DNA of 64,000 bases from an uncultured Haloferula sp. (GTDB taxonomy: Bacteria > Verrucomicrobiota > Verrucomicrobiia > Verrucomicrobiales > Akkermansiaceae), in NCBI GenBank assembly GCA_965652295.1, contig CBFGTS010000014.1, forward strand, positions 45,794-109,793. The letters run 5' to 3'. The notes beneath the pieces are model-generated. The model did no database searches. It saw only the letters and a program-made list of their open reading frames with translations, and was not told the origin of the DNA. Below, one piece after another: positions 1 through 64,000 of this stretch. The number at the start of each line of letters is the position of its first letter. The stretch's first letter is position 1. Both the position numbers and the translations under genes were made by a program.

Positions 1-670
1 CCGCGCCCGCTCGGTGCTCGACTCGGTCTTCGCCCGCGTCGCCCAGGACCGCCTGCACACCACCGTCATCGCCGTCTACAACGGCGCCAAACCCGTCGTC
101 GAGGAAACCCGCGACATGGAGGTCATCCACAATCTCCTCAGCGACCTGCCGATGCACTACGCCTTTCCTTCAGGAAAAACCAAGCTCCTCGACGGCCTCG
201 CCACTGCCGCGGAGATCGCGAAAAAATGGCCCCGCGGATCCGCCACACTGGTGCTGGTGAGCGATGGCGACTCCGTCCCGCCCACCGGAATGTCGAAGAT
301 GCCGCCATCGGTCGGCGGCGTGCTGGTGATCGGGGTGGGCGACCCTTTGAAAGGCAGCTTTATCGACGGCCGGAACTCCCGCCAGGACGCCGCCACCCTG
401 CGCCAGATCGCCACACGGCTCGGCGGCCAGTACCACGACGCCAACCAGAAATTCGTCCCTACCGCCACCCTCACCCGCCTCGGCACGCTCGACACCACCG
501 ATCCCGACCACCAGCTGGGACGTCGCGAGTGGGCCCTGCTCGCCACATCCATCGGAGCGCTGGTGTTGGCGCTGCTTCCCATCTCCCTGCTCCTCTTCGG
601 CTCCCGCTTCCACCCCGGCCCGGCCAAGCACCGGTGGCGCCTGCCGCCCGTCTCCCCAGTTAGAACCTGA
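1..670 (+). CDS. VWA-domain membrane protein (BatA/BatB-like), 5' end outside the window
   Basis: ORF open from the window edge; VWA-type 'LVLVSDG' and 'VLVIGVG' strands, 'LRQIATRLGGQY' motif, C-terminal hydrophobic helix. Confidence 0.75.
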   Translation, partial: RARSVLDSVFARVAQDRLHTTVIAVYNGAKPVVEETRDMEVIHNLLSDLPMHYAFPSGKTKLLDGLATAAEIAKKWPRGSATLVLVSDGDSVPPTGMSKMPPSVGGVLVIGVGDPLKGSFIDGRNSRQDAATLRQIATRLGGQYHDANQKFVPTATLTRLGTLDTTDPDHQLGRREWALLATSIGALVLALLPISLLLFGSRFHPGPAKHRWRLPPVSPVRT

Positions 671-724
671 CCCTTCACTTCGGATTTTCCACCGCCTGCC
701 AATTCTGCCAACCTGCCCGTCATC

Positions 725-1420
725 ATGAGAATTCTATTCATCGCCCTATGGTGTCTCCTGCCCCTCGGTCTCGTCGCCTTCCACTACGGTCCCGGCCAGG
801 AAAAGATGGCACTCGACCTCTCCGGTGCCGCCCTCGACCGCGCCCGTGTCCACCTCGACGCCAGCGCATGGGATGCGGCCATCCCCGAACTTGAGACCGC
901 CCTCGCCACCTTACCGAAGGATCATGACTCCGAGGCCAAACGCATCACACTCGAACTTCTCAAGGCCCGCATGATGACCGGCGGGCTTCCCGAAGCCCGG
1001 GCAGAACTCGAGTCCTTGCTTTCCCAGATCGATGCCGATGCCGATCCCCAACTGCACTCGGACGCACTGGAAGCCCTGGCCACCGCGCGTTTCCACATGA
1101 CCTATCTCATGAAGCTCGAAGGCCTGCCCGAGACCGAATGGGGTCCGGAAATCGACGCCGCACGCCAGGAGCAGAAACTCCTGCTGCAACGCGCCGCTTC
1201 CTCGACCGAAGCCGCGCGGCATGCCGACGGACTTGAGGCGGCCATCAAGCTCGCCCGCATGGACCCCGCCGATCTCTATGGAAAGGCGATCCCGAAGCAG
1301 TGCCAGGGCTGTTGCTCGGGCAAATGCAACAAGCCCGGCAAGAAGCCGGCGATGAAGGGAAAGCCCAAGGATGCCCGCGACGCTTCATCGGGGCCGCCGA
1401 TCGATGGCGAAGGCTCCTGA
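725..1420 (+). CDS. Hypothetical helical (TPR-like) membrane-anchored protein with Cys-rich C-terminal tail
   Basis: 231 aa, N-terminal hydrophobic segment, Ala/Leu-rich helices, tail CQGCCSGKC; co-oriented with VWA gene. Confidence 0.65.
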   Translation: MRILFIALWCLLPLGLVAFHYGPGQEKMALDLSGAALDRARVHLDASAWDAAIPELETALATLPKDHDSEAKRITLELLKARMMTGGLPEARAELESLLSQIDADADPQLHSDALEALATARFHMTYLMKLEGLPETEWGPEIDAARQEQKLLLQRAASSTEAARHADGLEAAIKLARMDPADLYGKAIPKQCQGCCSGKCNKPGKKPAMKGKPKDARDASSGPPIDGEGS

Positions 1421-1447
1421 TTTCCACTCCAACCACTTCTCTCCCAC

Positions 1448-4400
1448 ATGCGCATTCCGATCCTCACCTTGGCGGCGTTTCCGCTTCTCTTCGGCACCCT
1501 TCCGGCCGCCGAACAGATCGACATCAACCAGCTCCGGCAGCTTCTCCAAGGCGACGAGAAAAAGGAGAAAACCCCGGAAGAGATGCGGTCTGAAATGCTG
1601 ACGCAGCTTCAGTTCCACCGCTCTGCCACCGGCATCCTGGAAGCACGCCTTCAAGAAGCCCGTGAGAAGTCGGCGGACGCCGAACCGCATGAACTGCAGG
1701 GCGAGGAGAAGATCAAGGCCGAGGTCGCCCAGCTGGCCCGCCACGTGACGCTTTCGCACTGGGACGAGGTGCGCGAATACCTCGCCAACCTGCCGCCGGA
1801 CGTAGCCACCCAGGCCTATCAGGCCATCCTTTCAAAACTCGCCCAGCCGGTTCCCGTCAGCCCCTCCGAGGAACTCAAGACAGGGGGTGCCAAGCCCTAC
1901 ACCCAGAAGCCCTTCCTCCCGCCGGCCGATTTCCTCGGCCTGCTGGCTGCCGCGCCGAAGGAGCCGGACCAGAAGACCCTCGCTCTGCTGGCCAAGATCC
2001 TCCCGAAATCGCCGCGACCGCCGGCGTCGTTTTTCCAGGCGATCGAGTCCGGCGTCCCGCACCTGGGAGGAGCAGACCCATCCGACCGCCAGCGCGCCGC
2101 CGAGCTTTATCTCGAAGCCGGACTCACCGAAGAGGCCGGACCGTTTCTGCCCGCAGTCGCGGAAGCCCGGGAGGAGTCCAACCATCACGCCCTGAACCTG
2201 ATCGCCCGCCACCACGCCGAGATGTGGCGGAAGGACCGGGAGAAGGCCGACGAAGCTGCCCTGAAGACGGCCTGGGAGATCTCGACTTCCTTCCTTTCCG
2301 ATGAAAAAGCCCCGCCGCCCGAACGTGCCGAGGCCCTGTTCCGTGCGCTGTCGTTGATCCCCGAGCTGGAAGGAAAAGCCGGAGAGGACTGGCTGGCCGT
2401 CACGTTCGGCGGCGACTCGAACGAGGGGCTCGAGATCCTCGCCACGCTGGGAACGCTGACCGATCAATCGCGTGAAAATCCCGATGCCGATGAGCGGCTC
2501 AACCTGCTCAAGCTCCAGCACGATTCGGTGGCCACCCTCCTCTCGGCTCCCGGAGTCGAGCCGGAGACATGGGCTCCGATCCTCACCCTTTTCGCACGTC
2601 AGTGGGTTCATGAGGCCGACATCACCCGCCAGAAGGACGAGAGCGAAAGCCGCCGCAGGGTGCCTCAGTACGACGACTATGGTAACGTCTTTTTCGTCCG
2701 CCCGACGGCCCACTACAGCGGCAATGGAACGCGCCCCATCGCGACCGCTTCGATGATTGAGGTCGCCCCGGATGAGGCTTGGCTATCCCACGTCGAGCCG
2801 ACCGTACGGGTCGAAGCGCTGCAACGCGCCGCCCGGCTTTTCCTCAAAGTGAAGGAGGAAGGAAACGCCCTGCCCCTCGTCGCCGAACTCGCCACCACCC
2901 ATCGCGACATGGCCGTCGATCTCGTGCGTGAAACAATCCGCGTCTGGGCCGACAACCACAACCCGAACGACGAGCAGAACTACCGCTCCCAGTATTTCTA
3001 CTACTACGGCTTCAACAACCGCGCGGAATCGATCCCGCTCACCCGCTCGAAGCAGGAGCGGAATCTGGTGGAACTCGCCGCCTTGGTCGAAAACATCCGC
3101 GCCTTGGAGATCGACGAGGATTTCAGCGAGGAACTCGCCGACGCCTTCATTTCCTCCCACAGCCAAGCGGAGGTCTGGCGCGTCGAGGCGATCGAAAGCG
3201 TCTTCGGCAAGAGCGACCAGCTCGGTGCTCCGGTCACCGCCGCCTTGGTCGAGCGCATGCGCCTCAACCTTTGCAAGCTCTGGCCGAACCCGAAACTCCA
3301 GCAGGCCTACAAGACCCAGCGCAAGGACAAGGAACTCCAGGAGCAGATCTTCCACGGCTACGCCGCCGCCATCGAGCTGGTGGAAAAGGCGCTCGCCAGG
3401 AAGCCGGAAGACCCCTGGCGGCTCCAGCTCCAGCTCGCCGCGCTCCAATACGAGGAGAGCAACTACCGCTCCTCCATCCAGCCGAAGAACGACCACGTGC
3501 AGATCGTCCGCGCGTCGCTCGACCAACTCGCCGCCGCCGCTGACGCCTACATCGCCACCCTGCCCCGGCCGCAGAAAGAGGAAAGCACCTCGGTGTTCGA
3601 AACCTGGTTTTTCGCCGCGCTCGGCTCGACCTCCCTCGAATCCCTGAAGGCCCACCATCCGAACCAACCGGGCGAGATCCCCAGGATCAAGGCGGCGCTG
3701 GCGAAGGTGCCGGAGGAATCGCGCGCGCGCCACCTCAAGGCCTTCGCCACCATCCTCAACAACCGTCTGGCCAACGTCTCGCCGGACCTCAAGCTACGCT
3801 ACCTCGACGCCGCCGCGCCGATCGCCGGTGAGGAAGAAACCTTCCGCGACGCCGCCGATGTGCTGGCTTACTACCGCGATCTGGTCACCGAGATCGAACT
3901 TTCCGCCACGCTCGACGGACCCGACACCGTCGCTGCCGACTCGCCCTTCGGTCTCAAGATCAACCTCCGGCACACCCGCGAAATCGAGCGCGAGGCCGGC
4001 GGCTTCCAGCGCTACCTCCAGAACCAGACCGGTGCGCAGTATGCCTACAACTACGGTCGCCCGCCGGAGGACTACCGCGACAAATTCGAGAAAGCCGCGG
4101 TCGCGGCGCTGTCCGAGACTTTCGAGGTGATTTCCGTGACCTTCCACTCCGACAAGGTCGAGTCGCGCACCGACCCCGAGTTCGGCTGGCGCATGACGCC
4201 CTACGCCTACCTGTTGCTCCAACCGAAGGGCCCGCAGATCGACCGCATTCCCCCCTTGTCGATCGACCTCGATTTCCAGGACACCTCCGGCTACGTCGTC
4301 CTGCCCGTCACCTCGGCGGAAATCCCCATCGATGCCTCCGGCAAAGCAGCCCTGCGGCCGGTCCGCAACCTGCGCCTGACCGAGAACCTCGACACCCGCA

Positions 4401-5056
4401 GCGAGCAGGAAAAAGGCAGCGTCTTCCTCGAAATCCGAGCCACCGGGGAAGGCCTCGTGCCGGATCTCGACCAGCTCGTTTCCCTGCCCGTGAAGGGATT
4501 CGAAACCGGGGCCATCGAGGACCGCAAGCTTCAGGTGAACGAACTCGACGCCAACAGCGACGACCTCGCACCGCTGACCGAGCACGAGTGGCGGATCGAG
4601 TTGAAACCGACCGGCGGCATCATGCCCGCGAGCTTCCGTTTTCCCGAGCCCAAGGTCGAACTCGCCGCCGAGGACGGCCTGACCCGCCAGCTCTATGACG
4701 ACGTCGACCTCCAACCGGTCGGTGCCGAGGTGCCTCTCGGCGCCCCCGTCCGCCGCATCTGGCCGGCCGTGGTGGCTCTCGCCCTGCTGGTCGCACTCGC
4801 GGCCATCTACTATTTCCGCCGTAAAAAACCGGTCGTCGAGGCGGCACCGGTGCTGCCTCTGCCATCGCAGCTCACGCCGGTCACCCTTCTCGGCTGGCTC
4901 GAACGGCTCAAAACGCAGCCCGGCCTCCCGCCCGAGTTGCGACGCTCGCTGGAAAAGGAAATCCGCGAACTGGAGTCCCGCTATTTCGGCCCCGAGGTCG
5001 GGATGCAGGACCCGGAGCCCCTCGAGGCCATCGCCCGCCGCTGGCAGGCAGCCTGA
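1448..5056 (+). CDS. Large exported protein, helical N-terminal part, BatD-like beta-rich C-terminal part and TM anchor
   Basis: 1202-aa ORF with signal peptide, host-like codon usage, TM segment 'IWPAVVALALLVALAAIYYF' followed by RRKK. Confidence 0.7.
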   Translation: MRIPILTLAAFPLLFGTLPAAEQIDINQLRQLLQGDEKKEKTPEEMRSEMLTQLQFHRSATGILEARLQEAREKSADAEPHELQGEEKIKAEVAQLARHVTLSHWDEVREYLANLPPDVATQAYQAILSKLAQPVPVSPSEELKTGGAKPYTQKPFLPPADFLGLLAAAPKEPDQKTLALLAKILPKSPRPPASFFQAIESGVPHLGGADPSDRQRAAELYLEAGLTEEAGPFLPAVAEAREESNHHALNLIARHHAEMWRKDREKADEAALKTAWEISTSFLSDEKAPPPERAEALFRALSLIPELEGKAGEDWLAVTFGGDSNEGLEILATLGTLTDQSRENPDADERLNLLKLQHDSVATLLSAPGVEPETWAPILTLFARQWVHEADITRQKDESESRRRVPQYDDYGNVFFVRPTAHYSGNGTRPIATASMIEVAPDEAWLSHVEPTVRVEALQRAARLFLKVKEEGNALPLVAELATTHRDMAVDLVRETIRVWADNHNPNDEQNYRSQYFYYYGFNNRAESIPLTRSKQERNLVELAALVENIRALEIDEDFSEELADAFISSHSQAEVWRVEAIESVFGKSDQLGAPVTAALVERMRLNLCKLWPNPKLQQAYKTQRKDKELQEQIFHGYAAAIELVEKALARKPEDPWRLQLQLAALQYEESNYRSSIQPKNDHVQIVRASLDQLAAAADAYIATLPRPQKEESTSVFETWFFAALGSTSLESLKAHHPNQPGEIPRIKAALAKVPEESRARHLKAFATILNNRLANVSPDLKLRYLDAAAPIAGEEETFRDAADVLAYYRDLVTEIELSATLDGPDTVAADSPFGLKINLRHTREIEREAGGFQRYLQNQTGAQYAYNYGRPPEDYRDKFEKAAVAALSETFEVISVTFHSDKVESRTDPEFGWRMTPYAYLLLQPKGPQIDRIPPLSIDLDFQDTSGYVVLPVTSAEIPIDASGKAALRPVRNLRLTENLDTRSEQEKGSVFLEIRATGEGLVPDLDQLVSLPVKGFETGAIEDRKLQVNELDANSDDLAPLTEHEWRIELKPTGGIMPASFRFPEPKVELAAEDGLTRQLYDDVDLQPVGAEVPLGAPVRRIWPAVVALALLVALAAIYYFRRKKPVVEAAPVLPLPSQLTPVTLLGWLERLKTQPGLPPELRRSLEKEIRELESRYFGPEVGMQDPEPLEAIARRWQAA

Positions 5057-5186
5057 AGTCTCCTCCCACGACTCCGGCTGGCTGCCGGCCACGGTTTTAC
5101 GCACGATTTGAAGGACTGGAGCCGCTTCCCGGGTTGAGGCCGTCCCCGGCTTGCCAACCCGGTACCCCTGGCCTCATCTTCCCGCC

Positions 5187-7571
5187 ATGCGCCGCCTTCT
5201 CGCCCTCGCCCTGCTCGTCCCCCTCCCCGGGGCCGCCCAGGATGCTCCGCGCGCCATCCCCGTGGATCCCACCCTTGAGCAGGATCCCGCGCAGGACTGG
5301 TTCCAGCACGGGCGGAATGTCTACGAGTCCGCCAAACGGGCCAGCGGCCAGACCCAGTTCGAGCTCTACGGTCGCTCGGCGGAGATCTTCACCGAGTATC
5401 TGAACCATCACCCCAACCACGAGAACGCCGAGGCGGCTTGGTGGTATCTCGGTCAGTCCTTCTACAACACCGGCCGGGTCGACGACGCCAAACGCTCCTT
5501 TCACACGCTGCTCAACCGCTTCGGCAAAGGGCGCTACGCCGCGGCCGCCGCCTACACGCTCGCCGCCGACCATTTCAACAACCGGCAGTATGCGCTCGCG
5601 GCCACGCTTTTCGAAAAACTCGCCTCGATCGCCGCCAAGCCCGCCGACCGCCTGCGCGGCCACTACTACGCCGGGAAGAGCTATGAGCTGCTCGGCCAGG
5701 CACGTCCCGCCGCCCGCCACTTCAAGGCGGTCATCGACGATCAGGATCCGAACAACGTCTACAAAACCAAGGCCGCGCTCGACTACGGCCGGATCCTCGC
5801 CGCAGAGGGCAAGAACGAGGAGGCGCTGGCGCTTTTCGACGAAGTCGTCCGCTCAAAGGTCGAGGATGCCGAAACCCGGGGCGAAGCCGCTCTGGTCGCC
5901 GGCGCGACCGCCGCGAAGCTCGGCGAGTTCGATCGCTCGGAAGACTACTTCCAGCTCATTCTCCGCACCCCGGGCATGGAGGAGCAGCGCCCCTTCGCCC
6001 AGACCGCGATGATGGCCTCCCACTTCGAGCAGAAGAACTACAAGGCGGTCGTCGACATCTTCCGCAGCAGCGCGATCAGCGCCGAGGGCGAAAACGAAGC
6101 CCGCCGCCTGATGCTCGCCGCCCGCGCCTACATGATGCTCGACCGCAATGCGGACGCGGTGCCTCTCTTCCGCCAGGTCGAGCGCATGGAACCGCCGGCC
6201 TCGCAACGCGCCTTCGATGCCGCCTACTACCGGCTGCTTTGCTTCTACCGCATCGAGGGCCGCCACGTGCTCGAACAGGTCGATGCCTTTCTCCAGCTCT
6301 ACAGCCAGACCTTCACCAAGGACCCGAAAATCCACACCGCCCGGCTGATGAAAGCGGAAACGCTTTTCGCGGAAGGCAAGGTCGAGGACGCGGCCGGCGT
6401 CTACCGCGAGATCGACGGCAGCATGCTTTCGGAGAAAAACCGCCGCGGTCTCGATTTCCAGCGCGGCCGCTGTCTTTTCGAGGCCGGGGACTTCGCCGGT
6501 GCGATCGAATCCCTGGGAAGCTTCATCGCCGATCACCCCGATGATTCCCGCCTTCCGCTGGCTCGCGCCACCCGCGGCCGGGCCCTTACCCGGACCGGTT
6601 CCGACGAACGGGCCCTGAAGGACTTCCTCGCCGTGATCTCCAGCGCGGAGGACCGCAGCCTGCTCACCATTTCCTACCTCGAAGCGGCGGAGATCCACAA
6701 ACGCCAGAGCAACTTGAAGGAGATGGTCGCTCTCTTCCAGCGCTTCCTTGAGGCCAAGGTCACCACCGATCCGGAATCGATCGCCAAAGCCTGCTACTGG
6801 ACCGGCTGGGGCATGGTGAAAAACGGCAATGGCAGCGAGGCCATCGACTATCTCAACCGCGCCCGCGACCTCGCGCCGAAGCGCTACACCAAGCACGCCG
6901 GCCTGCTCCTCTGCCTCGTTCACCTTTCGGAAAAGAACCACCATGCCCTCATCCCCGAAGTCGGCAAGGCGATCGAGGATGGCTACGCGATCGATCTCCC
7001 CGAGCCGCTCATCCGCTGGGCCGCCGACCAGGCCTTCAACAGCGGCGATTTCCTCAATGCGGCGCGCTTTTACGATCTCATCGCCGATGGCGAGAACCCC
7101 GAACTCGCGCCGAAGGAAGTCTGGCGTTTCCTCGGCAAGGCACGCCTTCGTTCCGGAGATCCCGCCGGTGCCCTGATCGCGGTGAACCACGCTCTCGACG
7201 CCGAGGAAGACCCCGCGTGGAAGGCCGACGGCCTGGCGGACATCGCCGCCGCCCACCTGAAACTCGGCGAGCTCGACAAGGCGACGAAAGCCGTCGAGGA
7301 AGGCCTCGCCCTGCGTCCGGAAGGCCGCACCGGCGCCTGGCTCAACCTCGTGCGGGGCGACATCTACCTGGCGGAAAAGCAACCGCAGGAAGCCGTGCGG
7401 GCCTATATCCTCCCGGTGCAGTTGATGGACGACGACGATCAGGTCGTCAAACCCCTCGCCTACCACAAGCTCATCCAAGCACTCAAGGCTGCCGGCAACA
7501 CCGCGGACGCCGCGAAATACGAGCAGGAACTCAAACGGAAGTATCCGAACTGGACTCCGCCAGCCGAATAG
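5187..7571 (+). CDS. Exported tetratricopeptide-repeat protein
   Basis: ATG at 5187 gives signal peptide MRRLLALALLV; repeated TPR-like motifs (AWWYLGQSFY, HYYAGKSYELLG, ACYWTGWG). Confidence 0.8.
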   Translation: MRRLLALALLVPLPGAAQDAPRAIPVDPTLEQDPAQDWFQHGRNVYESAKRASGQTQFELYGRSAEIFTEYLNHHPNHENAEAAWWYLGQSFYNTGRVDDAKRSFHTLLNRFGKGRYAAAAAYTLAADHFNNRQYALAATLFEKLASIAAKPADRLRGHYYAGKSYELLGQARPAARHFKAVIDDQDPNNVYKTKAALDYGRILAAEGKNEEALALFDEVVRSKVEDAETRGEAALVAGATAAKLGEFDRSEDYFQLILRTPGMEEQRPFAQTAMMASHFEQKNYKAVVDIFRSSAISAEGENEARRLMLAARAYMMLDRNADAVPLFRQVERMEPPASQRAFDAAYYRLLCFYRIEGRHVLEQVDAFLQLYSQTFTKDPKIHTARLMKAETLFAEGKVEDAAGVYREIDGSMLSEKNRRGLDFQRGRCLFEAGDFAGAIESLGSFIADHPDDSRLPLARATRGRALTRTGSDERALKDFLAVISSAEDRSLLTISYLEAAEIHKRQSNLKEMVALFQRFLEAKVTTDPESIAKACYWTGWGMVKNGNGSEAIDYLNRARDLAPKRYTKHAGLLLCLVHLSEKNHHALIPEVGKAIEDGYAIDLPEPLIRWAADQAFNSGDFLNAARFYDLIADGENPELAPKEVWRFLGKARLRSGDPAGALIAVNHALDAEEDPAWKADGLADIAAAHLKLGELDKATKAVEEGLALRPEGRTGAWLNLVRGDIYLAEKQPQEAVRAYILPVQLMDDDDQVVKPLAYHKLIQALKAAGNTADAAKYEQELKRKYPNWTPPAE

Positions 7572-7624
7572 GCGGAGCGCCGCACCGATGATGATCCCGG
7601 CCTCGGTGAGGCCGGCGGGTGGCC

Positions 7625-8725
7625 TCAGTCCAGGCAATCCACCAGCGCCGCCAGCACCAGGTCGACATTCGCCTGGGTCGCGGCGTGCCCCATGAGGCCG
7701 ATCCGCCACGCCTTGCCCGCAAAGGGACCGAGCCCGGCACCGATCTCGATGTTGTAGGTATCCAGCAGCCTCGCCCGCACCGCGGCATCGTCCGCCCCTT
7801 CAGGAACGCGCACGCAGTTCAAGGTATGCAGCGAGTTTTCCGGGATGTACGAGAGGCCCAGTTCCTCCAGCCCGGCGCGCAGCCGGCGGTGAAGCAGGGC
7901 GTGGCGGTCCCAGCGTGCCTCCAGGCCCTCCTCCAGCACGATCGAGAGCGCCTCGTGGAGCGCGTACACCATGTTCACCGGAGCGGTGTGATGATAGGCC
8001 CGCTTTCCCTTGCCGGAGTAGTAGTCCCTCAGCAGCGAGACATCGAAATACCAGCTCTGCGGCTTCGATTTCCGGGCGTCGATCACATCGATCGCCGCCG
8101 GCGAGAACGACACCGGCGACAAGCCCGGCGGGCACGAAAGACATTTCTGCGTGCCGGAAAAAACCGCGTCGATGTTCCACTCGTCCACCTTCACCGGATG
8201 TCCCGCCAGCGAACTCACGGCATCGACCACCAGCATGATGCCCTCTTCATGGACGATCTTGGAAATGCCCTCCAGCGGCTGGTGCGCGCCGGTCGAAGTC
8301 TCCGCGTGGACGATCGCCAGCGCCTTCGCCTTCGGCCGCCGCTGCACCTCCTCGGCGATCATCTCGTCGCTGAAGATCTCCCCCCACTCGACCTCGAGCT
8401 TGTGAACCACCACGCCCGCGCGCTCCATCACGTCCGCCATCCGCTCCCCGAACAGGCCGTTGACGCAGACGATCGCTTCGTCACCGGGTTCCATGAGATT
8501 GGTCACCACGCACTCCATCCCCGCCATGCCGGTCCCTGACACGGGAAAGGTCAGCTTGTTTTCCGTCATGAATACCTCGCGCAACTTCGCGCAGGTCTCG
8601 TCCATGATCTCGATGTACCGCGGATCGAGGTGGCCCAGGGTCGGTGCACCCAGAGCACGAAGGACACGCTGCGACACGGTGCTCGGGCCGGGGCCCATCA
8701 GGATGCGTTCGGGAAAGGCGGTCAT
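7625..8725 (-). CDS. Alanine-glyoxylate / serine-pyruvate aminotransferase family (class V PLP enzyme)
   Basis: Motifs MGPGPS, HAETSTG, VDAVSSL, SGTQKCLSCPPG (PLP lysine), WRIGLMG. Confidence 0.92.
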   Translation of the reverse strand: MTAFPERILMGPGPSTVSQRVLRALGAPTLGHLDPRYIEIMDETCAKLREVFMTENKLTFPVSGTGMAGMECVVTNLMEPGDEAIVCVNGLFGERMADVMERAGVVVHKLEVEWGEIFSDEMIAEEVQRRPKAKALAIVHAETSTGAHQPLEGISKIVHEEGIMLVVDAVSSLAGHPVKVDEWNIDAVFSGTQKCLSCPPGLSPVSFSPAAIDVIDARKSKPQSWYFDVSLLRDYYSGKGKRAYHHTAPVNMVYALHEALSIVLEEGLEARWDRHALLHRRLRAGLEELGLSYIPENSLHTLNCVRVPEGADDAAVRARLLDTYNIEIGAGLGPFAGKAWRIGLMGHAATQANVDLVLAALVDCLD

Positions 8726-8894
8726 GAAAGTTGCGGTTAGGAGGCTTGCGCGTCGAACTCATCGCAAAAGACGCACGCCGTCAATTCCGCGAAAATTGGC
8801 TCTCCGTCAGATTTGCTGGTGGCTACCGGGCAGATTCCAACCTCCACCCGCGGGCTCAGCGATCGACAAACGGAGCGGCGAAACGCGTTCGCCG

Positions 8895-8919
8895 GTAGGG
8901 CCGAGCGGCCCGCTCGGCC
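8895..8919 (+). repeat. GTAG-type REP-like palindrome
   Basis: GTAG followed by a perfect hairpin GGCCGAGCG-GCC-CGCTCGGCC. Confidence 0.6.
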
Positions 8920-9047
8920 GACTCGTTTCGGACTCCCGGTCGCGCCCACCCTCCCGACCAGGGGAGGCAGCGTGTTGGGGTGCTAGATCGTGGATGATCG
9001 ATCGCAGATGGCAGATCAAGGATCGCGGACCGAAGGCTAACGGAGCC

Positions 9048-9083
9048 ACGGAGCGCCGATTATGAAATCGGCACCGCCTCACC
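9048..9083 (+). repeat. 36-bp dispersed palindromic repeat, copy 1
   Basis: ACGGAGCGCCGATTATGAAATCGGCACCGCCTCACC, identical to 63668-63703; internal stem GCCGATT/AATCGGC. Confidence 0.85.
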
Positions 9084-9525
9084 CCACAGGATCTCTGCCT
9101 CAAGGATAAACAGCTCCTCACCTCTCCCACCCCCCTGGGGTCACCCCCTCATCCGTTCTCGCCACAAGGCTTCGATGGCTCACAGGTGCAGAAGCATTCT
9201 TCTGGATACCGAGGCACTGAAAAAGACCGAGACCACCGGGTCCGGAAACCTCTCATCCTCCCTTTCTCCGTGCAGCTCCGTTTCTCGGTGATGGAAAAAG
9301 GCAACTTGGACCTCGGACGCCTGCATGAGGCCTCGGCCCTCGAAGATTCTACATGAACCCCTCGATCCGCGGCCACACCTCATCCGCATCCCGGCACGCT
9401 CGCTCCCCGCCTTGATCCCCTGCGACGATAGTTAGTGCCCGACTCCGCGGCACCCTCGACTCACCACCGGCGGAAGACTTCCAATATCTCCCCCAGCTTC
9501 CGCCCCCCGAAGCACACCTCCACGT

Positions 9526-9645
9526 CAGCCGAAAATTCTCGAACCACTCCAGCACCAGCAAAAAACCGGATCTATCTTGATCCGACAATCCACGAAACTC
9601 CGCAAGATCCTTTCTCCAGCACCAACGCGACTTCGAAGCGCGCAT
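9526..9645 (-). pseudogene. intI: 5' remnant (about 40 codons) of a probable integron integrase
   Basis: MRASKSRWCWRKDLAEFRGLSDQDRSGFLLVLEWFENFRL resembles, from recollection, the N-terminal extension of verrucomicrobial integron integrases; divergent from attI and cassette array in canonical integron geometry; no tyrosine-recombinase catalytic motifs remain. Confidence 0.55.
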
Positions 9646-9690
9646 GACTCGCGATCAAACACTTCCGATGATCCGGGTCAACCTTGAAGG

Positions 9691-9704
9691 TGTTCTTTAG
9701 AACG
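9691..9704. promoter_or_regulatory. Putative LexA (SOS) box upstream of the integrase remnant
   Basis: TGTTC-TTTA-GAACG, one mismatch to the Verrucomicrobia LexA motif TGTTC-N4-GAACA; 45 bp upstream of the ATG at 9645. Confidence 0.55.
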
Positions 9705-9946
9705 TCTTCATACCCGCCGAGGCACCCGACCGCCTCCGGGAAACTCCGCACGCCCGCAATCCGGCCCGCCGTACCGGAACCTGCCACGGTGTAGCGCAGC
9801 GGAGACGGGCTCCCGCGCAGTGATATCACCGCCGGCTGGCCACCCGGAAAGGCCCTCCCCGAACGGGCTGGATATCCGCACCCTCCGCGCAGAAAACCCT
9901 TGTTACTCAAAGGTTTTCCGCCAAATTCCCCTGAAAGGCTCTGGCG

Positions 9947-9987
9947 GATATCACCTCCGGAGACACTACGAATAAAAACTGTTCGCG
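9947..9987 (+). other. Putative attI site (core GTTCGCG at 9981-9987)
   Basis: A-rich stretch followed by G/TTCGCG, 15 bp before the first cassette ATG; exact reverse complement of the R'' box CGCGAAC of the first attC; no attC hairpin upstream. Confidence 0.65.
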
Positions 9988-10002
9988 GAAGAAATTAAGA
10001 CC

Positions 10003-10578
10003 ATGCCAGGAATCCCATTCCCAGCCTTCTGCACTAACCCAGCTTGCGGAACATTTTTCTTTGCTGACCGGGTAGTCGGCGTTCCAGACGGTTCGCAGGC
10101 AAGAATCAATGTGACTAATTTTGGCGTTGGTCCCTGCCCGAAGTGTGGCGATTTTGGGGCGGTTCCAGACGGAGTATATTCGCTCGTCGATGCGACCATC
10201 CGCGATCCGCACGAAGCGGAGCGGGTCCGTCGTTTCCTCGCGGTGATGGAGCGCCATATTCGATTCCCAACATCGCTACCGGAATTGATGAATGATCTTT
10301 CCGCTGAGGGGATCAAGCCGAGCGTTTGGCGACCTAAGAATGTAACCGAAGCAGTGGCTTTGATAGGTGCGGTCTTCATGCTACTTAGTTTTGCTTACGG
10401 CATTTACAAGGATCACCGGGCCGATCCTCCTCCTCAGCGAGCGAGCGGCGAGATGAAGGAGGTGATTGAGATGATTCTCGACAGGACCATCCCGCCCATA
10501 ACCCAACAAGCCCCATCACCCACATCATCGCCGACACCACAAGATCCTCCGACACAGCCAGCCCAGCCAAAAGAATGA
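10003..10578 (+). CDS. Integron cassette 1: hypothetical protein with N-terminal Zn-ribbon-like motif and one TM helix
   Basis: CTNPAC...CPKC, hydrophobic segment, Pro-rich tail; lower GC than flanks; stop codon 1 bp before attC. Confidence 0.75.
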   Translation: MPGIPFPAFCTNPACGTFFFADRVVGVPDGSQARINVTNFGVGPCPKCGDFGAVPDGVYSLVDATIRDPHEAERVRRFLAVMERHIRFPTSLPELMNDLSAEGIKPSVWRPKNVTEAVALIGAVFMLLSFAYGIYKDHRADPPPQRASGEMKEVIEMILDRTIPPITQQAPSPTSSPTPQDPPTQPAQPKE

Positions 10579-10579
10579 A

Positions 10580-10705
10580 CGCGAACAAGACGTGGGTGAG
10601 CAACGGCGCTGGCCGCTTCTTCTCGGAGTCGTTGGGACGTTTCACGCTTCCCTCCCTTCGTCGGCGTGCGGCTCCCGCGCCGTGCCACCACATTTAACGT
10701 TCGAC
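10580..10705 (+). other. attC site 1 (126 bp)
   Basis: R'' CGCGAAC, arm GTGGGTGAGCAACGGCGC pairing with GCGCCGTGCCACCAC with extrahelical bases, R' GTTCGAC. Confidence 0.85.
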
Positions 10706-10714
10706 CAAAACTAC

Positions 10715-11188
10715 ATGACTAAACGGAAAGAAATTTTACCCACCTGGATCAGGTTCTCCGCTTGGATATTTCTAATATTCGCGATCACCCCATTGGTCTT
10801 TCTGCTAGGGCTCACTGGAAAGATGAACGTGAGCATGACAGTTTTCGGCCTCGAGTATTCAGGATACACATCTCTTCACCCCGTTGCGATTTGGATTACG
10901 ATTATTCTTTCGATGGCAGCGACCGTATCTTACGGCATTTTATGGGGTAAGGATTGGGCGGTCGATTCGGCCATCGTCTATACCATCCTAGCTCTCGCGA
11001 CAAATTGCTTTGCGGTGGTATTTCGACTCACGGGAAACGAGATATATATCCCACTTGAGCCGCTGTTTCTGATTCCATTTTTAGTGTCGCTGATCCGTCG
11101 CCGAGACAGATGGAAGCGCTATCCAGAAATCGAAGCGAAAAAGTCAGATGGCGAACAAGATAAGATGAGAAGGCAGGGAGGGCCATGA
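10715..11188 (+). CDS. Integron cassette 2: hypothetical integral membrane protein (about 4 TM helices)
   Basis: ATG 9 bp after R' of attC1; AT-rich; four hydrophobic segments; frame runs through the R'' box and now stops inside the IS. Confidence 0.75.
   Translation: MTKRKEILPTWIRFSAWIFLIFAITPLVFLLGLTGKMNVSMTVFGLEYSGYTSLHPVAIWITIILSMAATVSYGILWGKDWAVDSAIVYTILALATNCFAVVFRLTGNEIYIPLEPLFLIPFLVSLIRRRDRWKRYPEIEAKKSDGEQDKMRRQGGP
11150..11160 (+). other. Interrupted attC site 2 (R'' box and spacer only)
   Basis: GGCGAACAAGA matches the attC1 start CGCGAACAAGA; 6/7 complementary to the GTTCGAC that opens this cassette; IS110 sequence follows. Confidence 0.65.
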
Positions 11189-12111
11189 GTGGCCCCATGG
11201 TGTATTCTACCCGTTGCCATGAGAACGAACTCATCTACGACAACCATAGGAATCGACCTCGGCGACAGGAAGCACTCGCTTTGCGTGCTCGCGGGTGATG
11301 GAAAATCCTGACGGAGACCACCATCGCCAACACGCGGGAAGCAATGTCTCGCTTCTCGAAGGAATGCCCTGGCGCTTTGGTCGTGATGGAAATGGGAATG
11401 CAAAGTCCTTGGATCAGCCGCTTTTTCACGGATCTTGGTCATCGTGTGCTGGTAGCCAATCCCCGCAAGGTCCGCGCGATCTACCAAAACGATCGGAAGT
11501 GCGATCGCAAGGATGCGGCGATGCTCGCCAAGCTGGCCCGGGCCGACGAAACCCTGCTGGCTCCGATCGAGCACGGTACCGAGCAAGCACAGCTCGACCT
11601 CCTTCAGGTCAAGCTACGGGACAATCTGGTGCGCCAGCGGGTCGATGTGATTTGATCTCGCCGCCCCACGGCTCGCCCCCTGCGGGGCACGTCGCTTCGC
11701 TCCTGTCCATCCCGCTCCGCGGTATTCCGCGGTGCGCTTCACCCTCAAGAGCCTGGGTATCCGCCTGGGCTCGCCGAATACGAACGGCTTCGCCCGCCAC
11801 GCACGGCGCGAGCTTACGGAAGGAAACGCCGGGATTCTCGGCGTTGATTGAGCCGTCGCTGATGGTCATTGAGGCCATGACGGCTCAGATCAAGAAGCTC
11901 GACGGCGCGATCGCCGAACTCGCCGCAGAGTCTTACCCCGAGACGGGTTTCTTACCCAGATCGCTGGCATCGGCCCGATTACCTCGCTGACATTCATCCT
12001 GACCATCGGTGACCCGGAGCGCTTTCGACGACCGCGAGACATTGGAGCTTATCTCGGACTGGTGCCCAAGTGCCCAAGCGCGACCAGTCCGGCGACACCG
12101 ACAAGCAGATG
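11161..12111 (+). mobile_element. IS110-family element (DEDD recombinase pseudogene from ATG 11219), 3' truncated
   Basis: Motifs IGIDLGDRKH, VMEMG, VANPRKVRAI, KCDRKDA, GIGPITS, GAYLGLVPK, QSGD; several frameshifts, a 73-bp insertion and an 8-bp duplication. Confidence 0.9.
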
Positions 12112-12363
12112 AGCGAGCAGTCGCCCTTGGTGACCGAGCGCAGTAGAGCCAGGAGGAAGCCGGCGGCGCTGAATTTGTGGGAATACCTGAGGATGAGGCC
12201 TGATTTTCTTGCGATGGCGTCGAGATCTGAGAGGCTCAGGGAGAAGTTGGCACCGAACATGCCGATTTTGCCGGAGCCCCCTGCAGGGCAAGCTTTTTCT
12301 CAACCATTCCACCATTCACAATGCTGACTATCAGTGACTTGCGTCGCTAGGTTTACGCAAATG
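12112..12363 (-). mobile_element. IS4-like element left end with transposase N-terminal fragment
   Basis: Minus-strand end CATTTGCGTAAAC; peptide LDAIARKSGLILRYSHKFSAAGFLLALL resembles IS4-family N-termini; abrupt junction with IS110. Confidence 0.55.
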
Positions 12364-12464
12364 ACCCCTGACCCGCTTCGAGTTGGAGTACTCATGGCGC
12401 TCCCTCCTTTCCACCACTGCGATCACCGCACCCGATCAGGGGTGGCTGCGCTCTGACATTAGTG
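12364..12464 (+). other. Partial, degenerate attC (right part)
   Basis: ACCCCTGA pairs with TCAGGGGT; starts like attC3 (CCTGACCCGCT.CGAGT.GGA); ends TGACATTAG where attC3 has TGACGTTAG; 7 bp before the FRG ATG. Confidence 0.7.
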
Positions 12465-12471
12465 CAAGCAA

Positions 12472-13185
12472 ATGGACGCGATTACTTCAGTTTCTCAACT
12501 ACTCGGATTTGCCTCTGGCAGCTACTTCGCAGAGTCACGCGGACGCTGGGTATTTCGTGGCCATTCAGACCGTCACTATACCCTGGTCCCCTCAGTAGGG
12601 AGAGGCTCCCACTGTTCACGAACACGAGTGGAACACGAGCGCAGCCTATTCGATATTTTCTGTAGAGAAGCACGCGGATACATCGGTGGATTTCCCGAGA
12701 ATCCTTGGGAACAGCTTTCAGTCGCCCAGCACCATGGGCTGCCGACACGGCTGCTTGATTGGACACACAATCCTTTGGCTGCGCTCTACTTTGCGATTGA
12801 GTCCAACTCGGATAGGGATGGCGAGTTCTTCGCGCTCCATGCGCCCCGGAATGCCTCGCTGACCAAGAGTGAGAGGGACCCATTCGAGATTCGTCAATCT
12901 GTGAAGTATTATCCGAATCTTGTCTCTCCTCGAATCAAGGCTCAGGAAGGCCTATTCGTGGTTTGCTCACAGCCCGAATCTCCATTGGACGGAGTCCTTC
13001 GTTCCGACTGGAGGCTTGAGCGCTACATTGTTCCGGCCGAAGCGAAAGAGCGCCTTCGGTATGATCTGTTTCGGGTCGGTATTCACGCTTCATCGCTGTT
13101 CCCCGATGTTGATGGTTTAGCTTCGCGTCTGAAGTGGCAGCATACAGTAACAAGCCCTAGCAAGTCGCAGCACCCAACCGCCTGA
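12472..13185 (+). CDS. Integron cassette 3: FRG-domain protein
   Basis: WVFRGH, AQHHGLPTRLLDWT.NPL.ALYFA, RIKAQEGLF, SLFPDVDG motifs. Confidence 0.92.
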   Translation: MDAITSVSQLLGFASGSYFAESRGRWVFRGHSDRHYTLVPSVGRGSHCSRTRVEHERSLFDIFCREARGYIGGFPENPWEQLSVAQHHGLPTRLLDWTHNPLAALYFAIESNSDRDGEFFALHAPRNASLTKSERDPFEIRQSVKYYPNLVSPRIKAQEGLFVVCSQPESPLDGVLRSDWRLERYIVPAEAKERLRYDLFRVGIHASSLFPDVDGLASRLKWQHTVTSPSKSQHPTA

Positions 13186-13280
13186 CCCGCTCCGAGTCGG
13201 ATTTTCACCGTGATTTCAAACCTCACCCCACAGTCAACGCGCGGCTGCCGTCAGGCGGTTGGTGTGCTATGACGTTAGCG
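13155..13280 (+). other. attC site 3 (126 bp, degenerate R'')
   Basis: CCCTAGC-AAGTC-GCAGCACCCAACCGCCTGAC pairs with GTCAGGCGGTTGGTGTGC, then R' GTTAGCG. Confidence 0.8.
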
Positions 13281-13289
13281 GAAGAATTT

Positions 13290-13360
13290 ATGCACTCAGC
13301 GCCGCCATCGCCGAACGATCCGGAGGACACAGAAGATGCCTTTCTATCCATGACCGGCAT
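13290..13360 (+). pseudogene. 5' stub of a fourth cassette gene, truncated by the IS30 fragment
   Basis: ATG 9 bp after R' of attC3 (MHSAPPSPNDPEDTEDAFLSMTG), then a switch to IS30 sequence. Confidence 0.45.
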
Positions 13361-13586
13361 GCCCCGCTCCCAGGAGTGATGCGGAGTGGCGAAGTAGAAC
13401 GGCACGTCGGTGATCTCCTCGACGGTCAGGTAGTCGTGGAACTCGCTGCCGTTGTCCGCGGTGATCGTCTTGTAGCTGCCGAGATGGCGAGCCATCAGCT
13501 TCAGGATGGAGCGGGTGGTCTCCGCCATCGTCACCGCGCGGATCTTGCCCATCTCCAAATAACCGCTCCGGCGTTCCACGAGGGTC
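13361..13586 (-). mobile_element. IS30-family transposase internal fragment
   Basis: TLVERRSGY, TITADNGSEF, FYFATPHHSWERG motifs; no termini visible. Confidence 0.88.
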
Positions 13587-14036
13587 GGGAAGACGTCGTT
13601 TATCGTTGTCGCCCAGAAACCCTGCGAGAATATCCACCACTTCCAGAGTGTGAAAATAGCCCAACACAGTAAAGACCTTTTGTCGCTCTGTTAAGTAATG
13701 GTTATAGGCAGGTCCGTTTTCAAGTCCTTCTTCTTTGAGCCTTGAAACATAATCCCGGAAGAAGCCCGGGAATTCAGGTCGTTCGGCAAGGGCTGTCTCA
13801 AGCGCGGGGACTACTTGGGTCTCCATGGCTTTGGAAAACGTCGGGAGTCGGTATTTCCTGTAAAGCATGGCAAGTTCAGGCATGGCTTCCTCGGCCGGCA
13901 TTTGGCGGAGTTCATGAATACGCTCCAAAACCGAGGTCTCCCATGCTTGCAACTCTGCCGGGTTGTCAGGAAGACGGGCTGATATTTTTGTCGAAATCGT
14001 GACGATTCCGACCAGCAAAACTATGAAACATTTCAT
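13587..14036 (-). pseudogene. 3'-truncated paralog of the 14067-14876 exported protein
   Basis: Signal peptide; shares GLE.GPAYNHYLTER and AGFL.DND.RRLP with the upstream gene; cut by IS30 after RRLP. Confidence 0.8.
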
Positions 14037-14066
14037 GGATTACAGCGGCACCTCCGCCACCGCCCC

Positions 14067-14876
14067 TCATGAAGCCAGCCGGGCCTTCCATCTCCAGAAA
14101 GCGAATCCCAGCACTAGCGCCAGCAACGCTCCCACCACTGGAATCCACGGAGTTTCCTCCGGCGCATTCCCTTGATCGACAACGGGTTGTTCGGGCCGCT
14201 CGTCCACCGACCGACGTGGTTCCCTCGGTGTCGCCAACACTTCTCCTCGGAAATCGTAGCGCTTCTTCGAGCCTTTGAAAGAATACGCCTGCTTGCCTTC
14301 GCGCACTCGATCCCGCCATTCGAGCCAGAGATCCATGCGCATCGAGCTCGGCACTGGAGGATTTTCCAACATGCCCGCCAGCGCGCTGGCAGAAGCTTGA
14401 CCCAATGTTCCCTCAAACTCAGGCAGACGCCGTTCGTCGTTGTCATCCAGAAAGCCTGCGAACATCTCAACCACTTCGGGAGTATGGATTTGGGAGAGTG
14501 CCGAGAAGGCCATCCTCCTTTCGGTGAGGTAGTGGTTGTAGGCTGGCCCGCTCTCAAGGCCTTGCTCCTTTAAGTCGAGAATATAAGATTCAACGTGACT
14601 GGGGAAATCCGGGTGCTCCTTCAAGGCTTCCTCCGCCGCTGTTTTTACAATAGGTTGGCTTTTCTCGCGATTTGTTGGGAGATTCATCTGAAAGACGTAA
14701 CGCATCAACTTGTGAAGCGTCTCCTTAGTTGGAGACCTTCGTTGACGCTCGATCGATTCCAAGATGCCCTTCTCCCAATTCGCGTATTCTTCCGGGTCAG
14801 ACGGCAGGTGTCCGAATGCGTGGGAAGCAAGGAAGATGATCCAACATACCATCCATTGCACATGACTTGTTTTCAT
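14067..14876 (-). CDS. Exported helical protein with C-terminal TM anchor
   Basis: Signal peptide, C-terminal 'WIPVVGALLALVLGFAFWRWK'; ATGA overlap with the stop of the upstream 981-aa gene. Confidence 0.75.
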   Translation of the reverse strand: MKTSHVQWMVCWIIFLASHAFGHLPSDPEEYANWEKGILESIERQRRSPTKETLHKLMRYVFQMNLPTNREKSQPIVKTAAEEALKEHPDFPSHVESYILDLKEQGLESGPAYNHYLTERRMAFSALSQIHTPEVVEMFAGFLDDNDERRLPEFEGTLGQASASALAGMLENPPVPSSMRMDLWLEWRDRVREGKQAYSFKGSKKRYDFRGEVLATPREPRRSVDERPEQPVVDQGNAPEETPWIPVVGALLALVLGFAFWRWKARLAS

Positions 14877-17818
14877 TCCACTGGCGGCTTCAGATTTACT
14901 TCCAACCATGCATCAATCTTATCCCATTCCCCCTTCACCAACAGCCGCTTTCTCAATAGACCGGTGTGAAACGGATTCGAATACATCAATCGATCGGGGT
15001 GATGGGTACCTGCCAAGGGTGCAGGTCCTTCGCCATTATTCGGGTGTCCTCCCCCCATCATGACGTGCCCGATTTCGTGCGCCAACGTGTTGAGAATACC
15101 GCTTTTGCTCCTCCCCGTATTGCCGGGGAGCCAGACGGTTTGCGAAGCCGGATGAGCAAGACCCACATACCCTCCGAAACCATGGAACTCGCTGTTGAAA
15201 TCCCGCCAGACGGTGATTTGTTCCGCGCCACCCACGAAATAAACGTTGATGTCCGCAGTGGCGTCCACTCCCGCAGAGGTAAGGATCTTGCTTTGTTCGG
15301 CTCCAATGTCGCTACCATTCGAATCCAATGAACTATTCCCTGAGGCAGGTCCTGATCCGGGCTCTTGTAGAAAATCCTCTCCCGTTCCGTAGTCCCAATA
15401 CACCGGGGTCGGCTGGACATCACCGGAGGTTTCGACGTCCCAATAGGCGTTGACCTGTTTGCCGTAGATGTCGTCGAGGAATTCCTCGATTTCGGCTTTG
15501 GTGAAGGCGTGTTCAGGATTCACCCGGCCGTCCACGCCGTTGTTCTGCGCGACGTGCCAGAAGTGGAGTTTCACCTCACGCCGCTTCATGACCTTCACTC
15601 CGATCGGATGGGAAACGCTGTCGGCATCTTCGAAACCGAGATCCACATCCACCTCGGACGAGGACGTCGCAGCCGAGGACCAACTTACGGGAGTAGTCCC
15701 GAGATCAAGGGTAGCAGGAGTAATGGCGACGTTCCCGGCGCTCAAGGTCAGGGCCCGGTCGGGCGTCACGGGAGCGTGGACGACCGAGGCATTCGCCTCC
15801 GAACCTCCTCCGGGAACCATCACCCAGATTTTGCCCCCTTGTCGTTCGTCCTCCTTCAATGCGGTCGCCGAGACAGGATCGACTCCGGTGGCAAATTCGT
15901 CGTCCTCCACCCGAACGGGAACGGCGCTGAGCAATCGGGTGAAATCCGCCGGAGCCTCGTGGGAGGAGAGACCCGCGACAAGGGAACCCGAACCGGCCAT
16001 TCCCAAAAGGCGGGCCTGCTTCCATTCCCCGTCCAATCCGGGAGCGATCTCGGGGAGGTAATACAGCCGCCCATTCCGCCAGACCAATCCCTCGCGCATG
16101 ACGCCGGTTCCGTCCTTGGACAGATCGATGAGATCTTTCATTTTCGAGATCGGAGACCAATCCGACGAAGACTTCCTGGCTCTCGGAGTCACCTTTTCAC
16201 CGAGGAGCACCAAGCCTCCATTACCGTTTTCTCCACCCACTTCAACCATCTTCCGAAATTCATTCTTACCCAGCGAGATCGCCGCGCCTCCCGCTCCGGT
16301 AAGGAAGCCTTCCTCGTTCTGCCAGTCGTACCCCCAGAGAGCCCCGGACTCGTGGGCAAACACCGCATACGGCGGGGCCGGGGTATAGACAGGTTCGGAC
16401 CCTTCCGGTTCAAGATCCCAAACCACCCGCTGGTCCTGCTGCCAGCTCACTCCGGAACCCGAGCCACTGGAGACCCCCTTGTAGTTTTGAACCACGATTT
16501 TCCCGTCGTTCGAAAGGGTCGAACCAAACCTCAAAAAACCGTGTGCCATGTCATACGGTGCACGGGCCGCATCGTTGCCTGATCTCATTTCGGAGGCACC
16601 GTCGCCGGGTTTCTTCCACCAAACGAGGCGTCTGCTCTCCCGGCTTTCATTGAGATCATCGTCGAAGGTCTGACTCCCCACGACCCAGCCCTGATCATTC
16701 ATGGCGTAGAGCAGGGCATCTTCGCCATAGTCCACGATCTCGCCGCGATCCCAAACCTTGCGGCTGAACATCACCCTGCCCACATCGTCCACCCCCGCCG
16801 GGCCCTCCGGCCATAAGCCTGGTGTGGTGAGAGAGGAGATCGGCAACTCAAACACCGCATACACCGAGTGGGGAGTCTTTTTCCAATTGATGAGCGAGTC
16901 GTTTGCAACCGCGTCTTCACTATCCGGCACCGAGTCTCCATCCGAGTCGAGCTGCTGTCCATCCGGTACACCATCGCCGTCGTTGTCACTTTGAAAGGGA
17001 GAGGCCAAACCCGAGTCCGGGTGCTCGGGATCCAACATCACGGCAAATTCGGCCCAATCGGGACTGCCATCGGAATCGGAGTCGAGACTCCAATCCGCCG
17101 AAATCCGCACGAACCCCCTGCCATCCGGCGAGGCGGGAGCCGGGGGAGGTGCCGCACGAGCAACGGCCACGGAATTGGCGACGGCCGCGTTCATTTCGGG
17201 CAGGCGGGCCCGGAACTCATTCACCATCGCGGCATCCTCTTCGGCAAGCGGAGACTCTTCCTGCGGAGGGATCTGCGGCGTGGGAAGATGGAGGACGAAA
17301 AAGTAGTAGTCGCCGTAGGGGTGGGCGAACCATGGCATCTCCGACCAGTCCTGATGCAGGGATTCAGGAATCCGGAACACCACCGATCCACCTGAATCGA
17401 GCGAACGCCAGGAAAGGATGGTGCCCGTTTCCGGAGAGGCCGCCGGGGCGACCATCAGGCTGACGTGGTGCAAGGGCATCTCCACCGCTTCACCCCCGGG
17501 CGCTTCCGGGTCCGGTGCCGGGGCCGGCTCCCTTTCCACCAATGGCACGACGTGTTCGTGCCCCAGGCCGTAGACTTCGTCGATCTCCTCCCAATCCTGC
17601 AGATCCCGGCTGAACTCGACCCGATAACCCACACCAGCCGTCGATCGAAATACCCAGGAAGTCTGCACCGATCCATCAAGCGCGGGCACATCCTCCATCC
17701 AACGGGGCGGCAGCGGGTCATCTTCGTGGGGCGCTACCGAAGAGAAGGCCAGCGACACCATGCTTGTAGCCAAGAACACCTTGGAAAAGGTCATCCAGCA
17801 CTCAGTCATGAGTGCCAT
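14873..17818 (-). CDS. Large exported multidomain protein with acidic DxDxDG repeats and C-terminal HExxH zinc-metallopeptidase-like domain
   Basis: 981 aa; DSDSDG/DNDGDG/DSDGDS repeats; TLAHEIGHVMMGGGH followed by RLM (Met-turn-like). Confidence 0.75.
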   Translation of the reverse strand: MALMTECWMTFSKVFLATSMVSLAFSSVAPHEDDPLPPRWMEDVPALDGSVQTSWVFRSTAGVGYRVEFSRDLQDWEEIDEVYGLGHEHVVPLVEREPAPAPDPEAPGGEAVEMPLHHVSLMVAPAASPETGTILSWRSLDSGGSVVFRIPESLHQDWSEMPWFAHPYGDYYFFVLHLPTPQIPPQEESPLAEEDAAMVNEFRARLPEMNAAVANSVAVARAAPPPAPASPDGRGFVRISADWSLDSDSDGSPDWAEFAVMLDPEHPDSGLASPFQSDNDGDGVPDGQQLDSDGDSVPDSEDAVANDSLINWKKTPHSVYAVFELPISSLTTPGLWPEGPAGVDDVGRVMFSRKVWDRGEIVDYGEDALLYAMNDQGWVVGSQTFDDDLNESRESRRLVWWKKPGDGASEMRSGNDAARAPYDMAHGFLRFGSTLSNDGKIVVQNYKGVSSGSGSGVSWQQDQRVVWDLEPEGSEPVYTPAPPYAVFAHESGALWGYDWQNEEGFLTGAGGAAISLGKNEFRKMVEVGGENGNGGLVLLGEKVTPRARKSSSDWSPISKMKDLIDLSKDGTGVMREGLVWRNGRLYYLPEIAPGLDGEWKQARLLGMAGSGSLVAGLSSHEAPADFTRLLSAVPVRVEDDEFATGVDPVSATALKEDERQGGKIWVMVPGGGSEANASVVHAPVTPDRALTLSAGNVAITPATLDLGTTPVSWSSAATSSSEVDVDLGFEDADSVSHPIGVKVMKRREVKLHFWHVAQNNGVDGRVNPEHAFTKAEIEEFLDDIYGKQVNAYWDVETSGDVQPTPVYWDYGTGEDFLQEPGSGPASGNSSLDSNGSDIGAEQSKILTSAGVDATADINVYFVGGAEQITVWRDFNSEFHGFGGYVGLAHPASQTVWLPGNTGRSKSGILNTLAHEIGHVMMGGGHPNNGEGPAPLAGTHHPDRLMYSNPFHTGLLRKRLLVKGEWDKIDAWLEVNLKPPVE

Positions 17819-17980
17819 TCAGTGCTCCGCCACACATAAGGCAAGTCAAAATGACTACGCTATGCGCTGCGAGGGTTTCAAGCTACTGAAATACCAGCCC
17901 GGAAAGGCCGTCCACTCACATCTCCCGGTTCACGTCCGAAAGATCCGGACAATCTATTTATCCATCAGGTAAAAGCAATT

Positions 17981-18172
17981 TTGCGAGAAGAACGGCTCAA
18001 ACGGGGCATCAGTTTCAGAAAATTGGAGAGCCTTTGTGGAATCTCGCACGGGTATCTTGCGCTTGCCGGGCGTTCCGATGTGCAGCCAACGCTTCTTGTG
18101 ATCCGGCAATGGACCAATGGCCTTGGCATCAGTTTGGAAGACGTCATCCAACGGGCACACCAAAATTCTTGA
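17981..18172 (+). CDS. XRE-family helix-turn-helix protein (start uncertain)
   Basis: LREERLKRGISFRKLESLCGISHGYL...PTL...LGISL pattern; divergent from the 981-aa gene. Confidence 0.6.
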   Translation: MREERLKRGISFRKLESLCGISHGYLALAGRSDVQPTLLVIRQWTNGLGISLEDVIQRAHQNS

Positions 18173-18406
18173 GATAATCAGTTTCCGCTCCGAGGGCAGT
18201 GCCTGAGCAGCTCTCAGCAAGACCATCGGGGAAAGTCCGCCATGGCGACGTTCGTTCGCTCTCCCCTCCGCCTCATCCGAAACGCCGGAATCCACAACGA
18301 TGCCGTCCGCGGCCAGCGCCCGAGGAATGGGTCAATGGACAGCCGGAGGACATGCGCGCGGTTGGTACCGCTCTGGTGACAGAGCAGGCGGATCCTGCCG
18401 GACTCG

Positions 18407-19465
18407 TCATATCCGAGGATGCGACCGGGACCCGACCAGCCGCCCGCGCATCATCACGTCCGGTCCGAGACGTTCGAACGCCACCTCATCGAGCTTCGCC
18501 CCGTTCGGAAAGCCCAGGCCTTCCAGCGAGGGGACGCTTCCGCCGCATAGCAGGGGTGCCATGAAAACCACGACTTCATCGATGAGGCCGGCGTCCATCC
18601 ATCGCCCCGCCATCCGCCCGCCGCATTCCAGCAGAACGGCGTTCACCCCGCGATCCGCCGCCAGAGATCGGAGAAGCGCCTCCGGCTCGCCGGCCGGGAC
18701 GACCAGGGTGCGATGCCGGTTCCCGTCGGCAAAAATCGGGGCATCGGCCGGCAGTGAATCGGGCCGCTCGGAAACCACCACCCGCCAGGGTATTTCGCGT
18801 CCCTTCAGGTACTGCGGATCTCGTAGATCGAGCCGCGGCAGGTCGGCGCGGACGGTCGCCCCACTGGTCACCACCGCATCGGACTCCGCCCTGAGTTGCT
18901 GGACCTTGGTCCGCGCGGCGGCACCGGTCAGCCACATGCCCTCGCCCGGCGGACGGGTGAGGCGGGCGTCCAGGCTCATCGCGGTTTTCCACACCACCCA
19001 CGGCAGCCCCCGCGTCACCACCTTGCCGAAAGGCCGGATCAGCCTTTCACCCTCGGCGGCAAGCACACCGCGCGTCACGGCGATCCCGGCGTTTTCCAGC
19101 AGCCGGTCGGCCCGCCCGGCGTGGTCCGGGTTCGGATCAGTGGCAGCATAGACCACCCGGGCGACGCCTGCCTCGATGAGACCGTCGACACACGGCGGCG
19201 TGCGCCCGTGAGTGGAGCAGGGCTCCAGGGTGACATAGATCGTCGCTCCCCGGACCGCCTCCGCGCCAAGCCGGCTGCGGGCATCCGCCAGCGCTTCTCT
19301 TTCGGCATGCGGAAGCCCGGCGCGGCGATGCCAACCGGCCCCGATTTCCTGCCCCTCGCGCACGATCACCGCACCGACCGCCGGGTTGGGTGCCGTCCTG
19401 CCGATTCCTTTCCGCGCCTCGTCCAGAGCGCGCCGCATCCAGTGCTCGTCCGCTTCCACGCCCAT
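18407..19465 (-). CDS. ribD: Riboflavin biosynthesis bifunctional deaminase/reductase
   Basis: PNPAVGAVIV, HAE, VTLEPCSTHGRTPPC, AMSLDA, LLECGG motifs. Confidence 0.95.
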   Translation of the reverse strand: MGVEADEHWMRRALDEARKGIGRTAPNPAVGAVIVREGQEIGAGWHRRAGLPHAEREALADARSRLGAEAVRGATIYVTLEPCSTHGRTPPCVDGLIEAGVARVVYAATDPNPDHAGRADRLLENAGIAVTRGVLAAEGERLIRPFGKVVTRGLPWVVWKTAMSLDARLTRPPGEGMWLTGAAARTKVQQLRAESDAVVTSGATVRADLPRLDLRDPQYLKGREIPWRVVVSERPDSLPADAPIFADGNRHRTLVVPAGEPEALLRSLAADRGVNAVLLECGGRMAGRWMDAGLIDEVVVFMAPLLCGGSVPSLEGLGFPNGAKLDEVAFERLGPDVMMRGRLVGSRSHPRI

Positions 19466-19591
19466 GAAATGACGCCTGGGCCGGCTTCCGGCAACTCCGG
19501 GATTGAACCCATCCGCCATCGTGTGCATGGTTCCCTATACTCGGATTCCTGGTTTTTCCGGGTTTCATCATCCAACACCGCCACCGAACCC

Positions 19592-20122
19592 ATGAAATCG
19601 AAGTTGCTCGCTGCCATCCTCGCCCTCGCCGCCTTGCCGGTTGCCGCCGATGAGGCCAACGACGCCTACACCCGCGGGATGCAGGCTTTGAAAAACAACG
19701 ACGTCGATGCCGCGCAGACCGCTTTCACCGAAACCCTGCGCCTGCGTCCCGACCACCCCTACGCCCGCTACCAGCTCGGCCTGCTCAAGCAGCAGGGCCT
19801 GCAACTCCGCGCCAGAAAGAAGGAAGCCGCGCTGGCGAGCATCCGGCTGCCGGAGGTGAACTTCGAGGAAGCTCCGTTCGCCGAGGCGGTGGCCGCGTTG
19901 AACTCGATGATCGAAACCGAATCGGCCAAATCCCTCGGCGCGGAGAACGCGATCGTGCCAAACCTCAACGTGCAGGACTCCACCGGGCAGCTCGGCCAGA
20001 AGGAGGTCACCCTGCAACTGAAGAACGTGCCCGCGAACACCGTCCTGAAATACCTGCTCGAACAGGTCGGGGCGAAGATCCGCTACGATGAGCATGCGAC
20101 GGTGATCATGCCCGCCGGCTGA
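19592..20122 (+). CDS. Exported protein with TPR and STN-like domains
   Basis: Signal peptide MKSKLLAAILALAALPVAA; TPR-like pair; 'VTLQLKNVPANTVLKYL' STN-like motif. Confidence 0.65.
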   Translation: MKSKLLAAILALAALPVAADEANDAYTRGMQALKNNDVDAAQTAFTETLRLRPDHPYARYQLGLLKQQGLQLRARKKEAALASIRLPEVNFEEAPFAEAVAALNSMIETESAKSLGAENAIVPNLNVQDSTGQLGQKEVTLQLKNVPANTVLKYLLEQVGAKIRYDEHATVIMPAG

Positions 20123-20171
20123 CGCACCCGCGCGCTTGCCAGACGCGCCCTCCGCTCCAAGCTGGTCCCGG

Positions 20172-20819
20172 ATGGAGCGCGTCTGCATCACCGGTGGCAA
20201 GGGCCACCTCGCCCAAGCCATCGCCGCCGCCTTTTCCGCCGGCGGCGATGAAGTGCATGCCCCCGAGCGCGACGAGCTGGACGTGACCTCGGCCGCTTCG
20301 GTCGAGGCGTATTTCAAAAGCCTGCCGCCGCCCGACCTGCTCGTCCTCAACGCCGGCACCGCGGAGAACCGGTTGCTGGCCCGCTGCCATGAAGATTCCT
20401 GGGATCTTCAGATGGACGTGAACCTCCACGGAGCCTTCCGCTGCGCCCGAGCTGCAGCAAAGCGGATGCTCAATGTCCGCCGCGGCCACCTCGTCTTCAT
20501 CTCGAGCCACGCCGCAGCCCATCCGGCCTTCGGGCAGAGCGCCTATGGTGCCTCCAAAGCCGCACTTCACGGCCTCGCGCTTTCGCTCGCCCGCGAACTC
20601 GGGGCCGCCGGCATCCGCGTCAATGTCGTCCTGCCCGGGTTTCTCGCCACCCCCATGACCGCAGACATCTCCGGGCCGCGGCTCGATCAGGTCCTCGCCG
20701 ACCACGTCCTCGGCCACATCAATACCCCGGAAGCCGTCGCCCGTTTCCTCGTCACCCTGCACCGCGATCTCGCCCACACCTCCGGCCAGATCTTCCAGCT
20801 CGATTCCCGACCGGGTTGA
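20172..20819 (+). CDS. SDR-family oxidoreductase (FabG-like)
   Basis: ITGGKGHL, LVLNAG, YGASK, VNVVLPG motifs. Confidence 0.9.
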   Translation: MERVCITGGKGHLAQAIAAAFSAGGDEVHAPERDELDVTSAASVEAYFKSLPPPDLLVLNAGTAENRLLARCHEDSWDLQMDVNLHGAFRCARAAAKRMLNVRRGHLVFISSHAAAHPAFGQSAYGASKAALHGLALSLARELGAAGIRVNVVLPGFLATPMTADISGPRLDQVLADHVLGHINTPEAVARFLVTLHRDLAHTSGQIFQLDSRPG

Positions 20820-20868
20820 CCGAAATGGCGCATTGACCGCAACCCGCCATTCCATAACCTCCCGGCTC

Positions 20869-21159
20869 ATGAAAACCCTCCTGCCCGTCCTTTTGCTCGC
20901 GCTGGCCCACGTGTCATGCAGCACCGCCACCCGCTCCGTGCAGACCGCTGGCAGGACCGTGAACGCGGCCAACCGCACCGTGGCGCGGTCCGGCGAGATC
21001 TCCCGCAACACGATGGACACCGCCAACCGCACCCGGGCCTATCCTTCCCGCACCTATGGCACCGTCCAGCGGACCTACGCCAATGCCCCGGCCACAGCCA
21101 CCCGGACCCAAGGCACCCTCAGCCGTCTTTACGACGCCATCACCCGCAGCTTCCGCTGA
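20869..21159 (+). CDS. Small hypothetical lipoprotein
   Basis: Signal peptide ending VSC; Thr/Arg-rich; TTGACC...CATAAC promoter-like sequence upstream. Confidence 0.55.
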   Translation: MKTLLPVLLLALAHVSCSTATRSVQTAGRTVNAANRTVARSGEISRNTMDTANRTRAYPSRTYGTVQRTYANAPATATRTQGTLSRLYDAITRSFR

Positions 21160-21166
21160 TCCCCGG

Positions 21167-21574
21167 CTAACCGGAAACCACCCGCCCGCCTCCGGGCGCG
21201 GGCTCGATCCTCAACCAGCGCGTCTCCGGCGGCATCACTTCCGGAAAGCGATCGGCCCATTCCGCCACCACCACCCCGCCCTGGTCCAGCAGCTCGTCCC
21301 AGCCGATCGCCAGCAACTCGTCGGCCGAGCCGAGCCGGTAGAAGTCCAGATGCGCCAGCGGCAGCCGCCCTCCCGGATACTCGTGCAGCAGCGCGAAAGT
21401 CGGACTCGTCGCCTCCGCCCCGCACCCCAGGCCCTCCGCCAGCCCCTTGGTCAGATGCGTTTTTCCCGCCCCCAGTCCGCCCACCAACGCGAGAATCTCA
21501 CCCCCGCACAATCCGGAGGCGATCTCGCGGCCCAGCGCCACCATCGCGGCGGCATCGGCGACATGTCGTTCCAT
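21167..21574 (-). CDS. tsaE: tRNA threonylcarbamoyladenosine biosynthesis ATPase
   Basis: GGLGAGKT, TSPTF, HLDFYRL, AEWADR. Confidence 0.93.
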   Translation of the reverse strand: MERHVADAAAMVALGREIASGLCGGEILALVGGLGAGKTHLTKGLAEGLGCGAEATSPTFALLHEYPGGRLPLAHLDFYRLGSADELLAIGWDELLDQGGVVVAEWADRFPEVMPPETRWLRIEPAPGGGRVVSG

Positions 21575-21708
21575 CCCCCGGAAAAAACCCGCAGGAGAAC
21601 CCGCGTCGAACCCAAAAAATTCCCTTGCCGCGCAGAAAAGCCTGTGCTGTCCTCCCCGCCCGCCCGCGGACCCCGCGGGTCTTCCCACCTCGAACTTTTC
21701 CTACGGCC

Positions 21709-22017
21709 ATGGCCTACGCAGTGATCAAAACCGGCGGCAAGCAATACCGCGTCAAAGAAGGCGACCAACTCGACGTCGAGAATCTCAACCTCGACGAGGG
21801 CACCAAGCTTGAGTTCGCCCCGCTCCTCGTAGGCGAAGGCGGCGATGTGCAGATCGGCGCGCCGGTCGTGGACGGTGCCACCGTCACCGCCACCGTGCTC
21901 GGCAACCTCCGTGGCCCCAAGGGCATCGCGTTCAAGTTCAAGCGCCGCAAGGGCTTCCACAAGACCAAGGGCTTCCGCCGCGCGCTCACCAAGATCGAGA
22001 TCAACTCCATCGGTTGA
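21709..22017 (+). CDS. rplU: 50S ribosomal protein L21
   Basis: [15 protein letters not shown]. Confidence 0.97.
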
Positions 22018-22052
22018 TCCCCAGACACTGAAACTCCCAACCTTCCCGATTC

Positions 22053-22313
22053 ATGGCCCATAAAAAAGGACAAGGCTCCGTCAAGAACGGACGCGACTCG
22101 CGTTCCAAGCGCCTCGGCGTGAAGAAATTCGGTGGTGAGGCCGTCATTCCCGGCAACATCATTCTCCGCCAGCGCGGCACCAAGTGGCACCCCGGCAAGA
22201 ACGTCTTCATGGGCAAGGATTACACCATCCATGCCGGCATCGAAGGCCGCGTCTTCTTTGACCGCGACGGCCGCCGCGTGAACGTCCAGCCGCTCGAAGT
22301 CGCCGCCAACTAA
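22053..22313 (+). CDS. rpmA: 50S ribosomal protein L27
   Basis: [16 protein letters not shown]. Confidence 0.98.
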
Positions 22314-22339
22314 GGCGCTTCTCTGGTTTTCTCTTTTCC

Positions 22340-22373
22340 AAAGCCGCCTACCCTTCCGGGTCGGCGGCTTTTT
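22340..22373 (+). terminator. Intrinsic terminator after rpmA (possibly bidirectional)
   Basis: AAAGCCGCC...GGCGGCTTTTT hairpin between convergent genes. Confidence 0.8.
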
Positions 22374-22409
22374 CATGCCTAGCCGCGGCACCAACCACGG
22401 CCACCTTCC

Positions 22410-23135
22410 TCAAGCAAGCCAGGCGAGGAATTCGCGGTTGCCATCGGTGCCGGTGATCGGGGAATCGATCACAGCCTTCCACTCGCGACCTTGCCCGGCG
22501 ATGAAGGCGCGGATTTTGTCCACCGCCCGGTCATGGAGTTCCGGGTCACGCACGATGCCGCCCTTTCCGATGTCCTCCCGCTCCAGCTCGAACTGCGGCT
22601 TGATGAGCGCGATCACGCTCCCTCCGTCACGCAGCACCCCGAAGGCAGCCGGCAGAATCTTGGTGAGGGAGATGAAAGACACGTCGATCACGATGAGATC
22701 GACTTGCTCGCCCAGGTCGGCCTCGATCAGCCCACGGGCGTTGAATTTCTCCTTCACCACCACTCTGGGGTCGGTGCGGATTTTCCAAGCGAGCTGATTG
22801 GTGCCCACATCAATAGCATGGACCCGTGCCGCACCGTGCTGGAGCAGGCAATCGGTGAAACCCCCGGTGGAAGCGCCGATATCGAGGCAGACGAGCCCCT
22901 CCGGGTTCACACCAAAGACACCCAGTGCCCCCTCCATTTTCAGCCCGCCGCGGCCGACGTAGCGCGGCTTTTCCTTCAACTCGAGGGGAGCGTCGTCCGG
23001 CAGTTTCGCGCTCGGCTTGTCGATGATCCGGTCTCCGCTGCGAACCTCCCCGGCCAGCACCAGGCGCTTGGCCTGCTCGCGGGTCTCGCAGAGGCCGCGG
23101 GCAACCAGCAGGACATCGACGCGCTCCTTCGGCAT
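22410..23135 (-). CDS. tlyA: TlyA-family rRNA 2'-O-methyltransferase
   Basis: S4-like N-terminus, LDIGASTGGFTDCLLQ, IDVSFISL, LIKPQFE, GNREFL. Confidence 0.95.
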   Translation of the reverse strand: MPKERVDVLLVARGLCETREQAKRLVLAGEVRSGDRIIDKPSAKLPDDAPLELKEKPRYVGRGGLKMEGALGVFGVNPEGLVCLDIGASTGGFTDCLLQHGAARVHAIDVGTNQLAWKIRTDPRVVVKEKFNARGLIEADLGEQVDLIVIDVSFISLTKILPAAFGVLRDGGSVIALIKPQFELEREDIGKGGIVRDPELHDRAVDKIRAFIAGQGREWKAVIDSPITGTDGNREFLAWLA

Positions 23136-23338
23136 GGGGAAAATCTAGCCGCCCGCCCGCAGCCGCTAGCAAGGCAAACCTCGCTGCGAGCTCGATATTT
23201 CAGGTGTAGCGCCAGGTTTGTGGAGGCGCGCTTTCTCGCCCATGGGTCCTATAGGACGCATAGGACCTATTCCCCTGGCCCGATCGCCTCACCACTTGCT
23301 ACTTGCTCCCCCGAACTTCGTCCTTTTCTCTCCCCCGC

Positions 23339-24403
23339 GTGACGCAGCACCGCACCGACGACCTCCGCATCTCCGGATTGAACCCGCTCATCTCCCCCGC
23401 GGTGCTGAACTACTTTCTCCCGGTCACCGAGGAAATCTCCGAGGTCGTCGCCGCCTCCCGCAACGAGGCCGATGCGATCCTCAAAGGCCGCGATGACCGG
23501 CTGCTGGTCGTCATCGGGCCCTGCTCGATCCACGACCCGAAGGCGGCGATCGAGTACGGCGAACGCCTCAAGCCTCTGATCGAGCGCTACAAGGACGACT
23601 TGCAGATCATCATGCGGGTCTATTTCGAAAAGCCGCGGACCACGGTCGGCTGGAAGGGGCTGATCAACGATCCCCACCTCGACGACTCGTTCGACATCAA
23701 CCACGGCCTGAAGGTTGCGCGCGGCCTGCTGATCGATCTGGCGAACATGGGCATCCCCGCCGGAACCGAGTTTCTCGACACCATCTCACCCCAATACATC
23801 GCCGACCTCATCGCCTGGGGCGCGATCGGGGCGCGGACGACGGAAAGCCAGGTCCACCGCGAACTCGCCTCGGGGCTTTCCATGCCGGTGGGCTTCAAAA
23901 ACGGCACCGGCGGCTCGATCCAGCTCGCGCTGGACGCGATCCAGTCAGCCTCGCGCCCGCACCATTTTCTCTCGGTCACGAAGCAGGGCGTGTCGGCCAT
24001 CGTTTCCACCACCGGGAACGACTCGTGCCACATCATCCTGCGGGGCGGAAAATCAGGGCCGAACTACGAAAAGAAGGAGGTCGATGAAGTCCTCGTCATG
24101 CTAGGCGAGCAAGGACTGCCTCCGCACGTGATGGTCGATTGCTCACACGGCAACTCGCGCAAGGATTTCCGCAACCAGCCGCTGGTGGCGCAGAACCTCG
24201 CCAACCAGATCGCGGCGGGCTCCCGGGCCGTCGCCGCGGTGATGGTCGAATCGAACCTCGTCGAGGGAAACCAAAAGCTGGTTTCCGACCTCGACCAAAT
24301 GACCTACGGCCAGTCCGTCACCGACGCCTGCATCGGCTGGGACGACACCCTGGAGGTGCTGGAGACCTTCGCCCAGGCCGTCAGGAAACGCCGCGAGGGC
24401 TGA
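23339..24403 (+). CDS. aroG: 3-deoxy-7-phosphoheptulonate (DAHP) synthase, class I-alpha
   Basis: GPCSIHD, RVYFEKPRTTVGWKGLI, GARTTESQVHRE, DCSHGNS; GTG start assumed; isoenzyme assignment (aroF/G/H) uncertain. Confidence 0.92.
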   Translation: MTQHRTDDLRISGLNPLISPAVLNYFLPVTEEISEVVAASRNEADAILKGRDDRLLVVIGPCSIHDPKAAIEYGERLKPLIERYKDDLQIIMRVYFEKPRTTVGWKGLINDPHLDDSFDINHGLKVARGLLIDLANMGIPAGTEFLDTISPQYIADLIAWGAIGARTTESQVHRELASGLSMPVGFKNGTGGSIQLALDAIQSASRPHHFLSVTKQGVSAIVSTTGNDSCHIILRGGKSGPNYEKKEVDEVLVMLGEQGLPPHVMVDCSHGNSRKDFRNQPLVAQNLANQIAAGSRAVAAVMVESNLVEGNQKLVSDLDQMTYGQSVTDACIGWDDTLEVLETFAQAVRKRREG

Positions 24404-24580
24404 TCAGGAGCGCAGCGTGCGCACCGGGATCGGATCGCCGAGCTTCACCTCGGTGGTGCGGGATTTGCGGATTTGATCGCCCACGCTTTTGAGAGCGGCG
24501 ATCAGGTAGGCATTCAGAAAATACTCTTTGAGAAGCAACTGGCGGGTTTCGCCATCGGGCTTTTTGCGAACAACTTTCAT
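24404..24580 (-). CDS. Small hypothetical protein, 58 aa (below the ORF track cut-off)
   Basis: ATG 24580 to TGA 24404: MKVVRKKPDGETRQLLLKEYFLNAYLIAALKSVGDQIRKSRTTEVKLGDPIPVRTLRS; fills the intergenic gap exactly. Confidence 0.55.
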   Translation of the reverse strand: MKVVRKKPDGETRQLLLKEYFLNAYLIAALKSVGDQIRKSRTTEVKLGDPIPVRTLRS

Positions 24581-24639
24581 GGGGATCTTGCAATTTTGAA
24601 CCTAACGGTGGGACGGACGCCCCACGCGCCTCACTCCTC

Positions 24640-24656
24640 CGCACGCAACGGGCCAA
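24640..24656 (-). promoter_or_regulatory. Possible sigma54 -24/-12 promoter for the 58-aa ORF
   Basis: TTGGCCCGTTGCGTGCG with GG-N10-GC spacing. Confidence 0.4.
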
Positions 24657-24688
24657 ATGCAAATGGAACCGGGGTGGTGATGACACAT

Positions 24689-25240
24689 TCACACCCGCCG
24701 CTTGCGCGGCTTCGGCGGTGTGAAGTCCACCTTCTTCGGATCAAAAGCCTCAGGGTCATAGCCCGGCTGGTCCCACGCGATTTCGCCCGCGGAAGCCTGC
24801 ATGTATTGGAACGCCCCGCCGAAATCCTCCGGCGGGCATGCGCGCTCCCCGCCCAGAATGACCGGCGCGGAGTCGTGCGTCGCCCGTTTCTCGATGACCA
24901 GCTCGTGGATCCACTCCTCGGCGAAATCGTAGCGATAGAGAAGGCGCAACGGTAGCCGGCGGCGGCCGACGTAATCCGCCAGCGTCAACTGGGCTTCGTC
25001 CTGAAACTCGCCTCCGGGCGGCACCTGATCGGCCAGCCCGACCGGACCGATCACGTCGACGAGGCGCTTGCCCTTGCCGTGGCGGAACTCGTGCGGGTGC
25101 TTGTTTTCCCAACCCAGCGCGGCCTGGATGGCATCGTGCACCTGGGCAAAAGTGAAGTCCGCCGGCACCGCGAGGCGTCGCCAGATTTTCGGCGTGATCT
25201 GATAGAGAAACACGTGCAGCTCGAAGCAATCAGTGGCCAT
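24689..25240 (-). CDS. Plasmid pRiA4b ORF-3 family protein
   Basis: IWRRLAVP, IQAALGW...H.HEF, YRYDF..EW.H, GERACPPED.GG. Confidence 0.88.
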   Translation of the reverse strand: MATDCFELHVFLYQITPKIWRRLAVPADFTFAQVHDAIQAALGWENKHPHEFRHGKGKRLVDVIGPVGLADQVPPGGEFQDEAQLTLADYVGRRRLPLRLLYRYDFAEEWIHELVIEKRATHDSAPVILGGERACPPEDFGGAFQYMQASAGEIAWDQPGYDPEAFDPKKVDFTPPKPRKRRV

Positions 25241-25348
25241 GCGCGAGGTTAGAATCGCCGCGCCATCCCGCGCAATCCCTGAAAGTCTGTGTGTTGCACA
25301 CGCAATCCACCTTCGACATTTTTCCGCGCACCTCCATTCTCCGCGCCC

Positions 25349-26719
25349 ATGCATTTCCGCAGCCTTTGCCGCCACGCCGAAATCGGCGCGAATTCCTACG
25401 TCCTCGATGCCGGAGGTGCCCGCGTCGTGCTCGACGCCGGCATGCACCCGAAGCACGAGGGATACGAAGCCATCCCCCACTACGAAACGCTGGAGGAATG
25501 CAGCGTCGATGCCGCCGTGATCACCCACGCGCACCTCGACCACATCGGCTCACTGCCGGTCCTGCTATCGGACCAGCCGAAAGCCCGGGTGTTTTTCTCC
25601 CCCGCCGCCGCCGACCTCGGCTTCGCCATGCTGCACAATTCGGTGAACGTCATGCAGTCGAAACGCACCGAGCTGGGCATCATCGACTACCCGTTGTTTT
25701 CCCACCGCCAGCTGGACGAAATCGAGCGCACGATCCAAACACGGGCCACCGAGCGTCCCTTCGATCTCGATGAAGCAGGCGTGTTCCGCGCGACCTTCCA
25801 CGACGCCGGCCACGTGCTCGGCTCGGTGGCGGTGACGCTGAAGACAGCCGACCACACGCTGCTTTACACGGGCGACGTGAATTTCGAGAAATCCACTCTG
25901 ATCAAGGGCGCGCTGCTGCCCGAGGAGCCGGTCGACACCCTGATCATCGAGACCACCCGCGGAGACAGCCCACGCCCCGAAAGCTACACCCGCGAGGACG
26001 AGGAGCGGCGCTTCTGCGACACCATCGCGGACACCCTGAAGAACGGCGGCGCGGTCCTCATCCCGGTCTTCGCCATGGGCAAGACGCAGGAGGTGCTGAC
26101 CATGTTGCACCGCTTCAAACAGCGCGGCTGGATTTCCAAGCGGACCCCGATCGTCATCGGCGGTCTCTCCACCAAGATGACCGTCATTTACGACCGCTAT
26201 GCCAACGGCCTCACCCGCCGCAGCGACGACGATTTCAAGATCCTCAAGGACATGGACCTGCGGGCCGGAACACGACGCCGCAAGGCAGCCATCGTGCCCG
26301 AGCCCGGCACCATCTTCTGCCTTTCCAGCGGCATGATGTCCGAGAACACGGTTTCGAACGCTTTCGCCCGCTCGGGTTTCCTGGAGAACAAGAAGAACGC
26401 GCTGCTATTCGTGGGCTACGCCGATCCCGCCTCACCTGCCGGACATATCCGCGCCGCCTCGCCAGGGGAAAAAATCGTTCTCGATCCCGCCCATCAGCCC
26501 AGCCGATTGGAAGCCAGGGTGGAGGTCTTCGATTTCTCCGGCCACGCCACCCGCGACGATCTGCTGGACTACATCCTCAAGGTGAAGCCGAAGCGCACCT
26601 TCCTCGTCCACGGCGACCGCCCGGCCAGCGAGTGGTTCGCCCGCCAACTCGCGGAAAAACTCCCGTCCACCGAAGCGATCATCCCCGAACCGGGAGTGGA
26701 CTACGATCTGTTGGCCTGA
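25349..26719 (+). CDS. Metallo-beta-lactamase fold beta-CASP ribonuclease
   Basis: THAHLDHIG, AGHVLGS, YTGD, FSGHA, LVHGD. Confidence 0.9.
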   Translation: MHFRSLCRHAEIGANSYVLDAGGARVVLDAGMHPKHEGYEAIPHYETLEECSVDAAVITHAHLDHIGSLPVLLSDQPKARVFFSPAAADLGFAMLHNSVNVMQSKRTELGIIDYPLFSHRQLDEIERTIQTRATERPFDLDEAGVFRATFHDAGHVLGSVAVTLKTADHTLLYTGDVNFEKSTLIKGALLPEEPVDTLIIETTRGDSPRPESYTREDEERRFCDTIADTLKNGGAVLIPVFAMGKTQEVLTMLHRFKQRGWISKRTPIVIGGLSTKMTVIYDRYANGLTRRSDDDFKILKDMDLRAGTRRRKAAIVPEPGTIFCLSSGMMSENTVSNAFARSGFLENKKNALLFVGYADPASPAGHIRAASPGEKIVLDPAHQPSRLEARVEVFDFSGHATRDDLLDYILKVKPKRTFLVHGDRPASEWFARQLAEKLPSTEAIIPEPGVDYDLLA

Positions 26720-26802
26720 CGCCAAGCCGCGGATTTCCCCACTCCTTGCGGCCTTCTTCCGATTGCCGGAAGCCGCTCGCCGCTCCATGATGCCGGAGAC
26801 CT

Positions 26803-29337
26803 GTGAGACATATCCGCATCATCCACCGTCTGCGCACGTTTCTGGCCATCGCCGGATTTTTCGCCGTCGCCGGGGTGATCGGGCTGGTGGGCTGGGCGAA
26901 CCAGACCGGGTTGCCGGATTCATGGCGCCAGGGGGTGGCCGAGGCATTGGCCCACCAAGGCATCCACGCGGAACTGGCAAGTCTCCGTTTCGTGCCGTTC
27001 CGCGGCTTTGAGGCGAGTGAGGTCGTGATCTACTCGGACCCGCTCCATCAAAGGGTGGCCGGGCGATTGGAGAAGCTGCTGTTCGAACTCGACCGCACGC
27101 GCCTGACACGCGGGGAATTCCGGATCGAGCGACTCAACCTCTCGGGCGCGAGGTTTTCCGTGGCGGCGGATCCCTTGGACCCGGATTCGGAAAAACTGGA
27201 GATCGCCGATTTGAGCGGGCGGGTGGAATTCTCCGGCCCGCGGTCGATTCATATCAGCCAGGCCAACGGAAGAATCCACGGCATCCGCCTGGACGTGCAC
27301 TGCCATCTCGACCTTTTCCGCTCTGCGGGCATCAGCACGCCGCAGGACGAAGAGCGGGCCCGTCAGGAACGCCGCCGGCTGCTCCTGAATCTGATCCACA
27401 CGCTGGACTCCTTCGATTTCCACCCAGCGAGTCCGCCGCGGATCCGGCTGGAGGTACAGGGCGATCTTGAGGAACCGACAAGCCTGCGGGCGAGCTTCCA
27501 GGTCCGTGGAAAAAATCTGCAAGCCCGGGAGCTGGTGCTGCGGGAAGTGGATTTGAGGGGCGAACTGCATGGCCCGACGCTGGTGGTCCACCAGGCGAGC
27601 GTGATCGCGGACACGGGTGCGCTGGGTGGCAATGTGGAATATGATCTCGATGCCCGTGGCGGCCGCTTCCACCTGCGCTCGACCCTGGATGTCCCCGCAC
27701 TGCTGCGCCAGTTGGAGCTGCCCTTGCCGGAAAAGCTGCCGACATTTTCCGAACCTCCGCTCGTCGAGGCGAAGGGCGAGTTTGCCGAGGGCGAGGACGG
27801 CTGGCAGCTGCGGGTCATCGGCCACGCGGACCTCAAAGAACCGGCTTTCAACGGCATCGGCGTGGAGGCGCTTTCGGCTTCGTTCGCGTGGGATGGCACG
27901 TCATTGCTGGTCGACGACCTGATGATCCGGGAACGCGGCGGCTGGCTGACCGGGCGCGCTCTGATTGAGCCCGACATCGTCCGCTACTCCGCGACGAGCA
28001 CCTTGCCGCTGGATCTCTGGCAAAAGAGCATCCCGTTCGAGCCCCTCAGAACCGTGCTGAACAACTTTTCCGGCGGCCCGGGGCTTTCGAATCGCGTGAC
28101 CTTCCGTGGTCATGCCAACCCGCGGAATCCGCACGACTGGAGTTTCAAGGGCAAGGCGGAGTCCACGGGCCTGAGCTACTGCGGCGTGCCGACGCGGACC
28201 GCCCACGTCACGCTGGATCTGCAGTCCTCGCGGCTCGATTTCATCGATGCCGAAGTGGTTTTCGACTACGGCGTCTACCCATTGAAAAAAAGGCACGGCG
28301 GCCCCGAATCAGGGAAGGTGGGGGTCTCGCTGATCCGCTACGACGACGCCGAAAAAACCGTGGTCATCAAGGATCTGGAAGGCGTCGCCTGGCCCGCGCC
28401 CATCGTGCGCACCTTCGCCCCGAAGGTGGCCGACCATTTGGAAAGCTACGGGTTTCATCGTACCCCGCAGCTCTCGGCACAGGGTACGATCGGCGTGATG
28501 ACCGGCCTGCCGAAACAAGACCTTACGGTGCGCTTCTCGACGGACGACGCCATGGACTACGAATTCCTCGGAGAAACGCTGGAACTCTCCGCACCCCGGG
28601 GCGTGGTCCGCGTGCTTCCCGATCAGGTCGAGGTCAACGACTTGTCGTTCGGGGCCCTCGGTGGACAAGTCCGGGCCTCGCTTTCCAGCCGCCCGGGACC
28701 TCCGGCAACCTTGTCGGGCGCGATCGACTGGACCGAGCTCGACCTGATCGAGATCGCCGAGGCCTACGATTTCCAAAGCGAATTCCCGGGACTGATCACC
28801 GGCCGCGCCGACTTCACGCTGACCGGCGGAGAGGTGAAAGGCCTGGACGGGGAGGGTCACGTCGCGCTTGAGCGGGCACAGCTTTTCGATGTGCCGATCC
28901 TCGGGCCGCTGTCACCGGTGGCGGCCGCCGTGCTGGGCAACCGCAAGGCAGGGTTTCAGGAGGCCAGCTCGGCGTTCTTTTCGTTCGAGATCGAAGACGG
29001 GATCGTCCGCAGCCAGGACTTTCTCACCACCACCCGCTCGATGGTTTTCACCGGGGACGGCAGTGCGGATCTCAATGACCTGGAACTCGACATGACCGTC
29101 CGCATGAACGCCCGCGGCCTGTTCGGCATGCTCACCCTGCCGTTCAAACCGTTCTATGGGCTTTTCCAGTTTCGTGGTACGGGGCCGATCCACCGTCCGG
29201 AGTGGAACAACGTGATGTTCACCTCTCCTCCGGAGGAGCAGAACGAGCGGCTCCTTGCCCCTCCCCGCGCTCGGCCGGTGGGCGGCGTCGAAAAATCCAA
29301 CCCGAAGGCCCGCGCCCCGAATCCGCCCAACAGATAA
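26803..29337 (+). CDS. AsmA-like protein
   Basis: 844 aa, N-terminal TM helix, beta-rich body, C-terminal AsmA_2-like segment ending G.GPI..PEW. Confidence 0.7.
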   Translation: MRHIRIIHRLRTFLAIAGFFAVAGVIGLVGWANQTGLPDSWRQGVAEALAHQGIHAELASLRFVPFRGFEASEVVIYSDPLHQRVAGRLEKLLFELDRTRLTRGEFRIERLNLSGARFSVAADPLDPDSEKLEIADLSGRVEFSGPRSIHISQANGRIHGIRLDVHCHLDLFRSAGISTPQDEERARQERRRLLLNLIHTLDSFDFHPASPPRIRLEVQGDLEEPTSLRASFQVRGKNLQARELVLREVDLRGELHGPTLVVHQASVIADTGALGGNVEYDLDARGGRFHLRSTLDVPALLRQLELPLPEKLPTFSEPPLVEAKGEFAEGEDGWQLRVIGHADLKEPAFNGIGVEALSASFAWDGTSLLVDDLMIRERGGWLTGRALIEPDIVRYSATSTLPLDLWQKSIPFEPLRTVLNNFSGGPGLSNRVTFRGHANPRNPHDWSFKGKAESTGLSYCGVPTRTAHVTLDLQSSRLDFIDAEVVFDYGVYPLKKRHGGPESGKVGVSLIRYDDAEKTVVIKDLEGVAWPAPIVRTFAPKVADHLESYGFHRTPQLSAQGTIGVMTGLPKQDLTVRFSTDDAMDYEFLGETLELSAPRGVVRVLPDQVEVNDLSFGALGGQVRASLSSRPGPPATLSGAIDWTELDLIEIAEAYDFQSEFPGLITGRADFTLTGGEVKGLDGEGHVALERAQLFDVPILGPLSPVAAAVLGNRKAGFQEASSAFFSFEIEDGIVRSQDFLTTTRSMVFTGDGSADLNDLELDMTVRMNARGLFGMLTLPFKPFYGLFQFRGTGPIHRPEWNNVMFTSPPEEQNERLLAPPRARPVGGVEKSNPKARAPNPPNR

Positions 29338-29430
29338 CACGAGTGGAGTCACGTCTTGCGTCGCGGTGGCATCGGTGCCAGCTTCCCCGTGGAACGAACT
29401 CCGTTTTTCCAACCTCATCCGACCAGTCCC

Positions 29431-29907
29431 ATGTCCGAAAATTTTCCGCAACCTCTCGACCCCAACGCGGGGTTTTCCTCCCTTCCCGCCGCCGAAGGCT
29501 CCAACCCGGCGGTTTCCAACGCAGCCAACGATCTCCGTGACGCGGCCGGCAACCTGCGGGACACGATGGCCGAAAAGGCCAAAACCTTCGCCCACGACCA
29601 GAGCGCCCACGCCCGCGAGGCGGCCGAACGCGCCAAGGAGACGGCGCAGCAATTCCGTGAGTCGGCCATGAAGAAGGCCCAGGCGCTGAAGTCCGTCGCC
29701 ACCGAGCGTGCCACCCAGTTCCGCTCCGCAGCGGAAGAACGGGCCGAGCATCTCCGCTCCGTCGCGGACGAGCAATGGGGCCACACCCGCGACCGCGCGA
29801 AAGAGCTGCACGTTTCCGCCGAGGATTATATCCGCCAACACCCGACGAAATGCGTCCTCGGTGCCGTCGGAGTGGGCTTTCTCATCGGCCTCATCACCCG
29901 TCGCTGA
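29431..29907 (+). CDS. DUF883 (ElaB/YqjD) family membrane-anchored protein
   Basis: Coiled-coil body and C-terminal YIRQHP...GAVGVGFLIGLITRR. Confidence 0.85.
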   Translation: MSENFPQPLDPNAGFSSLPAAEGSNPAVSNAANDLRDAAGNLRDTMAEKAKTFAHDQSAHAREAAERAKETAQQFRESAMKKAQALKSVATERATQFRSAAEERAEHLRSVADEQWGHTRDRAKELHVSAEDYIRQHPTKCVLGAVGVGFLIGLITRR

Positions 29908-29924
29908 CCGGACGCCGCCCGCAC

Positions 29925-30317
29925 ATGAGCGAGCCTCCCCAAGAGCCCGCCTCGGCTGGCTGGAAAGCCACCCTGGCGGAATTCGTCGATGCCCGGCTCG
30001 ACCTCATCCGGCTCGAGGCACGTGACGCCGGCCGCGAGGCCGCACGCCGGGCGGCCATCGTCATCGTGATCACCGGAGCCTCGCTCGCAGCATGGTTCAT
30101 GGGGATCGCCGGCCTCATCGGCTGGATCGCCGGAGCCACCGGCTGGCCTTGGTATTTCGTCGCCCTCGGTGGCACCGCGCTGCATTTCCTCATCGCCGTG
30201 ATCGGGGCGCTGTTCCTCAAAAAAGGCACCACCCTGTTTCCGATCACCCGCTCCGAACTCTCCAAAGACCGCGAATGGCTGCAAACCATCAAAGACGAAG
30301 GGAAATCGAAGCACTGA
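29925..30317 (+). CDS. YqjE-like (holin-like family) membrane protein
   Basis: RLDLIRLE, two TM helices, FPITRSELSKDREWL; follows DUF883 as in yqjDE. Confidence 0.8.
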   Translation: MSEPPQEPASAGWKATLAEFVDARLDLIRLEARDAGREAARRAAIVIVITGASLAAWFMGIAGLIGWIAGATGWPWYFVALGGTALHFLIAVIGALFLKKGTTLFPITRSELSKDREWLQTIKDEGKSKH

Positions 30318-30676
30318 TCCGCCGCATCGAATCGTCCCGGCTCTCGCTTGGTGGCGAAGTCCGGTCGCTGCGTGCCAAATTGAAGGCACCGAAACGCTGG
30401 AAGCAGAAGCTGGTCCGCGCCGTGTCCCGCAACCCACTGGCCACCTTCGGCGGCATGGCCGGTGCCGGCTTGCTTCTCAGCCGCCTCCGGCGACGGCCAA
30501 AAGCCGCGAAACGAAAACGCGGTGTGGCGGGTTTTATCCTCGGCGCGGCCTTCGCCGCCCTCAAACCCACCCTGACGCGATTCGCCACCAACGAGCTTCG
30601 CAAATACCTCGTGAAGCACTACATGTCGCGCCGCACGACTGCCACCTCTCCGGCACCCGCCCGCAGAATTTCCTAA
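30275..30676 (+). CDS. Hypothetical basic membrane protein (YqjK-like position)
   Basis: Third gene of the DUF883/YqjE trio; overlaps the previous gene. Confidence 0.6.
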   Translation: MAANHQRRREIEALIRRIESSRLSLGGEVRSLRAKLKAPKRWKQKLVRAVSRNPLATFGGMAGAGLLLSRLRRRPKAAKRKRGVAGFILGAAFAALKPTLTRFATNELRKYLVKHYMSRRTTATSPAPARRIS

Positions 30677-30691
30677 AAAACACCAACCTCA

Positions 30692-31774
30692 ATGTCCGAA
30701 CACCAAGTGCTCGATCATGTGGACCAGTATCTCCGCCTCGGCCGGGAATACAGCTGTTCCGATATCCACCTCCCCACTGCTTATCCACCCGCTTGGCGCA
30801 GATTCGGGCAACTCCAGCCCATCTGGGACGATCACGACCCTCTCACCGCCGAGGATACCGAACGTCTCGCCCGCTCCTTCCTCGCGGACCGGGAATGGAA
30901 TCGCCTTCAGGAAAAGGGTGACGTCGATTTTGCCTACGCCAACGAGGATGGCCGCTTCCGCGCCTCCGTGGTGAAGCAGCGCCTCGGTTACGACATGGTG
31001 TTCCGGATCATCGATGCCGAAATCCGCGACATCGAAACCTTGGGACTGCCGCTCGAGCACCTGAAACCCCTCACCCGATACCACAACGGCCTCATCCTCG
31101 TGACAGGAGCCGTCGGTTCAGGGAAATCGACCACGCTCGCCGCCCTCGTCGATTTCATCAACAAGGACCGCGAGGATCACATCCTCACGCTGGAGGATCC
31201 CATCGAATACGTCTTCGAATCGAAGGGATGTCACGTCAACCAACGCGAAGTCCACCTGCACACCGAGTCCTTCGCCAAGGCACTCCGTGGTGCTCTGCGG
31301 GAAGACCCGGACGTCATCATGGTGGGTGAAATGCGGGACCTTGAAACCATCCAGCTCGCCCTGACCGCAGCGGAAACCGGACACCTGGTCCTCGGAACGC
31401 TCCACACCGGCAACGCGCCGCGGACGCTCGACCGGATCCTCGACGTGTTCCCCACCGACCAGCGCGACCAGATCCGGATCATGGTCTCCGAATCGCTCCG
31501 CGGCGTGCTCTCCCAACAGCTCATTCCCCGCGCCGATGGCCAGGGCCGGGCGCTCGCCCTCGAGCTGCTGGTCAACACTCCCGCCGTCGGCAACTCCATC
31601 CGGGAGGGCAAGACCTTCATGCTCCCCGGCGTCATGCAGACCGGTAAAAACGTCGGCATGATCACCATGGATGAGTCCCTCCGCCAACTCTACATCAAGG
31701 GGCTGATCACCCAGGAGGAAGCCTACTACCGCGCCGAGGACAAAAACTACATGGCCTCGTTCTTCAAATCCTGA
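30692..31774 (+). CDS. pilT: Type IV pilus retraction ATPase, PilT/PilU family
   Basis: GAVGSGKST, EDPIE, ALREDPDVIMVGEMRD, GHLVLGTLH. Confidence 0.9.
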   Translation: MSEHQVLDHVDQYLRLGREYSCSDIHLPTAYPPAWRRFGQLQPIWDDHDPLTAEDTERLARSFLADREWNRLQEKGDVDFAYANEDGRFRASVVKQRLGYDMVFRIIDAEIRDIETLGLPLEHLKPLTRYHNGLILVTGAVGSGKSTTLAALVDFINKDREDHILTLEDPIEYVFESKGCHVNQREVHLHTESFAKALRGALREDPDVIMVGEMRDLETIQLALTAAETGHLVLGTLHTGNAPRTLDRILDVFPTDQRDQIRIMVSESLRGVLSQQLIPRADGQGRALALELLVNTPAVGNSIREGKTFMLPGVMQTGKNVGMITMDESLRQLYIKGLITQEEAYYRAEDKNYMASFFKS

Positions 31775-31803
31775 GCCTCCGAACATTTAGCCAATCCAAT
31801 CCC

Positions 31804-32913
31804 ATGGCCGAAATCGACCGACTTTTCCATTACCTCGTCTCCAGCGGTGGCTCCGACCTTCACCTCTCCGAAGGCCAGCCGCCCAAGACCCGCGTCCACG
31901 GCGCGGTCACTCCCATTGAGGGCGAACCCGTCCTCGAGCACGACCAGATCCGCCGCATGCTCGAGGAAATCTGTGACCCCAACGCATTCGAGATCTATCT
32001 CGAAACCGGCGACCTCGACTTCGCCTACGAAATGAACGAGGAGTCGCGCTTCCGTTGCAACTACCTCAAGCAAAAGAACGGCCTCGCCGCCGTGTTCCGG
32101 CTGATCCCCACCGAGATCATGTCCATGGAGCAGCTCGGCGTGCCGGAGGTGGTCAAACGCTTCGCCCAGATCCGCTCGGGCCTCATCCTCGTCACCGGAC
32201 CCACCGGCTCGGGGAAATCCACGACGCTCGCGGCCATCCTCGACTACATCAATTCGAACTACAACCGGCACATCATCACCATTGAGGAGCCGATCGAGTT
32301 CGTGCACCGCAACAAGAACTCCATCTTCACACAACGCGAGGTGCCGATCCAGACACCTTCTTTCTCCGATGGCCTTCGCGCCGCCCTGCGGGAGGACGCC
32401 GACATCGTGCTCGTCGGTGAGATGCGGGACCTGGAAACCATCTCGCTCGCCCTCACCGCTGCCGAAACCGGTCTGCTCGTCTTCGGCACGCTGCACACCA
32501 ACAACGCCCGCAAGACCGTCGACCGGATCATTGACGTGTTCCCTGCCGACCAGCAGTCGCAGGTACGCACGATGCTCGCCGCCTCACTGCGCGGCGTGCT
32601 CGCTCAGCTCCTCTGCAAGCGCGTCGACAAGCCCGGCCGGGTCGCCGTCCACGAGATCATGTTCGCCACCCCCGCCGTGGCCGCGATCATCCGCGAAGGT
32701 GCCACCCAGAAGCTCTACGACGTCATCACCGGCGGCAAGGGCGAGGGTATGCAGTTCATGGACGAGTCCATCTGGCAGAAACTCCAGTCCGGCATGATCT
32801 CACCGCAGGAGGCCTACATGAAAGCGATCGACAAAACCCGCTTCAAGCCCCTGCTCCCCGCGGAAATGGCCCACCTCGGCGACGCCTCGGGCGAGAGCCC
32901 GATGGGTCACTGA
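31804..32913 (+). CDS. pilT: Second PilT/PilU-family ATPase
   Basis: GPTGSGKST, EEPIE, ALREDADIVLVGEMRD. Confidence 0.9.
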   Translation: MAEIDRLFHYLVSSGGSDLHLSEGQPPKTRVHGAVTPIEGEPVLEHDQIRRMLEEICDPNAFEIYLETGDLDFAYEMNEESRFRCNYLKQKNGLAAVFRLIPTEIMSMEQLGVPEVVKRFAQIRSGLILVTGPTGSGKSTTLAAILDYINSNYNRHIITIEEPIEFVHRNKNSIFTQREVPIQTPSFSDGLRAALREDADIVLVGEMRDLETISLALTAAETGLLVFGTLHTNNARKTVDRIIDVFPADQQSQVRTMLAASLRGVLAQLLCKRVDKPGRVAVHEIMFATPAVAAIIREGATQKLYDVITGGKGEGMQFMDESIWQKLQSGMISPQEAYMKAIDKTRFKPLLPAEMAHLGDASGESPMGH

Positions 32914-33929
32914 GCCCCGGCTTCCCGATCCTCTTCCACCCTCCCCGGCTTCCCGGCCGCGGAGGGTTTATCGTTTTCCTCCTCCGACACCGGCAAACCC
33001 GGAATGTTCGGCTGGGGCCGCTGCGCGTGGAGCGGGGCCTTCGGCGTGACATCCGCGTAGATCGCCACCAGTGCCATGCCGATGAGCCCGACGAATCCCG
33101 CGTAGCCGACCGTCATCGCCGTGGTCATCCCCACCACGAACGGGCAAAAAAACAACAGCCCGATCACCATGAAGCTCGGCTTCACCTCGAAGGCATGAAT
33201 CACCAACCGCAGCCTCGACCTCGCCAACCCGAGACCCATCGCGGTGAAACAGAACACCGCCGCCAGCGCGTTGAGGTGCCAGAACACACCGGCAGTTTCG
33301 TCCTGAGCGATCCGCACACCCAGGGCCACCCCGCCCGAGGCCAGCGCCGAGCCGACGAAGAGGATCATGATCCCGACCCTTGCGCCGAGGCCAGAGAACG
33401 ATGAAGCCCCGATCGCGCCCGCCGCGATCACCGCCGAGAGGCCCAGCACCGACAGCGTGCAGGCGAGATCCCGGACCAGCTCGACTCCGCCAATCTGGTA
33501 GCGCACCAGCACGTAGGGCAGCAGCGAGAACAAAGTCAGCACCGAGAGCGACCACAGGCTCAGGAATTTCCCCCGCACCACCGTCCACCGCCGAAGCTTC
33601 GTCAGCAGCAGCAGCTCGTGATTCCCCTCCTCCAGCTCCTGCCCCATCAGCACCAGTCCTGCCAGCGGCATGATCACCCCGCAGACGGCCGCGATCACCA
33701 CCCACAGCGGCCCTGACGCCACCAGCAACGCGAGGTTCATCATCCCGAGCCCACCCACCTCCTCCTGACTGGCTCCCAGCTGGAACTCCATCACCACCGC
33801 CGCCACCGCCAGCACGTGCACGGCCAGGAAGGGCACCACGAAGCTCCCGCGCCGCATGTTCTGCCGCATCTCCTTCACCAACATCGATCCGAATCGATCG
33901 GGAAGATCGTGGGCCAGCACCTCCGCCAT
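32907..33929 (-). CDS. ABC-2 type permease-like membrane protein
   Basis: MLVKEMRQ N-terminus, ELLLLT.L...VVRGKF motif, about 8 TM segments. Confidence 0.7.
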   Translation of the reverse strand: MAEVLAHDLPDRFGSMLVKEMRQNMRRGSFVVPFLAVHVLAVAAVVMEFQLGASQEEVGGLGMMNLALLVASGPLWVVIAAVCGVIMPLAGLVLMGQELEEGNHELLLLTKLRRWTVVRGKFLSLWSLSVLTLFSLLPYVLVRYQIGGVELVRDLACTLSVLGLSAVIAAGAIGASSFSGLGARVGIMILFVGSALASGGVALGVRIAQDETAGVFWHLNALAAVFCFTAMGLGLARSRLRLVIHAFEVKPSFMVIGLLFFCPFVVGMTTAMTVGYAGFVGLIGMALVAIYADVTPKAPLHAQRPQPNIPGLPVSEEENDKPSAAGKPGRVEEDREAGAQ

Positions 33930-34058
33930 GGCCGCATGCTTCCGCCGCATGACGGTCGGTGCAAGGATCAAGGCGGATTCTGCTGCCAAATCAGGTTTGT
34001 CATCCCCGTCCGCTCACGGTATCCGTGACTCGACCCTACGGTCCTGCATCTTCCCTCT

Positions 34059-35093
34059 ATGTTCCGCTCGATTTCCACACTGCGTCTGGTTCTGGCGCTG
34101 TTGCTCGCCCTGCCCCTCGTGGCCAGAGCCGAGTGGGAGCAGCGGGAAATCAACGGCCGCGGCTACGTGAGCGTCGAGTCGATCAAAACCTACTACAAGT
34201 TCACCAGCCTCAAGCAGTCCGGGAAATCCCTGACGCTTGAGAACTCGAGGACGCGCGTGAACCTCACCGTCGGGGGCGTGGAGTGCCTGATGAACGGGAT
34301 CAAGTTCGTCTTCAGCTACCCGGTCGCGAGCTCCGCAGGGAAATCGTGGGTTTCCCGGATCGATCTCGTGAAACTCATCCACCCCGTCCTGCGTCCCACT
34401 TTCATCCAAGGAGCCGGGGATTTCCGCACGGTCATCATCGACCCCGGCCACGGCGGCAAGGACAGCGGTGCCACCAATGGCTACGGAACCGAAGCCCGCT
34501 ACAACCTGCAGGTTTCCAAGTACCTCAAGGAGCAGCTCGAAGCCGTCGGATTCAGGGTGGTGATGACCCGCTCGGACAATCGCTACCTGACCCTCCAACA
34601 ACGCGTCGATGTCGCCAATGCCATCCGCGAGAGCGCCATTTTCATCTCCATCCATCACAATTCGGGCCGCTCCCAGGCCCGCGGGATCGAAACTTTCACG
34701 CTTTCGCCCGTCGGCGTCGCCCACTACGGCCGCGGCCTCAAGGCCAGCGACTTCCGCGCCGCCACCGGCAATTCCCACGACTCCGCCAACGTCGCCCTGG
34801 CCACCGCCATCCACGGCATGCTGCTCAGCACCCTCAACGACAAAGAAAAGGGCAAGCAATACACGCTGGACCGCGGCATCAAGCGCGCACGCTTCAGCGT
34901 TCTCACCGGTGTCCGCCACCCGTCCGTCTTGGTGGAATGCGGATTCATGAGCAATCCCTACGAGGCCAAGCTCATCCACGACAGCGGCTACCAGCGCACC
35001 GTCGCCAAGCTCATTGCAGGCGCGGTCAGCCGCTACCGATTCGCCGTCAGCCGCGCCTCGGGCGGAGGCGAGGTCGAGAACCGGACGCGATAA
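34059..35093 (+). CDS. N-acetylmuramoyl-L-alanine amidase (Amidase_3)
   Basis: Signal peptide, IIDPGHGG.D.GA, FISIH.N, VLVECGF. Confidence 0.93.
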   Translation: MFRSISTLRLVLALLLALPLVARAEWEQREINGRGYVSVESIKTYYKFTSLKQSGKSLTLENSRTRVNLTVGGVECLMNGIKFVFSYPVASSAGKSWVSRIDLVKLIHPVLRPTFIQGAGDFRTVIIDPGHGGKDSGATNGYGTEARYNLQVSKYLKEQLEAVGFRVVMTRSDNRYLTLQQRVDVANAIRESAIFISIHHNSGRSQARGIETFTLSPVGVAHYGRGLKASDFRAATGNSHDSANVALATAIHGMLLSTLNDKEKGKQYTLDRGIKRARFSVLTGVRHPSVLVECGFMSNPYEAKLIHDSGYQRTVAKLIAGAVSRYRFAVSRASGGGEVENRTR

Positions 35094-35106
35094 GCTGCAC
35101 GTTCGT

Positions 35107-35907
35107 TCAGGCGAAACCCAACAATTCGGGCGTCGCCTCCCGCGGACGCGAAGTCAGCAGCTCGGCCTCGCCTTCCGTGACCAGCACGGTGTGCTCGAAA
35201 TGGGCCGACATCTTCCGGTCCGCCGTGATCACCGTCCAGCCATCGTCAAGAATCCTGACCGCCGCCGTGCCGGCGTTCACCATCGGCTCGATCGCCAACA
35301 CCATGCCCGGCTCGAGAATCGGCGTCTTTCCAGACGGACGGTAGTTGGGAACCTGCGGCTCTTCGTGCAGCTCGCGGCCCACTCCGTGGCCCACGAACTC
35401 CCGGACGACCGTGAAACCCAGCGGTTTCACATGGGCTTCCACCGCCCCGCAGACATCCGCCAAGGGTTTGCCAGGCCGCGCGTTCGCAATCGCCTCGAAC
35501 AGCGATTGCTCCGTTGCAGCAAGCAGGCGCTTGGTTCGGTCATCGATCTCTCCCACCCCGACCGTCGTTGCGTTGTCGCCGATCCAGCCATTCTTCACGA
35601 TGCCGACGTCGATCTTGATGATGTCGCCCATCTGCAGGATCCGTGGACCACCGATTCCATGGACGACCTCCTCATTGACCGAGAGGCACGTGTAGCCCGG
35701 AAACCCGCGGTAACCGAGAAACGCGCTCGTGCAGCCGTGCTCCTTGATCAGGCTCGCCGCCAGCTCATCGAGCTGTCGGGTCGTCACACCCGGCTCCACC
35801 GCGGCAGCGAGCTTCTGCAGGATCCCGCTGGCGATGGCTCCGGCCACGCGCATGCGGTCGATTTCCTCCGCGGTCTTGATGCGGATGCGTTTACGCCTTT
35901 TGGCCAT
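35107..35907 (-). CDS. map: Methionine aminopeptidase type I
   Basis: SVNEEVVHGI, GHGVG..LHEEP, AIEPMVN, SAHFEHT. Confidence 0.96.
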   Translation of the reverse strand: MAKRRKRIRIKTAEEIDRMRVAGAIASGILQKLAAAVEPGVTTRQLDELAASLIKEHGCTSAFLGYRGFPGYTCLSVNEEVVHGIGGPRILQMGDIIKIDVGIVKNGWIGDNATTVGVGEIDDRTKRLLAATEQSLFEAIANARPGKPLADVCGAVEAHVKPLGFTVVREFVGHGVGRELHEEPQVPNYRPSGKTPILEPGMVLAIEPMVNAGTAAVRILDDGWTVITADRKMSAHFEHTVLVTEGEAELLTSRPREATPELLGFA

Positions 35908-36556
35908 CGTTTCTGAGTCGGTCGATTTGTTCGGCGAGGCGTCCGGCAACGGCCTCGATATCCCCCGTCGCGTTGCAACGGATCAGTTTGTTCTGACCGG
36001 CATATCTTTCGATCACAGGCAGCGCATGCAAGGCGAACTCGTCATAGCGGCTCAGGAAATTCTCCACGCCGTCGTCTGCCCGCGGTTCGGCAGGTCCGCC
36101 ACACTTCGGGCACCGGCCAGCCGGCGCGGTATCCTCCACTTGGCCCGACCACCGGCAGTCCGGACATTCCACCCTCCGCGCGATCCGCCGGAGCAGCTCG
36201 TCCTTCGGCACTTCGAGCGCTATTGCGGCCGCAATCCCGATACCGCGCGCACTGCACCAATCACGGAGAAAGTCGTCCTGCGTCCGGGTTCGTGGAAATC
36301 CATCCAAGATCCAGCCGGATCCAATCTGCGTCTGCAACCATGGCTCCATCACACGGCACATCGTCTCATCCGCGATGTAGCCGCCGCGGGCGAGGATCGG
36401 GCGGATTTCGTCGGCCAGAGGACCGCCGTTCTCCAGCGCCTCACGCAGCAAGGCTCCGGTGCTCAGATAGGAAAGCCCTTCCCGCTCGGCAATGCGCCGC
36501 CCCTGCGTTCCTTTGCCAGACGCAGGGGGGCCCAGAAGAATCAGCCGCAGCGGCAT
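35891..36556 (-). CDS. adk: Adenylate kinase with Zn-binding LID
   Basis: GPPASGKGTQ, LDGFPRT, CPDC...CPKC; between secY and map. Confidence 0.92.
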   Translation of the reverse strand: MPLRLILLGPPASGKGTQGRRIAEREGLSYLSTGALLREALENGGPLADEIRPILARGGYIADETMCRVMEPWLQTQIGSGWILDGFPRTRTQDDFLRDWCSARGIGIAAAIALEVPKDELLRRIARRVECPDCRWSGQVEDTAPAGRCPKCGGPAEPRADDGVENFLSRYDEFALHALPVIERYAGQNKLIRCNATGDIEAVAGRLAEQIDRLRNDGQKA

Positions 36557-36570
36557 GACAATCTCGGTTC

Positions 36571-38079
36571 TCAGCTCTTCGCGAACCAAGCCACCGCGCC
36601 CACGATCAACAGTAGACCGATCAAGGTCCAGAGGAACACAAGGGCCGTGCTGGAGGTGGTGCCGCTACCGCCTTGGGAGAGGCGGTCGTAGCGGCCCTTC
36701 AGCTTGCCCTTGCGCAGGAAGCCATCGTAGTGGCGCTGAAGAAGGTGGGTTTCCACCTGCCGCATCGTGTCGAGCACCACGCCCACAAGAATCAGCAGCG
36801 AGGTGCCGCCGAAGAACTGGAGCACCATCGAGTTCGCCGGAAGTCCGACGACCGCCCCGATACCGGTTGGCAGGAGGAAGATCAAGGTGAGGAAAATCGC
36901 GCCGGCAAAAGTGAGGCGGGTCATCGTGAAATCGAGGAACTCCGCCGTCGGCTTGCCAGGGCGCACGCCCGGGATGTAACCGCCGTTCCGCTTCAAATCC
37001 TCCGAGATCTGGGACGGTTGGAACATCGTGGCGACCCAGAAGTAGGAGAAGAAGAAGATGAAGATCGCGCCGAGGAACCAATACCATCCTCCGAAGGCCA
37101 GGGCTTCGCGCATCGATCTCGCCCAACTCGCGCTCGGGAAGATCTGCTCCAGAAGAATCGGCGGCAGGGAAAGCACCGCGCTGGCGAAGATGATCGGCAT
37201 CACCCCGGCATAATTCACTTTCAGCGGCAGATACTGGGTCTGTCCTCCGAATTGCTTCCGGCCGACGACACGCTTCGCGTACTGGATCGCGATCCGACGC
37301 TGGGCCTGGGTGATCGAAATCGTGCCGGCGATGACCACCAGCAGCATGGCGATCATGACCACCAGCCAGATGACGTCGGTGGTGTTCGCATCCTCGCGGG
37401 AAACGAAGAACTGCCAGGTCTGGAACAATGCTCCGGGCAACGAGGCAATGATGTTGACCGTGATGATGATCGAGGTGCCGTTGCCGATGCCTCGCTCGGT
37501 CATCTGGTCGCCGATCCACATCAGGAGCAGCGTGCCGGTGACGATCGTCAAAACGATGAGTGCCTGCCATGCCGGCGTCGGATTCGCCACCAATGGCCGG
37601 CCGAGCTCCTTCATGACTTCACCGATCCCCTGCATGTAGGGGATCGAAGTGGGATCCACCAGCGAGCGGGCGACGAACACCCCCTGCACCAGCGCGATGG
37701 CGATGGTCAGGTAGCGGGTCATCTGCGTGATCTTCTGCCGGCCGCCATCCTCGCGGGAAAGGCGGGAAAGCTTCGGCACCACCGCCGTCATGAGCTGCAT
37801 CATGATCGATGCCGAAATGTAAGGCATGATCCCCAAGGCGAAGACACCCGCCTGCTGCAGCGCGCCACCCGAGAAGATCCCGAGGATCGCTTGGAGGCCG
37901 CCGGACTGCGTGGCATCCCGGCTTTTCGAATGCTCGACCCAGGCATCGATCACCGAGGCATCGACCCCGGGAAGGGTCACGTGCACGCCGAGGCGCACGA
38001 TGACGATGAGGGCGAGGGTGAAAAGAATGCGGTCGCGGAGTTCGGGAACCTTCCAGGTATTCGCGAATGCGGAGATCAT
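36571..38079 (-). CDS. secY: Preprotein translocase subunit SecY
   Basis: ALGIMPYISASI, GIGNG.S, IPGVRPG, GGTSLLI. Confidence 0.98.
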   Translation of the reverse strand: MISAFANTWKVPELRDRILFTLALIVIVRLGVHVTLPGVDASVIDAWVEHSKSRDATQSGGLQAILGIFSGGALQQAGVFALGIMPYISASIMMQLMTAVVPKLSRLSREDGGRQKITQMTRYLTIAIALVQGVFVARSLVDPTSIPYMQGIGEVMKELGRPLVANPTPAWQALIVLTIVTGTLLLMWIGDQMTERGIGNGTSIIITVNIIASLPGALFQTWQFFVSREDANTTDVIWLVVMIAMLLVVIAGTISITQAQRRIAIQYAKRVVGRKQFGGQTQYLPLKVNYAGVMPIIFASAVLSLPPILLEQIFPSASWARSMREALAFGGWYWFLGAIFIFFFSYFWVATMFQPSQISEDLKRNGGYIPGVRPGKPTAEFLDFTMTRLTFAGAIFLTLIFLLPTGIGAVVGLPANSMVLQFFGGTSLLILVGVVLDTMRQVETHLLQRHYDGFLRKGKLKGRYDRLSQGGSGTTSSTALVFLWTLIGLLLIVGAVAWFAKS

Positions 38080-38118
38080 GGTGCGTGGATGGAAATTGGG
38101 AGGCGCTCTTTTAAACGC

Positions 38119-38148
38119 GTCGAGGAAGCGGGCAAGCGCTTCCTCGAC
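38119..38148. other. Perfect 12-bp stem-loop between rplO and secY
   Basis: GTCGAGGAAGCG-GGCAAG-CGCTTCCTCGAC. Confidence 0.6.
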
Positions 38149-38180
38149 AAATGGGATTCATCTGTGCCGTGGAACGGTCA

Positions 38181-38624
38181 TCAACCCTCCACGGTGCCGC
38201 CGGCCTGCACGATTTTCTCGCGGGCCGAAGCGCTGACCGCACAGCCGGAAACCGTCAGCTTCTTGCTGATCTGGCCTTGGCCGAGGACCTTCACGACGTC
38301 GCAGTTGCGATTCACGAGGTTCTTTTCGCGGAGCGACTCCTCACTGACGGTGGCACCGTCCTCGAAGCTCTTCTCGAGCTGGGCGAGGTTGACGACGGAG
38401 ACCTTCGTTTTGAAGTTGAAGTTGTTGAAGCCCTTCTTGGGCAGGCGACGGTGAAGGGGCATCTGGCCCCCTTCGAAACCCGGCCGGACCGAGCCGCCCG
38501 AGCGGGCCTTCTGGCCCTTGTTGCCCTTGCCGGAGGTCTTGCCGTGGCCGGAGCTTTCGCCACAGCCGAGGCGCTTGACCCGGTGCTTGGAGCCCTTGTT
38601 CGGGCTGAGAGTGTGAAGTTTCAT
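38181..38624 (-). CDS. rplO: 50S ribosomal protein L15
   Basis: GFEGGQMPL.RRLPK. Confidence 0.97.
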   Translation of the reverse strand: MKLHTLSPNKGSKHRVKRLGCGESSGHGKTSGKGNKGQKARSGGSVRPGFEGGQMPLHRRLPKKGFNNFNFKTKVSVVNLAQLEKSFEDGATVSEESLREKNLVNRNCDVVKVLGQGQISKKLTVSGCAVSASAREKIVQAGGTVEG

Positions 38625-38666
38625 GATTCGACGTTCGAGGTTGGACGTTCGATTTCGAGAGTTCGA

Positions 38667-39251
38667 TTAGATGGACTCTTTCTTCTTCTTGCCGCGTGCG
38701 CCCAGGATCTGGTCGCGGGTGCGGAGTTGGGAAAGCGCCTTGAGGGTCGCCTTGACGACGTTGGCGTGGTTGGCCGAGCCGAGCGACTTGGCCAGCACGT
38801 CGCGGATGCCGACGGCTTCGCAAACCGCACGCACTCCACCTCCGGCGATGATGCCGGTACCTGGAGAGGCGGGCTTGAGGAGCACCTTGCCTCCACCGAA
38901 TTCAGCGTAGGTTTCGTGCGGGATGGTTCCCTCTTCGCCGATGTTCATCGGGATGAGCGACTTGCGTCCGGCTTCGCTGGCCTTGCGGATGGCGTCGGCC
39001 ACCTCGTTCGCCTTGCCGAATCCGAGGCCCACCTTGCCCTCCTTGTCGCCGATCACGACGAGCGCGGAGAAGCTGAAGCGGCGGCCGCCTTTCACGACCT
39101 TGGCGCAACGGTTGATGAAAACGACCTTTTCGGTCACTTCCTTGCCATCGACCTCGATGGGTTGACGCTCCTCGCGACGGGGTCCGCGTCCACGACCATC
39201 GCGTTGGTGGCGGTTCTGGGAGGCGGGCGGATTTTCGTTGGTAGTCACCAT
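38667..39251 (-). CDS. rpsE: 30S ribosomal protein S5
   Basis: [25 protein letters not shown]. Confidence 0.97.
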
Positions 39252-39273
39252 GACTTTTCTGCGCGGGCGAGGA

Positions 39274-39630
39274 TTAGAATTGGAGTCCGGCTTCCCGGGC
39301 GGCTTCGGCAAGAGCCTTGATCTTGCCATGATAGAGGTGGCCGCCACGGTCGAAGACCACGGCGCTGATGTTCGCTTCCTTGGCGCGCTCGGCGAGGAGC
39401 TTGCCAATGGCTGTGGCGCAATCGACGTTGGATGCGCTCTTCTCCAGGCTCTTGTCCATCGTCGAAGCCGAGACCAGCGTGCGGCCTGCTTCGTCGTCGA
39501 TCACCTGGGCGTAGATGTGCTGGTTGGAGTAGTGCACGGCCAGACGCGGACGATCGGCCGTTCCGGCAACCTTGCGGCGGATCCGGGCGTGGATCCGGCG
39601 GCGCACTTCCTTGCGTTTGATAAGACTCAT
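39274..39630 (-). CDS. rplR: 50S ribosomal protein L18
   Basis: RPRL, VVFDRGG..YHG. Confidence 0.97.
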
Positions 39631-39653
39631 AGTGTTGGGACGGTTGCGGAGGT

Positions 39654-40193
39654 TTACTTGCCGACGCTCTTGCCTTCCTTGCGGCGGACGCGCTCTCCGG
39701 CGTAGCGGACGCCCTTGCCCTTGTAGGGTTCCGGCGGGTAGTAGCTGCGCACCTCGGCGGCGAACTGCCCGACCTTTTGCTTGTCGATGCCTTCCACCTT
39801 GATCTTGGTGTTGTCGGCGACGCTGACGGTCAGGTCCGACGGGATCGGGTGAAGGATCGGATGGGACTTGCCGAGCGAGAGGTCCAACTCGGTGCCTTTG
39901 ACGGCGGCACGCATACCCACACCCTGGATCTCAAGCTCCTTGGTGAAGCCCTGGCTGACGCCGGTGATCATGTTGTGGACGATGCTGCGCACGGTGCCGT
40001 GAAGCGCGCGGTGCTCGCGCTGTTCGGTGGCGCGGGAGACGACGACGGTGCCGTCCTCTTCCTTGACGTCGATGCCCTTGGGCAGGTCGAAGTCGAGTTT
40101 GCCCTTCGGGCCTTCGACGGCGACGGTGTTGCCGCTCACGCTCACCTTCACCTTTTCGGGAAGGGAGATCGGTTTCAATCCAACTCGTGACAT
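39654..40193 (-). CDS. rplF: 50S ribosomal protein L6
   Basis: [16 protein letters not shown]. Confidence 0.97.
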
Positions 40194-40220
40194 GGTTCTG
40201 TTTCCTTTCTCGGGTTGGGG

Positions 40221-40619
40221 TTACCAGACGTTGGCGAGGATTTCGCCGCCCAGCTTGGAGCGCCGGGCGGTGGCACCGGACATGACTCCCTTGGAGGTGG
40301 AGACGATGGAAATGCCGAGGCCGTTGAGGACGCGGGGAATATCGTCGGAACCGGCGTAGACGCGGCGGCCCGGCTTGGAGATGCGCTTGAGGTCGGTCAG
40401 CACCGGACGTCCATCGACGTAACGGGCCTTGACCTTGATTTCAGGAAACGTGCCTTCGGTGAGGACCTCGTAGTTCCAGATGTAGCCTTCCTCCTGGAGA
40501 ATCTTGGCGATGTCGGCCTTGATTCGGGAGTAGGGTGCGGTGAAGTCCTCGTTGCCAGCCCGGCAGCAGTTTTTGAAGCGGGTCAGGAAGTCGGAAATGG
40601 GATCGGAAAGAACAGCCAT
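40221..40619 (-). CDS. rpsH: 30S ribosomal protein S8
   Basis: DPISDFLTR, ISKPGRRVY, STSKG. Confidence 0.97.
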   Translation of the reverse strand: MAVLSDPISDFLTRFKNCCRAGNEDFTAPYSRIKADIAKILQEEGYIWNYEVLTEGTFPEIKVKARYVDGRPVLTDLKRISKPGRRVYAGSDDIPRVLNGLGISIVSTSKGVMSGATARRSKLGGEILANVW

Positions 40620-40646
40620 GGTATGCTATCGGTTCGGGTCGTCGGG

Positions 40647-41225
40647 TTAGGCGGCGGCACCTTCTTCGGCTGCCTTGGCGGTGTCACGGAACGGCATGCC
40701 AAGCTCGGCGAGGAGGGACTTGCCCTCTTCATCGTTCTTCGCGCTGGTCACGAAGATCAGGTCGAAGCCGATCTGGCGTTTGATCTGGTCGAGCTCGATC
40801 TCCGGGAAAATCGATTGGTCGGCGAAGCCGACGGCGTAGTTGCCGCGGCCGTCAAAGCCCTTCGGGCTGATTCCGCGGAAGTCGCGAATGTTCGGCGCGG
40901 TAACGTTGATGAAGCGGTAAAGGAACTCCCACATGCGCTCGCCACGAAGGGTGACTCGGGCGCCGAGGGGTTCACCGGCACGCAGCTTGAAGTTGGCCAC
41001 GGCCTTCTTCGAGAACGTGATCGAGGGCTTCTGGCCGGTGATCTTGGAGATCTCCGAGACAGCGTCATCCACGGCGACCTTGCGGTCGGGGGCTTTGCCC
41101 ATGCAGGAAGTCACGACGATCTTCTCAAGCTGGGGCACCTGGTGCGGGTTGGTGTAACCGTGCTTCTCTGTGAGAGCCGGAACCACCTTCTCCTTGTATT
41201 GTTTTAGCAGGACTGGGGTGCTCAT
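40647..41225 (-). CDS. rplE: 50S ribosomal protein L5
   Basis: ITGQKP, IRDFRG, FDGRGNY. Confidence 0.97.
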   Translation of the reverse strand: MSTPVLLKQYKEKVVPALTEKHGYTNPHQVPQLEKIVVTSCMGKAPDRKVAVDDAVSEISKITGQKPSITFSKKAVANFKLRAGEPLGARVTLRGERMWEFLYRFINVTAPNIRDFRGISPKGFDGRGNYAVGFADQSIFPEIELDQIKRQIGFDLIFVTSAKNDEEGKSLLAELGMPFRDTAKAAEEGAAA

Positions 41226-41291
41226 TGGTTTCAGCGGGTCAGCGCTTGTATTCGATTGCGCTTAAGCGCGGGCGGACTCCCTCACGGGAAA

Positions 41292-41516
41292 TCAGCCCAG
41301 TTTTTTCACATTGGAAATATGGATCGGACCGTCCTGATCGAGGATCCCTCCGTCGGGATTCTGCTCGGAGCGGCGGGTCGCCTTCTTGATCTTGCGGGCA
41401 CCTTCGACGACCACCTGTTGCTTGGCGGCGTTGACGAGAAGGACCTTGCCTTGCTTGCCCTTGTGGTTGCCGGCGATGATTTGGACCTCATCACCCTTTT
41501 TGACGTGAGTCTTCAT
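41292..41516 (-). CDS. rplX: 50S ribosomal protein L24 (short form, 74 aa)
   Basis: KOW motif VKKGDEV.IIAG..KGK.GKV and PIHISNV. Confidence 0.93.
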
Positions 41517-41536
41517 GGAAATCGATGCGTTGGGGT

Positions 41537-41902
41537 TCAGAGGACCTCGGGAGCCAGCGAAACGATCTTCATGAACTGCTTTTCACGAAGCTCGCGGGCC
41601 ACAGGGCCGAAGATGCGGGTGCCTTTGGGATTGTTGTCCTTGTCGATGACGACGATGGCGTTGTTGTCGAAGCGCAGCACCGAACCATCGGAGCGGCGGA
41701 TCGGCGAAGCGGTGCGCACGACCACGGCTTTGATGACGGAACCCTTTTTGACCGAAGCGGTCGGGATCGAGTCACGGACGTGGGCGGTGATGATGTCGCC
41801 GACATTGGCAACGCGTGAGCGGGTGCCGAGCACACCGATCATCTTGGCGGAGCGGGCACCGGTGTTGTCGGCGACCTGGACGAGAGATTCCATCTGGATC
41901 AT
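41537..41902 (-). CDS. rplN: 50S ribosomal protein L14
   Basis: [19 protein letters not shown]. Confidence 0.98.
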
Positions 41903-41915
41903 GGCGGTAGTGGGT

Positions 41916-42010
41916 AAAAGCTGAAAATCTGAAACGCTGAAAATCTGAAATGCTGAGAAACGAAGAAGTGCCGTGCCGGAAGATTTCAGCGTTTCAGCAT
42001 TTCCGCTTTT
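41916..42010. repeat. Inverted arrays of an 8-bp unit (CTGAAANN) between rpsQ and rplN
   Basis: CTGAAAAT-CTGAAACG-CTGAAAAT-CTGAAATG on the left; complementary TTTCAGCG-TTTCAGCA-TTTCCGC on the right. Confidence 0.8.
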
Positions 42011-42016
42011 ATTCGA

Positions 42017-42286
42017 TCAGTGGCTGAGGACCTCGGCGAGCGCCCAGCGCTTCGACTTGGACACGGGGCGTGTCTCGACGATGCGGACCTTGTCGCCGAT
42101 CTTGGCGGCTCCTTCCTCGTCGTGGACGTAGTACTTCTTGGAGCGCTTGACGATTTTCTTGAACTGTGGGTGCGGAACGCGGGCGACGTGTTCGACGACG
42201 ATGGTCTTGTCCATCTTGTCGGACACGACCACGCCGACGCGGGTCTTGCGGAGGTGCGGACGGGAGTCCTGTTGGGTCTCGCTCAT
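42017..42286 (-). CDS. rpsQ: 30S ribosomal protein S17
   Basis: [23 protein letters not shown]. Confidence 0.97.
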
Positions 42287-42314
42287 GGCTGGGAAATCGT
42301 GAGATTAAGGAAGT

Positions 42315-42515
42315 TCAGCCCTCCTTGCGGGCGTTGAGGTAGGTCATGGCCCGGGCGATGTCCCGGCGGACAGTGCGGATGCGCGCGGTGTTCTCAAGCT
42401 GGCCGGTCGTCTGCTGCATTTTCAGCGCGAAGGCCTCTTCCTTGAGGTCACGGATTTTCGCGTCCAGCTCCTTGGCGGTGAGTTCGGCGAAAGGATGTTT
42501 CTTGGTCGTAGCCAT
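42315..42515 (-). CDS. rpmC: 50S ribosomal protein L29
   Basis: GQLEN..RIR.VRRDIAR; operon position. Confidence 0.93.
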
Positions 42516-42521
42516 GATCGG

Positions 42522-42941
42522 TCAGGAGTGGGGATTGCGGACAACGAAGCGGGTCGGCACGCCGAGCTTGTAGGAGGCAAGGCGCATGGCCTCGCGGGCC
42601 TGGGATTCCGGCACGCCGGCGACCTCGAAAAGCATGTTGCCGGGGCGGACCACGGCGACCCAGGCTTCCACGGCACCCTTACCTTTACCCATCCGGGTTT
42701 CCGGCGGGCGGGAGGTGATCGACTTGTGCGGGAAGATGCGGATCCAGACTTTCCCCTTACGTTTGAGGAAACGGTTGATCGCGATACGGCAGGCTTCGAT
42801 CTGGCGGTTGGTCATCCAGCCGCGGCCGAGGCATTGAAGGCCGAAATCACCGAAGGCGACGGTGGTGCCGCGCTGCGCGTTGCCGGCGCGGCTGCCACGG
42901 TGGCTCTTACGGAACTTCGTGCGTTTGGGCATCAAAGGCAT
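42522..42941 (-). CDS. rplP: 50S ribosomal protein L16
   Basis: RQIEA, WIRIFP, RMGKGKG. Confidence 0.97.
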
Positions 42942-42984
42942 GACGGGGTCCTCCTAAAGTTGGTTTTGAGTTAAAGAATCGGGC

Positions 42985-43695
42985 TCAGCCTTGTGGGGCC
43001 GGAGCGTTGTTGCGGGGGCGGCGGGGTCCGCGCTCACGGCGATCACCACCAGGCGAAGGCGCGCGTTCGGCTTCTTCCTTCTTGTTGACCCAGCACTTGA
43101 CGCCGATGACGCCGTAAACGGTGCGGGCTTCGGCAAAGCCGTAGTCGAGAGGCACGCGCAGCGTCTGGAGCGGCACCTTGCCCTCGCGATACCATTCGGC
43201 ACGGGCGATGTCGGCACCGCCGAGGCGGCCGGCGCAGCGGATACGGATACCATCGGCACCGAAGTCCATGGTGGTCTGCACGGCGCGCTTCATGGCACGG
43301 CGGAAGGAAATCCGGCGTTCGAGCTGCACGGCCACCTGCTCGGCGACGAGCTGGGCATCAAGTTCCGGCTTGCGGATCTCGACGATGTCGATCTTGACGT
43401 TGTTGTTGTTGCAGATCTTGGCGAGATCGTTGGTCATGCGCTCGATCTCCGATCCCTTGCGGCCGATGATGAGGCCGGGGCGGGAGGTGTGGAGGGTGAC
43501 GCGGACACTGGCCCAAGCGCGCTCGATGACGACCTTGGAAAGAGCGGCGAACTGAAGGCGTTCCTTCAGATAGCGGCGGATCCTGAGGTCCTCGTGGAGC
43601 TTCTCGGTGTAATCCTTGCCGGAGGCATACCATTTCGAGCGCCAGTCCTTGCTGACGGCGAGACGGAATCCGATGGGGTTGACTTTTTGGCCCAT
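42985..43695 (-). CDS. rpsC: 30S ribosomal protein S3
   Basis: MGQKVNPIGFRL, GRLGGADIAR. Confidence 0.98.
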   Translation of the reverse strand: MGQKVNPIGFRLAVSKDWRSKWYASGKDYTEKLHEDLRIRRYLKERLQFAALSKVVIERAWASVRVTLHTSRPGLIIGRKGSEIERMTNDLAKICNNNNVKIDIVEIRKPELDAQLVAEQVAVQLERRISFRRAMKRAVQTTMDFGADGIRIRCAGRLGGADIARAEWYREGKVPLQTLRVPLDYGFAEARTVYGVIGVKCWVNKKEEAERAPSPGGDRRERGPRRPRNNAPAPQG

Positions 43696-43725
43696 AGTAA
43701 AAAGTGACGTTGCGGGGTTACGGGA

Positions 43726-44112
43726 TCAGGCTTCGGCCTTGGCGGACACGTGGACCCGCTTCTTCTTCGAGGTTTCCTCGGGAGCTTCCGCGAGGGTGAT
43801 ATAGATGTGGCTGGTGCGCTTGAGGATGGCACCGGCGGAACCGCGAGCGCGGGGTTGGAAACGCTTGAGCACGGGCCCCGCACCGATCACCGCTTCCTTG
43901 ACGATCAGGTCGTCGGCGTTGAGCGCGAAGTTGTTCTCCGCGTCGGCAACGGCGGTCTTGAGGGTCTTGTTGATCAGGAACGCCGCCTTCTTGGGAGTGA
44001 AGGCGAGGATATCGAGGGCGGCGGAAACAGGAAGACCCTGGATTTCGCGCGCCACGTCACGGGCCTTCTTCGGCGAGAGGCGGACGAATTTGCTGGTGCT
44101 CTTGACTTCCAT
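43726..44112 (-). CDS. rplV: 50S ribosomal protein L22
   Basis: SPKK, KRFQPRARG, KRTSHI. Confidence 0.96.
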   Translation of the reverse strand: MEVKSTSKFVRLSPKKARDVAREIQGLPVSAALDILAFTPKKAAFLINKTLKTAVADAENNFALNADDLIVKEAVIGAGPVLKRFQPRARGSAGAILKRTSHIYITLAEAPEETSKKKRVHVSAKAEA

Positions 44113-44149
44113 CGGAGTTGAAGGTGAAGGATTGACTGGGCCTGGGCGG

Positions 44150-44860
44150 TTATTCGGTTTCGAGAAGGGCAAGATCGCCGACGCGCACGGGACCCTGGCC
44201 GGGATCGAGCGTTTCGACGAAGGCACCGGCCACTGACGATCGGACGTCGGCAATGATGGCGGTGCCGTAGGGCTGGTCGCCCCGGTAGAGGCGGTATGTG
44301 GAGCCGATTCGTGTCTGCTGCCGCTCGCCGATATTGAAGACGAGAAGGCCGCTTTCGGAATCGATGCTCATGACGTTGGCCCGGGTTGCGGTGCCGGACG
44401 CCTGAGCGGCGGGGGCGGGCTTGTGGCGCAGTCCGAGGACGACGTCAAGCTCTCTCATGGCGGATTCGACACGAAGCCGGGCATCCGGATCGGATGCCAC
44501 CGCCTGGCGGAGGTATTCGGTGACGGCACCGGCGAGCTGGCTGGCCGTGCTCTGGATCTTCGCCTCGCGCTCTTCGAGCAGAACGCGGTCGGAAACGGCG
44601 TCGACCATGCGCTGGCCGTCGCCTTCCAACAGGCTGCCGCCGAGGGCGGCCAGCCGGGTGCGGATCTCCGCCAGCTGCTCGGACGCTTCCTTCTCCGCGC
44701 GGTTGGCGGCGGCAAGGGCGTCCTTGAGCGATTGGTTCTCCGTCTGGAGCGTGGCGATCACGCCCTGAAGCTGTTCGGCATCCGCCCCCTGCCCCACGGC
44801 GACGCCCGACTGCATGCCGAGAACGGCAGCAGCAATGACGATGGCACGTGGAGAATTCAT
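44150..44860 (-). CDS. Exported hypothetical protein (coiled coil plus small beta domain) lying between rpsS and rplV
   Basis: 236 aa, signal-peptide-like N-terminus, heptad-rich helix, C-terminal 'LLVFNIG...GPVRVGD'; 29- and 37-bp gaps to neighbours. Confidence 0.8.
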   Translation of the reverse strand: MNSPRAIVIAAAVLGMQSGVAVGQGADAEQLQGVIATLQTENQSLKDALAAANRAEKEASEQLAEIRTRLAALGGSLLEGDGQRMVDAVSDRVLLEEREAKIQSTASQLAGAVTEYLRQAVASDPDARLRVESAMRELDVVLGLRHKPAPAAQASGTATRANVMSIDSESGLLVFNIGERQQTRIGSTYRLYRGDQPYGTAIIADVRSSVAGAFVETLDPGQGPVRVGDLALLETE

Positions 44861-44889
44861 GGAGACGGAGTCGCGAGCTTCAGGCCGGA

Positions 44890-45159
44890 TTACTTCTTAC
44901 CAATGCCACCGTGGGCACGGAAGATGCGGGTCGGGGCGAATTCGCCGAGCTTGTGGCCGACCATGTTCTCGGTGACGTAAACGGGGACGAAGGTCTTGCC
45001 GTTGTGGACCGCGAAATTGAGGCCGACGAAGTCGGGCGTGATCATCGACTTGCGGCTCCAGGTCTTGATCGGCTTCTTGTCGTTGGTTTCGACAGCCTTG
45101 TCGATCTTGGCCAGGAGCTTCTGGTCAACGAACGGGCCTTTCTTTAGGGAACGGGGCAT
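44890..45159 (-). CDS. rpsS: 30S ribosomal protein S19
   Basis: [23 protein letters not shown]. Confidence 0.98.
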
Positions 45160-45183
45160 GATTTCTGAGAGTAGGAGTTAGGC

Positions 45184-46026
45184 TCAGCGCTTCTTGTTCT
45201 TGCGGCGCTCGACGATGAATGTGCTGGTCGGCTTCTTCGGGTCGCGGGTCTTCTGGCCCTTCGCATGGCCCCAGGGGCTGAGAAGGTGCTGGCGGCCACC
45301 GCCGGACTTCGACTTGCCCTCACCACCACCGTTCGGGTGATCGACAGGGTTCATGCACATGCCGCGGACGGTCGGGCGGGTGCCCTGCCAGCGGGTGCGG
45401 CCTGCCTTGCCGGAGATCTCGTTCATGTGGTCGCGGTTGCCGACCTGGCCGATGGTGCAGTAGCACCGGGCGTTGAAGCGGCGGATTTCTCCGGACGGCA
45501 TCTTGACCAGCGCCCACTCGCCTTCACGGTTGGAAAGCACGGCTTGCTGACCGGCGGCGCGGGCCACCTTGCCACCGGAGCCGGGAACCAGCTCGATGTT
45601 GTGGATCGCGGTGCCGAGCGGGACCTTGGAAAGCGGCAGGGCGTTGCCGGGTTTCGGCGCGGCGTTCTCACCGGACATCACCTTGCTGCCGACTTCCAGA
45701 CCGGCCGGCGAGAGGATGTAGCTCTTCTGGCCGTCTTCATACTGGATGAGGGCGATGCGGCAGGTGCGGTTCGGATCGTACTCGATGCCGAGGACTTCGG
45801 CGGCGACGTCATGTTTGCGGCGCTTGAAGTCCACCATGCGGTAGTGGCGCTTGTGGCCACCGCCGATGTGGCGGGTCGTGATCCGTCCGGTGTTGTTACG
45901 GCCGCCGCTCTTCTTGAGCGGGCTGAGAAGAGACTTCTCCGGTGACTTCTTCGTGATTTCGTCGAAGCCGGGAAGCACCTTGTAGCGCTGGGGCGGCGTG
46001 AGGGGTTTGAACTCCTTGAGAGGCAT
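45184..46026 (-). CDS. rplB: 50S ribosomal protein L2
   Basis: EYDPNR, MNPVDHP.GGGEG. Confidence 0.98.
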
Positions 46027-46070
46027 GGCTCGTTAGGGTGTTGCGCTTGGAAGCAGGTGAAAGATTCGGG

Positions 46071-46355
46071 TTAAACGAGGTCGAGGTTTTCGCCCTCCTT
46101 GAGACGGACGATGGCCTTCTTCCAGTGGGCGGTGCGGCCGGCGTCGGCGCGGCGCTGACGCTTGAGCTTGCCCACTTGGTTGAGAGTGCGAACGGCTTCG
46201 ACTTTCTTGCCAAGGATCTGTTCGACGGCTTTGGCGATCTCGATCTTGTTGGCGCGGCGATCCACCTCGAGGACGACCTCGTTGTTCAGCTCGTTGAGCA
46301 TGGTGGCCTTCTCCGAGACACGGACGTTCTTGATGACTTGATAAAGGTCTTTCAT
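46071..46355 (-). CDS. rplW: 50S ribosomal protein L23
   Basis: SEKA, ANK.EI..AVE, WKKAIVRL. Confidence 0.95.
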   Translation of the reverse strand: MKDLYQVIKNVRVSEKATMLNELNNEVVLEVDRRANKIEIAKAVEQILGKKVEAVRTLNQVGKLKRQRRADAGRTAHWKKAIVRLKEGENLDLV

Positions 46356-46377
46356 GGCGCGTTGTAGCGGATGGGCT

Positions 46378-46992
46378 TCAGGCGGTGCGGTTGGCGAGAG
46401 TTTCAAGCGCATCCTCGACGAGGAGCACGGTGTTGGCGTGGAGGAGTTCCTCGACGTTGACGCTGTCGGCGGTGACCAGCTGGGCCCAGCCGATGTTGCG
46501 GGCGGCCAGGTAGGTGCTGTCATCGAAGCTCTTGGCCACGATGAGCACCTTCTTGGCTTCGGCCTCGGCCGAGACGGCGGAAACGAAGGACTTCGTCTTG
46601 CCGTCGGCGACGGAGAAGGACGAGAGGACCTTGAGGTTGCCGTCGGAGATCAGGTCGGCGAGCACACGGCGCAGCGCGAGGCGGCGGGTGTTTTTGGTGA
46701 CCTTCTTCGAGTAGTCGCGCGGACGCGGACCGAAGACGACACCCCCACCGACGAAGATCGGTGCGCGCTTGTCGCCGTGGCGGGCGTTACCGGTGCCCTT
46801 CTGGCGGTAGATCTTCTTGTTGTTGCCGCGGACTTCGCCACGGGTCTTGGTGTTCGCGGAACCGGTGCGGCGGTTGGCCCGGTAGGCGGTCACGAGGTCG
46901 TGGACGGCCTGGGAACCCTTGCCTTGCTCGGCCAGCGTGATCTTGGCGGCCTTGGCGTCGTCAGCAGTGAAAACTTTGGCGGACATGGTCAT
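46378..46992 (-). CDS. rplD: 50S ribosomal protein L4 (alternative start 46986)
   Basis: [28 protein letters not shown]. Confidence 0.97.
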
Positions 46993-47019
46993 TCAGGAGT
47001 GGTTGCGCCGGATCGGAAC

Positions 47020-47655
47020 TCAGGCGGTTTTCTTCTTGGCGGGGCGGACGGTGACGTAGCCACCGTTGTGGCCGGGGACGTTACCGGAAACGAGGATCAC
47101 GTTGTCCTCCGGGCGCACGGCCACGATCTTGAGGTTCTGCGTGGTGCGGCGGTCGGTGCCCATGTGACCGGGCATCTTCTGGTTCTTCCAGACGCGACCG
47201 GGAGTGGAACCGGCGGCGATCGCGCCCGTCCGGCGGTGCATCATGGAACCGTGGGTCTGCTTGAGGCCACCGAATCCGTGACGGCGAACCGCGCCTTGGA
47301 AGCCACGGCCCTTGGTGGTGCCGATGACATCCACCCACTGACCGGCTTCGAAAAGTTCGGCACCGGGGTGCTCGGTCGGGACTTCCGCGCCTTCGGCGAA
47401 ACGGAATTCCTGAACCTTGTATTTGGGATTGGCACCGTTGGCCTTGAAGTGTCCGAGCGCGGGCTTGCCGACGCGGAATTCCTTCTTATCGCCGTAGCCG
47501 ACCTGCACCGCGCTGTAGCCATCCTTTTCGACGGTCTTGGTTTGCACGATCTGGTTGCCGCCGACTTCGATGACGGTGACGGGAATCATCGACTGGGTGT
47601 CCTCGTCAAACAGACGAGTCATGCCGAGTTTCTTTCCGAGTAGTCCGAGAGACAT
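47020..47655 (-). CDS. rplC: 50S ribosomal protein L3
   Basis: [21 protein letters not shown]. Confidence 0.97.
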
Positions 47656-47704
47656 TGCTTTTAGAAAATTGGAGGTTGAGTGAATGGAGCTGGCTCAGGG
47701 CAAC

Positions 47705-48013
47705 TCAGATACGGATGGCGATATCGACGCCGGCGGGCAGGTTGAGCTTCTTGAGCTCGTCCACCGTGCGGGCGGTCGGGTCCACGATGTCGAGCACGCG
47801 CTTGTGGGTGCGGACTTCGAACTGTTCGGCGGACTTCTTGTTCACGTGCACGGAGCGGTTCACCGAGAACTTCTCGATGCGGGTCGGAAGCGGAATCGGT
47901 CCCGCCACCTTGGCGCCGGTGCGCTTGGCGGTCTCAACGATCTCCAGAGCGGAGCGATCGATGGCGCGGTGATCGAAGGCCCGGAGGCGGATGCGGATCT
48001 TTTGATTTTCCAT
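47705..48013 (-). CDS. rpsJ: 30S ribosomal protein S10
   Basis: [17 protein letters not shown]. Confidence 0.98.
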
Positions 48014-48056
48014 GGTGTCGGAACGGTGGCGGTTGATTCTTTGAGGATGGCTTGGA

Positions 48057-50198
48057 TCAGCGGTCGTTGATGATCTCGTCGACGATGTTCTGGGGGACCT
48101 GCTCGAAGTGCGAGGGGGTCATGGAGTAGGAGGCGCGGCCGGACGAAAGCGTGCGGACGGCGGTCGAGTAGCCGAACATCTCCTTGAGGGGGACGGCGGC
48201 GTGGATGATGGCGAGATTGCCCTTCGATTCCATCTGGCCGATCTGGCCGCGGCGGCGGGAAAGGTCTCCCATCACGTCGCCCTGGTAATCGTCCGGGGTG
48301 GACACTTCGACGCCCATGATGGGCTCGAGGAGGATCGGCGAGGCTTTCTTGAAGCCATCGCGCATGGCGAAGATGGCCGCCATGGTGAAAGCGTTTTCGT
48401 TCGAATCGACTTCGTGGAACGAACCGCCGAGGACATCGACGTGGACATCGACCACGGGATAGCCGGCGACGATGCCGTTGCTCATCGACTGCTCGACGCC
48501 TTTGAAGACGGCGTTGTGGAAATCCTTGGGAATCTCACCACCAACGATCTTGTTCTCGATGGTCAGCCCCTTGCCCTTGTCGTTGGGCTTCATGTGGAGC
48601 CGGACGTGGCCGTATTGACCGCGACCACCCGATTGCTTGACCAGCTTGCCTTCGCCATCGGCTCCGGCGGTGATGGTCTCGCGGTAAGCGATCTGCGGGG
48701 CACCGGTGTTGGCCTCGACCTTGAACTCGCGGCGGAGGCGATCGACGATGATCTCCAAGTGCAGCTCGCCCATTCCGGAAATGATGGTCTGGCCGGTGTC
48801 CTCGTCGGTTTTGACCATGAAGGTCGGGTCTTCCTCGGAGAGACGGACGAGTGCGTTGGCGAGCTTTTCCTGATCGGCCTTGGTCTTCGGCTCGACCGCC
48901 ATGGAAATGACCGGCTCAGGGAAGCTCGGGGGCTCAAGAACGACGTCGTAGCCCGGAGTGGCGAGGGTGTCGCCGGTCTGGACGTTCTTGAGCCCGACCA
49001 TCGCGGCGATGTCGCCGGCGTGGCAGACGTCGATGTCCTGGTGGGTGTCCGACTGGATCTGGATCAGGCGGCCGACGCGTTCCGACTTGCGGGTGCGCGG
49101 GTTGTAGATCGTGTCGCCCTTGCGGACCACGCCGGAATAGACGCGGAAGAAAACGAGCTTTCCGACGAATTTGTCGGCCCAGAGTTTGAAGGCGAGGGCG
49201 CAGAACTTGCCGCTGTCGGAGGTCGGGACGGTGATCTTCTCGCTCTCGTCATCGGGGTTCATGCCGACGGCGGAGGGGATGTCCAGAGGACTGGGAAGGT
49301 AGTCGAGAACGGCGTCGAGCAGATATTGAACGCCCTTGTTCTTGAAAGCGGAGCCGCCGGCGACGGGGATCAGCTGGTTGGAGATCGTCGCGCGGCGGAG
49401 GGCCTGCTTGACGTCGTCGCGGGTGATTTCCTCTTCGAGGAGGAATTTTTCACCGAGCGCATCGTCGTGGTCGGCGAGGGTGGAGACCAGCTCTTCGTAG
49501 GCCTCGGTCGCGAGCGCCGCTTGGTCGGCGTCGAGCTCGGCGACCTCGTAGGTCGAGCCGAGCAACTCGCTGTCGGAATAAAGAACGGCCTTACGGTTGA
49601 TGACGTCGATCTGGCCGCGGAGGTGATCTTCGGCGCCGATCGGGATCAGGACGCGGACCGGCTTGGCGTTGAGCTTGGTGCGGATCTCCTCGACGACGTT
49701 GTCGAAGTTCGCACCGACGCGGTCCATCTTGTTGACGAAGACGATGCGCGGGACCTTGTATTTGCTGGCTTGGCGCCAGACGGTCTCGGTCTGCGGCTGG
49801 ACGCCCGCCACGCCGCAGAAGACGACGATGGCTCCGTCCAGAACGCGCAACGAGCGCTCGACTTCGGCGGTGAAATCGACGTGCCCGGGGGTATCGATGA
49901 TGTTCACCCGGTGCTTCACGCCGTCGAAGAGCTTGAAGACACCTTCCTCTTCGTGCTGCCACCAGTCGGCGGTGACGGCGGCGGAAGTGATGGTGATCCC
50001 CCGCTCGCGCTCCTGCTCCATCCAGTCGGTGGTCGCGGCGCCGTCGTGAACCTCGCCGATCTTGTGGATCATCCCCGTGTAGAAGAGGATCCGCTCGGTC
50101 AGCGTGGTCTTTCCGGCGTCGATGTGCGCCGCAATCCCGATGTTCCGAGTCCGCTCAAGCGGAAACGGGCGATCAGGAGTCTGGACGGCGGAGCTCAT
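48057..50198 (-). CDS. fusA: Elongation factor G
   Basis: [31 protein letters not shown]. Confidence 0.98.
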
Positions 50199-50247
50199 CG
50201 GGGTGGATTGCGAAACAGATGCGCGGGAAACGATTCAGCGAAGCGGA

Positions 50248-50721
50248 TTACCAGCGGAAGTGGGCGAAGGCGCGGTTGGCCTGGGCCATCTTGTGGACGT
50301 CGTCGCGCTTGCGGACCGAGCTGCCTTGGTTGTTGGCGGCGTCCTTGATCTCGTTGGCCAGGGCGACGTGCATCGGAGTGCCCTTGCGGTTGCGGGCGTA
50401 ACCCACGATCCAGCGGAGGGCGAGCGACTCGGAACGGTCGGCGGCGACTTCGAGCGGCACCTGATAGGTGGCACCACCGACGCGGCGGCTCTTGACCTCG
50501 ACACGTGGCTTGGCGTTCTCGATGGCGCGGGTGACGACTTCGAGCGGATCGACGGTGTCGACACCTTCGTTGGCCTTGTCGATGGCGGCGTAAACGATGC
50601 GCTCGGCGAGCGAACGCTTGCCGTCACGCATCACCTTGCAGATGAGGTGGCCGACGAGGGGGCTGTCGTAGCGGGAATCGCGACGATCGGGCTTGGTAAA
50701 GACTCGCTTGCGGCGGGACAT
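50248..50721 (-). CDS. rpsG: 30S ribosomal protein S7
   Basis: EVKSRRVGGATYQVP, MAQANRAFAHFRW. Confidence 0.98.
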   Translation of the reverse strand: MSRRKRVFTKPDRRDSRYDSPLVGHLICKVMRDGKRSLAERIVYAAIDKANEGVDTVDPLEVVTRAIENAKPRVEVKSRRVGGATYQVPLEVAADRSESLALRWIVGYARNRKGTPMHVALANEIKDAANNQGSSVRKRDDVHKMAQANRAFAHFRW

Positions 50722-50750
50722 GATGAAATCAGGTTGGTCGTTTCAGGAAA

Positions 50751-51134
50751 TTACTTCTTGTCGGCCTTCGGGCGCTTGGCACCGTACTTCGAGCGGCCTT
50801 GACGACGCTTGTCCACCCCGAGGGTGTCGAGAGCGCCACGAACGATGTGGTAACGGACACCCGGAAGGTCCTTCACCCGGCCACCACGCACGAGCACGAT
50901 GGAGTGCTCCTGGAGGTTGTGGCCTTCACCACCGATGTAGGCGATGACTTCGTAGCCATTGGTAAGGCGCACCTTGGCGACTTTCCGGAGAGCCGAGTTC
51001 GGCTTCTTGGGCGTCCGGGTCATGACCTGAAGGCAGACGCCACGGCGCTGCGGGCAGTTCGCCATGGCCGGCGATTTCGATTTCTCGACCGGCACGTGAC
51101 GGCCCTTGCGGACAAGCTGATTGATGGTCGGCAT
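50751..51134 (-). CDS. rpsL: 30S ribosomal protein S12
   Basis: [33 protein letters not shown]. Confidence 0.98.
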
Positions 51135-51481
51135 TGGATTCCTGCGGGGTTTCGATGTTTGCGTTTGGAGCGCACCGACCACCGGCGAGATTTCCCTCGC
51201 AGGAGCCTTTTTTCCGGTGCTGCACCCGATAGTAGTTAGGAGATTGTCGTGGCGTCCTGCGGTGCAGGGCGCGGATGTGGGGGCGGCGAGACTACCCGGG
51301 AAGACCGACCTGACAAGCCCTATTTCGACAATTTTCTCAACTTTTCCCAACCCCTGTTCCGCGGGTGTCGAGACAGGCTCTGACGCCCCAACCGCGAGGT
51401 TTTTGCGCGCATCCGGGACCTCAGAAGGATTGCGTGACGGCAGCCTTCGTGGATACTCCCGGCCATTCCAACCTCACATTC

Positions 51482-52102
51482 ATGAAATACCTCCGCCCCC
51501 TCGTCTTCCCGGCCCTCGCCCTGGCCGGCATCCTGCTCAGCTCGTGCGCCACGGTCAGGACCGGCACGCCGGGAACCTCGTTCTCGTTCGACCCCAAGGT
51601 CACCCAGCCGACCAGCATTTCCGCCGTCAAGGTCCACCTCAGCACCGGAGCCCAGCGAATCTATGTGGTGGAGAACGGCAAAGTGCTTCTGGCTTCGCCC
51701 TGCTGCGTCGGCACCACCGCCACCCCCACCCCGAAAGGCACCTTCCCGATCCGGAACAAGGTCAAGTACCGCCGTCGCGCCAGCCAACCGGGCGCGGGCT
51801 ACCCAATGACCTACTGGCTGGAGTTCTACAGCCCTTCCTACGGCATGCACTGGGGTTTCGTGAAACCCTACCCGGCCACCCATGGCTGCGTCCGCATGCC
51901 CCTGAACACGGCCCGCAAGATGTTCGACATGGTCCGGGTCGGCACTCCGATCCACATCGCCAGCAGCCAACCTTGGGATGCCACCATCGGCAAAACCCTC
52001 CCGATGCTGGATGACGGCCCTCTGCCGAACCCGCCCACCTCCTACCTCAACGGTCCGCAGGTCTTCCGGGATCACGATCAGGGAAAAATGTGGAACTTCT
52101 GA
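51482..52102 (+). CDS. L,D-transpeptidase (YkuD) family lipoprotein
   Basis: Lipobox LSSC, TP.GTF, GMHWG...ATHGCVRM. Confidence 0.88.
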   Translation: MKYLRPLVFPALALAGILLSSCATVRTGTPGTSFSFDPKVTQPTSISAVKVHLSTGAQRIYVVENGKVLLASPCCVGTTATPTPKGTFPIRNKVKYRRRASQPGAGYPMTYWLEFYSPSYGMHWGFVKPYPATHGCVRMPLNTARKMFDMVRVGTPIHIASSQPWDATIGKTLPMLDDGPLPNPPTSYLNGPQVFRDHDQGKMWNF

Positions 52103-52134
52103 GATCGGCTACAGCCCGAGAAAACCTCTCAACG

Positions 52135-52165
52135 AAAGGCGCTGCATCCTTGCAGCGCCTTTTTT
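52135..52165 (+). terminator. Intrinsic terminator
   Basis: AAAGGCGCTGCA-TCCT-TGCAGCGCCTTTTTT. Confidence 0.85.
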
Positions 52166-52186
52166 CATAAGGGGTCCCCGCCGTAC

Positions 52187-52215
52187 AAAAAAAGGCACCG
52201 CTCATGGCGGTGCCT
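52187..52215 (-). terminator. Intrinsic terminator for the desaturase gene
   Basis: AGGCACCGC/GCGGTGCCT stem with an A-tract on the plus strand (U-tract on minus). Confidence 0.8.
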
Positions 52216-52250
52216 CTTCTGCTTTAAACCTTCCTTCTCGGGAGGCCACC

Positions 52251-53357
52251 TCACGCCGGCAGGGGCGTCAGCTGGCTCAAGGCGGCCAGCAGCTCGCGAG
52301 CCTCGCGGCGCCAGTTGTCGAGAGCCTTGCCGGACATCTCGGCCCGCTCGGAGACGGCCTTCTCCAGCTCGTGGTAGGCCATGGAAAGCCGCTCCTGCAG
52401 TTCGTGCACGGTGGCGAGGGCCTTTTCACACACGGACGCGCCGGATTCGTTCAGGTGGGCAAGCCGCTCGTCGGCCTGGCGTCGGGCTTCGGCAATCTCG
52501 GCGAGGGCGATTTTTTCCTCGGGCACCGTGCGGAGATCGGAGACCAGCCCCAGCTTCGCCAGCAGCCAGATCGCCCACTTCGTCGGATCGAAGTTCCACG
52601 GCTTCACGCCGTTGCGATAGTCGTGCTGGAAGGCGTGGTGGAAATTGTGGTAGCCCTCCCCGAAGGTGAAGAGCGCCATGATCGCGCTGTCGCGGGCGCT
52701 GTTGTTCGAGGAATACGGCTGGCGGCCGATGGTGTGGCAGAGACTGTTGATGAAGAACGTGCACTGCTGGACGACGAACACCCGCAGCGCGCCAGCGATG
52801 AGGAAACCACCCAGAGCACCGGTGGCACCGCCATGGAGGTAACCGAGGGCGGCGGGAAGCGCCAGACCCACGAGGAGCGCGATCAGCTTGTCAAACCGGT
52901 GCTGCCACATGACCAAGCGGTCCTTGCGAAGGTCCGCCACGTTGTCAAGCGGAGGCTCGGGCAAGACCTTGAACAGAATCCAGCCAATGTGCGCCCAGAA
53001 GAAGCCGTTCTGGATATTATAAGGATCGTCGTCGTGATCGACGTGCTTGTGATGCCGGCGGTGATCCGAGGCCCAGTTCAGCGCCGAGTTTTCGAACGCG
53101 CAGGCACCGAATACCAGCGTGAAGAACCGCACCGGCCACTTTGCCTTGAAGGAAAGGTGCGAGAATAGCCGGTGGTAGCCGAGGGTGATGCTCATCCCCG
53201 TCGCGAGGGAGTAGAAAACGAACATCCCGATCTGGAACCCGTTGATCCCGTTCTTCCAGATGAAATACGGGGCCGCGATGACCGCGACGAGGGTGACGAG
53301 GAGGAGGAAAGCCGTGTTGAGCCAGTCAACCCGCTTGTAAGGAATGCGAAGCGCCAT
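52251..53357 (-). CDS. Delta-9-type membrane fatty acid desaturase
   Basis: His boxes HRLFSH, HRRHH, HNFHH; GEGYHN; DPTKW. Confidence 0.93.
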   Translation of the reverse strand: MALRIPYKRVDWLNTAFLLLVTLVAVIAAPYFIWKNGINGFQIGMFVFYSLATGMSITLGYHRLFSHLSFKAKWPVRFFTLVFGACAFENSALNWASDHRRHHKHVDHDDDPYNIQNGFFWAHIGWILFKVLPEPPLDNVADLRKDRLVMWQHRFDKLIALLVGLALPAALGYLHGGATGALGGFLIAGALRVFVVQQCTFFINSLCHTIGRQPYSSNNSARDSAIMALFTFGEGYHNFHHAFQHDYRNGVKPWNFDPTKWAIWLLAKLGLVSDLRTVPEEKIALAEIAEARRQADERLAHLNESGASVCEKALATVHELQERLSMAYHELEKAVSERAEMSGKALDNWRREARELLAALSQLTPLPA

Positions 53358-53507
53358 GGTTTGAATAATATGAAATCAGCCCGGGACTGAGAACGCCCGG
53401 TGCGCCGGAAACCTACAGCTAAAAAGCCCTCTGACCAGCTTCAACTTTTCGATTCGACCGATTGCCGAGCCGCTCTCCTCACGCAAATTCCAGCATCGAA
53501 GAAATGC

Positions 53508-53597
53508 TGGCGGACAGGGAGGGATTCGAACCCTCGGTACTCTTTCGAGCACACACGCTTTCCAGGCGAGCCCATTCGACCACTCTGGCACCTGCCC
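53508..53597 (-). tRNA. tRNA-Ser (anticodon GGA)
   Basis: GGGCAGG/CCTGTCC acceptor stem, CTGGAAA anticodon loop, long variable arm, GGTTCGAATCC, encoded CCA. Confidence 0.96.
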
Positions 53598-53775
53598 TGC
53601 GGAAGGGCGCGCACCCTAATGAGGCGCTTCTACCTTGGCAAGCGAATCTCTCAACTTTGATTCCTTCCGCCGCGCAGGACGTCGCACCGCGCCATTCTGC
53701 CCGCCACCCCCCGCGACAGGATGTCACTTTGGCACCGCCGGCGAGGCCACCGAAAAGCGCATGACACAGACGTAG

Positions 53776-55830
<2,055 letters not shown>

Positions 55831-55899
55831 TCCCCTTTCCGCCCCGCGCCATGCGCGGGGCGGCTTTCAACCAACAACCAAACAACAGAAACCAACAAC

Positions 55900-56190
55900 A
55901 TGGCTAGCATCCAACCCCTCGGTCAACGCGTGCTCGTGAAGCGCCTTGCGGCTGAAGAAGTTTCCGCCGGCGGCATCGTGCTCCCCGACACCGCAAAGGA
56001 AAAACCGCAGGAAGCCGAAGTTGTCGCACTCGGCACCGGCGGCAAGGACGACAACGGCAAAGACATCGCCTTCTCCGTAAAGGCTGGTGACAAGGTCCTC
56101 ATCTCCAAATACGGCGGCACCGACGTGAAAATCGACGGTGAGGAATACCTCATCCTCTCCGAGTCCGACATCCTCGGCATCGTCTCCTGA
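55900..56190 (+). CDS. groES: Co-chaperonin GroES
   Basis: [26 protein letters not shown]. Confidence 0.98.
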
Positions 56191-56223
56191 TCCCAATCCA
56201 TCATCATCAATCTCAAATCGTAA

Positions 56224-57867
<1,644 letters not shown>

Positions 57868-57914
57868 GTGCCATCCGTGGCGGCGGATTTCATCCGCCAC
57901 GCCAACCGAATCCC

Positions 57915-57945
57915 GGCCGGGCAGCGCAAGCTGCCCGGCCTTTTT
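57915..57945 (+). terminator. Intrinsic terminator after groEL
   Basis: GGCCGGGCAGC-GCAA-GCTGCCCGGCC-TTTTT. Confidence 0.88.
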
Positions 57946-57951
57946 CGTGGA

Positions 57952-60609
57952 TCACTCTCCTGCACGAACCCGCAGGAAAACCCGCTCCTCTCCCACCGGC
58001 AGCGGGAATTCCACCTCACTTCCGCCACCTTCCACCGCCGCGGAATGATCCCAGCTCGACAAATCATCGCACCATTCGACGACGTAGAGAATCCCCTCCG
58101 CGCCCGGAAATCGAAGCATGTCGCCCTCGACCCGCAGATCGAACGCAGAAGCCGGATCAAACGGATCGCTGCCAAACGCCAGCTCGTAGACATCCGGCTG
58201 ACCATCGTTGTCGTCGTCCGCGTCGTCTTCGTCGGCAACGCCATCGAGATCCGCGTCGCCGACTGCCGTGATGGCGATATCGTCCACCGCCAAGCCTTGG
58301 AAACCCCGGCCTGATGCATCCATCACCTGACCATGGTTCAATGAACCGGGGCTGTGGGGAATGCCGTCCGTTTTCTCCCACGTGAAATCCGCCGCCTCCG
58401 CACCCGAGCCCGTCATTCCGATGGCCGACGTTCTTGCCAATTCATGGCCGGACTGACTCACTCCGACGCTCGCGGACACCATTCCCTCCGCCGGCCCGTC
58501 GGTCGCGACAAAGGTGCCTTCGTAGGAAATGAACTGCTCCACCGTTCCTCCCGCCGTCAGCGCCAAGCCATCAGGGGAGCCATTTTGAATCCCCGAGATC
58601 GCCTTCCAGAAAAGGGAATAGCCATCGGAAGTCGTCTCTCCCTGAGTGAATTCCGACAGCGGGTGACTTCCGTAAACCCCGCCATCCGCTCCATTATAAA
58701 GCCAGAGCGTCAGGTCGGAAACATCGCCGCCTCTTCCCGGCCCCACCACCACTTCGACGAACTCATCCACGTCCGCGCCTTCGTTGTCATAGTGAAACTC
58801 GTTGATCCACACCTCCGACGAAGCCGGGATGGCCTCCCCGTCGACGGTGAAACGAAAGCGCACCTTCAATGAATCGTCGGGCGGAAGGTTGAAGCCCGTC
58901 ACGCGGGTCGAGTAGCGAGTGGAATCGCCTCCTGCGACCGGTCCCGAGGGCAGGTCTCTCCTCGCATCATGGGTCAACGCCGGAAGCGGAACCGCCGCAC
59001 CTTCGACCACCAGCTCCACCTCCATCCCAGCGGCCGCCCCGTTGAAGGCTGACCTCCATTGCTCGGCATCATAGGCCACGTCCAACATCGTCAGCGGCAG
59101 CCCGGTTGCATTCGTCACCGTCGCCTCGAAAGCAACGGCTTCGCCATACACTCCCAGGCTCCCGTCGCCCGCCGCCCCATAGGAGCGCCCGCCCGCGAGC
59201 GGCAACGCACCGGCATCCATGCCCCGCCACGCGGAGACGCCGCCGGTGCCCGGAGTCACCAGCCAAGGTGCCGCTTCATGATCACCGCCGAAGCCTTCAA
59301 ACGCCTCGATCACCGGCTCATCCACTCCGGTGAGCTGGTAAGCTCCGTCCCGATCCACCACCGTCACCAGGGTCGTCGCCGGATCGAAGCCCCCCGCCAC
59401 CGCCGTGAAAGTGAAATCCCGCGCCGGACCCGAGACAAAATCCCGAGGCACGGTGAACGTCGTGCTTCCCGAGGAACCACCGACCGGAATGGTGAGTTCC
59501 GTCTCCTCGAACACCGCACCCCCCTCGTCCGCCGATAGCTCGACGATCACCTCCGACGCCAGCACCTGCGGCAGGGTGACCGTCAACAGCACGTCCTCAT
59601 CCCCCTCCACCATGGAGGTCTTCGATGCCGCCAGCCCCAAGCTGCCCAGGTCCGGATCGAGCTCGAAATCCGCGAACACCGCATAGTGATCGGATGCCTG
59701 CGCACTCGCCCCGGCCGCAGGCAGCGGCCCCGGCTTCGCCAGACCACCGCCCATGCTCACGTCGGTGGAGGAAACATACACCTCCGAGGCATGCGGACGG
59801 GACGCCAGCGCCGGAGAAACGAAGACCAGGTCGAGCGTCTGGCCGAACTCATACGTCCCGTCGTCGCCACCCAATTGCCGTGGGTCCAGGAGCGAGGGCG
59901 TCACGCTCCCGAAATAGCTGAGCATCTGCGGCGAATAAACCACCGGCAGCGAAACGTCGTCGCCCAGATCATACGTTCCCGGCAGTCCCGACGGCAGCGC
60001 GCTGAACGTGGTCGTGGAGGACGAGGGATTGAAATCGCCCAGCACGATGAAGTTGTCCGTTTCGGTGAAACCGGAGGCGTCCAGATAGGCCGCCAGCCGC
60101 CGCATCTCGATCGCCCGCCGGAAGCGATCCGCGGTGGCCGTGCCGGACTTCAGATGGGAGGAAATGATCAACGGATCCGCAGTCGTTCCCGGTACATCCA
60201 CCACCACTGCCGGGCAATGGCGGGCGATCTCCTTCGCTCCCACCGGCGAGGTGATCGATTCGGTCATCAGAAAGGGAAACCGCGACAGGATGACCACCCG
60301 CAGGCTGGTGTCGAAGTTCCCCGTGTTCGATCCAGCGTGGAGATACGGCAGACCGAGGGTCCCGGCAAGTTGCTGCACCTCGCCATCGAGATCCGAGGTG
60401 TGCACCTCCTGCAACGCCACCACATCGGCATCGATCCGCGCGAGGATCGCCGCCACACTGTCGTGATCCACCGTCCCCGGATCGCCCAACGCATAGTCCG
60501 GCCAGCCGTCCTGGTTGCGGTGTGTTTCGATGTTGAAAGTGACCACCCGCAAGCTCGTGGCCGAAGCCACGAGCACTCCCAGCATCAGGCCAACCACCAC
60601 CCCGCGCAT
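57952..60609 (-). CDS. Exported endonuclease/exonuclease/phosphatase-family protein with lamin-tail-like domain and acidic repeats
   Basis: RVVTFNI, ADVVALQEV, VLGDFN, SDH; later WINEFHYDN...EFVE and QNGSPDG; DADLDG/DDDNDG repeats. Confidence 0.85.
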   Translation of the reverse strand: MRGVVVGLMLGVLVASATSLRVVTFNIETHRNQDGWPDYALGDPGTVDHDSVAAILARIDADVVALQEVHTSDLDGEVQQLAGTLGLPYLHAGSNTGNFDTSLRVVILSRFPFLMTESITSPVGAKEIARHCPAVVVDVPGTTADPLIISSHLKSGTATADRFRRAIEMRRLAAYLDASGFTETDNFIVLGDFNPSSSTTTFSALPSGLPGTYDLGDDVSLPVVYSPQMLSYFGSVTPSLLDPRQLGGDDGTYEFGQTLDLVFVSPALASRPHASEVYVSSTDVSMGGGLAKPGPLPAAGASAQASDHYAVFADFELDPDLGSLGLAASKTSMVEGDEDVLLTVTLPQVLASEVIVELSADEGGAVFEETELTIPVGGSSGSTTFTVPRDFVSGPARDFTFTAVAGGFDPATTLVTVVDRDGAYQLTGVDEPVIEAFEGFGGDHEAAPWLVTPGTGGVSAWRGMDAGALPLAGGRSYGAAGDGSLGVYGEAVAFEATVTNATGLPLTMLDVAYDAEQWRSAFNGAAAGMEVELVVEGAAVPLPALTHDARRDLPSGPVAGGDSTRYSTRVTGFNLPPDDSLKVRFRFTVDGEAIPASSEVWINEFHYDNEGADVDEFVEVVVGPGRGGDVSDLTLWLYNGADGGVYGSHPLSEFTQGETTSDGYSLFWKAISGIQNGSPDGLALTAGGTVEQFISYEGTFVATDGPAEGMVSASVGVSQSGHELARTSAIGMTGSGAEAADFTWEKTDGIPHSPGSLNHGQVMDASGRGFQGLAVDDIAITAVGDADLDGVADEDDADDDNDGQPDVYELAFGSDPFDPASAFDLRVEGDMLRFPGAEGILYVVEWCDDLSSWDHSAAVEGGGSEVEFPLPVGEERVFLRVRAGE

Positions 60610-60686
60610 GCGCGACGCCTACACGCCCCCGGCTCCCGGGTCCATGCGCGTTTCGGAGCCCGTGGTCGTTCCCCTGCCCGAGGAAC

Positions 60687-62126
60687 TCAGACGATCTTCG
60701 GGAAATCGAACTCCTTGCGATACTCCGGCTTGGCCAGCTCGGCGATCCCGCCGCCGCCGCCGACCCGCTTCGCGGCATCGAGCGTGGCCGTTTCTCCCAG
60801 AACATAAGGCGTTTTCTCCGTATCGATCGACCAGAACCCGAGCTGCCGCTCCTGACGCTGGATCACTTCGCCGATTGGTTGCGGAACCGCGTCCACCAGT
60901 GCCGTCCGCGCCATCGGCGAACCCGCCCGATACGACAAATTCGCCAGGTGGAAGACCTCCGCGGAGTGCACCGCTCCAGCGAGCTTGCCGCGCAGCGACG
61001 AGGCATTCCGGGACTTCACCGCATCGAGGAAATTCCGGGCATGGCCTCCGCCGGCATCGCCGGGGAATTTGGCGATCTTCGTCTTCCCATCGTCTCCCAC
61101 CACAAAGCCACCACCGCGCCCCCCCCGGAACTCACCTCCCTCACAGCTGATCACCACACCCACCCGCAGGCCCTTGTAAGCGGGCGAAGCATTGACGTCC
61201 GGCTTGATCGTCATGTCGTTCACCTCGAAGATGACCGGCACACCCGCGAGCTTGTACCACGCGGTGTGGAGATTCGGCGTGTTGCCGGCGTCGTTCCAGC
61301 CGAAGCGGTTCCCGATGCACTTGATCCCGCCCGTGAACTCCGGGTCGCCGAGGATCCAGGAAATCAGATCGAACTCATGAGGTGCCTGGTTGCCGATGTC
61401 ACCGTTGCCCGTGTTGAAGTCCCAATGCCAATCGTAGTGCAGCCTCGGCCGAAGAATCGGACGGTCCTGACATGGACCGAGCCACAAATTGTAGTCCAAC
61501 GAGGGTGGTGGTTCGAGCGGCTGGTCGAGCTTCCCAATGCTTTCGCGGTTCCGGTAGCAAAGCCCGCGGATTTCCTGAATCTTGCCGAACTCCCCGTCCC
61601 GGATGCGCTGAAAGGCCTCGATCAGACCCGTATCGGAGCGGTTCTGCGTGCCGGCTTGGATGATCCTGCCGTACTTCTTTTCCGCCTCAAGAAGCAGCCT
61701 CCCCTGATCGATGGAAAACGTCACCGGCTTTTCCACATACACATCCTTCCCCGCTTGGCAGGCATGGATCGTCTGGAGCGCGTGCCAGTAATTCGGCGCG
61801 GCGATGATCACCGCGTCGATATCGTCGCGCTCCAGCAGCTTCCGGTAGTCCGTGAATTTCGCCGCACCTTTCGCCTTCGAGGCAAGACGGTCGAGGTGCC
61901 GCTGGTCCGGGTCGGCAAAGGCGACGATCTCGACGTCCTTCTCACCGGAGAATTGGCTGAAAAGCGCATCGCCCCGCCCACCACAGCCGATCAGCCCGAT
62001 CCGGATCCGCTCGTTGGCCCCGACAGCACCCAAAGACGGCAGGCTGAACGAGGCAAGCGCGGCGGCACCCGCTCCCTGGAGGAAACGGCGGCGGTCGAAG
62101 CGGATCGACGGAGAGGTGGTTTTCAT
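60687..62126 (-). CDS. Tat-exported Gfo/Idh/MocA oxidoreductase
   Basis: DRRRFL Tat motif, IGLIGCGGRG, DVYVEKP. Confidence 0.9.
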   Translation of the reverse strand: MKTTSPSIRFDRRRFLQGAGAAALASFSLPSLGAVGANERIRIGLIGCGGRGDALFSQFSGEKDVEIVAFADPDQRHLDRLASKAKGAAKFTDYRKLLERDDIDAVIIAAPNYWHALQTIHACQAGKDVYVEKPVTFSIDQGRLLLEAEKKYGRIIQAGTQNRSDTGLIEAFQRIRDGEFGKIQEIRGLCYRNRESIGKLDQPLEPPPSLDYNLWLGPCQDRPILRPRLHYDWHWDFNTGNGDIGNQAPHEFDLISWILGDPEFTGGIKCIGNRFGWNDAGNTPNLHTAWYKLAGVPVIFEVNDMTIKPDVNASPAYKGLRVGVVISCEGGEFRGGRGGGFVVGDDGKTKIAKFPGDAGGGHARNFLDAVKSRNASSLRGKLAGAVHSAEVFHLANLSYRAGSPMARTALVDAVPQPIGEVIQRQERQLGFWSIDTEKTPYVLGETATLDAAKRVGGGGGIAELAKPEYRKEFDFPKIV

Positions 62127-62252
62127 GCACCCCCTCCTACGCGGCCGGGAGAGGCGTTTTTGTCATCGGGATGAGTCCTGCACAAAAGGACACCCGGCAG
62201 AGACCGCCGGCGGGGCAAATGCCGCGACGGCGTGCCAAGCCGGATGCGAGCC

Positions 62253-63008
62253 CTACCCCTCATCGTCAGGAAAAAAACGTTCCCAAACCAGATCGCCTTC
62301 GATCAAGGCATTGCCATCCTTGCTCAAGACCATCTCGGTGCCGGCTGTCTCGTCCCAGTGGATGATCACTACATCCCGATCGATCACCTCATACCTCCAG
62401 TGAGCCATCCGCCCCTCCGGCCGGAAGGTGCGGATGTCTTTCGGATTGTTGGTGTTGATCCATGAGGTCCCTACAATCTGGGAACGCAGATCCGTGATCT
62501 CGCCGAATGCTCCGACCAAAACCCGCTCCTTTTCCTGCTCGATTCGTTCCGCCAGATTCTCATCCGAAGAGCTCTGGAAAGCGAGATCGCCCAAGGCCTT
62601 GAAGTAGGTTTCATCCAGCTTCGCCTGCTTCTCCGCATATTCTCCTTTGATCTTGTTCACGTCCTTCACGAAGCGGCCACGAGCCCTCTCCACGCTTGAG
62701 GGTAATCCGTCCGGAGCATTCTGCAGATACACCCCCTTTTCGATGACCTCGATCTCCCGCTTGAGGACCTCGACTTCAGCGATTTCGCCTCTCCGCATCG
62801 CCTTCCGGTCCGCGTCTTCCAGCTTCTTGAGATACACCAGGGCCAGAGCCCGGATCTCGGCGGCTTTATCGCCCTCCTGCTGCCGGGTGGTCTCCCGATG
62901 AACCTTCGCGAGCTTCTCCAGCTCCGGATTCGCCATCACGCCCTCGGCACCAGCAAGGACCGTCGCAACGATCAAAGACATACATTTCACCATCACACCG
63001 CTTCTCAT
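62253..63008 (-). CDS. Hypothetical exported protein (coiled coil plus small beta domain); start uncertain
   Basis: About 250-aa ORF, hydrophobic N-terminus, Glu/Lys-rich helices. Confidence 0.65.
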   Translation of the reverse strand: MRSGVMVKCMSLIVATVLAGAEGVMANPELEKLAKVHRETTRQQEGDKAAEIRALALVYLKKLEDADRKAMRRGEIAEVEVLKREIEVIEKGVYLQNAPDGLPSSVERARGRFVKDVNKIKGEYAEKQAKLDETYFKALGDLAFQSSSDENLAERIEQEKERVLVGAFGEITDLRSQIVGTSWINTNNPKDIRTFRPEGRMAHWRYEVIDRDVVIIHWDETAGTEMVLSKDGNALIEGDLVWERFFPDDEG

Positions 63009-63090
63009 GAGGAAGAATGAGTTACCGCATCCAAGCAATAATCTCTCCTGAGAAAAGGATTAAAGGGCATGTTTTACGATGAAGGGGCGG

Positions 63091-63486
63091 GCCGCTCCCC
63101 TGTAAGCCGGATTCTGTCAACCCACCGGCCCTTGCCGGCGGCGGACGATCATTTCTCTCACCGCCGAAGCGGCGGCCCCGATTGCTCGGAGCGGCGACTA
63201 ATACCCGGGGATCAAGCGGGCGGGCAGCCCTTCCCCTGTTCTGTCTTGCACCGCGTGGGGTTTGCCGTGCCACCGTCGTTACCTCCGGCGCGGTGGGCCC
63301 TTACCCCACCTTTTCACCCTTACCTGTGCCCTCGCGGGCCATCGGCGGTATGTTCTCTGCTGCACTTTCCGTCCGGCCGCCTTGACGCGACCGTCCCCCT
63401 TTTTCAAGAGGCACGCTGCCCTGTGGTGTCCGGACTTTCCTCTGCCGGCTTCCGAAGAAGCCAACAGCGATCGCCCGGGGAGCGGC
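63091..63486 (-). ncRNA. rnpB: RNase P RNA (bacterial type A)
   Basis: GAGGAAAGTCCGGACAC near the 5' end, ACAGAATCCGGCTTA near the 3' end, terminal P1 stem GCCGCTCCCC/GGGGAGCGGC. Confidence 0.96.
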
Positions 63487-63667
63487 ACGCGCAGCTTCGT
63501 CCCTCAGACCCCGAGTTCCAAGCCCCAAGTTTTGCTCTCCGTTCACGCGTGTTGCCTCATTGAAACGGACACCGAAATGGAATCAGGGACCGTGCGGCAA
63601 GGAAACGACACCGGAGAACACACCGAAAGGATGCGCGCGAGGACTGACCGTCGTCGCGACGGCGGCA

Positions 63668-63703
63668 ACGGAGCGCCGATTATGAAATCGGCACCGCCTC
63701 ACC
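63668..63703 (+). repeat. 36-bp dispersed palindromic repeat, copy 2
   Basis: Identical to 9048-9083. Confidence 0.85.
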
Positions 63704-63928
63704 TTCCAGGCCCGAAGAACAGCCTGGCTGCTGGGGCACCAACCGCGCGAAGGAAACATGAGTGGGCCCAGCGTGCTCGATCGAGCCGGGCAGTTTGCTT
63801 TCCCGTTCGCCAGGCACATCGACCAGCCCCTTCCCTGCCTCTCGATCTGCCTTCGAAATCTTCCAGGCCTCTTAGCCTGCTAGCCTCCAGCCGTTCGGGA
63901 CTCAATCGCATATCTGAGATATGAGAAT

Positions 63929-64000
63929 TCGGACCAAGACCGGCGTCGGACCAAGACCGGCGTCGGACCAAGACCGGCGTCGGACCAAGACCGGCGTCGG
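63929..64000 (+). repeat. Perfect 17-bp tandem repeat (at least 4 copies, runs off the window end)
   Basis: Unit TCGGACCAAGACCGGCG x4 plus TCGG. Confidence 0.95.

Follow-up and report, generated by a model that had tools for sequence, protein, structure and literature searches.

A chromosomal integron remnant in a Verrucomicrobiales genome with a predicted host-type LexA operator at its integrase promoter

The window analyzed here, a stretch of 64,000 nucleotides from an uncultured Haloferula sp., contains an integron remnant, and sequence comparison confirms that it derives from a real gene-cassette capture system of a Verrucomicrobiales genome, now broken. We interpret the locus, with a probability of about 0.8, as a chromosomal integron in which intI has been reduced to 40 codons, the four cassettes are for that reason likely frozen in place, and a palindrome in the intI promoter is predicted to bind the LexA of the host lineage. 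This reading starts from direct observations, namely sequence identities, model matches, the positions of insertion sequences (IS), the absence of a whole intI from the assembly, and enrichment of the palindrome. Taken alone, the locus is an ordinary dying integron; an initial annotation of the same DNA lacked two things that are added here, an operator conserved in the intI promoter and four further arrays of this genome that begin with attI.

Results

The integrase end of the locus is made up of the following features:

9395–9532, plus strand: left half of an attI-upstream module, 76–90% identical to copies at contigs C18, C4, C11, and C7
9526–9645, minus strand: intI stub, the first 40 codons of an N-terminally extended integron integrase, from matches to the IntI N-termini of relatives
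9676–9681, minus strand: predicted -35 hexamer (TTGAC) of the putative intI promoter, 9 bp from the operator
9691–9704: predicted LexA operator, one mismatch away from TGTTC-N4-GAACA and 45 bp upstream of the intI start
9822–9951, plus strand: three GATAT motifs (at 9822, 9871, and 9947) plus a conserved TTG (9900), which may serve as IntI accessory sites and Pc, laid out as in the intI-attI regions of relatives
9947–9987, plus strand: attI, crossover G/TT at 9981/9982, the best match in the genome to an attI profile of relatives (E 1.3e-13)

The stub peptide is up to 88% identical to the N-termini of intact integron integrases, with matches in 23 of 61 genomes, bearing out the earlier suggestion that this divergent 40-codon reading frame is what is left of intI; a full-length relative scores 317.9 on TIGR02249 (cut-off 265). 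The stub ends sharply: nucleotide identity to 20 relatives is 66–83% over codons 11–40 and 28–41% over codons 41–70, and the attI-upstream module, which was found in 0 of 34 in other species, meets codon 40 at a 7-bp shared sequence (9526–9532). We rejected the DNA to the left of codon 40 as decayed intI; BLAST extended the match to residue 68, but nucleotide identity collapses there, and a profile of codons 41–100 ranked only shuffles in its top 25. Six-frame searches of the assembly recovered no whole intI and no TIGR02249 match over the cut-off, the best being a 5′-truncated, interrupted intI copy on contig C18, which supports the proposal that the array is integrase-less. An intact intI could nonetheless be unassembled because the assembly (35 contigs, 98% complete) breaks at IS copies.

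The attI site lies 336 bp from the intI start, a distance that is 251–339 bp in 27 of 28 relatives, and in the closest clade the conserved TTG of the candidate Pc is found 85–88 bp before the end of the crossover. Its core (9981–9987) is the exact reverse complement of the R″ at 10580–10586, just as had been claimed for the core that opens cassette 1 and the R″ that closes it. Four more attI-headed arrays are present in the genome (contigs C18, C4, C11, and C7), each without a divergent intI, and in two of these solo attI (C7 and C4) the crossover GTT is altered.

Downstream of attI, the array reads as follows:

10003–10578, plus strand: cassette 1 open reading frame (ORF), 191 aa, with a Cys-pair N-terminus; two homologues at 50–57%; unnamed Atlas clusters
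10580–10705, plus strand: attC1 with intact R boxes (43.3 bits, E 1e-9, rank 2)
10715–11188, plus strand: cassette 2 ORF, 157 aa, hydrophobic, with the final codons and the stop codon inside the IS1111 left end
11150–11159, plus strand: left part of attC2 (R″ plus AAG only), 6 of 7 positions complementary to the core opening cassette 2; the IS end follows directly
11160–12114, plus strand: broken IS1111-type element (IS110 family; PF01548), 93% identical in nucleotides to a copy in another species
12110–12363, minus strand: left end and first 50 codons of an IS4-family element, close kin of which also lie in attC
12364–12464, plus strand: right part of an attC without R″ and L″ (model positions 23–104 only), its core at 12458–12464 reading ATT, not GTT
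12472–13185, plus strand: cassette 3 ORF, 237 aa, with an FRG domain, a candidate anti-phage gene (PF08867, E 4.9e-26; PADLOC PDC-S15, E 1.3e-68)
13155–13280, plus strand: attC4, decayed (79.4 bits, E 2.5e-19, rank 1)
13290–13359, plus strand: start of the cassette 4 ORF, cut after ~23 codons
13360–13586, minus strand: internal piece of an IS30-family element that ends the array (NF033563, E 8e-15, below the cut-off as a fragment), identical to contig C2:280–506

We built a covariance model solely from 32 attC of relatives and ran it over the whole 64-kb window with filters off; it returned seven matches. The two best are the sites annotated earlier as 126-bp attC, and both are indeed 126 bp long; this length is not a constant of the lineage (candidate attC in relatives are 59–133 bp). 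Third is 12364–12442, at 15.2 bits, and the remaining four reach at most 12.5 bits. The bottom strand of attC4 folds better than its shuffles (z -3.56, 0/200 as good), and 114 of 127 columns are identical to an intact site in a relative; its R″ reads AGC instead of AAC, one base is missing near L″, and the R box is unpaired in the fold. The excised form of attC1 pairs all 7 bp of the R box; the bottom-strand folding energy of attC1 is no better than that of shuffles (z -0.46, 56/200 as good), as is true of the partial site (z 0.40). Two further proposals about these sites failed: the first member of an inverted repeat considered as the arms of one attC (11169–11190 and 12390–12411) is the IS1111 left end, and descent of the right part of attC2 from the C18 array, suggested by identical 10-bp IS4 flanks, is unsupported because the 10-mer is common in this attC family.

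The layout of intI stub, attI, attC, and erosion first read from this DNA therefore holds, being matched by attC and attI models built from relatives and by the sharp end of the stub, and its coordinates all check. The cassette ORFs are lower in GC, as had been noted (0.549, 0.475, and 0.542 vs 0.648 in the flanking aminotransferase gene), and the gaps between core and ATG, put at 7–15 bp, are 15, 9, 7, and 9 bp. Cassettes 1 and 2 matched no family over the cut-off in Pfam and further profile searches, and cassette 2 was unmatched in 200 further genomes of the order.

The IS1111 copy in the window carries frameshifts and a 73-bp insertion and lacks its 3′ part and the non-coding guide region; its intact relatives, one of which exceeds the NF033542 cut-off, have an IS110-family transposase, subterminal repeats, and a downstream non-coding region. 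The left end follows directly after ACAAG in 15 of 17 copies by pattern and in the other 2 by eye, AACAAG is present in the non-coding regions of 10/10, and for 9 of 10 copies the computed empty site is a single full-length attC with a higher score than either half; judged by these reconstructed sites, this lineage is one that targets attC at a fixed position. A second transposase family also appears to home to attC: five of six matches to the IS4 end in the genome are in attC, in one register. A close full-length relative of the IS4 element scores 130.1 bits on NF033592 (cut-off 115), and the target duplication of ~10 bp is exact in one of three two-ended copies, with 1–2 mismatches in the others.

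Perfect TGTTC-N4-GAACA palindromes occur at six sites in the 4.37-Mb genome. Five precede lexA, recA, an imuA-like gene followed by an IMS gene, a Whirly-domain gene, and a gene that we take to be ssb-like; the sixth is an orphan promoter on contig C9, and the peptide behind it had no match in 34 genomes. The lexA and recA genes of the host carry the same palindrome as the intI promoter, as they do in genome G003, with similar spacing to TTGAC; this spacing is 6–10 bp at intI in 13 of the 20 closest relatives, and in two genomes it is 10–11 bp at recA. When one mismatch at most is allowed, the palindrome precedes 25 of 35 intI genes of the stub clade, compared with 2/3000 random, 14/3464 ORF-upstream, and 20/7000 shuffled windows at the same threshold, and 17 of 60 in a further intI sample from the order (68 loci, of which 8 were unscorable), compared with 8/1412 control ORFs. 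Both frequencies exceed a background of <1% of control windows, and the counts are not independent because the promoters are related. Within the order, two families have the box rarely or not at all (1/21 and 0/5). Beyond the order it was found before 0 of 48 intI genes (0/28 and 0/20 on re-scoring, 0/29 and 0/20 at first scoring), and an operator of this type throughout the whole phylum finds no support.

The chromosomal setting is not a conserved one. An attI, attC, or intI was found within 1.5 kb of the flanking aminotransferase gene at 0/29 loci of relatives, which rejects a sedentary integron at an old genus-wide locus; adenosine deaminase is present there in 16 of 27 relatives.

Discussion

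Because the same motif stands at intI promoters and at the DNA-damage genes of this lineage, a divergent SOS response probably governs these integrons. The occurrence of the box at different distances in three separate IntI lineages of a quick-search tree suggests that hosts have rewired integrases to their own LexA motif. We lean toward a broader view, that integrases in Verrucomicrobiales have repeatedly gained the non-E. coli LexA operator of their host (upstream of the -35, in tandem, or in the start codon), that SOS coupling re-evolved rather than being lost on meeting a divergent LexA, and that an undescribed attC-targeting IS4 subclade parasitizes the arrays besides IS1111.

The palindrome could instead be the site of another factor, e.g., IntI itself, or an inherited promoter element unrelated to SOS, within an integron remnant that is no less real. 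Most box-bearing promoters do fall in one IntI clade (18/24 rows of the quick-search tree), boxes at -7 overlap an ATG-AAC-A start that supplies one half-site, and class 2 integrons are described (PMC8876359) as having a LexA-like box without being SOS-regulated. However, the presence of the palindrome before lexA and recA in both the host and G003 at similar TTGAC spacing, its distribution over separate IntI lineages, and the lack of a box in all six control ORFs starting ATGAACA (0/6) make this unlikely, and we retain the predicted LexA operator. Even less probable is that the array is still active, its cassettes shuffled in trans among five attI-headed arrays by an intact integrase that is unassembled or borne on a mobile element. 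Five attI are still there, their GATAT and Pc-like elements conserved, repeats fragment the assembly, and the R boxes of attC1 are intact; but no whole intI emerged from the six-frame searches, the crossover has changed in the solo attI of C7 and C4, attC2 is split and attC4 decayed, and contigs of 4 runs, which drop rare variants, show no joint with another cassette order.

The partial attC copies annotated at 11150–11160 and 12364–12464 do consist of attC sequence, but are probably not independent degenerate copies; the simplest reading is one site split by IS, because the insertion registers (after R″ plus AAG and 22 bp into the site) together account for everything but the missing arm. Origin from two different attC, with an IS-fusing deletion that removed further cassettes between them, is a lesser though real possibility: both IS types strike many attC, the deletion may have been of any length, and the left arm that would decide the pairing is gone. 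By comparison, an assembly chimera of several strains or loci is highly improbable. The DNA was found in metagenome runs and its repeats are at 3-fold depth, but single Logan contigs in two samples of one study (one possibly the source) span 9058–11216 and 9054–10239, bridging the stub junction and the promoter/attI region with 0 and 1 differences, and one contig spans 10433–12139.

Under the favored reading of a frozen remnant, one could envision the following history. Intact relatives have the classical arrangement, in which a 415- to 470-aa IntI is read away from the array and a predicted LexA operator next to the -35 is followed by the GATAT repeats, a predicted Pc, and attI. If the Proteobacteria are a guide, LexA repression of intI would be relieved by DNA damage, and IntI would cut cassettes out through the folded bottom strands of attC and place them behind Pc at attI, as is established for other integrons. 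A rearrangement, likely a microhomology-assisted deletion or exchange, would have brought codon 40 of intI up against the upstream half of a different attI module; then or earlier, attC2 would have been struck by the attC-targeting IS1111 element and the attC-associated IS4 element, whose remnants were presumably fused by a deletion. Decay of attC4 and the cutting of cassette 4 by the IS30 piece would complete the picture, and cassette 1 may still be transcribed from Pc. We infer the order of these events, as well as promoter activity and LexA binding at the locus, from sequence comparison.

The locus resembles chromosomal integrons and CALINs in having intI divergent from attI, promoterless cassettes, and attC with R and L boxes. 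A complete integron has an intact integron-integrase gene; here 40 codons remain, with no over-cut-off TIGR02249 match in the assembly. What is found is what characterizes a remnant or CALIN: a stub derived from an integron integrase, at least two attC with R″, L″, L′, and R′ and bottom-strand pairing by our own covariance model and folds (the energy of attC1 being not above shuffles), and an attI with a GTT crossover between intI and the first cassette. In two surveys (Cury et al. 2016, PMC4889954; Ghaly et al. 2021, PMC8618304), loss of a recognizable intI is a listed route to CALINs and Verrucomicrobiota are among the phyla with integrons. Unlike those systems, this IntI clade has ~100 extra N-terminal residues without a Pfam match, and the genome has several short arrays, four of which retain attI with its Pc region but have no divergent intI. 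An attI consensus is hereby supplied for a phylum in which standard tools use none.

The Verrucomicrobia LexA motif was reportedly described by Erill et al. in 2016, after a survey of intI promoters in 2011. That survey (Cambray et al. 2011, PMC3108266) searched 15 motifs and reports no non-E. coli LexA motif in intI promoters; regulation was inferred to be lost where LexA reads a divergent motif, and the loss was linked to integrase inactivation. As in the known control of intI by LexA (PMC3108266; PMC8876359), a palindromic operator in the intI promoter matches that before lexA and recA; the motif here, however, is not the E. coli one. We have found a divergent operator at the intI promoters of three IntI lineages within one order and none in the sampled relatives outside it. 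Whether damage-coupled shuffling is a convergent requirement of integrons thus becomes a directly testable question. A literature search, thin on subscription journals, found no publication that connects integrons with the Verrucomicrobia LexA motif, or attC with IS4.

Besides IS1111, IS4 is a second transposase family that apparently homes to attC. The element here is like other IS4 members (NF033592) in its DDE transposase, terminal inverted repeats, and ~10-bp target duplication, and unlike them its subclade sits at one register inside attC. The IS1111-attC group is reportedly the subject of studies by Tetu and Holmes (2008) and Post and Hall (2009). Members such as ISKpn4 and ISPst6, as portrayed by Siddiquee et al. 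(2024, PMC11187229), share with the verrucomicrobial lineage an IS110-family transposase, subterminal inverted repeats, a long downstream non-coding region with a target-like stretch, and insertion into attC. In contrast to that group, the verrucomicrobial lineage inserts at AAC-AAG just inside R″, and five copies in a single relative have used an AACAAG of the opposite strand, midway along attC.

Array layout and attC sites

We found the locus to be an integrase-less integron, a real feature of an already known type in a phylum already listed among integron hosts (PMC8618304), and re-inspection of the sequence upheld the coordinates of the initial annotation. The parts of the locus are:

9526-9645, minus strand: stub, a 40-codon intI remnant
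9691-9704: predicted LexA operator
9947-9987: attI
10580-10705: attC1
11150-11159: left piece of a probably split attC
11160-12114: broken IS110-family element
12110-12363: left end of an IS4-family element
12364-12464: right piece of a probably split attC
13155-13280: attC4

In keeping with that annotation, attC1 and attC4 are 126 bp each, R'' at 10580-10586 and the core at 9981-9987 are exactly complementary, each of four co-oriented ORFs follows a GTT-type core (gaps of 15, 9, 7 and 9 bp), and ORF GC (0.475-0.549) is lower than in the neighbouring aminotransferase gene (0.648). A heuristic scan of relatives' loci gathered 43 candidate attC sites, of which 32 were aligned and built into a covariance model holding no window sequence. 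Across the whole 64-kb window this model gave 79.4 bits for attC4, 43.3 bits for attC1 and 15.2 bits for the partial site at 12364-12442 (model positions 23-104); the other four of its seven matches scored at most 12.5 bits. Folding energy alone supported attC4 (z -3.56) but neither attC1 (z -0.46) nor the partial site, whereas the R and L boxes are paired in the predicted attC1 structure, with all 7 R-box bp paired in the excised form. attC4 is identical to an intact attC of a relative at 114 of 127 positions, but its R'' reads AGC in place of AAC. The product of cassette 3 is an FRG protein with a match to PDC-S15, a candidate defence family, and cassette 4 is cut by an IS30 piece.

In 16 of 27 relatives an adenosine deaminase gene comes before the aminotransferase. 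This gene is missing from the source assembly, save for a short piece (8770-8797) that matches the final codons, and integron parts were found at the aminotransferase locus in none of 29 relatives; the window site is thus a lineage-specific rearrangement. Segment 13585-18000, containing a 981-aa ORF without Pfam match, is duplicated on contig C3 at 96-99% identity.

Insertions in a probably split attC

The pieces at 11150-11159 and 12364-12464 had been annotated as two partial attC copies. Both are attC-derived, but the insertion patterns of the elements between them make a single site, struck by two insertions whose remnants a deletion joined, the simplest reading; the same deletion could also have taken further cassettes. 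The IS110-family element is 93% identical to another species' copy. The left end lies directly behind ACAAG in 15 of 17 IS1111 copies by pattern, and in the remaining two by eye. Among the ten copies with both ends present, the computed empty site is one full-length attC in nine, and AACAAG occurs in the non-coding region of all ten; on these grounds the elements resemble the IS1111-attC group, for which RNA-guided targeting is described in PMC11187229. For the IS4-family end, five of six matches in the source assembly lie within attC in one register. Three of six matches in metagenomes (two repeating flanks already seen) and three of four at further genome loci (one a copy counted before) also lie within attC. 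Protein searches returned 12 IS4 relatives, the four closest (from two genomes) in attC and eight more distant ones outside it. No attC-associated IS4 subclade was found in print, in a search that covered subscription journals thinly.

Two IS4 remnants in unrelated contexts (window 12110 and contig C9:194449) stop at the identical nucleotide, and a third copy continues. The IS1111 gene holds a 73-bp insertion (11653-11725) that recurs in another species' copy, at locus L106, suggesting that the element was already damaged when it passed between species. Five identical IS1111 copies in one relative's genome (G003; L102, L108, L110, L112, L113) are inserted mid-attC at opposite-strand AACAAG, not beside R''. 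At L098 the attC right of IS1111 is interrupted a second time, by a sequence whose ORF start looks like that of a group II intron reverse transcriptase; the end of contig C35 is a group II intron-like tail.

Integrase stub and solo attI modules

The proposal that the divergent 40-codon ORF is left over from intI stood up to a peptide search: the stub has matches in 23 of 61 genomes at up to 88% identity, sitting at the start of open frames with integron-integrase matches, and its similarity to relatives' intI stops at codon 40. One such full-length protein scores 317.9 on TIGR02249 (cut-off 265) and has, ahead of PF13495 and PF00589, an N-terminal part of about 100 residues that matches no Pfam family. 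Stub, promoter and attI are bridged by contigs of two samples from one study, with 0 and 1 differences. Integron-integrase matches at E 1e-40 or better occur in 21 of 34 genomes of the genus, often several. The search for an intact intI elsewhere in the source assembly (4.37 Mb, 35 contigs, 98% complete) gave no match over the TIGR02249 cut-off, the best being a 5'-truncated copy on contig C18 that faces its array and is broken by a 205-bp repeat. Because no whole intI was found, the window array is likely frozen and, as initially suggested, eroding; one attC is probably split and the R'' of attC4 altered. In three genomes (L091, L092, L093) a small element flanked by short repeats breaks intI at one shared codon (about 70), with differing adjacent deletions; the ORF of this element is presumably GIY-YIG-like.

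Of 29 loci in relatives, 28 have a conserved attI motif upstream of intI; in 27 its distance to the intI start is 251-339 bp. The relatives' attI profile matched the window best in the source assembly (E 1.3e-13), then four solo attI on C11, C18, C7 and C4 (E 3e-11 to 2e-8), followed by a gap to E 0.06. Cassettes lie behind each solo attI, and the four heads have in common a 225-330-bp module at 80-90% identity.

Further attI-headed arrays with a Pc-like region and without divergent intI
C18:1-3000
C4:215800-219400
C11:85500-87900
C7:176500-183000

The upstream half of this module adjoins the window stub at a 7-bp shared sequence, whereas similarity between the attI region of the window and those of the solo modules is only about 70%; we infer that the stub junction formed when an intact integron and a solo module underwent a deletion or exchange. 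On C4 (294500-294620; L116:100-200) a sixth attI-like head with cassettes behind it was seen by eye; it is of another type and was missed by the profile. The C7 array (L235:2789-5583) holds a defence-like DUF4365 protein gene, then a 476-aa ORF; the C4 array (L064:3-608) holds a defence-like gene with a GmrSD N-terminal domain, then an ORF that is presumably HEPN-like.

A predicted LexA operator at intI promoters

Relatives' intI promoters show a palindrome of the type TGTTC-N4-GAACA, which in the window stands 45 bp before the stub with one mismatch. The source assembly has six perfect and 37 one-mismatch sites.

Perfect operators in the source assembly
before lexA
before recA
before an imuA-like gene (then an IMS gene)
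before a Whirly-domain gene
before a gene that we take to be ssb-like
orphan promoter in the C9 array

The perfect palindrome also precedes lexA and recA in a relative (G003), and we take it to be the LexA motif that Erill et al. (2016) reportedly described for Verrucomicrobia. The C9 orphan (C9:194450-194600; L234:2950-3100) has a perfect box and TTGAC, with an ATG 46 bp on, in the geometry of intI promoters, and heads a short IS4-cut stub pointing into the array.

Scored at up to one mismatch within 120 bp upstream, the operator was present at 25 of 35 stub-clade intI, as compared with 2/3000 random windows, 14/3464 ORF-upstream windows and 20/7000 shuffles; in 13 of 20 from the closest clade a TTGAC follows it after 6-10 bp, as at recA. 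Elsewhere among IntI of the order it is present at 6 of 19 distinct loci. Of 68 newly sampled loci from the order, 60 were scored, with 5/7, 11/27, 1/21 and 0/5 in families f1, f3, f5 and f4, respectively; control ORFs gave 8/1412. Outside the order it was found at intI in 0/20 from other orders and 0/28 other top phylum matches. Two other-order genomes have 1- and 2-mismatch versions at lexA promoters and none at recA, so other orders may use variants beyond the scored motif.

In other integrons, SOS-triggered IntI recombines attC with attI on folded bottom strands, and Pc drives the first cassette. Parts, positions, breakage and palindrome enrichment are read directly here; by analogy, the SOS response would trigger IntI expression, IntI would recombine attC with attI on folded bottom strands, and the first cassette would be expressed from the predicted Pc. 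Class 2 integrons, which carry a LexA-like box yet lack SOS control (PMC8876359), caution against reading the box as SOS control. Cambray et al. 2011 (PMC3108266) looked for LexA motifs other than that of E. coli at intI promoters, found none, and concluded that divergent-motif lineages had lost the regulation; a lineage-specific operator at intI was not found in print, with subscription journals thinly covered.

In a quickly built tree of 70 IntI, unrooted and from an unfinished search, the box falls on 24 rows (related rows not being independent) in three separated groups, all with Verrucomicrobiales hosts, at differing distances from the start and in some cases overlapping the ATG. One intI subclade (L082, L083, L029, L030, L061) has two tandem operators, the second overlapping the start codon.

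Follow-up and report, generated by a model that had tools for sequence, protein, structure and literature searches.

A 64,000-nt stretch of DNA from an uncultured Haloferula sp. (the window) contains an IS1111-type insertion sequence (IS) of which only the left two-thirds survive, in decayed form; it lies at an AG core beside the R'' box of an integron attC site. This copy is a dead relic and ordinary in itself. Its intact relatives carry a predicted guide RNA 3' of the transposase gene, and sister branches have tandem copies of one half of the RNA's target loop. From the comparison of sequences we infer, with good confidence, that the element was RNA-guided to attC, and more tentatively that the sister-branch arms may be alternatives to one another; expression, guiding, use of both arms and the order of events all form part of that inference. 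The tandem half-loop guide arms are new at the level of this clade, and the lineage is a new form of attC-seeking IS1111.

An IS1111-type remnant in a short cassette array

The window locus is a short cassette array in which cassette 1 starts at position 9981; the gene of cassette 2 starts at 10715 and runs into attC2 at 11150. The following features were assigned.

10580..10705, + strand: attC1, intact and empty; R'' CGCGAAC at 10580, R' GTTCGAC at 10699; read from sequence
11150..11159, + strand: left part of attC2, consisting of R'' GGCGAAC, A and the AG core (insertion point); junction identical in L031 and L032 of genome G103 and in most relatives
11158..11218, + strand: IS left end with a 7-bp terminal extension (11158-11164), a 12-bp subterminal inverted repeat (11165-11176) and a short leader; in intact copies the repeat has a partner at the right end; 7+3 rule (PMC11187229)
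11219..12114, + strand: truncated pseudogene of an IS1111-type DEDD recombinase with frameshifts, covering the first ~271 of 351 codons; Pfam; 93-94% DNA identity to L031
11653..11725, + strand: 73-bp small mobile element in the transposase gene, bringing an in-frame stop; absent from L031, at the same base in L032
12110..12363, - strand: start of an IS4-type (DDE_Tnp_1) element, comprising its left end and the first codons of its gene; joined to the IS1111 remnant through a TGAGC microhomology
12364..12464, + strand: right part of an attC that has survived, with a degenerate R' (ATTAGTG at 12458); from alignment with attC4 and other attC arms
13155..13280, + strand: attC4, intact and empty, of the same family as the 12364-12464 remnant; R'' box degenerate; fold z -3.16

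The R'' box of attC1 is complementary to the cassette start GTTCGCG at 9981, and the DNA fold z-score of this site is unremarkable (-0.15). The region upstream of the array resembles sequence adjoining two other arrays. In the genome, no integrase scored above the TIGR02249 cut-off; the sole clear intI is split and falls short of it. An Rfam search gave no match at the locus. At 9349-9645 there is a putative integrase fragment, unmatched in Pfam. Immediately after the attC remnant lies an FRG-domain cassette gene (PF08867; 12472-13185), and attC4 is followed by an integrase-core (rve) transposase fragment on the minus strand (13223-13579; weak Pfam E of 0.063).

At the left junction, GGCGAACAAG (11150-11159) is followed by the remnant of an IS110-family (DEDD) transposase. 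A sequence-only reading of this DNA had placed such a recombinase inside an attC site, and in substance it was right: PF01548 and PF02371 match pieces of the gene, and relatives occupy the same attC base. After GGCGAACA come AG, ATAAG, the 12-bp repeat at 11165 and the ATG at 11219, and the position of the element in attC2 can be written as R''-A|AG. The left end is short, as had been proposed, but its start maps to the AG core at 11158-11159, 61 bp ahead of the ATG. Both attC1 and attC2 had been read as beginning GGCGAAC-AAGA. GGCGAAC is indeed present in attC2, but attC1 begins CGCGAAC (10580), and the likeness of AAGA to attC1 is coincidental because its last A (11160) belongs to the IS. 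The motifs D, E, D, D and S(G) are all readable, though spread over different reading frames. The AG at both ends of the element was considered as a target duplication; we rejected this, as AG fits the 7+3 end rule as the core of a bridge recombinase.

A search of the genome yielded no further copy of the element. The window copy is the sole one, and its ends were therefore defined from relatives. AACAAG occurs 1238 times on the two strands of the 4.37-Mb genome. The left junction ends in AACA in 70 of 85 distinct junctions of relatives with this repeat, so that the window junction is not a matter of chance.

Decay of the window copy and its fusion to an IS4-type element

Compared with the intact copy L031, the window gene is frameshifted by three 1-bp indels, near 11305, 11840 and 11944. 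It also has a duplication of 8 bp at 12062, and an insert of 73 bp at 11653-11725 brings in a stop. The gene ends at 12110-12114, where a TGAGC microhomology joins the IS1111 remnant to the left end of an IS4-type element. The first reading had correctly taken the right end of the IS as lost; it had overlooked the pseudogene state of the recombinase gene and its fusion. The RNA region of the window copy is deleted, and the guide considered below was borrowed from a relative.

The right guide of the G103 copies pairs at 8 of 9 positions with the right half of attC4 in the window, and the arm at 12364-12464 belongs to the attC4 family, which argues that both insertion sequences had entered attC2 and that the stretch between them was deleted. 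The L' arm of the remnant implies a lost L'' that fits the right guide of the intact relative. The arm at 12364-12464 is likely the remainder of attC2. On this account, the 73-bp element and the frameshifts would have killed the transposase gene, the IS4-type element would have entered the same attC ~13 bp further on, and a deletion at the microhomology would have removed everything between the two elements, presumably in this order. It is possible that this deletion also took intervening cassettes.

The 73-bp element has matches in 61 of 250 family genomes. Joint inheritance of the insert by the window copy and L032 is not supported, since the window copy is as far from L031 as it is from L032 (50 and 51 differences of 875), and these two differ from each other by only 11. 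More generally, elements of 70-75 bp without terminal repeats are inserted at short AT-T sites (window, L032, L015, L247, L150, L127, L108 and L279-L306). Two fixed spots in the transposase gene of this IS clade recurrently carry such an element, in one copy twice.

Two further partial copies of the IS4-type element are present in the genome of the window. A full-length relative (L309) has a PF01609 match and a 10-bp target duplication in an attC. The five closest IS4-type copies (three in this genome, including G000 C9 and C30; L308; L309) all abut an attC arm just inside L'', which more distant relatives mostly do not. This element is apparently attC-seeking too. In the window, three unrelated mobile elements are stacked at one integron locus.

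Intact relatives and their target sites

Relatives of the IS1111-type remnant were gathered from genome and metagenome searches. The two copies in genome G103, L031 (intact, 351 aa, protein P0121) and L032, are 93-94% identical to the window copy and lie in the attC sites of different cassettes, both at GCCGAACA|AG. Both end with ...CTGCCTTCTCAT-GGA|AG and have the predicted right repeat. Several expectations of the sequence-only reading held in the intact relatives. A right-end inverted repeat complementary to ATGAGAAGGCAG is present, in a subterminal position. The organisation is IS1111-like, with a short left end and a long 3' non-coding region that contains target-matching segments, as expected if the guide RNA is encoded downstream. 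The flanks, which had been predicted to be shared and to continue into the attC L'' arm, rejoin to attC R''-AAG-L''. The proposed verrucomicrobial attC-targeting lineage also agrees with the hosts, which are mostly verrucomicrobial among the matches listed in one search (80 of 582 relatives). Viral contigs gave two distant matches only.

Rejoining was carried out for 33 copies of at least 60% identity with enough flank. Of these, 20 pass a scripted L-box/R' attC test and two more are attC by eye; five (G085) lie on the other (bottom) strand of attC, three are in partial attC sites and three have no recognisable attC. Further out in the clade the target varies: it is AACC|AG at R'' in Opitutae, and in other distant branches a site on the bottom strand near L' or a sequence that is not an attC.

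Some sites deviate from the common pattern. The five identical bottom-strand copies of G085 (L033-L036) lie inside attC, though most such attC sites carry the canonical R''-AAG site. In four of the five copies the G085 right guide matches at 7-8 of 9 positions, provided that a 1-base slip is allowed behind the core. Two distant relatives in Anaerolineales records (L143 and L148) are inserted just before the GTTAG of an apparent attC R' box. In G015, sixteen left ends of the clade were matched; of the 15 with flanks inspected, almost every one lies behind AACA, and the majority are truncated. This pattern suggests repeated invasion and decay of a large cassette array.

The predicted guide RNA covaries with the target site

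The 3' non-coding regions of the relatives align into two internal loops, and compensatory changes were seen in 10 of 17 predicted RNA pairs (29 sequences). The 5' strand of the first (target) loop is the reverse complement of the 9 variable bases right of the core, and its 3' strand copies the bases left of the core, that is, the conserved end of R'' (GAACA-AG). IS1111 seekRNAs have the same guide order (PMC11187229). The second (donor) loop matches the joined ends of the element (ATGGAAG); its guide equals the last 7 bases of the element in 64 of the 65 elements parsed (of 83), variants included.

Pairing was compared with that in permutations, which, here and below, ignore kinship and give inflated statistics: among 64 elements, the right guide paired on average at 5.26 of 9 positions versus 3.64 in permutations (maximum of 2000, 4.23), and left-guide identity averaged 4.61 of 6 versus 2.71. 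Within the AACA subclade, right-guide pairing was 5.74 versus 4.43 +/- 0.24 in permutations (0 of 5000). These data make it likely that the window element's own 3' bridge (seek) RNA, now deleted, guided its insertion beside the R'' box; the lineage would retune its right guide to the attC family of its host. Dozens of natural guide/target pairs are now at hand from which to read rules for IS1111 bridge RNAs: a 9-nt right guide, a left guide of ~6 nt, an AG core and an occasional 1-base slip.

L002 and its relatives have a conserved, left-target-like ATGAAACAA motif ~25 nt upstream of the target loop, where extra arms occur. This motif may mark the 5' end of the RNA or a duplication point.

Tandem guide arms in sister branches

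In 17 of 34 guide RNAs with an AACA left guide, the 5' strand of the target loop, and this strand only, is present in two or three tandem copies. Such RNAs have a single 3' strand (one left guide) and different right guides. The count derives from a parser that flagged 20 of 35 distinct RNAs with this left guide; L088 and L096 were removed, and L097 and L102 were merged. The extra arms in L088 and L096 were rejected because they lie more than 110 nt upstream and have no inner stem. L108, which the parser missed, is also two-armed. Among 39 elements with a different left guide, the parser flagged none as multi-arm, though for 11 of these it parsed no module. A permissive pattern search of 401 class genomes for tandem arms gave apparent chance matches, which were discarded.

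A tree of 57 proteins (L094 and L192 mislabelled; L004, L097, L105, L127 and L194 absent) requires at least five changes of the multi-arm trait. The nearest relatives of the window copy fall in a single-arm clade; the extra arms therefore belong to sister branches rather than to the window copy.

Either 5'-strand arm could join the one 3' strand to complete the target loop, which would give the RNA alternative targets. The RNAs would then be multi-address bridge RNAs, in which two or three interchangeable right-guide arms cover the variable L'', the shared left guide rests on R'', and older arms form a repertoire for the attC sites of other hosts. We hold this reading tentatively and give it a chance just short of even. 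Between tandem arms, the stems are 85% identical and the guides 50% (17 comparisons). For 14 two-arm RNAs, pairing with the site was 6.07 versus 4.51 in permutations for the distal arm and 6.39 versus 4.61 for the proximal arm, both values beating all 20000 permutations. A clear winner was the distal arm in five RNAs (202 of 20000) and the proximal arm in six (13 of 20000). Six of the 20 flagged RNAs had been dropped from this test: L088 and L096 as false, L102 as a duplicate, L127 for its three arms, L192 for a 10-nt register and L093 for a non-attC flank.

Alternatively, the RNA guides the element to attC but the upstream arms are left over from tandem duplication. In this case the arm beside the 3' strand would be the sole working one, for example because the RNA is trimmed, and distal matches would reflect half-match insertion, by the left guide only, into attC families that suited an older guide. 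We regard this as quite plausible, at somewhat below an even chance. According to the available part of PMC11187229, IS1111 seekRNAs arise by processing of a longer form, and half-match insertion has been reported for IS621 (10.64898/2026.08.31.748434, available part). In addition, one two-arm element is present in six complete copies, all of which fit the proximal arm (8-9 of 9) and not the distal one. The genome concerned (G578) hardly tests the distal arm, however, because distal-type sites are scarce there (2 partial matches versus 14 empty proximal-type sites). Two further observations speak against relic arms. The distal stems are still complementary to the 3' strand while the guides diverge. 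Moreover, L003, L049 and L085 (73-91% identical) have a common distal guide and different proximal guides, and each of their three different sites fits the distal arm better (distal/proximal 7.5/5.5, 6/4.5 and 7.5/3.5, respectively). A point against the reading of alternative arms comes from folding predictions: all 17 two-arm rows favour the distal arm, by 1.4-16 kcal/mol, a modelled preference that does not predict the frequent proximal matches.

If both arms work, one RNA would address several targets by swapping half a loop. Guides could then be re-tuned without loss of the old target, which suggests a compact design for multiplexed bridge RNAs.

Guide RNA versus structure in the choice of attC

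Both G103 sites pair with their own right guide at only 5-5.5 of 9 positions, so the right guide may be loose. Weak matches of this kind in several copies, together with sites that fit only with a 1-base slip (G085, L089 and L131), would be compatible with a choice of attC mainly by structure, either as folded single-stranded attC or as a target stem-loop read by protein, the RNA giving only the AACA-AG match. There is a precedent in ISPpu10, for which a target stem-loop is described as a specificity determinant (10.64898/2026.03.19.712850, available part). Against this, the covariation of right guide and right flank holds even when attC sites are compared with one another, and relatives whose guides differ occupy non-attC targets to which their own guides are matched. 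We consider structure-led choice unlikely and retain guiding by RNA.

Relation to known elements

The lineage has the hallmarks of the IS110 family. PF01548 and PF02371 are found in the window pieces and in intact P0121, together with D-E-D-D and the serine; P0121 passes NF033542, and the catalytic residues are invariant in alignment A1, except for the serine at 90% or more. Elements of the IS1111 group have subterminal inverted repeats of 11-13 bp located 7 bp and 3 bp from the ends (PMC11187229), and L031, L032 and most relatives have a 12-bp repeat with 7+3 offsets. The 3' non-coding region is 430 bp in the G103 copies and about 230-660 bp in relatives; it is deleted in the window copy. As in bridge or seek RNAs, guide segments of the relatives match both strands of target and donor and covary with them.

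Known IS1111-attC members (ISPst6, ISKpn4, ISPa21 and ISPa25; PMC11187229 and PMC3001079) share with this lineage the IS1111 organisation, a guide RNA 3' of the transposase and a constant insertion point close to the 5' end of attC. Those members insert antisense to the array (PMC3001079), whereas in the window, as in R''-site relatives, the transposase is encoded on the strand that also carries the cassettes. The lineage further differs from them in its distant protein, its verrucomicrobial hosts, its several attC positions and the tandem right-guide arms in many members.

The best plasmid protein in PLSDB, a collection in which we take ISKpn4 and ISPa21 to be present, was at most 34.3% identical over its length. 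ISKpn4 and ISPa25 begin with DLAK, while ISAcp5 and ISCARN52 share the GIDLGD start of P0121 (PMC11187229, supplementary file 6 FASTA). By eye, and from motifs only, P0121 also shares GPFGPDT with ISAcp5, which is listed as an IS1111-family element (PMC11187229). ISAcp5 is 24.5-25.8% identical to ISPst6, ISKpn4 and ISPa21. It differs from the present elements by long non-coding regions at both ends, and no attC target is reported for ISAcp5 or ISCARN52 in the available part of PMC11187229.

Orientation and motifs suggest that the lineage lies outside the known IS1111-attC group; we kept it apart because of its sense orientation and because its sequence points, indirectly, to the ISAcp5/ISCARN52 branch. 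That it is instead a divergent member of that group which spread to Verrucomicrobia is very improbable: family organisation and the attC region near the 5' end are the same, but orientation, the low identity of the PLSDB proteins, the DLAK and GIDLGD starts and the distance of ISAcp5 from ISPst6, ISKpn4 and ISPa21 all speak against it. The lineage likely reached attC independently, and it adds a sense-oriented branch to the attC-seeking IS1111 elements. Literature searches returned no verrucomicrobial attC-seeking IS1111 and no tandem half-loop guides; bioRxiv supplements (86 bridge-RNA models, 2026 language-model preprint) could contain them.

IS621 and ISCro4 (PMC11208160, available part) resemble these elements in their DEDD and serine catalytic set, two-loop guide RNA and dinucleotide core, and are distant in sequence (PDB matches, E of 2e-12 to 5e-12). 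In contrast to IS621 and ISCro4, the elements described here have the RNA 3' rather than 5', the top-strand-pairing guide first, as in IS1111 seekRNAs, an AG core and long subterminal repeats.
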